Assembly: GCA_904063045.1 (NCBI GenBank) | Contig: CAJFCJ010000004.1 | Location: 1,357,713-1,421,712, forward strand | DNA length: 64,000 bases | Source of the DNA: Dimorphilus gyrociliatus | Taxonomy: Eukaryota > Animalia > Annelida | Direction: 5' to 3' | In this document: piece by piece, positions 1 to 64,000 of the stretch | Layout of the letters: every line of letters begins with the position of its first letter | How positions within the stretch are numbered: the stretch's first letter is position 1 | The notes under the pieces: model-generated | What the model was told of the DNA's origin: nothing | Seen by the model: only the letters and a program-made list of their open reading frames with translations | Database searches by the model: none | Made by a program: the position numbers and the translations under genes

Positions 1-1840
1 GAAAACAGTTTATAATGAATGTCAGCATCTTTTTGGGTAATTAGCCCAATTTTTATAATTTGAGAATGAAAGTTAAATTTTCCTATCTTTTGGAAATTGT
101 GGCACGAACCAATGAATAAAGGCTAGCAAGTGGAAGCCTGAAACATTGTTATGTACTTGTTTTCTCTTTGTGCTGCAAACAGCTCTCAGCTATAGGCTTT
201 CTCCAACGAATTGTTTGCCTTCCTCTATTTACGACCAAATGCTTCTTTTAAAGAAACTAAACAATTTTCTAAATGACTATCAAGCTATTACAGTACGTTT
301 TGGGAGATCCACAAAATATGAAGGAATACTATGTTCAATATATTCTATAATATAATAATCCAAGCACTTAAAAATTGTTAAGAATATTCTTTCAAAAATA
401 AAGATGATTATTTTCTCAAGAATTTATTTAGTTAATTGAAGAATCTGACAACAATTACATACTGAGTTTCATTGATCTAAAACGTAATTATTACGAGCTG
501 TTTGTGAAACAGCTAAATGTACACTTACATGTAAATCCTATATATATACATTTATAATATAGAATATAACTAGTAAATAGTTGCAACTGTTCCCATAAAC
601 CTGGTTTATATTTGGACCAGATCCATCAACTAGTGGAAGAGGTCTGATAATATAATCATAACTATATTATGATTTAGGTTTCTCCAATTTTAAGCTTAGT
701 TTCTTTCATCTGATTTCTTATCGCAGTTTGAAAATGATAAATAAAATTGATGATTAATTTCTTTTTTTAATGTTATACCTTTCTTAAATCAACCGCTTTT
801 CTTTATATATTCTACATTGAAATCTTTCTCTCATTGAAGAAATCAAATTTTTTTCTTGTATCATAATAAAATAACTATAATCAAATAGTTTGTGTTTTTC
901 TACATTTCCTTCTCTTCAATTTGTGCAAGGAGTGTCTTTTTAAAAAGATAAATTACTGACTACTAAGATAAAGCTCGGATTATTATTGATTTTCTAATGA
1001 AAAATATAATAATAGTCTTTAAAATTGTATATAATCTTCTACTATTATAATTAATGCACCACATTCATTTTACTGATTTTGCTCCTTACTTTCTAGTAAA
1101 ATTATACCAGTAAAAGCTGTTACAACATTTTCTTTTACAGAGGTTTGGATACTTTTAGAAAGCTCTCTGCTTTTCACTGAATAAAAGGTCCTTGACCTTA
1201 CTTAGAGTCGTAAAGCTATAGTAGATGTTAATAATGAGCAGTAATTTATTTTGCAAGAGAAAATCTTAGAACAACTTTTACGTAACCTTCTCTTTGTTAT
1301 TATATATTATTCAAATATACTACTACTAATTTTACTAGTATATCTTTGGAAAAAGATAATCCTAAACACTTTAATTCCAGTGAACTCAATCTATTTTACT
1401 TTGCAAATTAAAAAATGTAAAAATTTTATTGATTGAAAAGGTCAAGTGTTTAGATATTGTATGCAGTAAATTATACTCTAACTGATGCATATATAGACTG
1501 TATTCAGCAAATAGACGTTATACAACTAATGAATCAGATGTATAACTTAACGTAAATATATTTACTAATATATATAAGCATTTACAGCTTGAATGGATAA
1601 GTGCATAAATATATCTTGATTTGTTTTCAGTAACTCATTATCTATATTTATAAACTATAATAAATGATAGTCATAAATAAAAGAGAATGTTTATTTGTAA
1701 TTTTTATAAACATTCCTGGTTTGAATGAAGAAAAGTGTTTTTTTTTTGTTTCTTCTCGCTTAACTAGTTTTAGTCAGGGATTTGAATAGTAATTTTTCAT
1801 ATAGACAATCTAAATTTCTATTTTTTTCCATCTATTATAG

Positions 1841-2114
1841 ATCTAATCAAGAATCTGAAAGAGAAATGTGAAGAATTTGGTAAAGTCGGAAAATGTATTG
1901 TACCGAGAAGCGGAGACGGAAAAGCAAATGTGACTATGCATCAGCACGTTTCGAATTAATTTTTTTTTTTCATTCACAGGCTTATGTTCTTTTTACTGAC
2001 TCAGTTGAAGCTTCATACTGCCTCAAATTCATTAGACGCTTGACTTTTAATGAACGTTGTGTAATAGCATCATTCTTCTCAAAGTATCTTATGGATAGGA
2101 ACGAGTTCTATTAA
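1841..2114 (+). CDS. Last two exons (1841-1929, 1980-2114) of a protein ending in a UHM-type RRM (U2AF65/SPF45/KIS-like); upstream exons not resolved
   Basis: Spliced translation DLIKNLKEKCEEFGKVGKCIVPRSGDGKAN|AYVLFTDSVEASYCLKFIRRLTFNERCVIASFFSKYLMDRNEFY* follows the UHM pattern (acidic helix, C..FGKV, G+G..+V.F, F..R.V.A.F). 50-nt GT-AG intron 1930-1979 in phase 0. Confidence 0.6.
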
Positions 2115-4696
2115 TAATCTACCTCTCTCTCTCGACTAGAAAAAGATTTATTTAAAAAATTAAAAAGGTTGGAAAATATTTTCCAGTTTAAAAAACAAAT
2201 GTGATCTTAGCAAGAAAATTATGATGAATATGAATTTATTAGTGAAGAACATTATTTACAAACTATACAATTGTCTTGTAATATGAAGAAAGGGAGTTTT
2301 GTTTCATTAAATTGACGAACAACACGATTTAGACGCGTCTATTATCAAAGTCCATATCTAACATAACAAATAAGAAATGTTAAAAACTATATCAATTAAA
2401 GGAATAAAAGAAAAGATATAGATACAGAAAGAAGCTTAGGGATATATTACAAGTTCTCTTCCAATACTTGTACAATAATGAAAAGTATACGTTAAAAGAT
2501 ATTTGAAAGTTTATTTTTAGATATTTAATATTACTAAACTGTGTTTTAAGGTAATTTGAAAAAGGTTAGTAAAGCGTAAAAATTAATATTAAGTTGAATT
2601 TCATTATTTTGTTTCTCTTCCAGCTTCTTTATTAAGACAACAAAATGAAAATAAATAAAAAAAGCTTGCTTGACATAGGGTTAATGCAATACAATGTTGT
2701 CTTCCCAACACTAATCAGTGGAGACAAGCTTGTTTTTTTGAATACTTTGCAACAATTCTCTCTCAGGTCCCCGATACAAAATATTTCATTAATATATCAA
2801 TAACCTAATGTTTATAAAAACCTTTCGAGTAAATTATGATAGCCGCAAATCACTCGTAGGATTAAATTTTATTTATACCTATTGTCAGTTGCCAAATGAT
2901 TTATAGGAAATTTCCATTCTTTTTTCATTTTCCTTAATAATAACACGATTTCTATTTTATTTATATTTGTTTTTTGTTTTTACGAAATATTTGATGTTAT
3001 AAAGTGTACAAATTACAAAAAGCATCAGAGAAACGATCTAACAGATCTTCATTTAGGACAATCAATTATTTGAAATTTGCATATTTCTCAAAATGAAATT
3101 AGCCACTTGGAGTGATATAAAGCTCTCTTATGAGTGTAAAAAGAACAATATATCTAGAGAATTTAAAATCATTGAATTCATTAAAAGTCTAGTATAAGGA
3201 AAATTATACGCATATTATACTTTAGATAAACAATATGGTTGACTTAAGATGCTTAATTTTTTCAATTAATATTTATATTTTTAAAAAAAATAAGACTGGG
3301 TTTTCATGATTAAGTAAAATATTATTATTATTATTATCATCATAAAGAAACGCTGTACGAAAGAGAATTATCGTGTCTGATCATGTTAATTAGATTCTTG
3401 ATAATTATAATGATTTATAACCCCTAAAACCATTATCAAAGCTAACAGCCATTATTAATGACGAAATTCATTTGAATTGAAAAAAAAAAGTGGTTCTTAT
3501 CGAATTCTTTGAATATTCTATGCTTTTAGATTCGGTTAATTCAGTCAAGACTATTGCTATTTTCTTTTTATGTTTTAACTTCTGTTTTCTATTATGTTAG
3601 GTAAACATCTTTCGAAGCTTTTAGACATTGAAAGAAAACCATTTTTTTGCACACATATTTATAAAACAGTTTGATTTCTTATAAAATATTTAGTTATTTG
3701 TTCTAAGAAGAAAGGTTATTTAAATACTTTAAACAACGACTCTTAAAATTTCAAGAATTTATTAACTAAACTCTGAAAAGTTTATAATTAGAACAAGGAT
3801 TCTTCGTCAATACCCCGAGGCTTTAAAAAATATTTTTAAAAGTGGTAATAAAAGTGAATACTAGAGTAAGAGAAGGCGTTAATAAACATAAAATGAGAGA
3901 AACCGCTCTGCTAGATCAATTCGACGCGTCTAATATGTAAAGTGCTAAAGAGAATTTATCCATTGCAGATCAATTGGCCGATGACGTTAATACAACAATC
4001 TACTATCGTGAAATAGTTTTTGCTCAATATAATTGTTTAACTGTAGAGTTTAATTGATAGTCATCTCCCTTATGTTTCTTTTTTAATTTAATAAATGATT
4101 TATTGCCTACTTATTCCAAGTAGTCATTAATATTCATAATTAATATTTTATCGATTTCTTTTTATCTGCATATTGATGACTTTGAATAATTCTTCTATCT
4201 CTTTCATTTTTTCCTATAGAAATGGAGATTGAAGGAAAATAAACAAAAAGAATGTCCACTCTTTATTTAATATCAACAATTTTAGTAATGATAAATAATA
4301 AGTATAAATTGATCTAAAAAGTTGTTTTTTTCCCTTTTACTTGCAAGCGTCAAGAGTTGCTGTATTCTCTTTGTTTCAACTTAAGAAAGATTAATTTGCT
4401 TAAGCAAAAACATAAAAAAAAAATACCTTCTCTTTAATCCCAACTACTTTCTTTTCTTTTTACTATTTTCATATTAATCTTCTATACCCTTCCGAGCTAT
4501 GCACCAGCCTTTTTCATAATGCATAGTTCTATCCTATTATTCTGCTCCTTAAATAGGTTAAAATTGAAGGGAATAGGAAGTAAGAAACCCTCAAAATGAT
4601 GAATGATTACACAACTGACACATTAACAGAAAAATTTACTTGACATTAGATAAAATAGATTTGAAAATTTAGAAATTAGCTTCTTTAATCTTCAAT

Positions 4697-4751
4697 ATGT
4701 CTGTTCTGTTTTGTTTTTATATTATTATTCTTACTAGCAATATTGTTGAAG
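4697..4751 (+). CDS. Candidate signal-peptide first exon A of the beta-helix/multi-TM gene
   Basis: ATG-MSVLFCFYIIILTSNIVE followed by a G|gtaaaa donor in phase 1, which matches the phase-1 acceptor at 14087. Confidence 0.45.
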
Positions 4752-5927
4752 GTAAAACGTAGAAAACAAATCTGTAAGTTAATTAATTACTAATTTGCGA
4801 TAAAAATATCTGAATAGATTCATTTATATGAATAGTAACTATTAGTACCAATAAAGTTGTGTTATTGAGGAAGAAAAGAAAACAATATAATTGTCTAAAA
4901 GATTGTTGATTCATTTATTATATTAATATAGAATGTGTGTACATTGAAATATGTATAATATACTTTATAAAAGTAAGTTGTTTATACGTAATAACAATAT
5001 ATATTAAATGTTTTATAGAAACGAATTGTATGATTGTACGAAACTAAACTAAAATTATAACTATAACGTATGAATTTATGTATAAAACGTTCGTATATCT
5101 CTGATAGAAGAGAAAAATATAATTAATTAATCATCTTAAATCATTCGATTATCCTTTTAATCGTAGTGTTGAATGTATACATTTAATTTATAATTAATTT
5201 ATTAATTAACTATTATTTGTTTCTTAAAAAAATAAATAAAAGTTATAAGAAAATATTGTTTTTTGAAAAGTTAACTATTTTTAAATCATTAATTAAATTA
5301 TTAAATTACTTCTTAATTCTTTAATTTTTGTCTTCTATGAATTGATATTGTACTTTGTTTATTCCCATGAAATGGTTTATAGAATCTTACTCTTAAGAAT
5401 TTAGATAAAGCCATTGACTTATTTCATCTATAATTGAGCAATTTTAACTTGGATTATATATTTTATTTGTATTTATATAAATAGAATTTTACGAGTCTTT
5501 ATCTCGTATGACTATACACGCCTTCCTATAATGGTCTTTATGAAATAATTCAAAAAAACTTGAATTAAATAGCTTATCAGATGGAATGATTTATTAAAAC
5601 AAAAAACAAAGCTACAAATTAGCTTATACCTATATACGGTGCATTACAAAAATAGGTATATTATTAAAAACAACACGTGGCATCCTTATATTCATTTGAT
5701 ACTGAAGTAGCCTTAAATAATCTTTATGCAGTATATACAGTATATAGACGTGTATATACTGTACACACATATTTACGTGTCACTTATCATTTTATATTTA
5801 TTTACATCTCTATGTTATAAAAATGTCCATACGAACAATCATTGTTTAATGAACTTTCCATGTTGTATAACAAACCGCCGCTAGAAGGCGTTTACAACAC
5901 TGGACAATCAGAAGAGGATGAGCAGGC

Positions 5928-5973
5928 ATGCTAGACTGCTTAATAGTGACGCTTTTACTAGCTGGTTTTACTG
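5928..5973 (+). CDS. Candidate signal-peptide first exon B of the beta-helix/multi-TM gene
   Basis: ATG-MLDCLIVTLLLAGFT followed by a strong G|gtgagc donor in phase 1, with an in-frame stop just upstream of the ATG. Compatible with acceptor 14087. Confidence 0.45.
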
Positions 5974-6791
5974 GTGAGCAATATTATTTGTCTTTTTTGT
6001 TTAATCGTTGTAAATTCAATCCTCGCAGGCAATTTTTTTTAAGTATAGGTTTAATATAGACACAAGTTATTTAGCTATTAATCAGTTTTTACATAAAAAA
6101 AAGAAAATCAAAAATTACCTTTCTCTTGTGTTTTTATTTTTGTTATTTTTTAATAATTTATAGATAAAATAGAAAAGTAAATAAGTCAATTTTTGTATTC
6201 ATTTTACTAAAATAAGAGAATAAAACATGTCATTCTTAGTAGAAAATTTCTTCAACAATAAAACAAATTATTCCGTATCTTGCTAACAATAATTTCCCCC
6301 TGTAAAATAGTCAACATACTATCCATACTAGAATGAAAAGAGATATAGATCGAAATATATCGGCTTCTAGAAAACAAATATTTTTTGCGTGATGGTCAAA
6401 ATTACTTTGTTAATGCGTTTATCTTTTGACTTAAAGTGTACTACTAATCGTCCTTCTTTCTTGATAAATACGTGAAATAATTTCCATGTCATAATCCAAC
6501 TTTTTCTTTTGTATTTTTATATTCTTTCCGCTTATATTTAGCTTTCGAGAATAAACAAAGTTTAACTTTGTTTCTTTTGTATTATAAATATATAAATATA
6601 TAATATACAGTACCAAATGTTTGCACTAAGAAGATGTAAAGTTTTTTTCGGTTAAGTACATTTTTTATTCCCAAGTTTATTCACACAATTTGTAAAAACA
6701 GAGCTATTTTGCTTACCAGAGATGGGAGCAAAATGAGCGAGAGAATTCTTAACCCCGGTACAGGAAAGAAGATAAGACAAAGAATGAAAGC

Positions 6792-6815
6792 GAGAGAGAG
6801 AGAGAGAGAGAGAGA
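6792..6815. repeat. (GA)12 microsatellite
   Basis: Direct read of the sequence. Confidence 0.95.
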
Positions 6816-7078
6816 CGGGGGAACTAAAGCAAACAATTTCATCTTCTTATTTTCATATAAACTTTATACTTAGATAAAAAGTACCTCTACAATCAAAATT
6901 TTACTAATATCAATAATATCTTATTTCCTTAACCTTTTTTTTGTCTTCTATTTCTTTTTACCTATTTTATCTCTGTATATAAAAAATGAAAAATTAGGTT
7001 AATGCCCTATAGAAGCAAATTAACAAAACGATAGTAAGAATTGATTACAGGTATAGAGGTAGAAAGGTAGAGAATAAA

Positions 7079-7187
7079 TATATATATATATATATAAATT
7101 TATACATATATATATATATATATAAATTTATACATATATATATATATATATAAATTTATACATATATATATATATATATATATATAT
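7079..7187. repeat. Compound (TA)n tract with a 28-bp unit TAAATTTATACA(TA)8 repeated three times
   Basis: TAAATT unit starts at 7095, 7123 and 7151 (period 28). Confidence 0.9.
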
Positions 7188-10100
7188 GTATTTGAATAGT
7201 AATGTATATAGATATATAATTAAGCTTTATTTTGAATCAATATATGATGGGGTTTACTTTAAATAGCAAATATTGTACATGTATAGTATATGCTATATAT
7301 ACTATAAAACTATTCTATTTATTCTGATTCTATATGGAAATATCATTACATTACGTAAACAAAATTAATTAATACAATTAATTAATTTCACAACTAACCC
7401 ACACGTATATCATTAAAGACGTGTTGAAGTCGGAAGGAAATTATTTCTAAATGTCTACATCCCCTTCATTCTTCTCCTTTTCGATTCTACAAACTATATA
7501 CGTTTTTTATTCCATTTTCCTACTATTTATTCATATTCCTCTATATTATTTATAGAAAAAAACCATGTTAAAGTAGGCGATAAAATATTATAAATTTTCA
7601 GTCTTTACTATTGGTCTTTTTATGATCTCTGAATCCTAGAAATATCATATTTCTATTGAAATGTATGCAAGTGTTAAATCGCATCCTTTATTCATTTATA
7701 CCATATTTTCTTGCGTGTTCTATCAGTAATAAAAGAAAACATAGAAAATTAAATTTATTGAACTTAACTCTGATATTTCTATATAATTTACGATTAATTG
7801 TAAGAGATATAAGTATAGATTTTGTTATAGACTTTCATCAGATGCAATATAGAGGGAATATACTTAAAATATATACAGTATATATTGTTTCATATTAATA
7901 TTCAAGTCAGTAAATTCTTCATTAAAATATTAATATAGCATATATCAATACTTGAAGCACTCTTTTTTATATATATATCCCATCCTTACCCCTCTCAATT
8001 TTTTCTCCTAAAAGAAACAAGTTTAGTAATGGTTAATGAAGAATTTTTTTATCCTTCTCTTCTTTAAATAATTATTAAGCATCCGTATGAGGGAATTTTT
8101 CACCTACTTATAACGAAGCAGAAAAATTGACCTACTTAACATAACGCTTTCTCCCTATACTATATGATAATATAAGAATTGTAGTTTGTCTCCATTTCCA
8201 TAAAAAAAATAATATAAAATATCATAATAGCCCGTGTTAGCACTATTTATATGCTTTATATGAAAATGACATATCCTTGACAAATTAGATGCGAATGGGA
8301 AATAATCTATTCAAAAGAAGAACCCATTTCCCAATACAGACCAACATCTAATCTTGTTGAAATTGATTCTTCGATGCTTGTAATATATTTATCAAGAATC
8401 AAACGATATTTGCTTCAAACCGCCTACAGAGAACTCAAACACTTTTATATTTTGCCTTTGAAATATTGTTTTATAAAGCTGATCACGTGTTTTCTATCCG
8501 AACTATCTAATAGAAATTTTCTTTTAATATTTCCCTCCTCTAAACTTGATATCCTTTGCCTCCCGAATCAGTTATATGGTAGGGATTGTACTCTTGATGT
8601 TCCATCTCTCAGCTGTTTAATGATTCATTTAATGTATTTCGCACAGTTACACAGCTAGATAGATTTAATTAAGTCATACAATCCTTATAGTGAACTTAAT
8701 ATTGGATGATTTTCCATTTTATGCTTTCCTCAATTCTTCCGAATGCATCTATTAGTTTCCAATAAATTATGAATAAAATATGTGTAGACATATAAAACAC
8801 AATATATATTAATATATCTATATATGGTATACAGCTAGTCTATATATAATGTATACGGGCGTTTATAATTCGAGATTTTTTACGTTTTCCGTTATATTTA
8901 ATCTATAGAAAACCGATTTTCTAAGTAGTTGACGAATTTATATTGTAATAAAAGTTGACCAGAGTTAACTGTTCCAGAATTAGATATTCAAATTTTTTAC
9001 TTATTCCTAGCTTTCCCAGAAATTCCTAGTTTCCTTTATTAAATTTCAATCTGAGTGACATCACTGCCAATTTTTAGTTCCTAAGGAATATAAAGCAGAT
9101 TTTCTAAGTACTTTCGATTTTATAATTACCTTCTCTAATTAAACGTTACATAATTTAAGTTGTAATATAAAATAAACAATTTATACCATAATCTTTATTA
9201 ACCTGATAGGTTAAACAAAATATAAATTTAGTTGTTGAACGTCTCAATCAATCTAGTTTGCGAGAATAGTATTAATATACGAGATTATAAAGAATAGTTA
9301 TGCAAGAGTTTCTCTCGCGAACGCCACTTGATTGATTTTCAGCTGTGATTGGAATGTAATAGAAAATAGAGAATATTTCTAAATGAAAAAATGAACATTA
9401 AGAAATGTTAAACGAAGCGTTACTACTATCACTATATCCGTCTATTGTTAAAATCTTTCTTATATATATACTGTATATAGTATTTGCATTGGGAAACTAA
9501 AAGGATTTTGCTTAATTTCTAAATCTCATTAATTTCCTCTTATTCTTTCTAAGTAATAGTAAATAACAATAAGAATATATGTAAATACATGCATAACAAA
9601 GTAAAGTAGAAATAGACATTTCCTCAAAAATACCGTGACAGGAAGAAATTCTGGCGGAAAGCTAACATTTTATAGACTAGTAGAGACGTTTAAAGTGGTT
9701 TCTAGTCTTTTTTAGGGACCTTTCGTGAAGATGGATTTTCTTTGACTCATTATCAAAACATATTCCTTCCTTCCTTGCAAAATAGTTAACTTCTCTACAT
9801 TAAATATTATATGGTTTTGTACTAAAAGCAAAACTCACAATAACTCTATATTCTTTTCTACTACCTTCTGCGAAAGATGATAACTATTTGAAAAGAATAA
9901 CGTTCAGCTCTGAGAACGTTTACAACTCGGACATTTCTATTGTAAATAATACATATATATATATATGTATATATATACATATTCATTACTATACATAAAC
10001 AGACTTACAGAAGAGAATACGATAGTAAAAGAAAAAAAGATAGACAGAGCAAAAAGAAGAATGTAGATTAACCGGATCAAACTTTGTTTCTTATTCGATG

Positions 10101-10796
10101 TTGACATTCAGTCTATCCGTTCAATGAAGCTTACAATTTTCCATTCTAACGGTCGATAAACAGTTCATGTTTTATAATTATCTTCAATTTTATTTTATAC
10201 TACAAATAAGAAATTTATACAAAGGGAGTAAACCAAAAATTCTTTAAATATTTTTTATTAGATAAACTGTAGAAATAATCATCTATACGTCCATTCTATT
10301 GTATTTAGGGAATCTAAATATATATATAGTATAATAGTAAAAATATTTAAATATTTATTTAATTAACTAAATTAACAATACTGCAATTAGAGAAGCAGAA
10401 AAAGCGTATGCTGTTTTATTAATTCTTATGAAATGTATGTATGAACTTTTACAAATCCTTTCATATATTTATAAATTTATATATATATATGTCTCTGTCT
10501 TTATATATATAGTATAATCGATTTCATTCAATATCTTTTCTATTTAAGTATTTTACTATAAAGAGAAAAAGATTATAAACTTCCGTAATCCATTAGTTAA
10601 CTTTTAAACCGTTAAACTTAATGAATATCTATTCATACTCAGTATCCGATTGTTTTGACTTATGAGCTCTAATCGGTTTAAATGTTAAATAAATACTTCT
10701 TACCACTTTTATCTTCAATAAGAGTTAGAAAAGGTATCGATTAGTGATTCTGATACTTATTTGAAATGTGGCTCTGTGTCTCTGTCTTTATATGTC

Positions 10797-10821
10797 TTTC
10801 TCTCCTCTCTCTCTCTTCCTA

Positions 10822-10854
<33 letters not shown>
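10797..10854. repeat. Compound (CT)n/(AT)n microsatellite
   Basis: Direct read of the sequence. Confidence 0.85.
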
Positions 10855-13800
10855 GTCATATATGCGTGTACGTATATAAATAGAATATATAAAAACAAAA
10901 AAGAGTTTCATTTAATATCATGAAAAAAAATGAAAACAATAAAGATATTTTTCTAATAAATGAATAAGTTAGACATATAACTTATGTTTAAATCGTTTCC
11001 AGATCAAAATAGTTGGCACGTCATTTAGAAGTTGTCAACAGTAAAATCCTGTAAATCCAGTTGAGTCACGATTCGATTAAGGGCAGATAAATCAGCCTTT
11101 TTTAGGTCAATTCCATACAACACGTGTGCTATGCATAACATTATTTAATCCCTAAGGTATATTTTACATGCACGCCTTTGCAACTTTGAATCTATCATTA
11201 TTCAGGCTAAGTTAGCGATAAAGAATAGATTTCTGATTGTATTCATACAATACTGCTTTTCGTTTACGTTATATGTTATATGATTCATTTAGCATCATTT
11301 GTAAGAGAACCATTGGAAACGATTGTAGAAAACTAATGGTTAATTATTTCGTACAATGTCAAGAAATTTAAAATTTTACATCTGACCAACTAGAAAAACA
11401 AATACGATGACTTTTTCATGAGCATGAGGAACAAATGATATTAGATATAAATGTAACAATACATCCATTAATATTTCCCTGATGAGACGTTCGATTCACC
11501 ACCGTCATTTAACAAAAATACAATTTTAGAGACCCAATTAGTCTTAGCCGTTATGATGAAATTTCCATTGACCATGAATTAACTGTAATGGAACTGCTGT
11601 AGTTATGGAACTAGTAGTGATAGAATCCAGAAATGTACCTTAAAAGCAGAGAGCATATTACATAGATACTGTAATATTACAATCACATAATGTATAATTA
11701 GTAATTTAGGTAAAAAATACTTTTTGTCTTATCATAGAAAGACACTCGAATCTGACAAACATTCATAATTTCGCTCTTGACGAGAAGAATGTAATAAATT
11801 CTCTTTATCTTTTTATAAAAGTGACACATTTTCAGCCAATAGTAGTTTTATTTTACTATATATTCTTCTACATTGGAAAACAATTTAAATATAGCTCTAG
11901 TTTAAATATATCTCTGCTATACAATATAATAGATGAGAAAGGAAACCTTTTATCACTTTATTTTGATACTAACCTCCAAAATAGATTCATTTTGTCGGTT
12001 TAGAGCCATCCGGGCCTGAAGCTAAACTATGAATATAATGTTGCAGTAGCTGCAACGAACCGCGAAAATGACTATCACTAGATACTGTCCCAAATCGATT
12101 TATAAAAAACGGCTGAATAGGGTGAAATAGGATTTGTTGACATTATCTGTAAATCTTTAAACTATGTCAGATTTATTTAAAAATGTGGAACGGCTCTTTC
12201 AGTATTAGGGCTAAAATGCTTAGGTTTCTCTGATGGGAGAGTGTATGTTGATCAAAAATGGGTCATCGATTACACATCCTCTCGAAAAACATCTGCTGTT
12301 AGTCAACAAATTATAAGCTTTTCATAAAAAAAAACCTGTGGTAATTAACAAAATATTCAACTATAGTTTTCCTTTCTTTTAACAATGTCAATCTCTTAAA
12401 TCATTTTAGTAAAGCATCCTTCAATAAAGAATGTCAATAAAGGCATGTTTATAGCATAGTACTTTATTATATAACACTGAAAAATTTTCTCATTTGCGTC
12501 TGATATCTGAATAATCCAGAAGCCGTTCACTTTGCTTAAAAATTAATTACTTGTATAAAGCCAAATTTATAAATATATAGAGACGAAACTAGATAATATA
12601 TACATTTAGTTCTTTACACTTAATTATGCAAATGAGAATAATTCTATTTACTTCTACAAATTTTCTTCCTTGTCACATGGTATATAGTCTTATATTAATG
12701 AAGCTCGATACAGATTTCCTAAGGTTTGTTTTTTAAATTGATAGTTTATACTTGGATAAATCTATCAATGTATATAATATGTATTTACTTGATATTTGAT
12801 ACCTTTACGTGCACACATATATACAGTATTAGCTAATATACATTTATATATATATATATATAATATACAAAATCGTTTGTAGCTTAATAGCATATTTGCT
12901 CCTGCCACTGAAACTGACAAAACATCGCTGACTTCTGATAGTAATAGCTGCTATTGCTTGACATATTGCAGCCCTTGTCTTCTATAAAGATTTAGCTGTC
13001 TATAAAATGTCACCAAAGCTCTTTATTTTCTTTAAACGTTCACTAAAAAGTATAACTTTGCTTAATTTTCTACGTTAAGCTAATATTAAACATAATAGAA
13101 TCATATATTTGCTATTATTAGGAATATCTTTGTTTCCTAACTCTCCTCCTCTATTTCACTGTCCATCCTTTTCTTTCTTCCTCACTGAGACTTACTACTT
13201 ATTTACGCTTACAACCTTGTATATTCTTATAATCTCTTTATCTCTCTTCTGGTTCAAATATCTAGTAAAAAGTTTATTCTGTAGATTTACTCCTGTCTTT
13301 CCAACTTCTAATTATAATCGCTTTAGTTTAACATAAGATTGATACCCCTATACCATCTATCAATATATTTTATAATAGAAGACATTTGTGAACAAAATTG
13401 AATCAAATACGTCTAATAAAATAATTGAAAAAGCCACAGTGTTATGGTTACAGTAATTAAGCCGTGAATGATTTTTCTGATGAGTTGGCGTTGGGAATCT
13501 CTATCGAGAAGTTCTCTTCATAGAACTCTTTAGTCGCTATATTTATTAACGATTATTAAAATTACATGATAGAAGCTAATTAAAATTTTTTTAAAATCGT
13601 ACTCTTCTTTTAATTAGTTAATAATTAATTAGCAACTGTAAGGCTTAAAATATCACTCCTTCTTAACGAGCATTCACACTCCTCCGCAGGAGTTGTTTTA
13701 GGAGTTTAACAAGTTTACTTTTAATATTTAAGCAGTAAAGTAGATAGCTAACAGTTAAGAATATAACCAAATAGAAATTCCATTTTGAATTGCACCATAT

Positions 13801-14086
13801 CGTATTATTAAATACCGTATGCTATATTTTAAACATTAATAATGAGAATGAACACATAATATCAACACATCGTATTGATTACGCAAGTGATTCTCTTTCT
13901 ATTTCCGTCTCTGTTCAATTGTTTATAAAATATTTATTTTATAATATTGATTTTATACGGAAATGTTATTGATATTATTTGTTTATTTGATTTCCATTAT
14001 TATTTAAAAATGATTTTCTCATTTTTGAAAGTTTGAAGCAATTCCAGAAAACTAGATTGAAATTAACTTTTCCCTATCTATTTTAG

Positions 14087-17000
14087 AATCGTTCGTTTGG
14101 AAATTATCCAGTGACGGAACTAATTACGATGGTGGTAAAGATCTATCTTGCGGTAGAACATACACCAAACCTTGTAGAACTCTACAACAGGTTTTTGTTC
14201 TACTTGGGGAGAATGATACGATTGAATTAATGGACAGTGGTCCATTCGAGTTATGCGAGGACGAAGTATTATACGTGAACAATTTATGGATTCGAAGCGT
14301 TGTCAGATCCATAATTGGCTGCACACGAGAGTCCAATGCCACCATCAAGATTATTAAAGAATTAAAAAATGATACCTCTGATTTTGGGATACTGATGCTT
14401 AGTCGTGTTACTATTCAAAATTTAGCAATTTCAGCGATGAGCTTAAATTTTACAATTGACGAATGTAAGTTAATTGACTCTTCAATAAATATAGAATGGG
14501 ACGGCGGAATTCCAGGAAGAGATGTCAATATTAGAAGATCAAAATTTGTAGGTTCTGTGAGAAAAAGTGATAGAAAAGACTTGATAACCCCTACAAATAT
14601 AGCTATAATACAGAAAGTATATCGTGAGCTAACTTCTGATATGATATCTGCTGACCAATTTAGAATTAATATCGAAGATTCTTCATTTATTCACGCAAAA
14701 TTAAAAATTGAAGTGATCACTCCACCAATTATCCGTTTTATAAATCTTACGTTCGATAATGACCCAACAAAGTTGGCAATTATGAATTTTATCGAAATTA
14801 AATTACGATACGACACCATGAAGTCACCTTCCTCCTTCTATGGAGAAGGTTTAATAATCAAGAATCAATACCACGATAATCCAATGCAGGGTGTTATAAC
14901 CTTATGGGAAGCAGCACTAACGTATCGTCTTTTTTGTCGATGGGTAAAAAATTATACTTACCATCGTTTTACTTTAAAAGATTCTTTATTCGAAAATAAT
15001 GAAAGGGGAGTCGTAGTCAATGGGTGCATCAATAACACATTAATTGAAAATTGTAAATTTGTTCGCAATATTGCGATGCATGCTGGAGCCGGTTTTCTTG
15101 CACTTTTTGGACCAGAACGGTCAAGCAACTTACTATGGACTGGTAAAATATCTAATTCCGTCTTCTTACACAACAGAGCAGGGGATTTTAGACCGTTTCC
15201 CCGTACTTATGAGGATAATTTTAGGAAATTATCAGATGGCAGTCAAGTTGGGATTTACTCTGAGTTCGTTAAAGGTACAATTGTACTTGCTGGTAAAGCT
15301 GGAGCTATTCGGGTTCAAAGAGGCACTCTGTATGTAACCAGCTGCATATTTGTTAATAATTCGGCGCTCGTATTGGGTGGAACGCTCTTTGTAGATAGAT
15401 CCGGAGACTTGAAAATTAGTAATACAACTATAACGAATGTTTTCAATCGGGATCTACTTGTTCAAGGTGATACACTATATTCAAATGGAAACGTTAGTAT
15501 CGAAGGACTTGTTCTCAACATAACAAACGCACATAATGAGAAAACAATGCTTAGGCACAGTGGTAAACATTGGTCCATTGTCGTCTATGATATAAACATC
15601 ACTTGTCCATTGGGTCACCGATTAAGAGTCTTGAATAACTCCGCCTATAAAGTTAAAGCTGAAGTTGGCCTTTTAAGTAGCTATAAGCTCGATCAATTGT
15701 CCTACTATTGCGAATCTTGTCCTAGGCATAAATATGCTATTAGACAAGGAAAAATGTCATCTACCCTCGTGGCAGGTTCGTAAATTTTTCAGTAATGTTT
15801 CTTTAAGAATATAGATTAGTTAACGTTAGCCAAAATTATATAATAAAAGTAAAATAAGAGATGATTTGAAGGCTATTATTAATGTATTATTTTTTAATTA
15901 TCCTTCATTAATGCGTTATCTAAAACAATTAATAATATAGAAATTAACATTTCCTATATGCTTAATCAATTTTATAATTTTTTTATTCATATATTCAATA
16001 ATATTACAAAAGAATTAGTACAAAGTTCGTTTGTTATATCAATATGACAAGAGATGGTTACTAGATTAACTAACGAGAATCATGGGGGGATTGGATTGAT
16101 TCGAAATGAGCTTTAAAATAGATTTCCAACGTAATTTCTTGACGAAGTGTAATAATAGAGAAAAATTCTAATTTTTTCTACTAAATATCATTCGGAATAA
16201 GTGTAAAGGGCAAGGAGAAGAGAGAATAATTTATCACAAGATTTTATAAGGAGTATTTGGTTTCCTTTAAAATACGCAGCATTTCCTCTCTTTTACTTCT
16301 TCCTTTTACAAATTATCTCGATTTCATGGATTGCTACACTCTAATACGTGAAATCCTTCAATTAACGTTTAAATATGGTAGAATACGTCAAGATAGTCGC
16401 AAAATCGGATTCTTTCTTTGGTTTTTTTTATTCTCTGTAAAAAAAGAGACTCTAGGAAATTAGGATTTAGATTAACTCAAAATCTCTCGTTTTAGTATAT
16501 TTACTATTTCTAGATTAGAAAAAAACAAAGGATTATCAATAAATTAAATTATGATTTTGCTTTACTTCAAATAGAGTCAACTGATTTATTTTTTTATACT
16601 CTCATGATCAATGGGGATTCTGCCAATCGTCGCTTTACTGGAAGTTATAAATATGATGACATAGAGTGTCTGCAATGTCCGTATGGGGCTCAATGTTCTC
16701 AAGGGGCACCGGAAGCGCAGCCAAATTTTTGGGGTTACAGTTATCGCTCTGGCATAAAATTTCAATTGTGTCCAAATGGTTATTGCTGCGCTGATGTGAA
16801 GTGCTCGAAATTTGACGCTTGTGCACATCTGAGAAGAGGACGATTATGTGGGAGGTGTATGGAAAATTATACAGAAGCACTTTTCTCACCTATTTGCGTT
16901 CGTAATGAAACTTGTGGCCCTCTATGGATTTGGTTCTTTCTACCCGTTTACGGAATACTATTTGTTTTATTCTTGCTTTATCAGAAAGACATCAGGGATT

Positions 17001-18572
17001 TTATTTTTAGCGTTCCACCGCCCAATACTCTAGTTGAGGTTCCTAAAACAAATGGGACTGCAGCGATCGAAGATGAATCAGCGTTAGAGAGATTAAAAAA
17101 TGATAAGACAGATAAAGAAAGGGACAGTGATGCAGAAGACAACGAAATTGAAGTTCAAGTCCAAACTAAAGTTAGCCAAGAGCCTCCTCCTGATATAGGA
17201 GCAACCTTCCTTATCATAGTTTTGTACTTTTTTCAAGACGCAAAATTACTATATGTTCATACAGTTGATAACGCTGACGCTAATCCCATCTATTTAATGC
17301 TCAAGCATATTTTTATAGGACTGCTCCAATTTCGAATGAACGAGTTAGCGACGGTGTCTAATTTGAATAGAGTGTGCTTGTTACCGGGACTACAGCCTGT
17401 ATATAAGCAACTAGTTCAAGCAGTTGTTGTTCCTTTTGTTATATCTCTATTTCTTACTCTCTTCATAATATGTAGATGCATAAATAAATCATCGCTTTTC
17501 TTAACGAGATTATCTACAGGTACAGATTCATAAGGTTTATTTTAAAGCATTTAAATCGTCTTATTTCATTACCAAACAGGATTCATGCTTACCTTGCTGT
17601 TCACTTACCAACAACTAGCAACGACTGCTTTCAAATTATTGAATTGCGTAACTGTTGGAGATCAATTAGTTTTATTTTTGGATGGCGAAGAATTGTGCTA
17701 TAGACCTTGGCAATACGGGGTTCTTGCCTACGCAATTTGTTGTATTGTGCCTTTTTGCTTGGTTTTACTGTTGGGTCCTGGTCTGTTAAGAGATGGAAGA
17801 GTATCGTTGCCTTCTTTCTTTTGTGCGTGTCTTTTTCCCCTACCTTTCCTGGGTTATTGGTTGTTCCTCCGGACGAGACAGAAACCTGTCAATGTTCCTA
17901 CAATGTCCAATCCAACAAGAGCTGTGTATAACGTACTACAAAGGCCTTACAAATCAACCGATCAATTAACCTTCGGTCCCTATTGCTGGGCAGGTAATAA
18001 TCAAGCAAGATAATATGCAATATATTTATATATAAAAATATATATATTATATACAGCATATACTGTATATATATATTGGAATAACTTATTAAAAAGGACA
18101 TTATATTTTCCTTACAGGTGTATTAATAGCTAGAAGATTAGTACTGGTTCTGCTGTACACGTTTACAAATAGTCCTTTACTTAGAATTCTCTGCATGATG
18201 GTTGCACTCTTTCTTATCTTGATTCATCATCAACACGTTAAGCCGTATCGAGATAGGAGAGGAAACGTTGCAGACACAGCATCAGTTTCATCTCTCCTAC
18301 TTATAGCTGGTATAAACTTAGTAAGGGCAACATTTCAGAGTGCTGAATACGTTCCCCATGGTCCCAATGTTACGCTTATGACTATTCTGAAAGCTCTTGA
18401 AAGTCTACTAACATTATGGGTTCCTGTTTTGTTTGGTACCATTGTTTTAGTAGTACTCTTTGGGAAATTGTGCGTTAAATTTATAGTCAGAAAAATTTTT
18501 ACAAAGAAAAGCCTTAAACAACCGGAAAGAAGTAATGAAAATGTTTGTTTGAATAAGGTTACTAGTTTATAA
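14087..18572 (+). CDS. Parallel beta-helix (pectin-lyase-like/PMP-repeat) ectodomain + Cys-rich linker + multi-pass (about 7) TM receptor-like protein; exons 14087-15775, 16575-17519, 17580-17993, 18118-18572
   Basis: All three junctions are GT-AG, phase 1 and in frame. N-terminal SCGRTYTKPCRTLQ motif; F..N.A and GGAI-like repeats (FVRNIAMHAGAG, AGAIRV, FVNNSALVLGGTL); CLQCPYGAQC...CPNGYCC...GRLCGRCMENY Cys-rich region; TM block with VLIARRLVL...HVKPYRDRRGN. Confidence 0.85.
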
Positions 18573-19451
18573 TAACTGAATTATAACAATGCCAAAAGAA
18601 CATGAACGAAATTTAAAAAAAGGTTTTTTAATTGAAACACATTGTATTCATCATCGTTTTCGTAAGAAAAACTCTGAAAAAAGGAAATTTTGTAATAAGA
18701 AAATAGAAGAAATTATTTTACAAAAATCAGAAAACAATTTAGAAATCGGAAAAAGTTAACTTTTCTTAATTGTGTAAAAGAAAACATAGACTGTAAGGAG
18801 GAAATGAAGAAAAGAAGAAGAAGAATATGGCGTTTATTATAATAATGGTATAAATCTACAAAACACATAAAAAATGAACGAGAATCAAGTAAATAAAGAA
18901 GATTAAATCTATTATCCAATATCTAATATAAAAATTTTAAGAGGTTAATTATTCATTTCTTTAATCAATTTTGTTGATGTTTTAAAAATCAAAAGAGAAA
19001 TTTTATATTCAATAATTAATAAATAAAAATTTAACAATCTTTAAGAACAAACCAATTACGTAATAAATCAATTTTTACTTTTATTCCTTAAGTTAAAGCT
19101 TAAATTTTATTTAAATATTTTTTAACTAATAATTTATTTTCCTATTAACATTTAAATATGATGAAAATCTAATAAATTTGATCTAATATTATTTTATTTT
19201 TACAAATCAGTGAAAATGTCAATTAATTAATAAAACTGTCTTTGAAAGTAATCAATCGTTCTATTCATTGTAATACATATATTTTTATTTAGTGAAAAGA
19301 GTTTACAAAAGATTTATGTTAAAAATAACATTTAGTTGTTTCTTGCACTCACTAATTTAATTTCCCTCCCTTAGCTTTTTTATGTTTCTCTTTCTCTCAT
19401 CTCATTCCCTCTCTTATTCACACTCCCTGTGTCTGTCTGTGTCTTTCTAAC

Positions 19452-19458
<7 letters not shown>

Positions 19459-19485
<27 letters not shown>
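19459..19485. repeat. (CT)n microsatellite
   Basis: Direct read of the sequence. Confidence 0.9.
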
Positions 19486-19488
<3 letters not shown>

Positions 19489-21486
19489 TTCTCTATCGCT
19501 TTCTATATTTCTCTTTCTCTGTATATCTTCCAGTAATCCATCAACATATTTTTATCAACTTATATGTTACTCAATACTCTTTACTATCATTTTTCCCATT
19601 CAGTTAAGCTATTCGGGATACATATGCTAGTATATATTAAAAGAAGAAGATTATATATATGTACTATGTTGTATACTGTATATTATACTAGAAGAGGACA
19701 CAAACCAAATGAAAGTAGTTAGTTTACTTAATAAATTGTCAAAATTGAGTGTATGATCTGATTTTACTAACCTTTTTGTTAATAATGTTATTAAATTTAT
19801 TACCTTCTTTCCTTTTTTTGTATAGTCAGTAAATAGTATTTTATATAAATCTGGTGTGTTTATTTTGTCTTCATTTTATATGATTGTTAAAAATATATAG
19901 CTATTGAATAAAAATCTAGAATTTTATCATATTGCAGTATGTAGCGTTGCTTAAATAATATAAACTGTTATAGAGTATATACTCTATATATATATTATAT
20001 TAATATAGAGATATATATATGAATAAGAGATATTAAGCAAAATATGACCATCCTCTTTAGAAAGCATATTTATTTATGTCCCACTATTTCTATTTCATTT
20101 ACTTTTCCCAAATTTATTATATTGTATATCATATCGTTTTTCCCTGTAGGCTAAAAAAATGCATTAATTTTTTACGTAAAAATGATATCGGTAAATTGAT
20201 ATTAAGTAATGAAAACTCTACATTTAAAAAGTCTTCAATATATAATAAACATATCAATCTTTTCCTAAAAATATATGATAATTAATTTATCTATTTGAAA
20301 TTCACTCCAGGGAATAGAATATACTTGTCTTTAATTTACTTTACTCTTCTTAGGGTTATAGTGAATCTTACAGGAAAATATTAATTGTAAGAAATATTAT
20401 GGCAGTAGAGAAAAAAAAGGCGATGAAATCTGAAACTGACATACTTGTTTTAGATCTTGAAGAAAATCAGTTAAGACGAATCCTACTACATTTCAGTCCA
20501 ATTATACTCTAGCGATTCCTTTAAGCTATAAAAATCTCTCCAGATCCTTTATTGTAAATACAGTATTGCCATGAAGTCTTCATCTACTCATGGATAATGG
20601 AATTTACTGATAACAGTCTTGAATATTTTGAGCTTCTTTAGCAGTCCATAGGGTATTATCTATGGACATTAATGGTTCTTTGCTTGTCTCATCAGCTAAC
20701 GTGCATCCTATTGAAGAAGGTAAATTATGAGTCAGAGTCTATATAATAACAATAAGAAAAATTGCTAGTTTTTATTTAATAAAACATATGAATTAAATCT
20801 CATAGGAAAGTTTTACGTGTGTACAGTGTGTTTTGATAGATTTTTGATATCCATTTCGGTAGATTATACAAGAGATATATAGAGAGAAAGAGAGAGAGAG
20901 ATAGAGAGAGATGTGTGTCCAAAACATTTCAGATAGATAGTAAGAATATCTAATCATCTTGTTTTTTTATTCTATTCTAGTTGTAAACAGTATTTGTAAA
21001 TGTAATGTTATAGTTTGATGAGAAGATTTCTTTCTGTATCCAAGGAAACTTAAACACAATCTCTTGCATCCTAGACAATCTCAATTATTTTACTCATATT
21101 TTTTAATAGATAATATAATATCAGTAATAGAAATTACTCGAGGTATGAAAGCCTTCCAGTAAACTAAATATTTCTCTTTTATTATCATAACAAGAAAAAT
21201 ACTAAAACGATCGATAATGAGGTTAAACAAAAAAATATACTACTGTTAAAACAATTATCTTTATTTGGGGTTAGCTATAAATGATATCCAATATGCTACT
21301 ATTTATGAAATCAATACCTATATCAGCTATTAATTGATGTGAACTGAATATAAAAATACAATACTTAAGCGACTGTTTACAAGTTAATAATATAAAATTA
21401 TTTATACGCTATATACATTTATAATTCCATAATCTGGATTAATAAATACAGTCGTAGTGCCAATCTTGCCTATTAGTTACTCTTCT

Positions 21487-21488
<2 letters not shown>

Positions 21489-21520
<32 letters not shown>
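21489..21520. repeat. (CT)16 microsatellite
   Basis: Direct read of the sequence. Confidence 0.95.
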
Positions 21521-21523
<3 letters not shown>

Positions 21524-22556
21524 CGTTTTTTAGAAAAGAGTAAACTAGCAGGATTAGTGTAAGTTATTGAAAGATCTCCTAATTTAATAGTATAGAATGC
21601 CTCCCTCTATCAGATAATTTTTTCGAAAATAAAATATATTTTGACGTTTTGACAACTGAACAAACTATTTTTATTTATTAAATTAACGATATTTCAAAAT
21701 ACATAATAAAGAAAATGGTACATTTTATAGGCCTATTTTTTTAACATTAATACAATTTTTTTCAACTGAAAACAGTCGAAGGAAAGAAAATTGGGAAAAA
21801 GAATAGAAGAATAATACGTTTCTTTTTCCGTATTCTCGTCTTAAACTCCTGTTAAGGATTGTTGTGTTTAACGGCTCACCGATTAACATTAATATTGTCT
21901 CTAGAAAAATCTTTAGCCGTCTTTCTTTCGTCCCCCTCCTTTTTCAACAGTCTTATTTTAGTCAAGTCAGATATAAGCTTATCATTAATTCTAATAGTAT
22001 GATGAATATTATTATTTCTTAGAAGTAAGATTAAAGGTTTTACTGATTTCCTTTTATATAGACTATTTAATTCGTTCTATTTAAGTAAAAAGAATACGAC
22101 TAAAAGTAGAAATAAATGAAATGTGGAATCTTTTTTTTTTGTTATACAAAGTTTAAAAAGTTCATATAGGCTAAATGATCAATTGTTTACCACAGTTCCG
22201 CAACTCAACCACATATTCTCTACAAATGTAATAGTCTAAATAAGAATCTGTACTCGATAAATAGTACTCAATCTGATAATTTTTTAAGCCATTCCACGTT
22301 AGTATCTGCTGCAGGAAAATGTTTTTCAAGTAAAGTCTTCTTTAAACATTTAATTTAAAAGGTTATTTTATAGACTAGTCTTGACCAAAGGTAGGATTTC
22401 TTAAGAGTACTACTAACCTATTTATAAGACAAAATATAAATATATACATATATATATATATATATATATTTATATATCTTTATATATGTGTGTGCATAAC
22501 CTCTAGTATAATAATATAAATGAATAAACTATATTTATTCTAGCAATTAGCGAAAG

Positions 22557-25500
22557 ATGTTTGGCTGGAAACTTCTAGTAATAACCTTAATTGTTACAAT
22601 TGTTGTCTGTAATGCTTCCGCGAAGAATGTTACCAAAAATACTAAAAAAGTAAATAATAAGGATAAAAAGATTTTGGAGAGCAAATCATCGAAAATAACT
22701 GTTAAACCCAAACAAAAAAAATTACCTGTAAAAGTAACAAAAAGCCCAAAGCCAATAAAAAATAACTTAAATAAAAATTCAACAAAACATAAAAATAAGC
22801 AAATTGGAAATAATTTAAAATTATCCAAGCAGAAACCAAATCATCCACAGCTTTTATTTGACCGCAATCACTTAAAAGCTTTAAGGAATGGATGGAATAA
22901 GACTTCACCCTTTATAAAGCAACAGATTATGCGTGTTGTTGAAAGAGACATAAAGTTTCCTCTAACGGATTTAAATGAAACCTTCATAACGAAACATGGA
23001 TTCATACTTGGATCAAATTTACCACTGTACACTATATACTGCGAAATTCATCAAAATAAAACCTGTAAGGAAAATCTATTGGAAATGATGGATTTTGTTG
23101 TCAAGTTGAAAACTTGGAAGGATGAAAGGTTTATGAGCGATAAAACGTTATCGACTATGATATCAGGTTTTACGATATCAATCGATATAATTATGGATTC
23201 TTTACCATCTTGGAGAATATCAAAATACACAAAAAAGTTGGAACTAGAAGCTCAAAGGTTATATGCAGATTCTAGATCTTTGTGGTGGGGCTCGAATCCT
23301 CTGCATGAAATTAGCGTAAATAATCATATGGCCCTCTTTCTTGTTGGTTTATTTGGTAAAATACAAAAAAACAATAATTCCTCTCTGTGGATAGTTTCCG
23401 GTGGACGTTTTCTCGATCGTGTTCTGCACATAGCTAATGGGGTCACCGACGGCTCACTACCTATATCCTTATTAGATAGTCAGAAAGCAAGCTTGCCCCT
23501 GATGATTTATATTCACCTGACAGAACGTCACTACCAAATACCTGCAGCTGCCCAAAGTTGGATATATTCCCATTTAGTCTTTACGCTTCACGAAATTTTA
23601 CCACTTTTCTCCATTCCTGATTCAGTTGTTGATCAACACCCCCGTTGGTGTTACGGACCAGAAGCACAATTAGCTTTTCTTGATCGCTTCGCGGCAGCTG
23701 ATGGCAGAGCTTCATGGATTTTGAATAAAATCCTTGTAAATAATGCATACAAAGATATAATCTCCGTAAGAAAGTCGTGGAAAGTTACACCTAGTCTATT
23801 TTATTATTTAATTTGGAAAGCCGATGGTATAAAACCCACTAGACCTCGCCTCACTGCAGGCTTATTTCACCTCCCAGATTCAGGTTTATTGAGGTATAGA
23901 GATACTAACTGGGACTTATTTCTCAGAGCTTCAAGACCCTATGGGCCTACAGTTCAAGATGCTCTAGAAAAATCTACATTAGATTTCAGTTATACAAATT
24001 TAACTTCTCTTGATGAACCCCCTTATCAGGGCGGATTTAATTTAATTATTCGAGGAATTCCTGTTTTCACTGCCTTTCAAGGAAGTGTTTTTACTGACCT
24101 ACAGAATTCAATTAGTTTTCTTGTTAGAAACTCAGACGAAAATGGTTGCCTTAAACCATGGTTTGGACAACTTGGAGAATGTTCGGAAAGACGCTCCTTA
24201 TTTTCGAAATCAGATGTTATAGCTGCTACAAGAACGATAAAGGAATTGACGCTTTTGGCAGTAGACATAGCTGACGCTTATCCATCCTTTCTAAAATTAA
24301 ATAGCGTTCAGAGAAGAGTCCTCGTTTTAGGATCCGAAATGCTGATCATTGTTGACCATATTCACGCACACAGTGACACTCCTATAAGATTAATGTCCTC
24401 TAGTTTTGCTAATATGTACTTTTCATGGGAGGAGGGTAAAAGTTTACCAGGTTTTCCCGTCAACTTTCTAAACACTCCTGACGGTAAAATACAAGTACAA
24501 GTTACGTCCCTCAGCTCTACAAGCAAACGAGTAAAAACGGAGATTGTCAATACCACTGTAATTGAGAAGAGCGGAGGAAAGATTGATGTAAGCCTTCTAA
24601 ATGTCACCTTTGCACTAGATGATAGTTTAAGTACAATCGTTTATATAATTGGTGCACCAAATGTTCAAGTTATATCAAATAGAATGGGTATGTCTAATAG
24701 AAGAGATTCATTCTTTGTTCATTTACAATCTGATAAGCAGGCAGGATTATTTCTTATATTTTATTATACTTTAATTAAAATATTAAACTCAATTTTGCAG
24801 TATCAAATTAGAAAATATACTGTAGATTTTTCACTTTTTATTAGTAATAATTATCTTAAAATCTAATTTAAGAGCTATTTATCTTTTAATCATTATCAAT
24901 TTATTAAGGATCTCTCGTTAATCTTATTTTTTTCCAAGTAAAATAAATTTATGGCGATTTATAAGAGGAAATCCTGCCTTCAAATAGGAATACGAAGTTA
25001 TTATGAGATACGCCGATAGGAACATTTGCGAAATTAACGATTTAAAAACGAATGATACAGTATCGTTTGAAGCTTTTAAATCGGTTAAAAAAAGAAAGAT
25101 AATGGACCTAAAGAGGATTGGAGCCCGTTCAAGTCCTTTTTTTAAAAGAGTTAGAAATGCAAAAGAGTTTGGAAAAAAGTTTAGAAAATATTCACCATTG
25201 ACAAAAGATTTCGAATCAGATGGATTTGCCGACATAGATCATATTGTTGAAAAGGATTTGATAAAGAAAGCTACTCCAACAAAACCCTCTACCACACCCA
25301 TTACAACCACTGTTCCGGGAACAACTACTCAATTTACTGACTGGAATATGAAAGGATTAAACTCTATTGAAAGAGATATCTTCCTACGAATTCACTCTAG
25401 AAAGATTGCCAGTAACGAAGAAGTAAAACAGCAACGACACGAAGTAAATTACAATAAATTGCCGAATTTATCAACACATCCCACAGTAGCATTTACAGTT

Positions 25501-25599
25501 ATTGTTATACTTTCATTTATTCTTGCTATAATCATCTTTAAAATATTTATATTCAGGTTTTTTCGTAGATTTCTGAGATTTATTTTTGTTCGATCGTAA
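22557..25599 (+). CDS. Dermatan-sulfate epimerase (DSE/DSEL)-like protein with signal peptide and C-terminal TM; exons 22557-24740 and 24988-25599 (predicted GC-AG intron)
   Basis: Motifs resemble human DSE as recalled: VTDGSL, ERHY, WCYGPEAQLAFLDRF (DSE WFYGPESQLVFLDKF), CLKPWFGQLGEC (CFSPWVGQVTEDC), AYPSFLKLNSVQRRVLVLGSEMLIIVDHIH ([30 protein letters not shown]). TM segment TVAFTVIVILSFILAIIIFKIFIF. Confidence 0.85.
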
Positions 25600-25943
25600 A
25601 TGTTTTAAATACATAAAATGTCTATTAAATCTATTTATTAACAAAGACAAAGAAAAACATTATATTCTATTATCGCTCTTTCAAAGAAAAATATTAGGAA
25701 ATATTTATATTATTATGAACAAACTAACTTTTTTTTTTGATAAGTTCCTTAGTTTTCTACTATTTAAAGTCTTTTGCAGGCCTAACTATTTTTTTTATAT
25801 AACTTCTGCTATTTCTTTCGTCTGTTAATTCTCATTTCGTAGATTTCTTTAAAATGTTTATTATATATAACATAACATTAGTAACAATCATTATTGTACA
25901 TTGGTTTAAATATATAAAATATCTATAACTGAATGTCAGTAAA

Positions 25944-27722
25944 ATGAAGCTTGTTATCATTGGTTTAGCTGTATTTTTAGGTTTGTATTTACTAACTAAA
26001 TAGTAGAGTATGAAAAGTAAATATGTTGAAGAAAATATACTCTTTTACAATCATAGCTGGAAGTTTTGCTCGAATAGAACCAAATGAAGAATTTCGAGCT
26101 GTTTGGGTAGCCACCGTTAATAATTTGGATTGGCCATCGAGTAAAACATTACGGGTTCCTCAACAGATTCTTGAATTACAGTAAATAATTATTTAGATAT
26201 TTAGGGTCTATAAAATTTTATTGGTCTCTCTTAAGCCATACTTATTATTCTGTAATTGTTTTTATAGGAGAATTATCGATTACGTCAAAGAGAGTCGTAT
26301 GAATGCTATTATCTTTCAAGTAAAAGTTTTCTCTTTCTTTCATCTTTCACTGCCTTAATTATTCTCCCAGATTGTTAATATGCTATTTATTGTATATTAT
26401 TTTTAATGTTTAAAACAATAATCATCTAGATACGACCGGCTGGTGACGCTCTTTACAACAGTTCAATTGAACCTTGGAGTGTTTATATGACTAACAGTCA
26501 AGGGACTCCACCTTCACCTTTTTACGATCCCTTGAGTTTTCTAATAGCAAAAGCCCATGAGCAGAACATAGAAGTTCATGCTTGGGTAAATCCATACCGT
26601 GCAAATTTGAGACCGGATTGGACTGGTTTAGCCCCAAATCATATGGCTAACGAATTTAGGCAGTATGCTTACCCGTACGGAAACTATCTGTGGATGGATC
26701 CAGGAGCCAAACCTGTTCAAGACCGTCTATCAAAGGTAATAAGGGACGTTCTCGATCGATACGATGTTGATGGTATCCACTGGGATGATTACTTTTATCC
26801 ATATCCAGTTAATAGTGTATCGTTTCCGGATGATAAGACTTATAACGATTATCTATCGGCTGGAGGAGCTTTGCCTAGGGACGATTGGAGAAGAAAGAAC
26901 GTTAATGATCTTGTCCAACGAGTTTATAACGAAATCAAAGCGTTAAAGCGTCACGTTAAATTTAGTATTAGCCCATTTGGTATCTATCGACCGGGTCATC
27001 CAGAGGGGATGCCTCGCCCTATAGCAGGATTTGATCAGTATACGCAGTTATATGCCGATGCTAAACTGTGGCTACAAAACGGCTGGGTCGACTTTCTGTC
27101 TCCTCAACTCTACTGGGAAATTGATCCCCCAGCACAAAGCTATACTACGTTGTTAAATTGGTGGTGCAATGTAAATCAACAGTCAAAAAATAGACACATT
27201 TATGCTGGTAACGCTGTTTATAAAATTGAAAATAACGATTGGCCTGCAAATGAAATAAAACGCCAAATAGAAGTTTCTCGATCTTTAACAGAATTAAACT
27301 CCCTTGGAAATGTTCATTTTCGGGTTAAACTACTTATGAATAACATCAAAGGAATAGCAGACTTATTAAAAAATCACGTTTATACTAAAGTAGCTGCAAT
27401 TCCCCCAATGCCTTGGCTAGCAAATTCAACATTTATTGAAACGGCAAAAGGAGTTAGAACTGGTGGTTGTTTAATAATCTGGAATAAACCCACGCAACCT
27501 GTTCATAAGTGGGGCCTTTTTAAATGGAGAGATAATGAATGGTCTCTAACTAACATTCTTAGCGGAAAATTAATTCATGCTGAAGTAAGAGAACCCGGTA
27601 GATATGCAGTAGCAGCCTATAATGAAGGATGGGTTAAAAGCATCCTATCTGATCAAGTTGAAGTTACTGAATTTCAGTTAAACGAATTTGATCCCTACTT
27701 TGCTGCTGGGTGCGATCAATAA
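25944..27722 (+). CDS. Secreted GHL10 / DUF187 (YddW/DigH-like) glycosyl hydrolase; exons 25944-25980, 26057-26180, 26268-26319, 26430-27722
   Basis: Spliced N-terminus MKLVIIGLAVFLAGSFARIEPNEEFRAVWVATVNNLDWPS...MNAIIFQ|IRPAGDALY...EPWS, followed by DPL, EVHAWVNPYR, DGIHWDDYFYPY, FSISPFG, DFLSPQLYW and AIPPMPWL. These are hallmark GHL10 motifs. Three in-frame GT-AG introns. Confidence 0.92.
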
Positions 27723-28588
27723 ATCAGCAATTCTTCTTTAATTCGCTTTTAGTTAAACTATAAAATCTAAATAAACAATTTTTATTTATTTAAAAAACAA
27801 AACCTGAATTACTTGTCCCCAAATCATAATTTCGATTATTAAAAGATAGGAAGATCGACAGTCATGCGTTAATTAGAATATACTTTTTTTAACAAAGCCT
27901 ATTATAATGACAATTATAACAATTTTCATTAGTAAGACAAGGGCTAAGAGCATTTAAATTATTATTTATAATAGAAATGTACTTTCAGGACAAAAATGAG
28001 ACATTATATTTCACTTGCTTGTTGAAAAAGAAAGAGAATAATTCCTAAAGCAGTTCTTCAGTTTAGCTAAAAAAAAATTTAACAAGTGACGCCTTTAAAA
28101 CAATAAGTGAAGGTGAAAAAAAAACGTTAAAAGCTCTTAAGGAAAATAGTCACGAAAAATCTTCAGTCAACTAAAACACTAATAATATTGTCAAATATAT
28201 AGAATGCGTGTTTTTAAGTAGACTTGTCTGCTTAAATTCTTCAAATTCGATCAATACTCTTCAGGTTAGAATAAACCTGTTATAAAAAGCATATTGCTCC
28301 GTCAAAGGAGACTGATACAGGGTGTCTTAGAGAACTTCCGGATCTAGTATACTATATATCATTTTGAAACTTAAAAAATGAAATTTTTTTCTTAAATATG
28401 AAGATTACGATAATAAAGAATTTTGATATATTTTTGTTGACATGTCTATTCATTAAAGGTGAGTTGAGAATACGTTAGAGAAGCCTCTAATAAAAACGAT
28501 TCTTAATGAATATGTAGTTTATACCATGTGCATTCTAATATTTGCTTATAAGAATTTCACATTTCCAATTTCTTACAATTACTTTTGT

Positions 28589-30223
28589 ATGTTTCGCGAT
28601 ATTTTACTATTTCTACTTCTATTGCTATCTAACAATGTTTAATAATCTTACAACACTTGTTAAAGATAGATAAAAATGTAATAATTTCAAATTTCAACAA
28701 CTTTACATGTAGGTTTAAAAAGAATCATTTGTATAGACAGTAGCAAGTCAAATATGATGCGGGCCTCTTGTTGACTTTTATTGATAGTCATTATAATCTT
28801 TATACTATGCATTACATGTAATTTATATTTGCCTTTATATATAAAGTACATATATGGTCTACAGTATAATCTAATACATGTACATACAAATATTTATTTA
28901 ATTTAAAATATTTTATATATATATATATATACTGTATCATTATGACAGCAACTTTTCAAGAGTTCTATAAATGGGTAGCTTCTATTTTAGTATAAAATCG
29001 AAAGAGGCCGACATTTTTACAAAGAACATCTTTTACAACTATTTAGAAAAGAAAATTTTGTTTTTACCTACAGCCTTTGGACATGCTCCTATTTTCAATA
29101 CGTCAACTTTACCTGATCAATTTGTCTTTCTGAAAAAAGGGGCAACTACAAAATTCAACTGTTCAAGTTATGGCTTTCCCAAGCCAAAGTAATATTCATA
29201 TATATATATACATATATTCATGTACACCATATTTCTATCCTCTATTAATATAGATACGAATTTTACCAACATGGAAAATTACTTGATACTGAATTCTTTG
29301 AAAAGGATCCGAGTAAAACAGGGGTTTTGATAATAGAGGATAGTAAAAGAATACACACAGGAAATTATTCCTGTAAAGCCAGTAATAGCTTTGGAACTGT
29401 TTCCTATAATTTCAAAGTAAATTTACCAGGTCAGTAGACAAGTTTACTCGTAAAAACAAATTTTATCGCATACTAAAGACAATTAGATTTATATTTTGGC
29501 ATTATTTTTCAATTTAAAACATTTTATTAATTTAATAACCAATGTATAAGAAATTAAAATACAAAGAAAGAACACGAAAAAAACACTTAAAACAGTAGAA
29601 AAATATCAATTACAACCAACGACACATTTCTATACTCTTGAGGCTTTTTTAATTGCCTTTGGATGATATCTTTTTCGTTATGTAGGCCTTGGAAATACAA
29701 TATTAAATATTTATAAAAATGTAATAAAAACTTTTTTCATTATCAATTTATTATTGAATCTTTCTTCCATAGAATTAGAAGGGTTTTTATCGGATCCTCT
29801 TGGAGAAGTTGAAGGTTCTTTGCGTGATAGCCTTCGAATCCAGGCGCCTTTATTTCGTTTCAGTGGCAACGACTTGGGTAAACTTCGTTTCAATTGGTAC
29901 AAGGATAGCATATTGCTAGAAAGGAGTGAAAGATTAATACTGAATGACAATGGTATCTCTAATCTTTTATTATATTTTTAAACAATTTATTCAATTAATA
30001 AATCATTTGTTTAACACAATAACTTATAGGTGATTTGTATATTTTAAATTTGGAGAAAGAAGATATTGGCAAATACTATTTAAATATATCATTTCCTTAT
30101 CAGAATCAATTTATTATTAGTGATGAAATAAATGTATTTATTAAAGGTTAGTTGAAAACTGTAATGCTGATGCATTGCTCTTTCATTATTTCTCAGTCTA
30201 AATATTGTAAAATGAAATAAATT

Positions 30224-30273
<50 letters not shown>

Positions 30274-33200
30274 AGGGAGAAAAAGGAATTTATTAAATTT
30301 GATTTTTATATTAAAATGATTTATATAGATCAAGTTATTTAATTTAAATATTGTCTTTAAAGATAATTCACCAACAAATTTGCCTTTGAAAATTTTATAC
30401 AATTCAACAAGAATAAACGTTCTTGAATACCAAAATGTTACTCTCTACTGTATTGCATCATCCAAGTCAGTATATGCCCTGTTCATCTCCCCCTTTTTTT
30501 TTATTTGAAGTTTTTATTTAATTTTATCTAGTGTTATCCCAAAAATAACTTGGTTACATCCATCATCAAAGACCTTAGAATCAAAGAGTTCTACACTTCT
30601 TTTACAAAATATTTCTAAATCCGATAACGGAATTTTTACATGTATAGCACACGATAGTGATGCAGATGAAACTGTAACAACAAGAATAACATTAAACGTT
30701 ACAAGTAATTAGCAGCTATAATTATTCATTGGATATTATATGTGACGAATTAAATATTAATATGAATTTTGGTTACAGAAAGACTAAAGTGGATGAAAAT
30801 ACCATACTCTCAAAATCTACTGATTGGAAAAAATTTTATATCGGAATGTTCATCATTTCCCAATGTTCATCCTATTATTTGGAAGATTAACGATACAAGA
30901 ATTGAGGAAAATGATAGTAAATACAATAATTGATACCTTCTCGTTGAGTTCCATATTTTAATTTTACCTTATTTGTTTCTCAATTAGGAAGATTATCGGA
31001 AGATGGTAAAAAGTTAACTATAGCTAACGTACAACTGAACTCCTCATCAACGATTAGTTGCCTTATCCGCAATAATGGATACCCGTATAATTACCTATAT
31101 AAAACCATCTATTTGAATGTTACGAAAAGTAAAAGAAATATGCATTTTAATACAATTATTAGGTTAAGACGAAACTTTTTTGTTCTTTTTAACAGGCAAA
31201 AAAAACAACAATAAAACTTGTATCGTTTGTGAAAAGTATTGTAAATATGGATTTGTTATGGGAGAAAATTCATGCCCTACTTGCCAATGCGCAGAAGATC
31301 CCTGTAAAAATATGATCTGTCCCCAAAATTACATATGCCAGTCTACCAGAGTGTCATATATTTCCAAAGCAAGCTGTGGTTTTAAAATCGAAGGTTTTAA
31401 TATACTAATATATATGTACAATATATGTATACGATTTATAAACAAATATATACTGTTCAATAGGTAACCATCCGCCAGTTATAAATTTGAATCATCTTCC
31501 AAACAAGACTGTTTATGCTTCAATTGGTAATGAATTGGTGCTCAATTGTTCAGCTCTGGGCCAACAACAAATGAAGTATTAATCCATTAAGAATTATAAT
31601 TGATAATTGAATTAATTGTATTAATCTCTGTTAACTAGTTATCAATTCATGAAAAGTAATAATCCAGTTGTAAAGAATTCTGATACTGATATAGATGAAA
31701 ATGGATTAAAATTTGGAGTATTATATTTTTTTAAAATATCAGCTAAGAACCAAGGAAATTATATGTGTATAGCAAAAAACTCTCTAGGAACGGCTATATA
31801 CGATTTTTCAATAAAAATAGCATGTAAGAAGAGCGTACGATCTTCCCTGTTGAAGATATTTTATTTTTTTATTTCTCCTCTAGATGTAAATAATTTTAGA
31901 AACAGAGAAGAAACTGTTTATACAGAAGCTTTCAAAGGTTTTGAAATTAAAATACCAAAGACAGCTGGAATTCCTATAAGTTCACTTAGTTACGAGTGGC
32001 TAAAAATTATTAATGGCAAAGAAGAAAAGATTGAACTAGGAGAGAGGATAAATCAGGACGAAAATGGTGAGGTCTTTTCCTTTTTTATACTGATAAAATG
32101 ATAAAAGTTCTACTTGTGCTTATTTTCTTTCATTCTCTAGGAAATTTAATATTCTCGTACGTGTTACAGAACGATGAAGGAGATTATATAGCTTCAGTCA
32201 GTAATAAATTAAGTAAAGATTTTAAAAAAGCTGCACCTGTCTCACTAAAAATAACTAGTAAGCTTAATTATCTATATTAGTGTAATTACTTTGATTTAAT
32301 TAGTTTTTTATTAAAAAAAGCTGGCCAAGATATTATTTACGAACCTATCATAAGCAAAATAAAAACAAAATACGAAGTAGTTGCTGGAGATACTCTAAAA
32401 CTTTACTGCTTGGTATTTGCAAAGTAAACTTTATATTTTATAAATTCTTTCAAAATCAACCGCAAAACTGCAAAACTTTAGTCTATTTTAATTCAATGTT
32501 TTAATGTATTGTTCTAGACCGCTTCCCAAGGTAGAATGGTATAAAATCGATGGTGAGACTAGTAAGAAAATTGCAAAGAGCTTTGTTCATACAATAGAAA
32601 ACGTTAACAAGTCAATTGAAGGGGATTACATGGTAAAAATATATAGCCTAGAAGAGAATGGTGCTGTTGCCATTGAAAAAACTGTTACAGTTAATGTCCA
32701 TGAACCACTAAATTGGTATCAGGGACTAAATTCTAAAATAGTTCAAATTGGTTCTAACGTTTCTTTTAATTGCGTCCCTAATATAAATAAAAGTGTTATT
32801 AGTTGGTTTAAGGATGGGAAAAATATAATACCAGGTAAGTAAACAAATTTTCAGTTTAAGCAATCGCCTACCTTATGTAAAATATAATAATTTTTGTTTC
32901 AATAGACAGCAGATGGATCGTTAATAAGACAATGTTAACTATTAAAAAAGTGAAGCCAAGTGATATCTCGTCAATACAATGCAAAGCAATGATAAAAAGA
33001 CCAATAGATAATGTCTACAACTACGCATTTCATAATAGTTTCTTATATGTTACAAAAAGTTAGCATTATTCTCTTATTCTGTCTTTACTTTTTAGCTAAA
33101 TCCTTGTGATTCTTCTCATAGATTTAACATTAACACCAACTAAAAAGATTTGCAATAGAACTTGTCGAATACAATGCCCATTTGGATATATATTAGGAGA

Positions 33201-36200
33201 AGATGGTTGCCGGATATGCGAATGCTCAATTGATCCTTGTTTGAATATGCTATGTCCATCAGAATATTTATGTAAAAGAATATTTCCGTCAAATTGCTCT
33301 ACAAAAGTTTGTATGGATCCAATGGTAGCTGTCTGCTCTCCTATGATAAAACGTATTGATTAGCAGCTATCATCTTATTCATTTTTTATCATCAATTTCC
33401 TTTAAATAGGGAGTGGCTGTCTACTTAAAGACTGCAACAAATCTTGCATATACGGTTATGTTAAACTAGAAAGTGGATGTAGTATTTGTGAATGTTATAA
33501 TCCTTGTAAAGTAAGAAAATTATAAATATTGACAAGAATACTAAAAAATTATCATTGTAATCCTACATATGTTTTCATTCATTGCAGAATAAAACGTGTG
33601 GCCAAGGAAAAGTTTGTAATCTAAAACCTGCAGGACAATGCGATAATAGCAATTGTAAACTACTATCAGTATGTGAATTTCCACAAGAAGGAATTCCTCC
33701 AATTATTGAAACTAAAGGACCTATCCAGACTGTTTATTATGAAATTGGGGGAGATATAAGACTAGCCTGTCCTTTTATTCAACCCCCAGATTCATCTTTC
33801 GACTTTAACGTTTTGAAAAATGGAAAGGAGTTTGATATTGTTGGAAACTTTCAAAGAATAAAAAATTTACTTACATTTCTAGAAGAAAAGGCAATTACTC
33901 TCAGTCCAGGATATGAATCAGACGAAGGATTATATTCGTGTCTAGTTAGAAATAAATATGGAACTGCTCTATCATATAATGTAAGCCTCGAAATATCATA
34001 TTTAAGTGATATCGAGACTCCAGAAGAAGAAAATCTTATCTTTGACTCAACGACTCGTGATTATCGAATAATTCATTGTAGTATAGAAAGTAAACCAAAA
34101 GCAATTATCTATTGGAGAAAGCTAAATGATAAAAATGAGAGACAAATCATCGATGATCATAACATCATAACAACGATTAACGGTAAATAGAGATAAATAC
34201 TTTACTTTTAGTTTAACTATCTTTTTCTTTCATTTAGGGTCATTAATTATCATTAGACCTACAACTGAACAATCTGGAGCATACATCTGTATTGGTCAAA
34301 ATCCTTTCAGCAAGAAAGAAAAAATAGTTAGAAATATAAGGATTACTGCAAAGGATATTTCACCTATCGATGCTTCACATTCAATATATGTTTTTCCGTC
34401 GAATTCTACTTCTTTTCCCATTGGAGGATTTACAAGAATTCAATTTATAACTTCTTCTTTGTAAACATTTATAATTATCTTTCTAAATTGTCAAATGTGT
34501 ATCATGTTGCTCTCTCTTTTTGTTTTCAGAGAACCTCTAAAGTGGTTTTTAAATGATCAGGAAATTACTAATGAAACTGACTATGAAATAGTTATTAGTA
34601 ACTTCACAATTAAAGATGCTGGCATATGGAATGTTAGAAGTTCGAATAAATTAACAAGTACCTTTAACATCTCATATTACCGTAAGTCCATAATTAGATA
34701 ATTAAATAGCTGTAGAAAAGAACTTTTTTTTAATAGATAATATTACAATTGGTCGAACACCTAAAGATACTATTGTTACCGTTGGTTCTGATGCTATATT
34801 CTATTGCGAAATTTTTGGTACAAAAATTAGACCTCAGTGGTTTGTAAATGGTAAAAAACTACAAAGTATGTGAAGATTATACTGTAAAATTTATTTTCAA
34901 TGTAAAATATTTTATTGTTAGGTCCTCTTTCTCAATCTAACATTATGTTGAGCCAAAATGGAAGCTCTTTGACATTAAAATCAGTCGATTATAATGCCTC
35001 TGTCTGGTGTAATACAGAGAATACAGTTAATGGAATTTACTACTTTGGAGCATTTCTAATGACAAAATCAGGTAATCCCAAAATCTTTCTTAATCTTTAA
35101 CATCAGTTGGAAGATACTTTTTCTAGCTTGTCCGAAATTGAGTTTGTGCCATCTAAACTGCAGCTACGGTTTCTTCTATGACAATGGTTGCCCAATATGC
35201 AAATGTCACGAGCCATGCAAAGTTAGCATTAATCAGTTTATAATTGTCTTACTTCTAACATACCTCTCAATTTGCTTGAAATAATAATTAGGACTATACA
35301 TGTCCGGATAAAGCAAAAGTATGTGCTGCAAAACCTGACCTAACGTGCTGGAAACCACCTTGCTACTCAAAACCATCTTGCATAAAACCAACATCAAATA
35401 CCAGTAAAAATTAAAGCAAATTAACATTAGCTTCCAGTAATACTAACTTAATAACAGGTCAATGCAAAGTTTTGAATTGTGAACCATGCAGATACGGTAA
35501 TAAAGTTGATGATAGAGGATGTAAAGTATGCGAATGTATTACAGATCCTTGTGTTGTAAGTTCTCATTAATAAAACCAGTTAAAATATTCACAATATCCT
35601 CGATATTCTAGGCAGCTAGATGCTCTGCTGGCGAAAAATGTGTAGCAGTCAGGATGAAATATTGTCAAAACGAAATTTGCCATGAAGCCAAGTGTTATAA
35701 GACGTGCAGTAGCTGTCCCAATTCTTGCCCATTTGGGTTCAATATAACACATGAAACCTGTCCAAACTGCACTTGTAGTAGAGACCCTTGCTTAAAGGTA
35801 TAAAGAATTAATAATTACAAACTAGTGACACAATAATTAACTCTTTAATATTTAATTAGACCTCTGTTTGCCAAGTGGGCCAAAAGTGTACAGCGGAGAA
35901 GCTTATCTGCATGCCTAATGATAATCTTTGCGATTATCGACCATACTTCGCAAGCTGTGGCCAGTCATCAGGTAACCAACAAGAATAATTCCTCCAAGAC
36001 GAAAAAAATTAACCAAATTAATATAATTTGCAGGAAACTGTAAAATCTGCCAGAATAAATGCGACTACGGTTACATCTTGGGAGAAGATAATTGCCCGAA
36101 AAATTGTACTTGTTCACCAGACCCTTGTCTGGTGTGTAACGACAAAATACTTCAAATTTATATAAAATATACTTTATTATAAAATCAAAATTTTATGCAG

Positions 36201-39200
36201 GCTTTACACTGTTCAGCAAACAATATAAATCCTACAAAATGTAAAAGAAGCAAGCCGTTATGTACTGGTGACGATTCTACAATTGAAAAATGTTCCAAAG
36301 GACCGTACAAAGCTGAATGCGGTTTGTTGATTTATTCTACTTTAACGAATTATTTTCATCTTTTTTCTCTCTTTCTCTGACAATAAGTCTTTAATAAAAT
36401 GAAAATCTCCTATTATAGTTGAAGCTTGCTCCCTCAGCTCAGAAAGGTGCGACTTATCGAGATGTCCTTATAATTATCCAAGGACTAGTGGTTGTACTGT
36501 ATGTATTTGTGAAAGTCCATGTGACAGTGCACCTTGTCAACCTGATGAATATTGTGGTATTGAAGAATTCGAAGGTTTAAAATTGGCTGTGTGTAAAAAG
36601 GGTAATTAACCTCTTTTTCATATTCTTAAAAAAAAACTTAGTCTATTAATCATCACATGACAGAAGATAGAGTTTGTCCTCCACTTGATATGTGTAATTT
36701 AAATGAAACCTGTAAATTTGGAAGGAGTACAGACGAAAAAGGTTGCGAGCTCTGTTCTTGTAAGGATCCTTGTAAAGTATGATAAGAGAAGATTTTCTAT
36801 TATTTCGTTTCATCTTATCCTTTTTTCTTTCAGTTTATTACGTGCCATAATGATTCAGTGTGTGTGCCTGAAAGCCGTTTTTGCGCGTCTTACCCATGTA
36901 GACCAACCTCTGTTCGATGTGTATCAAAATGTGAAGCTGCCAAGGATTATAACTTAATGTCAAGTATCCATAACCCGATAATACCTCAGATAGATTACAA
37001 GTAAAAGCAGATGAAACGTTTCTATTCTATCTACGTATTTCTAATGATTATTCCTTTTTTTTATAATAACATGCAGTTGCACTAAAGCTAATATAAATTT
37101 CGAAAGAGTTCAATGTTATAAAGGGACAAATATATGCTTCTGCGTTGATGAAAAGACTGGTGATTATATTAATAATACAGCTACATTGGGGAAACCAAAT
37201 TGTTCTAAGGGTAAGACCTTTAGTTTATTTTTTCCTTCTATACTTTCTACATTTTAACTGTATTTACTAACGATTAAACGATGATAGGAGAAGGGAGTAA
37301 ACAAATTTGTCCAAACGGAAAGAAAGCAAAGGTTTGCGCTGTCAATGCTTGTAATTTTCAATGCTGTCCTGGATACCCTAAAGCTGTTTGCAAAACAAAT
37401 CCGTGTAACAACTGTGAGCCTGAATTTACATATAACGGAAGAATTGTAGATTGCTGGAACGGTAAACAAACCTAAATTCTAATTTTTAAATGCTATATAA
37501 AGTATTAATAATCCTTTATAGGAATTAATAAATGCTGGAAAGATTTTCAAGATAAATTTCTTGCTTTGGAAATTCAAACAACAATGTTTAGTCTAGAACA
37601 TTCTAATTGGAATATTAATTTGCAAACAAGAAACACTAGAGATAAAATGCTTAAAGATTCAAAGCAACATTTGAATGGAGAGAATGAAATATTTAAAGAA
37701 TATAATTGTGGATATATGGCTATAATTTTTATTAGTAGTTTCAGATACACAGTATACGGATCATCTGAAATATGTAACTAAATCTAAATATGTAGTCTAA
37801 ATATAGCACATAATTATTAATGACAACTTTTATTTATAGCTAATCGTTTCATGCAAGAAGGGGTGTTCTTCCCTCAATGCTTACTTCCTAAAATTTTATC
37901 AAATAATGGCTATATGCCTAAACAATGCTTTGGTGACTTTTGCTGGTGTTCAGATAACATGGGAAATCCAATTAATAATGCAATATTTTATAAAAATAAC
38001 TTCACTTGCGCGGCAGATGGACAAGTTATTCCAGAAACTGTCGAGAGATTAAGTTAGCCTATTATCACCCAAAAATAATCATAACAATTAAATATATCGA
38101 ATTACTTTTAATAGAATGCTCTGACGGAAAAGATCCTTTATTCTGTAAAGAACAATGCTTGAAAAGTCATCATTGCTTAATACAGGAACGAGGACTTCCA
38201 TATTTATGTCGAGCTGATCCTTGTTCTAATTGCGAAACTACAATGAGATTTGAAACTATAGATTCTAATGGTAATGTAGTAGATACTGAATTCCTAAGAA
38301 ATTATAGGTGCAAAGGTAAAAGATCATTTCAACAGGAAAAATACCAATATTTCATTTATAACTAATTTTTAAAGCTGACGTCTACAAAGATATCTGTAAA
38401 TTGCCCAAAGATACGGGCAACTCTTGCGACAAACCCTCCAAAGACATGTGGTACTACGATGCAAAAAATGGAGGGTGTCTACCTTTCAAATATTTTGGCT
38501 GTGGAGGAAATAGAAACCTTTTCATATCGAAGGAACAATGCAAAATACGATGCAAAGGTTTAAAATTGCAATTCTTATCTATAAATATCAATTTCAAACA
38601 TTTTTATTATTTCATAGGTGATATATGCTCTAAAGGAACTCTGAAAGTTTGCAAAGATACCTGTAAAACAGCCAAATGTAAAGGATTTCCTTCTGCATTG
38701 TGCATTGTGAATAAATGTACCTGCAAACCTGAATTTTTTAACCCATTGACCTATAATAGAATAGAAAAGGTAGACTGTTTTAGAGACTACGGACAATGCA
38801 TAAACTATAAAGTAATTATTTCCATTATTGTAAAGATTTTATAATCTAAAAGAAATTGTATTTATTTTTATGTACGTTAGGCTAAGATTGTCTTAGATGG
38901 ATTCGACAGCTCTACTTTCCATTCCTTTTTATTAGTCAACACAACATTATCAAGTATTAGCTGCAAAGAAAATGGTGGATTTACACCCAAACAGTGTGAT
39001 GAAAAAAATTGCTGGTGTGTAAATGAATTCGGAAATATAATATCTAATAAACTGACCCCAATTTCGCTTGGTAATACACTCATTTGTGAAGGTAATTTGA
39101 TTATGCAACCGTAGTAGATCTATTTTCACCTACTGATTATGATAATAACTTATTTAGATAAACAAGCGAACAAGTGCCCACCCTTATCATGTTCTGCTAA

Positions 39201-42200
39201 TGAAAAAACATGCCCTCAAGGTTTAGCAAAGAGATTTACATTAGTGAATGGGCTAAAAATTGAATGTGAATTTTGTAGCTGTTCTTGTATCGTGAGTAAC
39301 TAAATTATATACACTGCAAATAGTAAAAATTAACATGTTCAACAAAAGCTTGCGAAAGGATGCGTAAATGACCTTCAATGTGTATTTAAACATGATAATT
39401 CACCAAAATGTTCTCTTGGTAAGTCAATTTCTCTTTTTCCATATAAAGAACTTTAGTAAATATTTTCATTATCTCTGTTTTAAATAGAAAGAAGAATATG
39501 TCCAAAATTCGATACTTGCAAAACTTTTTGTCCAAATGGATATAAAGTAGACAACAAGGGATGTAGAAAATGTGAATGCCATAATCCTTGCGATGTAAGA
39601 TTATAATTTACTCTTTTATAGTCATGATCGACAAGATAATTTTACAAACAATTTTTTTACAGTACATTACATGTGAAAGAAATTATAAATGTGAACCTTA
39701 TTTCTTATCTTGTTCTTCACTTCCTTGTATTGTCAAAGAAGCTGCTTGCATTCCAAAATGCCAGAGTGAACAGCAAGTGGCTTTACGGACAGTTTATAAT
39801 AATCCAACTGAGTTGTTTATGATTCCAAAGTATACATATTCAATTACTATATTTAATATATATTTATTATAATCGTTAAATTATTTCAGCTGTAATTATG
39901 AAAAGCATACATATGATACTTCAACATGTATGTCCAACACTGGCGTTTGTCTGTGTACATCTCCGAATGGTCTTACACCTACATCGAGTTTATTTAGACA
40001 TGGGAATGTATGCAGTAGAGAGTCTGTTGATAGTTTAATGGACTTATGTCCCAAAAATACCTTTGTTCATATATGCCCAGTAACACTTTGTACAATGAAG
40101 TGTTGTCCTGCCTATCCTCAAGCAGAATGCCGAATTAACCCTTGTAATGGTTGTAAAGCTGAGTTTTATGTTGGAAAGGATAAAGTTGACTGTTTCGAAA
40201 AATCCACCCTCTGTCATAGACAATATGCTGAACGAGTGGAACAAGCTGTTCGAATAGGCGAGCAACAAATGTTTACTGATCCATACTGGCAAATTCTCTA
40301 TTACAAATTGCATGTTCTTCCATATCATATTTCAACGAGTATTCGCTATAAGAAAAATTCCCCATCAAGCGATATGGGCTGTTCAGTTCAAGTGGAACTG
40401 AACATTAATAACTATTTAAAAAGCACTGTAAACGAAAAATACATTGATGAACTTCAAACTGATAAAATAGTGGTGGGCCCTTATCTGCCTAAGTGCAGAA
40501 AACTAGGTGATAATACTCACAACGGCTTCCTGTACAAACAATGTAAAACTATAGGCGACAAAGTTCTTTTTTGCTTTTGTGTTGACAAGTCAGGAAATGA
40601 AATACCTAAAACTCTTAGTAAAGATCCAAACATGGAATGCAATAGTGATGGTATAATCAAAGGAAAAGTTGAAATATGTCCAAGCGGCAAACCTCAGCAA
40701 TCTTGCTCAGAAAGGTGTTTGAATACTACTTGCAATGGAGAAAATTTTTTCACTGACTGTAAAGCCAGTCAATGCGATGACTGTAAAGTTGAAGTTAGCA
40801 ATAATCTCTTTTCATGTTCAAGTAAGTATTGTTTTTTACTTTACTTTCATCTTTTCAACTTTCAATATAACGGTTCATTAGAATCGACAATGGAAGACGT
40901 CTGCCAGCTTCCGTTTGATGAAGGATATACCTGCTCAGATGGAAAAGTTAGAACTAAATGGTTTTATGATAAAACTCAAAAGAAATGTTTGTCATTTAAA
41001 TATAAAGGATGCGGGGGGAATAATAATAGATTTGACATATTTAATCAATGTGCCCTTCTTTGCAGTAGAGGTCGGTGTTTATTTTTTTATATTTCTTTTG
41101 GTATTTATACACTTTAAGCTAATTTATTACATTTTCATTTTGCATATTAGAGAAAAAATGCGACAAATTAGAACCTTGCCAAGATTCAAATCTTATTTGT
41201 GAAACATTTCCAGAGGCTGTTTTAGTTTTCGATTGCTTATGTAAAGCATCGTTTATTAGTCCATTAAGCACTTTAGCTGTTGACTGCAAGGGAGAGCCAA
41301 AGGGACTTTGTTTCAGGAGAAATGCTCAATTTTCTTCATTAGATGTTTGGAAAGAAATAAGGTAAACCCTTAAATACGTATTAAAATTTTGATACCATCA
41401 CAAAATATTACAGATTCGCGGTAGATATGATATCGCAATCCAGATATGAGCTTTTTTCAGCCTATTATAAATATCCTGAGCTTTCCCGTTATTCATGCAC
41501 GGCTGACGGTAATTTTGAATCAAAACAGTGCATTGGTAATAATTGCTTTTGTATTGACGAATGGGGGATGCCTCTTGAAATATCCTCCAGCGGCTCAAAC
41601 GAAAATATAAGATGCTGTAATTATTTAAAAACTAACTTAAGCACATTCCCTGAAATGAAGTTTTTTCTTTACAGTAAATAAAAAAACCATATCATTGGGA
41701 TTCTTAGCAAATGTTGATTCGACAATACCTAAGAAGTAAGTAAAAGTTAATAAGAGAAAATATCATAGCTAACTACTTCATTTTCTTAAAATTTGTCGTT
41801 TTTTCTTTTTTAGAACTATCGAAGAAGACATTGCAAAATATTTACATTTACCAACAGAAAACGTCAATCTCTTTAGAGATGTATGTATAGTGTATATACA
41901 ATATATAGAATGTATATAATTTAATTTATTTAATCCATTAGTATATATAATATACACCTATCTAATGTGGCTTTTGTGCAAAAATGATTTAAAGAAAATC
42001 TTTATTACGCATTTTATAGATTAAAGAAAAAGACTCTTTCTTATTACAATTGACTGCTAACGACAAGAGTCTACCTGCAAAAGTCGATGTTTTATACCAC
42101 CTTGTAAGTATATAATCATATAAATAGTAGAGCATAAATTAAGTTACGTGATTTTAGATTAAACATAAAATACTCAAAGGAGTTCGTTCAGTTAGTTTTA

Positions 42201-43287
42201 TGAGCGAAAAAACGCAAATAATACCTGAGGAGACTACAATACCACCACCAACAACTATAATTCCAACAACGACTAGAGAACAAACTACTACCGAAAAAAC
42301 CACAACCATACCAGCAACTACTGAAGAAAGTACAACAATACAAATAACAACCTCTATTAAGGAAACTACAACATCAAAATACATAGGTAACATTTAATTT
42401 TATTATAGATCATTAGTTGATCTTATGAAACCAAGATAAAAAAAAGCTATAAGGATCTTTGTGTTTGGCAATTTTTAGTAAATTAAGTAAACTTGAAATA
42501 TTTAGAAGAATGTTGAATTCTCTTTCAGCTATAAAGCTAATTAGCAAATAATAAATGAATTTTATACATAATCTAGAAACAACAAGTAAAACAACAGAGA
42601 AAGAACGTGAAAAGACTACGCCTGGTAATTAATAATGTTGCTTCTTTTATATTGAAAAAAGTATTCTCATTTTTTTTTAACTTATTCGAATTAATTGCAG
42701 ACAAAACGACTGCTACAGCAAAGATAGGTAAAAAAAATTAATAATAAAACTATATCTTCTCTTTCCAACTTCAAGTAACTTATGCAATATATAGTATATA
42801 ATTTATACATACTAATATTATATTAAATAATTATATTCAGAGGTAAATATATCTAGATATAGAAAATGACGAAAATCCGTCATTATGATTAAATTATATG
42901 ACAAGCAGGCTTTTCTTGCCTGTAATAAGTACTTTTATTCAATTATAAATATATTACAAATCTTGTTTATGTTATAGTATTCATACAATATCTTACTTGA
43001 CATGAAAATATATAGGCATGTATGGTATATTTATTCTTGTTTTAGGAACACCTACTGCTAAAGCTGTCAAAAACGAGGACGACAATAATGACAAGCTCAT
43101 CGCCGTCTTATCCGCTGCTGGGGCTGGCCTCGTAATCTTCATTATAGTCATAATCGTTTGTGCATATGTATGTATATCAAATAAGATAATTACAATAAGA
43201 TAATTTACATTATATTATCGTCTTTTTAAGAAATCTCCCGGAAAGATTGGAAGAAAATCACAATACCAAGTTGAAACTAATGCTTAA
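28589..43287 (+). CDS. Giant multi-exon type I membrane protein: 12 Ig domains (three L1/neurofascin-like quartets), about 11 antistasin-like repeats, 6 thyroglobulin type-1, 2 Kunitz, 6 copies of an unnamed Cys-rich module, tentative SEA-like domain, Thr-rich mucin stalk, TM and short tail. First confident exon starts at 29074; signal exon 28589-28636 is tentative.
   Basis: About 50 short GT-AG introns join in frame where checked. EGLYSCLVRNKYGTALS (L1/neurofascin Ig1-like), GERINQDENG|NLIFSYV (Ig2-like), C..GF....GC..C.C..DPC (antistasin), QC...CWC/CFCVD (TY), F.Y.GCGGN.N.F (Kunitz), TM LIAVLSAAGAGLVIFIIVIIVCAY, tail KSPGKIGRKSQYQVETNA* (stop at 43285-43287). The tentative signal MFRDILLFLLLLLSNN ends in phase 0 and I could not join it directly to the phase-1 exon at 29074. 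Confidence 0.85.
30229..30270. repeat. (GA)21 microsatellite in an intron of the Ig gene
   Basis: Direct read of the sequence. Confidence 0.95.
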
Positions 43288-44175
43288 AAAGCAAAGCTTG
43301 TTCCATAAAGTTTATACTTTTTTAATTTCACAGTATTCTTTTATAAAAGTTAACTTTCTAACGCTTTCCAGCTCTATAATCAATGTGAAAGCGTATTTTT
43401 ACACTATGCTTAACATCTGTTTCTTGCAAAATATATGATCCAGCAAAAATACAAGTTTAATCTTTATATGAAATATACATAGATTTCTAAGTATACTCTT
43501 TTAAGAGACATCATATATAGTATATGGTATATTATATACCTTGTAGATTATGTAATTAATAATGGTTATTATTTATTATATAAACATTGATTAGTTAGTA
43601 AGAGAGAATGAGAAAAAAGGCTATAGTGTACAGGTTTCTTTGCTTGACAAACAATTCTCGGTTGATTTCTAGGGCACTTTATCAAGGGAAGAAAAACAAC
43701 AAAATTGTCCAAGAGTTTCATTATATCAAGTAAATATTGATCATACAGTCCATAATAGTCCTATTATATCAGACTGTAATAATTAAATTTTTGAGTAGAA
43801 CAAGAAAAGAAAAAGTAATTAAAAAATACGAATTTTATTATTTAAAAACCAAAGATATCTTATATAAAACTTCTCATGTACTCAGTGCAGGTGTTAAGCA
43901 CACGCTATCATAGTAAAAATTTGCTAAAATAAATAACTATATACATTATAACTGCATGTATATACTGTATAATTCACTGTACATATATAGATTTTATGCA
44001 TAATTTTTAAAAATTCACAGGTAACTTCAATGTGTTAATAAATTTACTAAGGTTTTATTCAATTGTCATTGTTTCTATATCCAATTACAGTTATAATTGG
44101 TATGAAACCCAAATTTTCAAGCATGTTTCAATAAGTGAATACTATTTGCTTCGACGTTTCTTCTTTTGGTATATT

Positions 44176-47100
44176 TTACAAATTTTCACTTTTACTTCTA
44201 CCACATGGGCATTTTGAACTAAGCCATCTATATATTGGTTTTAAAGATCCCACATCGTTCTGTGGACCTAATATGCCCAGTACTGTAGAGAAAAATCCTA
44301 AAGCCCACAGAATTGAAAAACCTATAGTGGCAAACATAAAGGCGCCAAATTCAACAAAAAATAAAATTTCAGCTAATAGTAAAAAGAATGAGGCTCCAAG
44401 TGTTGTAGTGGCTCCGGAAAGAACTGAGACACCAACTTCAGTTAACATATCTCTAACTCTGTCTTTCCGTAATCTGTGAACTGATCTCGAATAACCTTCG
44501 GCCAAATGCACAATATAATCGACAGCCAACCCTACGACTAGTACTAAATTCAAAGATTCCAATAATCCAAGCTTCCAACCAGCAATTGGCAATACTCCAA
44601 TTACACATACTGTAACACAACCAATAGTAAACGTAGCCAAAAGACCAACTATTACATTATGCGTAGCAACAATAAGAATAGGACAGGACAAGCCAATACC
44701 AATTGCAATACCAGTAACAGCTGAACCTACCAATTTCTATAAATTTAAAAAAGAAATAATAAGAGATAAAATTATCTTTTCACCAACAATTTTACTTACA
44801 TTTTGTACTTGTAGCCAATGCCATATAGAATTTTGACCAGTTATTGCTGTTTGCCATACGCCCTTTAATTCTTCTGGTAGACTTTCTCTCTATTGCAATA
44901 AATTCATTATTGATAAGCCTACAATTTTTTTATTTAAATGACAAAGCTTACTTTTTTATTGATAAAATCTTCCCATTTATCTCTAACTGGCAAACCTTTT
45001 TCAAATCCAATTCGATTTATTTCAAGTGTTGTATTTATAACAATAGCCGCATACTTTAGATGAGTTCCATAGATTCTTGTCTCATCATTCTTTTGGTAAG
45101 TAACACTACCATCCAATTTCTCTTCTCCCAACAGGTCGTTGAAAAGTATAAAGTCGTCAGAGCGCTTTGCAAAAGGAGTTCCAGGAGGGGGAGTATTTCC
45201 ATTAAATAGCCACCAATTCATAGCCAATTCGAAGTGTTTGTTGACTGCTTCTCCCTTTAAATTGTTTCTTTTGTCATATAGGTCGGTTGTGTCGGTATTG
45301 AAAATATCATTAGCAGAATTAACATCAAATACGTCATATGATTTCGACAACTTCAAAGGTGTACTCTAAAAATTAATGTACTTTTGTAATTTCTTAAATG
45401 CTACGAGAAAAAATGTAAAAAAAACCAACCTTGTAAAAGCTTTTCATATTATCTATAAAACACAAGACCTCTGGTTTATCTTTGTGATTAATATCTGTCC
45501 GAATATGCAAATCGCTTATTTCATCAGGCGTTAACGCTTTTAATTCTTGACAAAATTTAGTAAGCCCATCTTGTACAGATTTTTTATTTAGATTAAATTT
45601 GTTATCCCAGTTCTGCACTCCGTTACATTTATAATCTGTATGATAACAATCCGACCTATCTTGCTCTTTTAGACCAAAAGCGAGGTATACGGCAGTAACC
45701 CTATCACGGTTTCCCTTATATTCTCTGCTCAAATCATATAGATATCGTCCATAATTGCTGCTGTCTTTTAAAAATTTAGTCTCTTCTTGATTTACTTCCA
45801 AAGTACTTGCAAAGTAAATGAAAGCAGCTAAAAGTCCCGCATAAAATACAAGAATAAACCATTTAGCAATTTTATGGGTAATGAACTTATAATATGGACC
45901 AGCAAAGAATCTAACAATAAAATTCCGTTTAATATTATCATCTCGTCCTTCAGGTGCTTCAATAGTACCACCAGTCAGCTCCCTATTGCAGCAACAACAG
46001 CACTTAAATTTACTCCAGAAAAGTGTGTATGTTACAACCACGCATGGAAAGAATATAATAACCGAAAGATAATTGACAACTATTAGAATACCAGAAAAAA
46101 CACCAAAAGTATAAACGGCCATAAATGGTGAGGTTGCTGATACAATAAAAGCTAAAGCTGTTGTTAGAGACGTATAAAACATAGCCATTGTTGCCTTTCG
46201 ATAGCAATGAGATAATCGATGTGCCATAGAAATGTATTTATGATGTGCAGATTCTCTCCAAGTGTCATAAAAGACAAACACGTTATCAGCTCCTATTCCC
46301 AGAATAATAAATATCGCTAAAACGTGAAATATGCCCAAATAGGTAAAACGTATTACTCCATTATATAGCAGATTTGTGATTAAGAAACTATTTAAAATTG
46401 AAAAAACTGCCCATAAAGTAATCCAAACAGATTGAGTTTGAATCAGCATAAACACTACAATAAAAAGCATGGAACCCAGTGCCAAGCTTAAATCTCTAAA
46501 TACTGTAGATCTGATTTTCACTCCTAGAAGAATAGGACAAAAATGATAAAATTCCATATCCCCAACACCATTTTTGAAGTAATCATCTCCTATATCTATT
46601 TAAAATGAAAACATAGAATTAGAAATGTATTTTAATTAAATACAATAGTTATTATTACTTGCGAACTCTTTCAACAAATTTTCATATTTTGTGTTCATAT
46701 CAGTATCATCATCATTATCCTCAGGAACTCTATCAAAGCCTTTTAATGGTCCACCTATATTAATTCTGATTCTAGTTCTTGATGAAAATGCTCTAGTTGG
46801 AGTTATTTCTGCATCTTTGCTAAGGAAATATTGAGTCTGTGCTGCTGTTTTATCATCTTTACTGGCTGCGTATATTCTGCCTGCAATGTCGCTATAGTCG
46901 CCATCTTCGAATAATGCCAAAACTGATGTGGGATATGAACACTTATCATCCGAACGTTTTAAGCAAAAAGAATTTTTATAGTCATCAGTATTAATATATT
47001 TGTCTTGAATCTTTTTAATTAGTTTGAGGTTCTTTTCCGTAAAAACGTTGTTATCGCCAGACGCCCCAACAAAGTTTAATTCCATGAAACTATAAAAAAT

Positions 47101-49085
47101 AGTTTGTACCTTTTGTTTGGTGTTCTTATCTTCTCCTCTTGAGATCATGTAATCCGGTTTGTCCCTTTCAAACCAGGCCATCGATCTTAAAAAGTGTTCA
47201 TCATTAGTAATGTCGAGCGGTAATCTGTCAAAGACGATGGGAAAGATATTGACTCCTCCAGCAATTAAGATGAGCGTGAGAACTGCGAAAAATATATGGG
47301 CTCCAAGAGTGATTCCTGTACAAAAAGGAAAATAATGATAAATTTAGCATATACTATCTCAAAACACAATTAAAAGCAATATAGATCATTCATAAAAAGA
47401 ATCGTAAAAAGCTCAAAAATTAAGTTATAATTAGAGAATATTTATGTCAATGCGTAATAATACCGGATGAAGGATTTTCATTATAAATATATAATTATAA
47501 TAATATACTTATATTATTTATCTTTAAGACAAATAAGGGAAAAACATCGAAAAATTATTATCATTAAAGCAACAATCCGATTTTCCTAGACATGCAAAAA
47601 ATAGATAACGACAAGCAATTATTTCATTTATTTTAATTATATTTCATGTACTTACAAAGGATTTTTATATTTATTATTTTAAGTAAATATAGATATAATA
47701 TATATATATATATATTAATTATGTATGTATGTGCTTTCGTGTTGTGTGTAGCGCTTTCTCGAATCCTTTATAAGTTTGAATAAAATAAAAAGAAACCTCA
47801 GTATAATAAGATATAAAGAAAAAGGAGGAAAACTTTGTTACATCTGTAAAGATATGCAAAAAAAAAAAAATTAATAGAAATGTTTATGAAAAGAAGCTTT
47901 TTTTCTTTCTTTTCTTTTATCGAATTTCCTCATATAAAATTGGCAATTTTCTACATATATAAGCAGTTTTTTTCTCTTCAATAAACTGGTCTCTATCTAT
48001 ATATGGTTTATTAAGGTTTTCTACCTGTAATTTATTTATTATAATGTGGGATCAGATAGGATCCAGTCTATTATAAATAAAAAAACATTTTATTACAATC
48101 AATAAAGTATCGACGTTTAGTAGAAAGCATACCATGAGCCAAGCTAATTGATTAATTCAAGTTACATGATTTAAATTCATTTTCTCGTAGATTTTATAAC
48201 GTTAAAGATTACTAAAGACGTTTCCCTATTAACAACTAATAATAAATGAGGCGTAAGCGTCTTAATTAACAATCTGAAACCGCCATCAAAATTTTGTAGA
48301 TTTTAGATATTTCATTAGTGTTAAAGAATAGAATAAGTCTTAAAGTACATTCTTATTAATACATACTTAAAACTAAAAAAGAATTATGAATAGTTATTCT
48401 AACTATATCTTTACAGCAGTATTTATGTTCTTTTTCTTATTATATAAAAAATGAAATATTGACAAATTATATTTCGAAAAGCACATAAAGATATTACCTA
48501 TTTCTTGGACAGATTAAGACGTATCTATTTCCCCTTATCGTTTTCTGGTAAACTTGAACTAATATTCTAAATTTTTAGACGCTTAGTTTAATATAATTGA
48601 CCTTGGAAAAGTTGTTCAATATCTATTAATTACAATAATTGAATATTCATAACATGGAGAGGGAAGAAATATTAATTTTAATATCGTAGTTAATGATTGC
48701 GAAATTTAACGAATTTGGATCAAAACTGAATGTAATCCATCTAAATAGAAAGACAAAGGAGTGATGAGCTGCTTAATATGTTTATAATGTTTACCTATAA
48801 AAAATTTCTACTCAAGAAGATAATAATTTAGAAATACATACCAAAAGCCAATTTTGGTCGATCTGTTATAAATTTACAGAATCTTAGTGGTTCTTGATCC
48901 ATTTTCTTCCTTAATTCTTCATCAACCGATGTTTGACCCTCGAGAGGTGCAACTTTAGGTGATCCATTTCGTTTATCGAAATTGTTGATTCCATTGGATT
49001 CCTTCTGAGTTGGTAATGCCTCATCGTACAGGTTTGGTGGGATTTTTTCGTCGTTAACGAAAGCAGGGTTATTATGCGTTTCCAT
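44176..49085 (-). CDS. Dispatched/Patched-domain (RND, sterol-sensing) 12-TM protein, DISP/PTCHD-like, 1043 aa; exons 49085-48842, 47315-46659, 46595-45430, 45365-44952, 44889-44800, 44736-44176
   Basis: Exon lengths sum to 3132 nt (1043 aa plus stop) and all junctions are GT-AG in frame. TM4 ILGIGADNVFVFYDTW, TM5-6 AMFYTSLTTALAF...SPFMAVYTFGVF, TM10 LESLNLVLVVGLAVDYIVHLAEGY, and VGVSVLSGATTTLGAS. Confidence 0.92.
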
Positions 49086-49127
49086 TGCTCTCTATTTCTC
49101 GTCTAACAGAAAGCCTGGTATAAACTA

Positions 49128-49177
49128 TTATATACACACACCTGTATCACGTGACAATGAGTCAGCACAAGTGACGT
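49128..49177 (-). promoter_or_regulatory. Putative proximal promoter of the Dispatched-like gene: TATA, E-box, ARE/AP-1 and CRE half-site
   Basis: TATATAA (minus strand, 49134-49128), ATCACGTGAC 49146-49155, ATGAGTCAGCA 49157-49167 and TGACGT 49172-49177, all within about 95 bp of the ATG. Confidence 0.5.
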
Positions 49178-52100
49178 ATTTTACCCTACAGTCCCAGATA
49201 TTCCAGTTTATTTCGACGCTAAAAGTCGTTATACATGGTGATGTTTGAAAATCTTCACTGATTCTGTAATAATTACGGTATTTTGTATACATATGACACG
49301 TAAAAACCCTATTTTTATTATTATAAAAAATAAGTACCTACATACACATAAACTAGAACTGCTTTTAAAATAGAACATGTAGGACACATCTATAACCGGG
49401 GTCCAAACGACGTTAAATATTTAAATGAATTTATACAAAATTCACAGTAGATAGATTATTCGAAAATGTAAAATACAACACATTACATTTATAAAAAAAA
49501 TTTCACTCTAAAACTATGAAATTTATCTTTGTTATACTGAATACATTCGTTGAATAATCATTACTTAAGAGAATTAACATCTTACGGCGTTAGTATCTCT
49601 CTTATTTTATCGATTATTTAATTCAAAAAATTCGAAAAGGTCTCCTTGTAAAATGCATAACATTTTCAATGTAAATGACATCCGATGATATTAGTTTGTC
49701 TAATCGTAAATAGCGTAATGTTTAATACCCTTTTAATAGCTTATCATAAAAATATCTTTTAGACGTAAGAGACATCTATTTCTGTGTTACTTTATTATTA
49801 TTATTATTATTTATGCTATTACCCTCATTTTTAGTTTCTTACTTTACTAGTAAATTTTTTATTTGTATCAGCAAATAGAAATTCTATAAGTTAGAGTTTT
49901 GTAATTAGATTATTTAAGCCTAGTATATCTTCATTGTTTTGATGAGGGATCATTGTAACATTCTCTTAATGAATAGTTAACTAATTGATACCAGTGTATC
50001 ATATATTTAATTAGAAGATGTTGCTATGCACCTCTTTGCTTTATATTTTCTCTTCATTTGTGCATTCGAATCAATGCATCTAATAGAGCACCTATAGTAT
50101 ATCTGGGTTAAAGGTGGTTTTTACTCCGTAGTATGTCATTTAACTTGAATGTATTGCTTGTTTATGACTAATAGGTCACTTAGCTTTCAGAGTATTACCT
50201 ATGCACTAGATTTTTGGTGTAATGGTAACCTTCTCCGATCTCGAATGACGACTGCATAAAATTATAGCTCTGACTCACTGCCCTGTGCAGGGTATCCTAT
50301 CAATGAGTCATTAAGAGCATACAAGCTTAAGCTCACCTGAGATTTACTTTTTTTGAATTAGTAAAACCGCCAAAAAGAGAATATATAGTTATTTTCTGTC
50401 AACAAACAAATGTTCCAAATTGAAATTCCTGTTTTGAATGCATTGAGAAAAAACAATAATATTTCCTTTTAATGATAAAATTATTAATTAAAAAATTAAA
50501 TACGACAATATTTTAAACACTTTCTATCAAATCTTATGCAATTTTTTTACACACAGATAGTGTTTTTATTTCCTTAAATTAGAGAAAAATCATTCATTAT
50601 TTTCTCGTTTTTACTACCAGTTTTCACCTTGACAAATATGGCGGCAAATTAAAGAGAAATAATGCAGACTATTTAAGCATAAACATTATATGATATAAAA
50701 CTAATATATAGATAATTCAAGTGTTTAGTTAAATCGGTAAAACTAAGAATAATTTCAAGTTTTCATCCAATATAAATTCAACTGAATGCAAATAATCTAT
50801 TTGCAATATGTTTATGCCTACATATATACATTCATTGATAAAATTTTGCACCCAATCGTTCAACGTTTAGCTAGAATTGATTAGTCATATTCCATTACTA
50901 CAAAGAGCTGCGCTGAATGAATCATAACAAATTATTAGGGTAACCTTTGAAAAAAAAAAGAACCAATAGAGAGAGAGAGAGAGAGTATAGCGAGTGGAAT
51001 GACTCATTATTGACTTTAGAATATTAACTTAATACCTTAATGCTATAAATAATCACATATTTTATAATTCCTTAACGTTATTAATGAAAAACAGTAAATA
51101 GATATATACACATGTTTAATCAATGTACACTTATAATGTTGAAAATAGACATCTTTTATAGTGATCTTTAAGCTTTGTTGTTGATGAATATGTATGCTTG
51201 GAGATATTTTTGCCATTTTTACTTTTAAAAAAAACAGCACTAATATGTAAAAGGTGTAAAAATAAGTTTTCTCTCATTTTTACTTTGCATTATTTATAGC
51301 TATATTGCACACTTCGTTATTTGTTATATTAACCCTATAACATGGGCGTGTATTGCGATAATTTTGTCAACTATAGTTTGCAATATAATAAAAGATTGAT
51401 CTTAAATAAGATACTCTATGAACTATAAAGTATTGAATTATTTCTATTTGCAATTCTTATATTAAGATCTTCTTCCTTTCATTTCTCGGTATTTATTTGA
51501 GGTTAATTGTGGCAGTCCTATTCATAACCTAGCTTAAGTGTGCACACGCTACATATACATTTCTTTAGTTTGTCGATCTGATTTCATCTAATGCAATGAA
51601 AGTTACTAAGGAAATAGGTATTTTTGTATTCCTATGCTTTTCTTAAATTTGAAATGACCAGATTCTTTTTTTAAAAGGTGCAATAGCAAAATAGATAGAA
51701 CAAACATGTAAAATATGTTTATCGGTTATCTTGGCATCATAGGACGATTGGCATACGCTCTACTATAAATGTTATTGATAGAATCATTAAACGTTAGGTC
51801 ATGGACCTTACCATTTATTTCTTTTTTTACGTTTCTATTTGCTCATAGTTTAATATCATTTGTTTTCAATCTCATAATGATAAAATATATATAGTCTACA
51901 AAATTTGATTCATATAATAATATATGTTTACCTAAATCATATACAATTATTCTCATCTCACTACTTAAATAGGCCTCCTCTCTTTGTCTTCATTTAGCTT
52001 CATACTAAAAATTCTGAATAATTCCTTCAGTTTACTCTTTTAGTTTTATCTTACAAAGAGAACATATAGTGCCGTTATAATTCCAAAATATTGTTAGAAG

Positions 52101-53955
52101 AACGTGTTTTCTAGTTTGACTGAATCCAGCTTTTATCATCTTTGAATATTCTATTCAAGAAATTGTTACCCTATTATCGAACTTTTTCTAGCTTTGTCTC
52201 TTAGGCCTGCAACTTACCTATTCTCTTTTATATTTTCAGTTAGGTTCTTGGGATCTATCTGCTGCAAAATTTTCACCAATTACATCTTCTGTAAGCAAAT
52301 ATATGTCTGGATTGAATCTTGGTAGATATTTTTGCAAAATCTTTCAATATCAAAGATAAAGGTAAGCAATGAAAGTTAGGGTCTTCACTACCAACAAACT
52401 GATCAGAGGTGTATAAGTGCAGTTTTTGTAAAATAAAGAGAATAAAATAAGCTAAATATGGAAACTTGTTTTAAATGAGTACAAACGATAGAACACTACA
52501 AACATTTTTCTTTAGCTCAGGACAGAACTTATCTATTATGATATTGATTAGAAAGTTTGACGTTTTTGAACAAAATTGGGATATTATACCATTTATTCAA
52601 TCACCATTATAAGAATGTGAACATTGCCTAAACTGAAGTGATATATAGATTGAGGATGTTAAACTCGCAAAGATCTTCGATAGCTTAGTAGGTTTCAATG
52701 TTCCGGGGCGACTGGAAACGTAGGTACTTTTACATTACAGCTTGCTTGAATTATAGAATAAAGTAACTGTTGATTTAGACTTAGAACTTGACAATGGTTA
52801 GGCATGAACCTGCGACATCATGCACATCTTCTGTCGTCTTCATTTAGAAATGATGATTTATAGTGTCGACCTCTGGAAAGATGATTTCTGAAAAGTTGTA
52901 TTAGTCCTACGTTTTTATATTTTATTCCTTTTTCTTAATATATAATAAATATTACAAATATGTTAATAAACAAGATGTCGCTTTTTTAGATTTAACATCC
53001 GAGGTGCCATCTATTGTAGAACTAATGAAAACGCTTTCTGTTTCCCTTGTAAAACTATTAGAATTTATTAATAATATCACTGAATTTATGCCAATATATG
53101 TAAACAAGTTTAAAATAGATGAAATAGAACTTTTTATAAGTAATTATGAACATATTGGAAATTTTTATGTCACCTTACATAGAAAGATATTAATTCTGCT
53201 AATTAAAAAAAAAGAGTAATTATATTAATGGAATTTATAATAATAATTAATTCCTGGAATATGAAACTATCGGATTTTTCTCTCAGGTGTTTTATATTCA
53301 ATGGGAAAATCTTTAGTTATTTTTTTTATAAAATTACATTTTGTTTATATATAATACAGTTGAATTTATATAACTAAATTTTGATTTGTCTATGACATAT
53401 ATTAACATCAATTAGCATCTTCTCTTTCAACCTAGGCGACAGAACGTTAAACAAGAATGAACTAATTACTTGATTTTTACCTCATTGCTATTGTGTTGAT
53501 TGCTCTTGATATAACTTAAATTACTATATTTACAGCAAATGAGAATAATAGTAGTAGATATTCATTTTAAACAGAAACAAACAAGGAGATTTAGAGAGTG
53601 AAGTTTATAGATTAAATAAAAAGACTATGAAATTTCCTTAATCGGTTATTGAAATATTATAATAGTTAAGTACTAGACAATGTTCTCGATAGAGAAAATG
53701 CTGTAATAAATAATATCTATTGGTAATCAATTGTTTAAAGTAGTTTCGTATAATGCAAAACAACTTATTACTTAGGTATTTCATCATAACATTAAATTGT
53801 ATAAGTAGATGCTAAAGTACACAAACATGCACGTATAAACATTTATATTAATATATATATATTATATACATATATACAGTATATATATATATATATAAAC
53901 ATTATAAATCTTTAAATATTTGTTTAATATAGAGTATTACTTTAAATGATAAAAT

Positions 53956-55122
53956 TTAGGTTTTAGCGCAGATATTCGAAAGAAGACGCTTGAAAGCAAT
54001 GCGGAACTCAGGTAAACGGCCAGTATATATAATTATATTTACACCAGAGTTAGATATTATCAAGAGTCGTGTCACAAACCTAAGGAATGATTTGAATAAT
54101 AGAATATTATTGTTAATAGTAAAACTATTTGCTTACCAAACATGGGGATTTATCTGCAAATTATGTTTTATTGAAGCAATAATTAATGTAGTAGCCAAAG
54201 GTACAGTTGCTATACAAAAATATCCAATTAATAGACCTGTTACTTTAACTAACTTCAATTGTTTTATCCAGAGACTACCGGATTTTGTCTGCAGTGTTGC
54301 AACAGCACGAATCTGTTTTCTAGCTATTATCAATACTTTACTGTACAAGGAGATCATTGTAATCAATGGAATGACAACTTGTAATAAATAGAGAACTAAA
54401 CCATTTATTACGTTATAATTATCGGAGTATAAGCAACTTTGGTAGTCTATAAAAGAAAGATGCAAAGAAATTATCAACATTTATTAAATCATTAAGAATT
54501 TAAAAAGAAAACAATAATCTCTTTACCATTTGGTTTAACTTGAACGTATAAGCATATCGATAATGTGCAAATAAATATCCAAATGACTGCCAATAATTTT
54601 ATAATTTTACTGTTAGTAACAATAGTTGAAAAACGCAATGGATGAGATATTGCTATATATCTAAAAAGAGAGATATTGTTTTATTGTAAATATCTTGTAA
54701 TCTATTATATAAATGTTATCTATTATTGACTAGTAATAGAGTACAAATTTTAATAAATTCTTTATGGTATAAAATTAGAGATAGTGAAATTACCTGATAA
54801 TCGTTATAATAGTTAAATTAACACCATTTGTTTGTAATCCAATACCCATTAATAACATCATTGATAGGCAAACTCTCCAATCACCTAGGGCAGCTTGAAT
54901 ATGCTTGTTTTGAATTTGAGCAAGAGAATAAATCGGATAAGATAATAGAGTAATAATATCTGATGCAGCCAAACTTCCATAGACAATATTTTCTGCAGTT
55001 TGTAAATGTTCATATTTAGTTATCACTAAAATTATAAGTAAATTTCCCACTAATCCAAATATAGTTATCAAAAAGAGAGGTGGATAAAAATAGATATATG
55101 GAGCAATATCACTTGTAGACAT
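53956..55122 (-). CDS. Class A (rhodopsin-like) GPCR, 298 aa; exons 55122-54794, 54660-54527, 54446-54137, 54079-53956
   Basis: Exons sum to 897 nt in frame. TM1 GLVGNLLII, TM2 SLAASD, TM3 end ITIIRYIAISHPLRF, TM4 W, TM5 IPLITMISLYSKV, TM7 SNSGVNIIIYTGR, helix 8 EFRIAFKRLL. Confidence 0.92.
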
Positions 55123-56940
55123 TTTCAATAAAAAGATAAGTTAGAAAGTTTGTAGCTGATGAATTTGAGACAACCTGTCAACTGCATTTAAGATCTTTCT
55201 CTTATGGCTGATACTAGTGGCGTCACTATTAGACTAGGTTTATCCTCTTATAGACTTTATCAAGCTTCCAGTTGAGTGTAACTCATTAAGAAATATAATT
55301 CATCTGAAGAAATAAGAAGATATACCAAGTCACTAAGATAGCGATTATTATCTGCAGAATAATTATATTATCTTTAAATTGTTCCAAAGTAACTCTATCC
55401 ATTTTACTAATAGACATATAGCCAATTAGAGTCTCTTTAATAGACAAGGTGCACGTTACATCTGTTATTCAGTGCTTATGGACTAAGATAGACGGAAAGT
55501 CCTGGAATAATTAAATTTTATGGTAAAAACATTACGTATTAAACAATGAACTACCCTGTAGAACTAAGTTACTTAACAGTTAAAACGTGTTCCCTATCTA
55601 TATAATTGAAGTTTATATTAACTGTTGTCAATAAAGCTTTAGCTTTCTACATCTCTACGTATCTAAGATTGGTTATTACATATAGAGTTTCTCTATTTTT
55701 CATAACTACAGATAAGTGGAAAATTCTTACACTTATATTAATGTTACCTTTCGATTAGCAGCAAAGCAAACTTAAAATATTACCAAAAATAAATATGAAG
55801 GAATATTTTCTATCTTACTTTCCTTTTCTTGATATAATTAATGTTTCTTCCAATATTTATTTACCTGCATTATTCATATGAAGACAACATAGTTTATTGA
55901 ACTAATATGAAATTATTGGCATAGTTTACAATAATGATAAAGTGAAACGTGTTACAAATTATTAATAAGAGACCAAAAAAAATGAACATTTTATACAAAG
56001 ATTTGTAACTTAAGGTTTACGTAATTCTACTACTGACGTAAAGTTTATATAACATCTTTTACTGAGAATTTGATTTGTATTTCCAATGAAAACCTACAAA
56101 TCCAAGTATTAGTAATAAGCATAGACACTTAACTTTTAGATGATAGTTTGGCATCTCTGTTTAACTCCTTTTCTTTTCTATTAGCTCTTCTTAAATAAAA
56201 AATAAGGTTGAGTATATGAAAATTCAATGTTTCATTAAAAGTATCAAGACTACAGCAGCCTATAATATAAACAAATGAGCGGATTTTTTGCATGGAACTA
56301 ATGGTAGAAAAAGTGAAGGAGTGAGTTATGTCATGGATAAGAAAAGTGAATTAGTTATTCCTATGTGGACATTTATTATAAAAACAGCAATAAAACTAGA
56401 AAGGAAATCAATTAAACGATGTTTCGGTTTACATTTGCTAAATTTAAACCATGAACACCCTACTATGAGGCAGATATTATTCAAAAAACGATATATTTAA
56501 TAATAATTACTAAAAAAAAGAATAAAACAACCAGAGAAAGGGAGAGAGAGAAGAGTGATAAAGAAATAACAGAAAAATGACAAAAACATATCTATTCACT
56601 AATCTACATCATACAAAAAATCCTCCTCAAAATGACTATACAACAAAATAAAAGGGAGAAAATTTCTTTTATTATTCTCACTTTATAAAGTTTTTTAATT
56701 AGTTTGTTAATATTCTAATTTAAATACTATTATAATCAGAAAACAGGTAAGCGTTAGTTAATTCTTGTTTTACCTTACCATTTCTTTTTCCATCATTCTT
56801 TTAATATGATTTAATAAATCAACAGATGTTGTTGGATGACGATTATGTGGGAAACAAAGTATATTTTACTAATCTACTATATAGCTTTTTCCTATGAACG
56901 AAAGGCTTATCGAGAAGTAAATGTGAAAATAATAGACTTC

Positions 56941-58226
56941 TTAAAAATTCCAATATTCATTATGAGCTCTTTTTACTTGATTAATAGTTTGTAGGCATTT
57001 TGCATTAGGTTCATTCCAGTTGGTATCTGGAAGAACATTATCCTGAAGGCTTTCTATACAGGCTGCCATTCCTGCAGCTATGTTATCCTTTGAATAACCG
57101 CCCTCCAGAGATATTAGTATATTAGTTTTCCCTATATCTTTTATTTTATTAATCATGTAGCTGTAAATTGATGGTGTAAGATGATACTCTCCTAAAGGGT
57201 CATTTTCCATAGCATCAAAACCTGAAGCAATAATAACTAAATCTGGTTGATATTGATTCATCACAGGTTCGACTATCTGGTCAAAACCGTATTTATAATC
57301 TCCGTTGGTCATCTTTTCATCATTCCAAGCAATGTTGATATTGAAATGTTTCCCTGAAATATTTAAAGAAAAATTTTATTTAATAGTAGCATAAAAGATA
57401 AGCATAGATAACAATTTATCTATATTCAATATGTTTTTACCTCTGCCTTCTCCTATTGCATCAAAATTGCCAATTTTTAAGCCTGGATAATATTCCCCAT
57501 GATCATATCTATGAAAAGATATATATAAAACGTCATTTCTCCTATAAAAGTGTTTTTGTATCCCATTTCCATGATGAATGTCCCAGTCTAAAATTAAAAT
57601 TCTCTGTCTACCTTTAGCAAGAGCATTCTCAGCCATCATAGCTATACCATTTAAAAAACAGAACCCAGTAGCTAAATTCTTTTCTGCATGGTGATTCGGT
57701 GGTCGACATAAAGCAATACCATGTTTGACCTAAGCAAAAATAAATCAAAAGTTTATATAAATTAAGTCCTCTGTTAGTTTCTATTTTCTTAAATTTTTAC
57801 CTTTCCAGCTAAAACTTGATCCGAAAGAGTAACTAAACAGGACGCAGCAGTCAAGCTAGCATCATATGTGTCCTTACAAACGTAAGTATATCTATAATCC
57901 ACCGTACTTTCATTTTCAAAGACAAAACTCTTTTGATCATCAGTGAAACTTTTTAATATATCTAAATAACTTTGGTCATGAACCTTTAGAAGTAAAGCTT
58001 CAGATATTGGACTACAACAAATATCAGAGGCAATTAATATTTATACAAACCATCATACCAAAGCAAACCTATATGGGATATATATGCACTTTTGCAATAT
58101 TCCTCTTTCTTCTAAGTAACTCTTGCAATGAGTGACTCTTATCGGAGATTCCAAGTGATAAGAAACACGCTTATTTACATGTTTATTAACCAATTCGGTG
58201 TAACAATATCCAACGCTACCAAACAT
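56941..58226 (-). CDS. Single-domain class IIb-like (HDAC6/10-type) Zn-dependent deacetylase, 356 aa; exons 58226-58069, 58011-57801, 57729-57441, 57353-56941
   Basis: Exons sum to 1071 nt in frame. HLESPIRV, RPPNHHA, GFCFLN, ILDWDIHHGNG, SFHRY, NINIAW, PDLVIIASGFDA, DPLG and LEGGY (catalytic Tyr present). Confidence 0.92.
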
Positions 58227-58653
58227 GATATTTAACTGTAATACTATTTAGAGTCTATCTTATTTTAGCCTGTAAAAGTATCACACAAGGCTTTTATAAG
58301 TATTGCAAGCGATAAATACTTGTAAAACTAAGGTCAATTTTTATCTTCTACAATGGTAAGAAGTGTAACTTTATCTTGCTTTGTCATTGTTTTCTTTTGA
58401 ATGAGAATTTTTCAAGTCCCTTTAAACTATTAAATAAAAAATAATCATATGAAATCACTATTTAAGATAAAAAAAGCTATCTTTTGTTTGGTTATATAAT
58501 CTTTAAACAAGCGCTTCATTGAACAAAAAAGCAGCTTGACAGTAATATCAACGACTCTTATAGATTCATTCATCGTTGACATTTCGTGTGACTACATTCG
58601 TGTATGTGTAGCTAAATCAGTTAAATTGATATCCTTAAAATTAGCAACAAAAA
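58227..58653. promoter_or_regulatory. 427-bp divergent intergenic region between the HDAC and beta-eliminating lyase genes; candidate bidirectional promoter
   Basis: Start codons at 58226 (-) and 58654 (+) point away from each other. Confidence 0.5.
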
Positions 58654-60258
58654 ATGGCCAAATACGAACCAGAACCATTCAAGATTAAAGCCACAGAACC
58701 TATTAGGCTAATTACAAGAGAAGAAAGAGAAAAAGTTCTACAAAAAGCTTATTTTAATACCTTAAACATGGCTTCCTCGGATATTTTTATCGACCTCTTA
58801 ACCGACTCTGGAAATTCATCCATGACTGATAGACAATGGTCGGGTTTAATGATGGGAGATGAATCCTACACTGGAAGTCGAAGTTTCTTCCGTTTAGAAG
58901 AAGTTGTACAATCATTAACAGGTTAGACAATTGTATTGTAAATCCATAGACTGGCTCACGATTCATTACTTCAAAACAGTATTGTAAAAAAAGCTAAGAC
59001 TCTACATTGAGTTAATACTGTATAATATCTATTATTAATTTGCTATTTCCACTTTAATGTAAAGACAATAACTGTTTATTTATCGTTTAAGGTTATAAAC
59101 ACGTTCTCCCAGTTCACCAAGGTCGTGCTGCCGAAAATGTTGTGTTTCCTTTGTTAATTAAAAAAGGGCAAGTTGTCATAGGAAATACAAACTTTACTAC
59201 ATCGAAGGCACATATTCAAATCAACCAGGGCATATCCTTAGATTTTATAAGTTCGGATTCTCTAAATATATCAGTTGAAAAAGATTTTAAAGGAAACTTG
59301 GATACTGATCAATTATTGACATACTTAAAAGAAAACGGATCGCAGAATGTAGCTTTCATAATGATAACTATTACTAATAATAATATTGGAGGTTTACCAG
59401 TTAGTATGCAAAATATAAAAGAAGTATCTAAAATAGCAAAAGAACATGGAATTCTATTAGTATTTGACGCTGCTCGTTTTGCTGAAAATGCCTATTACAT
59501 TCATGAAAGAGAGGATTCTTTTAAAGAAAAAAACTTGAAACGTAAAAGCAGAGTTTTTTTTTTATTAAATTATCATAAAAGTTTTATTACTTTTATCTTT
59601 AGAAATTATTCTTGAAATGTTCTCGTTTGGAGATGTTGTCCTTATGAGTGGAAAGAAAGATGCTGCAGTAAATATAGGTGGTCTTATTGTTGTTAAAGAT
59701 AAAGTGGATTTGTACGAAAGTGCAAAATATGCCATGATACCTATAGAAGGTTTTCCCCAATACGGAGGTCTTGCTGGAAGAGATATGGAAGCATTTGCAA
59801 TTGGTTTGGAAGAGTCAACTCGATATGAATTTCTCCAGCAACGCATTAAACAAGTTGAAAATTTAGGTAAGCAACTAATAGCTGCAGGAATACCTATACA
59901 AAAACCTATTGGCGGTCACGCCATTTATTTGGATGCGAAGAAGATCCTCCCCCATATTCCACCTTGTGAATTTCCAGCTTTGGCTCTATGCATACATTTA
60001 TACTTGGAAAGTGGAATTCGTGGCAGTGAAATGGGTTCTTTTAGTTATGGTAGAGGCCCCAACGGTGAAGATGGAATCAGCCCCTGCGAATTTTTAAGAT
60101 TGTGCATTCCAAGAAGAGTCTATACTGATAATCACATGAGATATGTAGCAGATAACGTAATAAAAGTGTGTGAGAAACGGCAGGAAATCAAGGGTCTGAA
60201 ACTTATTTTTGAAACCAAATACCTTAGGGATGCAACGTCCAAATTGGAATTTAAGTAG
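58654..60258 (+). CDS. PLP-dependent beta-eliminating lyase, tryptophanase / tyrosine phenol-lyase homolog, 457 aa; exons 58654-58921, 59092-59541, 59603-60258
   Basis: EPFKIK, IDLLTDSG, GDESYTG (catalytic Tyr), HQGRAAE, DAARFAENAY, MSGKKD (PLP Lys), EGFPQYGGLAGRD, GGHAIYLDA, RLCIPRRVYT. Two in-frame GT-AG introns; exons sum to 1374 nt. Confidence 0.95.
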
Positions 60259-60440
60259 ATACAATGTTTTAAAAATTTATCTATATTTGTTAGATGTAGT
60301 ATATAAGTATATAAATATAAACACAAGATGTCACTACAGTATTCCGTATTGCAAGATTGATTTTTTTTTCAAAAGAAATATTGATTTTTATATTAAATAA
60401 AGTTATATTTTTAGGCTTTCGGGCTACTATATGAATAAGT

Positions 60441-61328
60441 ATGCCAGAAACTCTAGTTTGGAGAATTTCCTTAATAAGTATCCTTATTTGTTCCGTAGAA
60501 ACATGTAAGATTTTTCAAAATAAAGCCTTTTTGTTTCAAAGCATTTACTTTTGTTCTGAATTGACTAGTTTCTAGGCAAGCTTGTCCTCGAAATCTCCCA
60601 CCTGAGTGGAATTTAGTAGAGACCCTGAAAGGCAATTGTTACGCTTATAAATCACTTTTACCAGAACAAAGATTTCCTAAAGGAGCAGCTGATGTTTGTC
60701 AAACAATTAATGGAAAGTTAGCATCATTCCACTTAGACCAAGAAGGAGGAACTCAGGTAATGAATGATGCTGTAGCAAAGAAACATCTTCTCTCCAGTTG
60801 GATCTCCAATGATATTCCATCTTATCTATTCTTCATTGATTTGAAAAAAGAAAGTGATGGTACAAATGTCTGGAGCAACGGAGATGAATTTATTCCGGCT
60901 GATGGAAACGTTAAAGATATGGAAAAGACAAGTGGTAAAGAAGCGAAAGATTACCTACCAAATTCATCAGAGTATTTTTCCCCAATAATAGCGGTTAACA
61001 TCAAAATCAACTATATTTCTTTTATTTGCAGGAGAATATCATCAATGTATTATGGAACGAGTAAGGAATTTGAAAAAATTCATAACGTTATTTGCCAAAT
61101 TCAGGCCATAAGTAAGTAGTTGTTAATGTTTACGTAACAAAGTGTTTATCATTTTCAACTAATCTTTATTCAACAGATGACAATAAGAGTTTGATAAATA
61201 GTGACTCTTTAAAGAATAATCAAACTATAGCAACTAAACAAGCTAAACCAAATGGAGTTGAGAATGCTGGTAATAACGTTAAAAAACTTATTGAAAGTAA
61301 GCTAGTGGACATTCATTCAGAATTATAG
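60441..61328 (+). CDS. Secreted or ER-luminal C-type-lectin-like protein ending in HSEL; exons about 60441-60504, 60569-61112 (possible in-frame 60-nt intron near 60973-61032), 61177-61328
   Basis: Signal MPETLVWRISLISILICSVET; CP..W......NCY; ADVCQTINGKLASF; FFIDL; VWSNG; NVICQ; acceptor at 61177 in frame to ...LVDIHSEL*. Confidence 0.7.
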
Positions 61329-61528
61329 CAAATATAATATTTTATTAAGACTTTCATTTAAAATATACAAGTAAATATATTTATATGGATAATATATATC
61401 TAGTAAATATATACATATAATAAAAACGAAAGACATATATATATACAGTATATAAAATGACAGTTAAAGTTTGATAACAACCAAATTTCGATATTCAATG
61501 TAAAAATCATATAAACAATTAAAAATAG

Positions 61529-63095
61529 CTATTTTTTCTTTTTCAAATCAGAAAAGACTTCTCTGGCACTTAATTCTTTTTCAAAGTCTGGTTTATTCTT
61601 TTCTGAGTGTCTTATATAACGAGCTTTTTTAGCTTGTTCATATCTATCTGTAAAATCTGGTACTTTGTACATTGTCCTAATACTTCCATCCATATTGAAA
61701 ACATCATTTCCTAAATTTTCCAATGGATTAGTTTCGACAACATCAACTTTTTCATCAATTGGTGCTTGTACAGCTTCAACTTTTTCTTCTTCGTTTCGAA
61801 TGTAACTTTCAAAAGTCTATAAATAATTTAGAAAATATTATTAAAGTAAAATAAATGTCAGAGGTTTTTTGTTCCTATTCTTTATAAAAAAATACCACAG
61901 AAACTAAATCCTATAATCGTTAATCCAAGAATAAAAAAACAGTAAGAAAATTTCATTTTGCTCTGAAGAAAAACGCATTGACAATCAATCTGTTATGACA
62001 TTTACGTTTTAAAAGAACTTTTACCTATTCATACATGTTTATTATTGGTTATTATATGATTACCACCGAAGAAAGAATAAGAACTTAGAAAATAAGATAA
62101 AGCTAAAACTTTCCCATTAATGATATCTAATGATAGAATAAATTTTTAATAAATGTGCCCTTGATTCAAAAACAAGTTACACGGAAAAGTATTAATAACC
62201 AACGTACCTGGAGAAGGATATTTATGTGCTTAAATGTCTATTTGAATGATTTTTTTAGATCAAAGAGATTGTATTTAGACGTTTACAAAAGTATATCTAG
62301 CCACTTTGCTTACTGCTATTGCAGAAGATATATGATTCATGTGTAATTTCTGTTCACTATATATAAATATATACTGTTTATATGCTATAATATAATTGCA
62401 GTATACACACTCCAAGATATTTTTGAAGAATTTATAGTTCAATTGAATGCAGCTAAATGATTTAGGTAGTTGTGCAAACATTTGCCTAGAAATTACCAGT
62501 TGTATTTCATAGTCTAATTGTTTAATTTCTATTAAGTATATAACGTTTCACCTTCTGGGTCTATATGTAGGTTTTAAGATGACCTCTAATATTTACATAA
62601 ACTATTTGCAAGGTTAAATATGATTAATAATAATACTAAAGATGTAAAAAATAGCTGTAAATTCTGTACAATTATCTATAAAAATACGTATGTCTAGATA
62701 TAAATTGCATTTTCGTAACTTTGATGCTTAACCTTAGGTGTAAAATGATCAGCTGAGCCTTTATTAGTTTCACTTTTACTCTTTGATTTTATTCCTTCTC
62801 TTCTTTCTCTTGGCGATATGTAATTATCTAAAACACTCTTTCCGTAATTTTCAGGGAAACCACTTTTCCTTGGTGGTAATCCTCCTGCTGTATTAAAAGT
62901 TTTTCGCCTTAATTGAGCCAGTTCGGCTTGTATTTTCCTTTGTTCTTGAGATAAAGCAGATATTTCGGATTTGTGATGAGCTTCCAGTCCATGTCTAGCG
63001 CCAGGACCAATTTCAGCTTCCAACTTTCTTTGTTCTCTTAAATTACTTTTTCTTAAATTTTCAACAGTTTTGTAATTTCTACTTTTCAAGTCCAT
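61529..63095 (-). CDS. CCDC190-like coiled-coil protein; exons about 63095-62733 and 61816-61529 (a further upstream exon is possible)
   Basis: N-terminal NLREQRKLE...EQRKIQAELAQL and C-terminal DGSIRTMYKVPDFTDRYEQAKKARYIRH resemble the CCDC190 family as recalled. Phase-0 junction PK|gttaag...tag|TFESY. Confidence 0.6.
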
Positions 63096-63976
63096 ATCCG
63101 AATTCCGAATGCACCTTTCTCCCCCATAGAAATAGACCTTTTAGCGTTATGTGGGCAATAGGGATTAATGTTGAATATGATTTTTTAAAGTTTAAGCTGC
63201 TACTCAATATATTATTTTGCTAATCGTTATTGATTGATCTTCTCTTGAATTATCACAGGAGATTTTAATACTATAAAGAACTCGTTATATTTATTCAAAA
63301 TAAATATCATAATAGATTTAGCCTATATTATTGCAAATTGTTCTTTTTTTATTAATAATTCATACTCAAGATATCTAATACTCGGATATTGTGGAATGAA
63401 TAATCAATAATAATTCAAATACCAGTTGAATTCATTTAAATATTATTTTCTAAAAATTTCAATATAATTCTGTATTAAATAAAGAGAACTCAATGTAAGT
63501 GACTAATTGCTTCTGTTATTTAGATGTATTTACACAATTCAAGTTAAATACACGTGGGCCACTAAGTTCTTCTAAGTACTACCACTTATTCTAAATACTT
63601 TATACGAATTCTTCTAACAAATTCTTTCTTCGAAGCTTTCGCTTTCTTTTGCAGCAAAACAAGATTCATCTTGAAAGAGCATGCGAATGTTTTAAACAAA
63701 AGATTACAATTTCCTTTGAATGAAGCGTGTTCAAACATGCTGTCCATTTTCTTTTCGGTACAAACAGTAAAAATACTTTTTACCCCTTGGTTAAAGGCAC
63801 GAATTATCACGTTTTTCTTTTAGTCACTTAAAGGTCAATGTATAAATACTTTTCCTTTGTTAATTATTTCTAAAAATTCCCTTTGTTATATTTTATAATA
63901 TTGAATCTATCTATATATATATACATATAAATTTATATATGTATATTTTTACTTTGAATTGTTTCTTTATAAAGTT

Positions 63977-63998
63977 TCTCTCTCTCTCTCTCTCTCTC
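63977..63998. repeat. (TC)11 microsatellite
   Basis: Direct read of the sequence. Confidence 0.9.
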
Positions 63999-64000
63999 TT

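Follow-up and report, generated by a model that had tools for sequence, protein, structure and literature searches.

Gene structure and deduced protein

The gene described here, named C4, is located on the forward strand of a 64,000-nucleotide stretch of contig CAJFCJ010000004.1 from the tiny marine annelid Dimorphilus gyrociliatus (the window, that is, the whole stretch of DNA analyzed), and is composed of two exons extending from 22557 to 25599. Exon 1 (22557..24740, +; 728 codons) codes for a signal peptide, a Lys-rich linker and a domain similar to dermatan-sulfate epimerase (DSE), its end being set by the open reading frame (ORF) and by the end of conservation. In the best model, drawn from sequence comparison, it is followed by a predicted GC–AG intron of 247 nt in phase 0 (24741..24987, +) and by exon 2 (24988..25599, +; 203 codons and the stop), which contributes a conserved juxtamembrane region and a C-terminal tail. 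The first-pass annotation had described the whole interval as a single intact ORF. Both exons are indeed open, but the ORF containing exon 1 (22557..24866, +) stops at 24866 and a second frame opens at 24988, so that the coding sequence is split in two. The six peptide motifs quoted in that annotation are all found in the translation of the first of these frames.

The exon boundaries are supported by comparison with the paralog C19 and with a copy from a related species (copies P0002 and P0064 of this species were taken from SRR23372216/28/29), each exon being translated and searched by itself. The similarity of C4 to both sequences stops exactly after codon 728, and a splice donor is present at this same codon boundary in 3/3 genes, as GC in C4 and C19 (AAG/GCAAGA in the latter, the slash marking the boundary) and as GT in the related species. 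Similarly, in all three genes an AG acceptor lies three codons ahead of a conserved V-I-M-K/R-Y, and exon 2 of C4 can be aligned over its full length with the second exons of the other two. A GT donor at 24822 was considered and discarded: it adds 27 unconserved codons, and C19 and the related species favour the GC donor at 24741. No match to the C4 protein was obtained in the public protein collection, including an exact-sequence look-up of the ORF; hence, the gene may be unannotated.

The deduced protein starts with a hydrophobic segment (residues 1 to about 22; 22557..22622, +), a predicted signal peptide or anchor whose Kyte–Doolittle mean over 19 residues is above 2.0 at residues 1–2. The linker that follows (residues 23–93; 22623..22835, +) contains 24 Lys in 71 amino acids, with a net charge of +22; it has no counterpart in vertebrate DSE, and the D. 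gyrociliatus paralogs have shorter basic linkers. The DSE-like domain (residues 94–728, 635 amino acids; 22836..24740, +), composed of an alpha/alpha toroid and a beta-sandwich, was recognized by phmmer, AF2, Foldseek and VIA-align. In exon 2, a putative transmembrane helix (residues about 163–193 of this exon; 25474..25566, +) reaches a mean hydropathy of 3.2, and its position is kept in the paralogs according to the exon 2 alignment. Human DS-epi1 also has a C-terminal membrane anchor (PMC8006597). Moreover, the NVT glycosylation sequon at the position of human Asn648 has invariant N and T in a MAFFT alignment of 7 sequences, and the Cys pair of DSE is retained in C4 and its paralogs. Taken together, hydropathy and alignment point to a signal peptide, a luminal domain, a membrane anchor and an N-glycan sequon, and C4 would then be a membrane glycoprotein of the secretory pathway with the whole architecture of DS-epimerase 1. 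The luminal domain has a pI of about 9, versus about 6.7–6.9 for the domains of Gadus (fish) DSE and Owenia. The basic charge and the Lys-rich stretch may be a by-product of codon usage in an AT-rich genome (30% GC).

Homology and fold

A phmmer search against the PDB with C4 gave a single match, human DS-epi1 (6hzn_A; E 5.6e-41, query residues 94–719), and a profile built from intact DSEs matches the C4 locus with an E-value of 2.3e-81. Identity to the human enzyme is 22–27% over approximately 630 residues. The AF2 model (pLDDT 88.7, pTM 0.89) displays the (alpha/alpha)6 toroid and the beta-supersandwich; its best structural match in Foldseek is again 6hzn_A (TM 0.83), and its superposition on 6HZN with VIA-align, a check that had been proposed for this locus, yields a Z of 37.7 over 617 aligned residues (rmsd 3.6). 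The assignment to the DSE family and the preservation of the predicted fold, as the first-pass annotation had claimed, are thus borne out by sequence search and model alike. The Z value is well above those obtained with bacterial lyases (20–28). These proteins, i.e., heparinase II/III, the PL15/PL17 alginate lyases and the PL33/PL35 glycosaminoglycan (GAG) lyases, have a toroid and a sandwich as C4 does, although no sequence similarity to C4 can be detected in them. A Pfam scan of both exons gave no family at E <= 0.1, including PF16332 (DSE-like_N / DUF4962); the C19-like protein of the related species, P0002, does have PF16332. The likeness of C4 to human DSE (EC 5.1.3.19) comprises the two-domain fold, the signal peptide, the NVT sequon, the Cys pair and the membrane anchor.

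Loss of the active site

The active-site core of DS-epi1 is described as showing deep conservation, from bacteria-like lyases up to the human protein, and the human enzyme loses its activity when His205, Tyr261, Tyr473 or the Mn ligands are mutated (PMC8006597). The equivalent positions in C4 were located by four independent alignments: phmmer, MAFFT (7 sequences), MAFFT FFT-NS-i (about 70) and hmmalign to the intact-DSE profile, the last with a posterior of at least 0.9 at the catalytic columns (coded 9 or by an asterisk). UniProt numbering corresponds to the chain index of 6hzn_A plus 22, as checked on His452, Glu470, Tyr473 and Asn481 (H, E, Y and N). In the triplet His250-Glu251-Ile252 (23304..23312, +), His203 is retained and the catalytic His205 is replaced by Ile252 (asterisk); the position of the catalytic Tyr261 is occupied by Asp307 (23475..23477, +; asterisk). 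In Asp486-Glu487-Pro488 (24012..24020, +; 9 and asterisk), His450 has become Asp486 and the Mn ligand His452 has become Pro488. The substitution of the three catalytic positions, originally proposed from an alignment by eye, is found in all four alignments, and there is no alternative placement that would bring His, Tyr and His to the catalytic positions: the three motif segments (205, 261 and 450) are gap-free between conserved anchors, with no spare His or Tyr to shift in.

Additional losses, beyond the three proposed at first, affect Tyr473, His452, Glu470, Asn481 and Trp98. In the segment 24078..24104 (+; four alignments), Gln508 stands at the position of Tyr473 and Gln516 at that of the Mn ligand Asn481, and the Mn ligand Glu470 is deleted just upstream of Gln508. 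Therefore, where an active DS-epimerase has its catalytic residues C4 has Ile, Asp, Gln and Asp, and the Mn2+ site reads Pro, a deletion and Gln at His452, Glu470 and Asn481, respectively. Another change concerns Trp98, which in DS-epi1 stacks on GalNAc at subsite -1 (PMC8006597); its position is taken by His147 in the four alignments (codon 22995..22997, +). Two basic residues that do not vary in the family and lie close to the active site, in the columns of R282 and K491 of Gadus DSE, are also gone. Among 51 representatives of intact DSEs, the catalytic and metal columns are retained at 94–100%. C4 keeps 44/76 family-invariant columns; the losses are concentrated in the three active-site motifs, and the structural motifs stay. 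In summary, C4 differs from human DSE in lacking the acid/base residues, the Mn ligands and Trp98 and in having the extra Lys-rich linker, and it also lacks the catalytic His/Tyr set which, like the metal site, the bacterial lyases mentioned above have in common with DS-epi1. With these residues gone, no conversion of GlcA to IdoA would take place by the known mechanism. As judged from its sequence, C4 is a pseudoenzyme, i.e., a homologue of an active enzyme without key catalytic residues, and almost certainly not an epimerase.

DSE-like genes in the D. gyrociliatus genome

The genome of D. gyrociliatus contains four DSE-like genes, C4, C19 (P0001), C23 (P0048) and C1 (P0061), and all of them are degenerate, lacking His205, Tyr261, His450 and Tyr473. 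No fifth locus was found when the intact-DSE profile was compared with the genome assembly, and when the whole genome was scanned for the G-H-E-H-P-D-Q motif with a degenerate nucleotide pattern, matches were no more frequent than with the control. One tidy match to this motif, at C1:2463639, belongs to a TPR repeat of a kinesin light chain and not to a DSE. The search for a catalytically intact paralog, suggested together with the original observation, was accordingly empty in this assembly. C19 is 50–55% identical to C4 and has the same exon structure. The paralog nearest to vertebrate DSE is C23 (E 8e-99 at 30% identity), in which Trp98 and His452 are preserved and the two remaining metal positions are occupied by His/Glu. 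Divergence is greatest in C1. An acidic residue at position 261 (D/E/E), Asp at position 450 (D/D/D) and the His203 position are common to C4, C19 and the copy of the related species, and the other two paralogs show N/S/Y and R/M/L at these positions. No orthologue of C4 was found in the related species, and a 260-amino acid query for fragmentary orthologues was also empty. Since the three paralogs are degenerate too, the worm probably makes no dermatan sulfate by means of a DSE-type enzyme. At least nine CHGN loci and at least nine Sulfotransfer_2 loci are encoded in the genome.

Phylogeny and selection

C4 falls inside a clade that contains annelid sequences (support 98). Two members of this clade, from Owenia fusiformis (CAH1784677.1) and Capitella teleta (ELU04192.1), are similar to C4 in length and have no DSEL sulfotransferase domain; both belong to the roughly 50 representatives in which the residues lost from C4 are nearly all retained. 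Unlike C4, the Owenia protein has all the catalytic and metal residues, and the Capitella protein has Tyr261, His450, His452 and Tyr473. The stem on which C4 sits measures 1.93 substitutions per site, and the terminal branches are 0.58 for C4 and 0.29 for C19, C4 being the faster-evolving member of the pair. Between the two genes pN is 0.33 and pS 0.74, which gives a pairwise omega (not specific to the C4 branch) of about 0.14 or less, only a bound because dS is saturated (pS was 0.69–0.75 in the comparisons made). For C19 and its own orthologue omega is about 0.10. C4 is consequently maintained by purifying selection and is not a pseudogene, with omega as an upper bound; the earlier suggestion of a maintained gene agrees with this value and with an intact exon of 728 codons in AT-rich DNA. 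As the tree reads, C4 descends from an annelid DSE gene that underwent a burst of change on the stem and was then subjected to purifying selection.

Function of C4

The explanation that we favour, with confidence somewhat better than even, is that C4 as a whole is a maintained pseudo-epimerase, acting as a non-catalytic binding or scaffolding membrane protein. It would work as a binder or scaffold in the lumen of the Golgi or the ER or at the cell surface, where the basic luminal domain and the Lys-rich stalk might hold chondroitin chains or other polyanionic glycans; alternatively, its partners could be enzymes such as the chondroitin sulfotransferases encoded in the genome. Binding of GAGs is weakly favoured by the pI and by the abundance of Lys in the linker. 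The more specific role of GAG lectin, scaffold or regulator, advanced in the first-pass annotation, is a possibility that has lost ground. Binding in the old cleft is unsupported because the residues that contact the substrate (Trp98 and the R282 and K491 columns) have been lost and the cleft is not preferentially conserved: in the C4/C19 clade, the neighbourhood of the old active site (+-6 residues) is 44% identical, versus a domain mean of 47.5% (p = 0.62).

Three other explanations have to be weighed. A recently inactivated, functionless duplicate in which stop codons are still to come would account for the faster evolution of C4 relative to C19, for its absence from the public protein collection and for the failure to find an orthologue in the related species. 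This is very improbable. The two exons of C4 run for 728 and 203 codons without a stop, at a GC content that turns about 8% of codons in random sequence into stops, and conservation with the paralogs extends to the splice sites, exon 2, the membrane anchor, the sequon and the Cys pair. In addition, a pN of 0.33 goes with saturated synonymous sites, which means that the duplicates arose long ago and that the reading frame has been preserved ever since. Even harder to credit is a C4 that is still a GlcA C5-epimerase, with catalysis taken over by other residues of the cleft. The model does show an intact fold with intact cleft-forming domains, and the machinery for chondroitin synthesis is encoded in the genome, but four acid/base residues, three Mn ligands and Trp98 have been lost together, and single mutations at such residues kill human DS-epi1 (PMC8006597). 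The lost residues are conserved even in bacterial lyases of the same fold, and the aligned segments offer no alternative His or Tyr.

A third explanation, a neofunctionalized enzyme, is unlikely although less so than the other two. The DSE scaffold would in this case carry out a different glycan chemistry (acid-catalyzed hydrolysis, or another lyase or epimerase reaction) through His250, Asp307 and Asp486. The acid at 261 and the Asp at 450 shared by the three copies, together with the His203 position, leave room for new chemistry; a long stem followed by constraint is the classic signature of a changed function, and small changes in the active site are able to switch lyase and epimerase activities in this fold (PMC8006597). 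However, the comparison involves three sequences with a background identity of about 50%, and the residues in common are no more than expected: about 4/8 alignable functional sites are identical, and their neighbourhoods are no better conserved than the domain (see the values above). Furthermore, the metal site and the Trp, Arg and Lys that contact the substrate are gone, and the other two paralogs are quite different at the positions concerned.

Significance

DS-epimerases have been treated as strictly catalytic proteins. A literature search found no paper on a catalytically dead DSE, and the degeneracy of all four DSE-like genes across a whole genome is new here. An animal with four selected genes of the DSE fold, none of them catalytically competent, offers a natural system for non-epimerase roles of the fold, and the chondroitin chains of D. 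gyrociliatus are predicted to be devoid of DSE-made iduronic acid. A wider proposal, possible though on balance doubtful, is that throughout an annelid lineage comprising Dimorphilus and one or more of its relatives the entire DS-epimerase family has turned non-epimerase, expanded and been kept under selection, the fold having a second role in the secretory pathway that does not depend on catalysis. If true, this role could be, for example, the chaperoning or templating of chondroitin chains for sulfotransferases, and the same role might exist in vertebrate DSE/DSEL, masked by catalysis. In a more radical version, a new active site based on carboxylates would have arisen within the old cleft on the C4/C19 branch. 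An analogy, and only that, can be drawn with heparanase-2 (HPSE2), which is reported to be a catalytically inactive paralog of a GAG-processing enzyme (PMC12406646); HPSE2 has an unrelated fold (GH79) and an active paralog alongside, whereas there is none in the D. gyrociliatus genome. Finally, a caution for annotation follows from these genes, as automatic naming would label such proteins dermatan-sulfate epimerases.

Family Membership and Fold

Sequence, fold, and topology all place the DSE-like protein of the window (gene C4) in the DSE homology family. Its relatives are few: among 1.84 billion representatives searched exhaustively with HMMER there are only 89, with a paralog cluster at 53% identity and all the others at or below about 30%. 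Human DS-epi1 (dermatan-sulfate epimerase 1; 6hzn_A) is its sole phmmer match among all PDB chains (E 5.6e-41). An AF2 model of residues 94-728, built from a 40-sequence alignment, reaches a mean pLDDT of 88.7 and a pTM of 0.89, and its best structural match is again 6hzn_A (Foldseek E 4.8e-36, TM 0.83; VIA-align Z 37.7, with an rmsd of 3.6 Å across 617 aligned residues), ahead of bacterial lyases of GAGs and alginate, which reach Z 20-28. The product has a hydrophobic N-terminus, a 71-aa linker containing 24 Lys (net charge +22), a 635-aa domain of pI 9.0, a juxtamembrane stretch of some 160 aa whose sequence is conserved in the paralogs, and one strong C-terminal transmembrane helix. Exon 1 encodes 11 N-x-S/T sequons, one of which, an NVT that does not vary across the family alignment, matches the glycan site conserved as Asn648 in the human enzyme.

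Loss of the Active Site

In DS-epi1, the catalytic triad consists of His205, Tyr261, and Tyr473, His450 contacts the carboxylate via a water, Mn2+ is held by His452, Glu470, and Asn481, and Trp98 stacks on GalNAc in subsite -1; mutation of any of these residues abolishes or strongly reduces activity (PMC8006597). In the window protein, Trp98 corresponds to His147, His205 to Ile252, Tyr261 to Asp307, His450 to Asp486, His452 to Pro488, Tyr473 to Gln508, and Asn481 to Gln516; Glu470 is deleted, and His203 is kept as His250. On a profile HMM of ten intact DSEs, the posterior symbols at these columns are '*' or '9', and therefore the substitutions of His205, Tyr261, and His450 reported in the first-pass annotation are real; the losses extend beyond these three positions. 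In the family alignment (relatives of at least 590 aa), His205, Tyr261, His450, His452, and Tyr473 are retained in almost all members, among them bird DSEL, fish DSE, lamprey, amphioxus, a crinoid, a coral, and the annelid Owenia, and four of the five are kept in Capitella teleta (P0015). Across 51 intact proteins, conservation reaches 90% or more in 76 columns, of which the window protein keeps 44. Those kept include structural motifs (W-x-Y-G-P-E-x-Q-L-x-F-L-D, G-Q, the Cys pair, and isolated W/D/R/Y/N residues); the lost columns, among them the invariant basic ones of Gadus R282 and K491, cluster in the three active-site motifs.

Isolated deviations occur in family members outside Dimorphilus. 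In Capitella P0015, position 205 is Arg and the residue just before it is His, the Styela clava DSEL-like protein (P0031) has Leu at 205, and P0008 (Logan SRR32924703) has Lys at 473 and Gln at 452. All three may be further, partly degenerate DSE-likes; the His205 change in the Styela protein and the Tyr473 change in P0008 are sporadic single substitutions, and none of these proteins shows complete loss as in the window protein.

Gene Structure

The window is AT-rich (GC 0.24-0.36; assembly of 77.9 Mb) and holds an open frame of 769 codons at 22557..24866 (+) and a second one at 24988-25599 (+). Protein conservation with the C19 paralog (locus L002) and with P0002, the C19-like protein of a related organism (locus L009; Logan assemblies SRR23372216/28/29), breaks off directly after codon 728. 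All three genes carry a splice donor at this boundary (CAG|GCAGGA in the window, AAG|GCAAGA in C19, a GT donor in P0002), and in each an AG acceptor is followed by three codons and then by conserved V-I-M-K/R-Y. The best gene model therefore has two predicted exons, 22557-24740 and 24988-25599 (both +), separated by a GC-AG intron at 24741-24987 (3402-3619 in L002, about 2550-2780 in L009); the alternative model would use a GT donor at 24822. The single intron of C4 and C19 looks like a conserved GC-AG intron, the related species' copy having GT at the same codon boundary. Stops make up about 8% of random codons at the window's base composition, at which a 728-codon open frame is not a chance product. 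The protein of 22557-24866 was not found among public proteins by word search or exact-sequence look-up. The closest public protein is the C19 paralog, present in NCBI as an unnamed protein product under the name of the miniature annelid Dimorphilus gyrociliatus; public annotation may lack the C4 gene or model it differently.

Degenerate Paralogs and Selection

Genome searches with the window protein, with a fish DSE, and with a profile built on intact DSEs from invertebrates and vertebrates each returned the same four DSE-like loci (C4, C19, C23, and C1), and none of them recovered an intact DSE. The catalytically intact paralog for which the first-pass annotation had proposed a search was thus not among them, all four loci being degenerate: His205, Tyr261, His450, and Tyr473 are absent from every one. 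C19 is 50-55% identical to C4. The locus closest to vertebrate DSE is C23 (G000:C23:600062-602314; L003/L014; P0048), at 30% identity and E 8e-99, which keeps Trp98 and His452. His and Glu occupy its other two Mn-ligand positions, and C23 may still bind a metal despite the loss of His205, Tyr261, and Tyr473. The related organism's P0002 and C23-like P0064 are degenerate in the same way as the D. gyrociliatus copies.

Maximum likelihood nests all six degenerate sequences with Owenia and Capitella in a clade of support 98; the best tree unites the six in a single group with an SH-aLRT of 77, to which long-branch attraction possibly contributes. The stem of the C4/C19 clade measures 1.93 substitutions per site, and the branches after it are short (C4 0.58, C19 0.12, P0002 0.20). 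Nei-Gojobori counts give pN 0.33 and a saturated pS of 0.74 for C4 against C19 (omega about 0.14 or less), and pN 0.17 and pS 0.69 for C19 against P0002 (omega about 0.10). Since C4 is equidistant from C19 (50% identity) and P0002 (48%), which are closer to each other (72%), the C4/C19 duplication predates the species split, and the C4 frame has been kept ever since that duplication.

Possible Function

In DS-epi1, the Tyr261/Tyr473 pair abstracts H5 and His205 protonates the carboxylate, and the Mn-bearing loop is also needed (PMC8006597). All of these are absent from the window protein, whose sequence therefore excludes epimerisation by the known mechanism. Judged by its residues, the protein fails on every count as an active DS-epimerase and is very probably not an epimerase at all. 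The pseudoenzyme reading of the first-pass annotation is supported: DSE homology and fold are kept, catalytic and metal residues are lost, and the gene is under selection. No published report of a catalytically dead DSE was found, for D. gyrociliatus or elsewhere. The nearest concept is heparanase-2, likewise the inactive paralog of an enzyme that processes GAGs, but one that coexists with an active paralog, unlike the D. gyrociliatus DSE-likes.

A non-catalytic job in binding or scaffolding is the favoured proposal, held with moderate confidence and consistent with the retention of the gene under selection, predicted routing to the secretory pathway, a strongly basic protein, and a chondroitin toolkit of at least nine CHGN-family and at least nine Sulfotransfer_2 loci in the genome. 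Against binding in the old cleft stands the loss of Trp98 and of conserved Arg/Lys columns. Within the C4/C19/P0002 clade, moreover, three-way identity is 44% for residues up to ±6 from the old functional sites and 47.5% elsewhere in the domain (Fisher p = 0.62), so that the old cleft shows no extra conservation. The putative GAG-lectin function proposed earlier is somewhat weakened by both observations. The cleft is the most conserved surface in true DSEs (PMC8006597), and therefore a glycan site here, if any, may lie elsewhere; the Lys-rich linker could be one such candidate. The main rival, a new enzymatic activity using the shared His250, the acid at 261, and the Asp at 450, is unlikely, the sharing of these residues being no higher than chance level.

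Neighboring and Related Loci

Some 0.9 kb downstream of the DSE-like gene, a 411-aa ORF (26487-27722, +) matches Pfam GHL10 (PF02638; E 1.5e-46), a glycosyl-hydrolase-like family that is mostly bacterial. Elsewhere, two CHGN-family (chondroitin GalNAc-transferase/synthase) loci at G000:C19:2065853-2067493 (-) and 2080696-2082333 (+) both score 410.4 bits and lie 13 kb apart in inverted orientation, a pair that looks like a very recent duplication.

What the first reader, a model, noticed from the sequence alone, without database searches (positions are those of the whole stretch)
25944..27722. Bacterial-type GHL10 (DigH/YddW) hydrolase domesticated in an animal genome
Seen: complete GHL10 motifs, a eukaryotic signal peptide, and three spliceosomal introns confined to the 5' end, with the rest on one 1.3-kb exon. 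The gene is flanked by intron-rich host genes, so it is not contamination. Established: GHL10/DUF187 is mainly bacterial, and E. coli DigH (YddW) is a peptidoglycan glycosyl hydrolase. Inference: an old horizontal transfer now used as a secreted lysozyme-like enzyme for digesting or controlling bacteria, or for algal polysaccharide.
Basis: partly seen in the sequence, partly recalled or inferred. Interest (0 to 1): 0.7.

Follow-up and report, generated by a model that had tools for sequence, protein, structure and literature searches.

The report
Cyanobacterial-type wall hydrolase gene in annelid
A small marine worm's chromosome carries a spliced, transcribed and selectively maintained gene for a secreted sugar-chain-cutting enzyme of a bacterial family known to cut bacterial cell walls. 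It is one copy of a gene family that molluscs, annelids and arthropods share and that most likely came from cyanobacteria long ago.

Summary
A 4-exon gene lies at 25944-27722 (+), with GT..AG introns of 76, 87 and 110 bases. Spliced transcript contigs from two studies match it without a mismatch. It encodes a 501-aa protein: signal peptide, GHL10 (PF02638) TIM barrel, and a C-terminal Fn3-like domain.

It is a single-copy gene deep inside a contig of over 1.4 Mb, between animal genes. The genome is 77.9 Mb, probably that of Dimorphilus gyrociliatus. GC3 matches the host. dN/dS against a relative at 81% identity is 0.09.

In an outgroup-rooted ML tree all 31 eukaryote rows form one clade (100/99). 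That clade is sister to, or nested in, the GHL10 of filamentous cyanobacteria (joint clade 100/100). The named members are molluscs, annelids and arthropods. Intron positions are shared with two relatives. So the transfer is old and not special to this genome.

The nearest characterised enzymes are C. difficile Cwp19, a peptidoglycan lytic transglycosylase (fold TM 0.78), and E. coli DigH (34% identity). Twelve of Cwp19's 13 proposed active-site residues are kept. Activity on cell wall is inferred, not shown, and chitin or another glycan remains possible.

Animal homologues are already annotated ("YngK-like"). I found no paper on them, so this is a new member of a known kind. The scan also holds other transfer candidates in this genome.

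The parts
25811..25943 (+). 5' untranslated region (minimum extent)
   Evidence: Transcript contig of X3 starts at 25811 and that of X2 at 25908. Contigs cannot fix the true start.
25944..25980 (+). Exon 1 coding part: start codon and most of the signal peptide (12 codons plus 1 base)
   Evidence: Translation. The exon's end is fixed by the spliced contigs.
25981..26056 (+). Intron 1, 76 nt, GT..AG, phase 1
   Evidence: Skipped in contigs of X2 and X3. Splice sites shown.
26057..26180 (+). Exon 2: end of the signal peptide and start of the GHL10 barrel, including the Trp that matches Cwp19 Trp36
   Evidence: Hits homologue profile positions 35-70, E 9e-13. Pfam GHL10 positions 1-20, weak.
26181..26267 (+). 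Intron 2, 87 nt, GT..AG, phase 2
   Evidence: The same position is interrupted in the relative's contig L088.
26268..26319 (+). Exon 3: ends in the Gln that matches Cwp19 Gln77
   Evidence: Hits profile positions 73-88. Bounded by the spliced contigs.
26320..26429 (+). Intron 3, 110 nt, GT..AG, phase 0, between Phe-Gln and Ile-Arg-Pro
   Evidence: An intron lies at the same place and phase in L083, another eukaryote at 61% identity, and in L088.
26430..27722 (+). Exon 4: 430 codons plus stop. Holds the rest of the GHL10 TIM barrel (to about 27389), the Fn3-like domain and a short tail
   Evidence: PF02638 E 1.5e-46. AlphaFold2 pLDDT 92.6. Foldseek best match Cwp19 5oq2, E 2.4e-28.
26784..26792 (+). 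Asp-Asp-Tyr of the His-Trp-Asp-Asp-Tyr-Phe-Tyr motif (full-length D190, D191, Y192), matching Cwp19 Asp195, Asp196, Tyr197
   Evidence: HMMER alignment to 5oq2. Invariant in 70 homologues. Residue roles as proposed in PMC5765458.
27006..27017 (+). Four-residue insert Gly-Met-Pro-Arg, shared only with annelid and arthropod homologues
   Evidence: Column view of 70 rows: absent from all bacterial and all mollusc rows.
27318..27323 (+). Phe-Arg where Cwp19 has the cis-peptide pair Phe367-Ser368 (proposed S1 pocket); Ser replaced by Arg
   Evidence: Arg is also present in P0001 and Owenia P0002; most homologues have Ser.
27447..27674 (+). C-terminal Fn3-like beta-sandwich domain
   Evidence: Folded alone, pLDDT 92.5. 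Best fold matches are Fn3 domains and accessory beta-sandwiches of glycoside hydrolases, TMq 0.5-0.67, E 2e-3 to 1e-2. It aligns with cyanobacterial homologues.
27723..27784 (+). 3' untranslated region, with AATAAA at 27770-27775
   Evidence: X2 contig ends at 27784 and X4 at 27757. Sequence.

Best explanation
This is a working host gene of bacterial ancestry. It belongs to a protostome-wide family of secreted GHL10 glycosidases. An ancestor of that family was most likely taken from a filamentous cyanobacterium, or a close relative's gene pool, before molluscs, annelids and arthropods diverged.

After the transfer the gene gained an exon-encoded eukaryotic signal peptide and spliceosomal introns, and took on host base composition.

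The protein is exported through the secretory pathway. Its TIM barrel keeps the Cwp19-type pocket. This pocket has a single exposed carboxylate (D191, beside the buried D190) and a glycine where clan GH-A enzymes carry the second catalytic glutamate. Such a pocket suits a lytic-transglycosylase or substrate-assisted mechanism on an N-acetyl-hexosamine polymer.

The most likely substrate is the glycan backbone of bacterial peptidoglycan. The enzyme would then help the biofilm-grazing worm to digest or control bacteria, cyanobacteria included. The Fn3-like C-terminal domain was inherited with the gene and probably helps to hold the polymer.

Shown: gene structure, expression, integration, purifying selection, family membership, fold, and tree position. 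Inferred: secretion, mechanism, substrate, and physiological role.
For: Gene is real and expressed:
- Spliced contigs from two studies, with no mismatch.
- Single copy, inside contig C4 of 1.4 Mb or more.
- Animal genes on both sides.

Selection and base composition:
- dN/dS is 0.095 against the relative L088, with dS 1.13.
- GC3 is 0.30 against a window GC of 0.29.

Origin:
- Careful ML tree of 70 rows: eukaryote clade 100/99; eukaryotes plus cyanobacteria 100/100 against 22 bacteria of other phyla; eukaryotes sister to an Oscillatoriales-type group at 91/87. The quick trees agree.
- Best bacterial hits are cyanobacteria at 46-53% identity; other phyla reach 38-47%.

Age:
- Named members are gastropods, bivalves, the annelids Owenia and Capitella, an ostracod, a copepod, a springtail and a fly.
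- Intron 3 is shared with L083. Introns 2 and 3 are shared with L088.
- A derived 4-residue insert is shared by annelid and arthropod rows.

Function:
- Cwp19 E 3.9e-63 by sequence.
- Foldseek E 2.4e-28, TM 0.78, rmsd 2.3.
- Twelve of 13 residues proposed for the Cwp19 active site are kept.
- Cwp19 is a peptidoglycan lytic transglycosylase (PMC6016235). DigH is a hydrolase specific for denuded glycan (PMC12288456) and is 34% identical.
- Many of the closest cyanobacterial homologues carry SLH wall-anchoring domains, PF00395.
Against: - No enzyme assay or tissue localisation exists for any animal member.
- GHL10 substrates are not settled. The distant member DogH is reported to act on starch, cellobiose and melibiose (PMC9967864). 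Cwp19 lyses cells 13-66 times more slowly than lysozyme (PMC5765458).
- One pocket residue differs: Ser368 of Cwp19 is Arg here.
- A DUF187 protein occurs in the Lottia shell matrix (PMC4094399), which hints at an endogenous matrix role in molluscs.
- The AU test does not reject cyanobacteria as a clade with animals outside it (p 0.45). A cyanobacterial donor, as opposed to a sister lineage, is therefore not proven.
- Absence from deuterostomes, cnidarians and other eukaryotes rests only on the best 120 rows of two searches.
- The animal gene tree (annelids with arthropods, molluscs apart) does not match the species tree. Old paralogy or later transfers are possible.
Confidence: 0.6

Rival explanations
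1. Same gene and same bacterial origin, but the enzyme works on an animal or dietary glycan and not on peptidoglycan. Candidates are chitin or another GlcNAc polymer of chaetae, cuticle or shell matrix, or an alpha- or beta-glucan from food.
For: - A DUF187 'glycosidase' is a component of the Lottia shell matrix proteome.
- All named carriers are protostomes that build chitinous structures.
- A pocket with one acid and no nucleophile also fits substrate-assisted cleavage of chitin-like polymers.
- DogH, another GHL10, is reported to act on starch.
- Cwp19 was never tested on chitin (substrate list).
- The Ser-to-Arg change lies in the proposed S1 pocket.
Against: - The two characterised members that are closest by sequence (Cwp19, and DigH at 34% identity) both act on peptidoglycan glycan. 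DogH is only about 21% similar to Cwp19.
- The nearest bacterial kin often carry SLH wall anchors.
- Cwp19 showed no activity on starch, pullulan or cellobiose.
Confidence: 0.3
2. The gene was inherited vertically from an early eukaryotic or holozoan ancestor and lost many times. Alternatively, the transfer ran from animals to cyanobacteria.
For: - The AU test leaves animals outside a cyanobacterial clade as a possibility.
- My sampling of eukaryotes is limited to the best 120 rows of each search.
Against: - The family is overwhelmingly bacterial and spans many phyla (quotes 1,642 proteins from 871 organisms).
- Animals form one tight clade at about 50% identity to cyanobacteria. That clade lies inside a bacterial radiation whose deeper branches are all bacterial.
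- No non-protostome eukaryote appeared in the searches.
- An intron-bearing animal gene is an unlikely donor to bacteria.
Confidence: 0.05
3. A recent, lineage-specific capture by this worm.
For: The same genome holds several apparently recent, intronless bacterial genes according to earlier notes of this scan (unchecked here).
Against: - The gene has three introns, two of them shared with a relative at 81% identity and one with a eukaryote at 61% identity.
- Its nearest kin are animals, not bacteria.
- GC3 equals that of the host.
Confidence: 0.02
4. Bacterial contamination or a mis-assembly.
For: None beyond the bacterial family assignment.
Against: - GT..AG introns are removed in transcripts of two studies.
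- AATAAA lies 10-15 bases before the transcript end.
- The gene sits in the middle of a contig of over 1.4 Mb, between animal genes.
Confidence: 0.01

Closest known systems
Cwp19 of Clostridioides difficile (PDB 5OQ2/5OQ3), GHL10 peptidoglycan lytic transglycosylase
   Same: - Same Pfam family.
- 315 residues align at E 3.9e-63.
- Predicted barrel superposes at TM 0.78, rmsd 2.3 A, 38% identity.
- Twelve of 13 proposed pocket residues are identical, including Asp-Asp-Tyr and the Gly that replaces the beta-7 glutamate.
   Different: - Cwp19 has three CWB2 wall-binding repeats and sits in the S-layer. The worm protein has none and carries an Fn3-like domain instead.
- Ser368 is Arg in the worm protein.
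- The worm protein has a eukaryotic signal peptide.
- Its activity is untested.
Cyanobacterial GHL10 proteins of Oscillatoriales and Nostocales ('family 10 glycosylhydrolase'; many with N-terminal SLH domains)
   Same: - Nearest bacterial relatives, at 46-53% identity over 93-97% of exon 4.
- Same barrel plus Fn3-like C-terminal domain architecture.
- Joint clade with the animal proteins at 100/100.
   Different: - The cyanobacterial genes have no introns.
- Their N-termini are bacterial, often with SLH anchors.
- They lack the 4-residue Gly-Met-Pro-x insert.
- No cyanobacterial member has been characterised, as far as I could find.
Animal 'glycosyl hydrolase YngK-like / UPF0748 / GHL10 domain-containing' proteins (Owenia, Capitella, Lottia, Patella, Haliotis, oysters, mussels, scallops, clams, Darwinula, Tigriopus, Allacma, Bradysia)
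   Same: - Orthologous or paralogous family at 44-57% identity.
- One clade with the window's protein.
- A DUF187 protein was detected in the Lottia shell matrix proteome.
   Different: - These are annotated automatically only. I found no paper on their origin or function.
- The window's copy and its 81% relative carry an extra C-terminal tail of about 20 residues.
DigH (YddW) of Escherichia coli
   Same: GHL10 barrel, 34% identity over 321 residues, E 2e-56. It acts on peptidoglycan glycan strands.
   Different: - DigH is an outer-membrane lipoprotein recruited to the division site and specific for denuded glycans.
- It has no Fn3-like domain.
- It is much more distant than Cwp19 or the cyanobacterial proteins.
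Other bacterial cell-wall hydrolase genes captured by eukaryotes (GH25 lysozymes, tae/dae amidases). Recalled from my own knowledge, not checked here.
   Same: The scenario is the same: a bacterial wall-degrading enzyme gene becomes a secreted host enzyme.
   Different: The enzyme family is different (GHL10). The carrier range is much wider and older (three protostome phyla).

Membership tests
GHL10 / PF02638 (DUF187, UPF0748) | Score above the Pfam gathering threshold | tested here: met
   159.4 bits against a cut-off of 27.9 for exon 4 alone. 189.7 bits in the genome scan.
GHL10 / PF02638 (DUF187, UPF0748) | (beta/alpha)8 barrel like the only solved member, Cwp19 | tested here: met
   AlphaFold2 pLDDT 92.6, pTM 0.90. 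Foldseek to 5oq2: E 2.4e-28, TMt 0.78, rmsd 2.3 A. The model lacks the first 71 residues (exons 1-3), which were not joined.
GHL10 / PF02638 (DUF187, UPF0748) | Conserved pocket residues listed for Cwp19 (W36, Q77, W127, R132, D195, D196, Y197, S250, Q295, Y297, G328, F367, S368) | tested here: met
   Twelve of 13 are identical: full-length W29, Q71, W123, R128, D190, D191, Y192, S252, Q297, Y299, G331, F368. S368 is Arg369 here.
GHL10 / PF02638 (DUF187, UPF0748) | Cleavage of peptidoglycan glycan strands | not testable with these tools
   Needs recombinant protein and muropeptide analysis.
Cwp19-type surface autolysin | C-terminal CWB2 (PF04122) wall-binding repeats | tested here: not met
   Pfam finds only GHL10 and a weak GHL6 hit. 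The C-terminus is an Fn3-like sandwich.
DigH-type divisome hydrolase | Bacterial lipoprotein signal and close sequence kinship to E. coli DigH | tested here: not met
   Only 34% identity. The N-terminus is a eukaryotic-style signal peptide on its own exon. It is a family relative, not a DigH orthologue.
Cyanobacterial barrel + Fn3-like GHL10 subfamily, with its animal offshoot | Full-length collinearity, including the C-terminal domain | tested here: met
   Alignments A1, A3 and A4. 93-97% of exon 4 is covered by cyanobacterial hits.
Horizontally acquired gene (bacterium to animal) | Animal sequences nested in, or sister to, a bacterial clade with strong support, with deeper branches bacterial | tested here: met
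   Eukaryote clade 100/99. Eukaryotes plus cyanobacteria 100/100 against 22 other bacteria. Sister versus nested is unresolved (AU p 0.45).
Horizontally acquired gene (bacterium to animal) | Physical integration and host-type expression | tested here: met
   Introns spliced in transcripts, host neighbours, large contig, host-like GC3.
Horizontally acquired gene (bacterium to animal) | Absence from outgroup eukaryotes | tested here: inconclusive
   Only protostomes are named among the best 120 rows of two searches. No taxon-restricted search was possible.

The most novel reading that the evidence does not exclude
Protostome animals possess an unrecognised class of 'lysozyme'. This would be a cyanobacterium-derived GHL10 lytic transglycosylase or muramidase, secreted by gut or epithelial cells, and unrelated to the c-, g-, i- and GH25-type lysozymes. 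The version in annelids and arthropods (4-residue loop insert, Ser-to-Arg pocket change in this lineage) may be retuned for particular walls such as those of cyanobacteria.
Probability: 0.35. Interest if true: 0.7.

Novelty: new member of a known kind. Interest (0 to 1): 0.45.

Why it matters
If the enzyme does cut peptidoglycan, then molluscs, annelids and several arthropods have carried a bacterial wall-cutting tool of cyanobacterial ancestry for perhaps half a billion years. This tool has escaped study. It would add a new enzyme family to invertebrate digestion and immunity, including in farmed oysters, mussels, scallops and abalone.

It is also a clean, well-dated example of how a transferred gene is fitted with a signal-peptide exon and introns. 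The compact worm genome gives a simple single-copy gene in which to test this.

As it stands, the finding is a solid annotation. It is not a surprise in kind.

Tried and rejected
- Joined protein. Exon 4 (by reference) was the query throughout. Exons 2 and 3 were scored separately against a homologue profile. The barrel model therefore lacks its first strand and helix.
- ESM Atlas feature search. It returned only Bacteroidota-labelled GHL10 clusters and said nothing about the eukaryotic range.
- AU test for nesting inside cyanobacteria. Not decisive, p 0.45.
- Run X1. It was listed as holding all words of the stretch, but only 18-23-base pieces were laid. It gives no independent DNA check; the genome search serves instead.
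- Literature searches for GHL10, DUF187, PF02638, UPF0748 and YngK(-like), and for transfer-related terms with Capitella and Lottia. No paper on animal members was found, apart from a table row in the Lottia shell proteome. Supplements were not searched.
- Cluster look-up of ten unnamed eukaryote-side proteins. Only one could be named (Pacific oyster).
- The big representative search was not run. It returns no names, so it could not settle the taxonomic range.
- An apparent indel link between molluscs and cyanobacteria was considered and rejected. All outgroup bacteria also have the short form, so the long form is a derived insert of the annelid/arthropod branch.
- Contamination was rejected (see rivals).
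- A first tree script gave no answer and was rerun.
Full report
WHAT IS THERE

The + strand between 25944 and 27722 holds a four-exon gene. The long ORF at 26487-27722 scores 159.4 bits against Pfam GHL10 (PF02638; cut-off 27.9). The open frame continues upstream to 26430.

Laying public runs on 24800-28600 gave direct evidence for the gene model. A 1604-nt contig of run X2 and a 1618-nt contig of run X3 come from different studies and species labels. Both match the window without a single difference. Both skip exactly three segments, all GT..AG:
- 25981-26056 (76 nt; the tool reports the cut with a 3-base ambiguity)
- 26181-26267 (87 nt)
- 26320-26429 (110 nt)

The splice sites and the two split codons (GCT = Ala, CAG = Gln) were read from the sequence. 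The phases close a frame of 501 codons. The transcript contigs reach from at least 25811 to 27784. AATAAA lies at 27770-27775.

Exon 4 (430 aa, by reference) was the query. Exons 2 and 3 were scored one by one against a profile built from homologues only. They hit positions 35-70 and 73-88, directly before exon 4's 89-485.

Exon 1 and the first codons of exon 2 read Met-Lys, then fifteen mostly hydrophobic residues ending Ser-Phe-Ala. This has the form of a signal peptide. I read it by eye; no predictor was available. The profile match to the homologues begins a few residues later.

IT IS A HOST GENE

The window is G000 contig C4:1357713-1421712. The genome has 77.9 Mb in 349 contigs, and the gene is its only GHL10 copy. 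Flanking ORFs carry Kunitz, thyroglobulin-1, Ig and Patched/sterol-sensing domains. Separate transcript contigs end at 25508-25646 upstream and begin at 28312 downstream.

Third-codon GC of exon 4 is 0.30, against 0.29 for the window.

A contig from a related species (L088; protein P0001; 81% identical) shows the same exon 2, exon 3 and exon 4 boundaries. Against it, dN/dS is 0.095 with dS about 1.1, which indicates strong purifying selection.

The assembly statistics fit the published Dimorphilus gyrociliatus genome: 73.8 Mb, about 350 scaffolds, very short introns (bioRxiv 10.1101/2020.05.07.078311). Earlier notes of this scan reached the same identification. I treat it as probable, not proven.

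WHERE IT CAME FROM

The word search with exon 4 found the following:
- one unnamed relative at 81% identity
- animal proteins at 50-57% identity (Owenia, Capitella, Lottia, Patella, Haliotis, Mercenaria, Darwinula, Bradysia)
- a large number of cyanobacterial proteins at about 50% identity

A profile of the eukaryote-side rows added Tigriopus, Allacma, Mytilus, Pinctada, Mya, Dreissena and four scallops. A cluster look-up added the Pacific oyster. No deuterostome, cnidarian, sponge or protist was named among the best 120 rows of either search.

Two unnamed eukaryote-side rows were checked and are eukaryotic. P0004 lies on a 2.1-kb polyadenylated mRNA with an AATAAA signal. P0009 lies on an 807-kb contig with the domain split by introns.

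A scan of one genome per prokaryotic species gave named bacteria. Cyanobacteria reach 46-53% identity. Gemmatimonadota, Planctomycetota, Armatimonadota, Verrucomicrobiota, Bacteroidota and Burkholderiales reach 38-47%.

Three ML trees were built:
- An unrooted quick tree of 121 rows separates 33 eukaryote-side rows from 88 cyanobacterial rows by one branch (99).
- An outgroup-rooted quick tree of 87 rows gives a single eukaryote clade (91).
- The careful tree of 70 rows (LG+C20, ultrafast bootstrap / SH-aLRT) is the main result.

In the careful tree:
- The 31 eukaryote rows form one clade at 100/99.
- That clade is sister to eight Oscillatoriales-type cyanobacterial rows at 91/87.
- Eukaryotes plus cyanobacteria, with two stray MAG rows, form a clade at 100/100 against 22 bacteria of other phyla.

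An AU test does not reject the alternative in which the cyanobacteria form a clade with the animals outside it (p 0.45). 'Sister to or nested in cyanobacterial GHL10' is therefore the honest statement.

All deeper branches are bacterial and the family is overwhelmingly bacterial (quotes 1,642 proteins from 871 organisms). The direction of transfer is therefore bacterium to animal.

HOW OLD

Inside the animal clade, molluscs group at 100/99, with gastropods and bivalves apart. Hexapod-type rows group at 100/100. The annelid, ostracod and window rows group at 95/88. The last two groups join at 100/98.

A four-residue insert (Gly-Met-Pro-x; 27006-27017 here) is present in every annelid and arthropod row. 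It is absent from every mollusc and every bacterial row. It is therefore a derived marker of that branch.

Intron 3 (phase 0, between Phe-Gln and Ile/Val-Arg-Pro) lies at the identical place in L083, a eukaryote at 61% identity, where the intron is about 2.1 kb long.

A single acquisition before the protostome phyla separated, followed by losses, is the simplest reading. The gene tree unites annelids with arthropods, unlike the species tree. This points to old paralogy or to later animal-to-animal movement, and I could not resolve it.

WHAT IT DOES

The nearest solved protein is the catalytic region of C. difficile Cwp19, with E 3.9e-63 over 315 residues. The AlphaFold2 model of exon 4 is confident (pLDDT 92.6, pTM 0.90). 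Its best Foldseek match is Cwp19 (E 2.4e-28, TM 0.78, rmsd 2.3 A). Every other glycosidase barrel matches at E 1e-6 or worse.

Bradshaw et al. list thirteen conserved residues around the Cwp19 pocket (PMC5765458). Mapped through the HMMER alignment, twelve are identical here: W29, Q71, W123, R128, D190, D191, Y192, S252, Q297, Y299, G331 and F368 in full-length numbering. Ser368 of Cwp19 is Arg369 here. The 81% relative and one Owenia paralogue also have Arg at this site.

The glycine that replaces the second catalytic glutamate of clan GH-A is kept. The pocket therefore offers one exposed carboxylate. That arrangement suits a lytic-transglycosylase or substrate-assisted reaction on an N-acetyl-hexosamine polymer.

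Evidence from characterised relatives:
- Cwp19 was shown to be a peptidoglycan lytic transglycosylase (PMC6016235).
- E. coli DigH, 34% identical to the worm protein, is a hydrolase specific for denuded glycan (PMC12288456).
- Many of the nearest cyanobacterial homologues carry SLH wall anchors.

The last ~100 residues before a short disordered tail fold as an Fn3-like sandwish-type domain, that is, a beta-sandwich (pLDDT 92.5). It resembles Fn3 domains and the accessory sandwiches of several glycosidases only weakly (TMq 0.5-0.67, E 2e-3 to 1e-2). Because it aligns with the cyanobacterial proteins, it came with the gene.

My best reading (about 0.6 for the whole statement; about 0.9 for gene, origin and age; about 0.45-0.5 for substrate) is a secreted enzyme that cleaves the glycan strands of bacterial walls, used in digestion or defence by a biofilm-grazing worm.

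The main rival (0.3) keeps the origin but gives the enzyme another polymer:
- A DUF187 glycosidase sits in the Lottia shell matrix (PMC4094399).
- All carriers make chitin.
- Cwp19 was never tried on chitin.
- Cwp19 lyses cells 13-66 times more slowly than lysozyme.
- A distant GHL10 member, DogH, is reported to act on starch (PMC9967864).

COMPARISON AND NOVELTY

The protein is a member of GHL10 by score, fold and pocket. It is not a Cwp19-type autolysin, because it has no CWB2 repeats. It is not a DigH orthologue.

The animal family is already present in public annotation as 'glycosyl hydrolase YngK-like', 'UPF0748' or 'GHL10 domain-containing protein'. Eight papers in the library mention GHL10 and none concerns animals. 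None mentions UPF0748.

Capture of bacterial wall hydrolases by eukaryotes is a known kind of event (my own knowledge, not checked here). I therefore rate this a new member of a known kind, with interest 0.45. It is a sound, well-supported annotation with a testable and possibly useful function, but no surprise in principle.

Noticed in passing
window 59617-60255 (+), with 59142-59615: An ORF with a Beta_elim_lyase (tryptophanase/TPL-type) domain, E 2.3e-17, lies about 32 kb downstream. It is a second enzyme of mostly bacterial type in the same window.
   Followed up: partly
P0121 (Tigriopus, 911 aa): The copepod protein scores 1158 bits against the eukaryote profile, far above any single-domain member. 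It is nearly twice as long, so it is probably a tandem GHL10 duplication or a fused gene model.
   Followed up: no
trees; columns: Annelid and arthropod GHL10 group together (100/98, plus a shared 4-residue insert) to the exclusion of molluscs, against the species tree. Owenia and Bradysia each have two paralogues. Old paralogy with differential loss, or animal-to-animal transfer, is unexplained.
   Followed up: partly
L024 (Nostoc sp. T09), L029 (Xenobia MAG), L071 (Proteobacteria MAG); One Nostoc GHL10 groups with Armatimonadota and Verrucomicrobiota instead of other cyanobacteria. Two non-cyanobacterial MAG genes fall inside the cyanobacterial clade. This suggests transfers among bacteria or binning errors.
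   Followed up: no
window 27684-27719: A C-terminal tail of about 12-20 residues ending Gly-Cys-Asp-Gln is predicted disordered (pLDDT below 50). Only the 81% relative P0001 shares it; all other homologues stop earlier.
   Followed up: no
window 24800-28600, run X1: The run flagged as the possible source and as holding all words of the stretch laid only 18-23-base fragments of long contigs, with loose ends. It looks like a filter or repeat artefact of the tool rather than biology.
   Followed up: no
Transcript contigs end at 25508-25646, only about 170-300 bases before the GHL10 transcript starts. The intergenic spacing is very tight.
   Followed up: no
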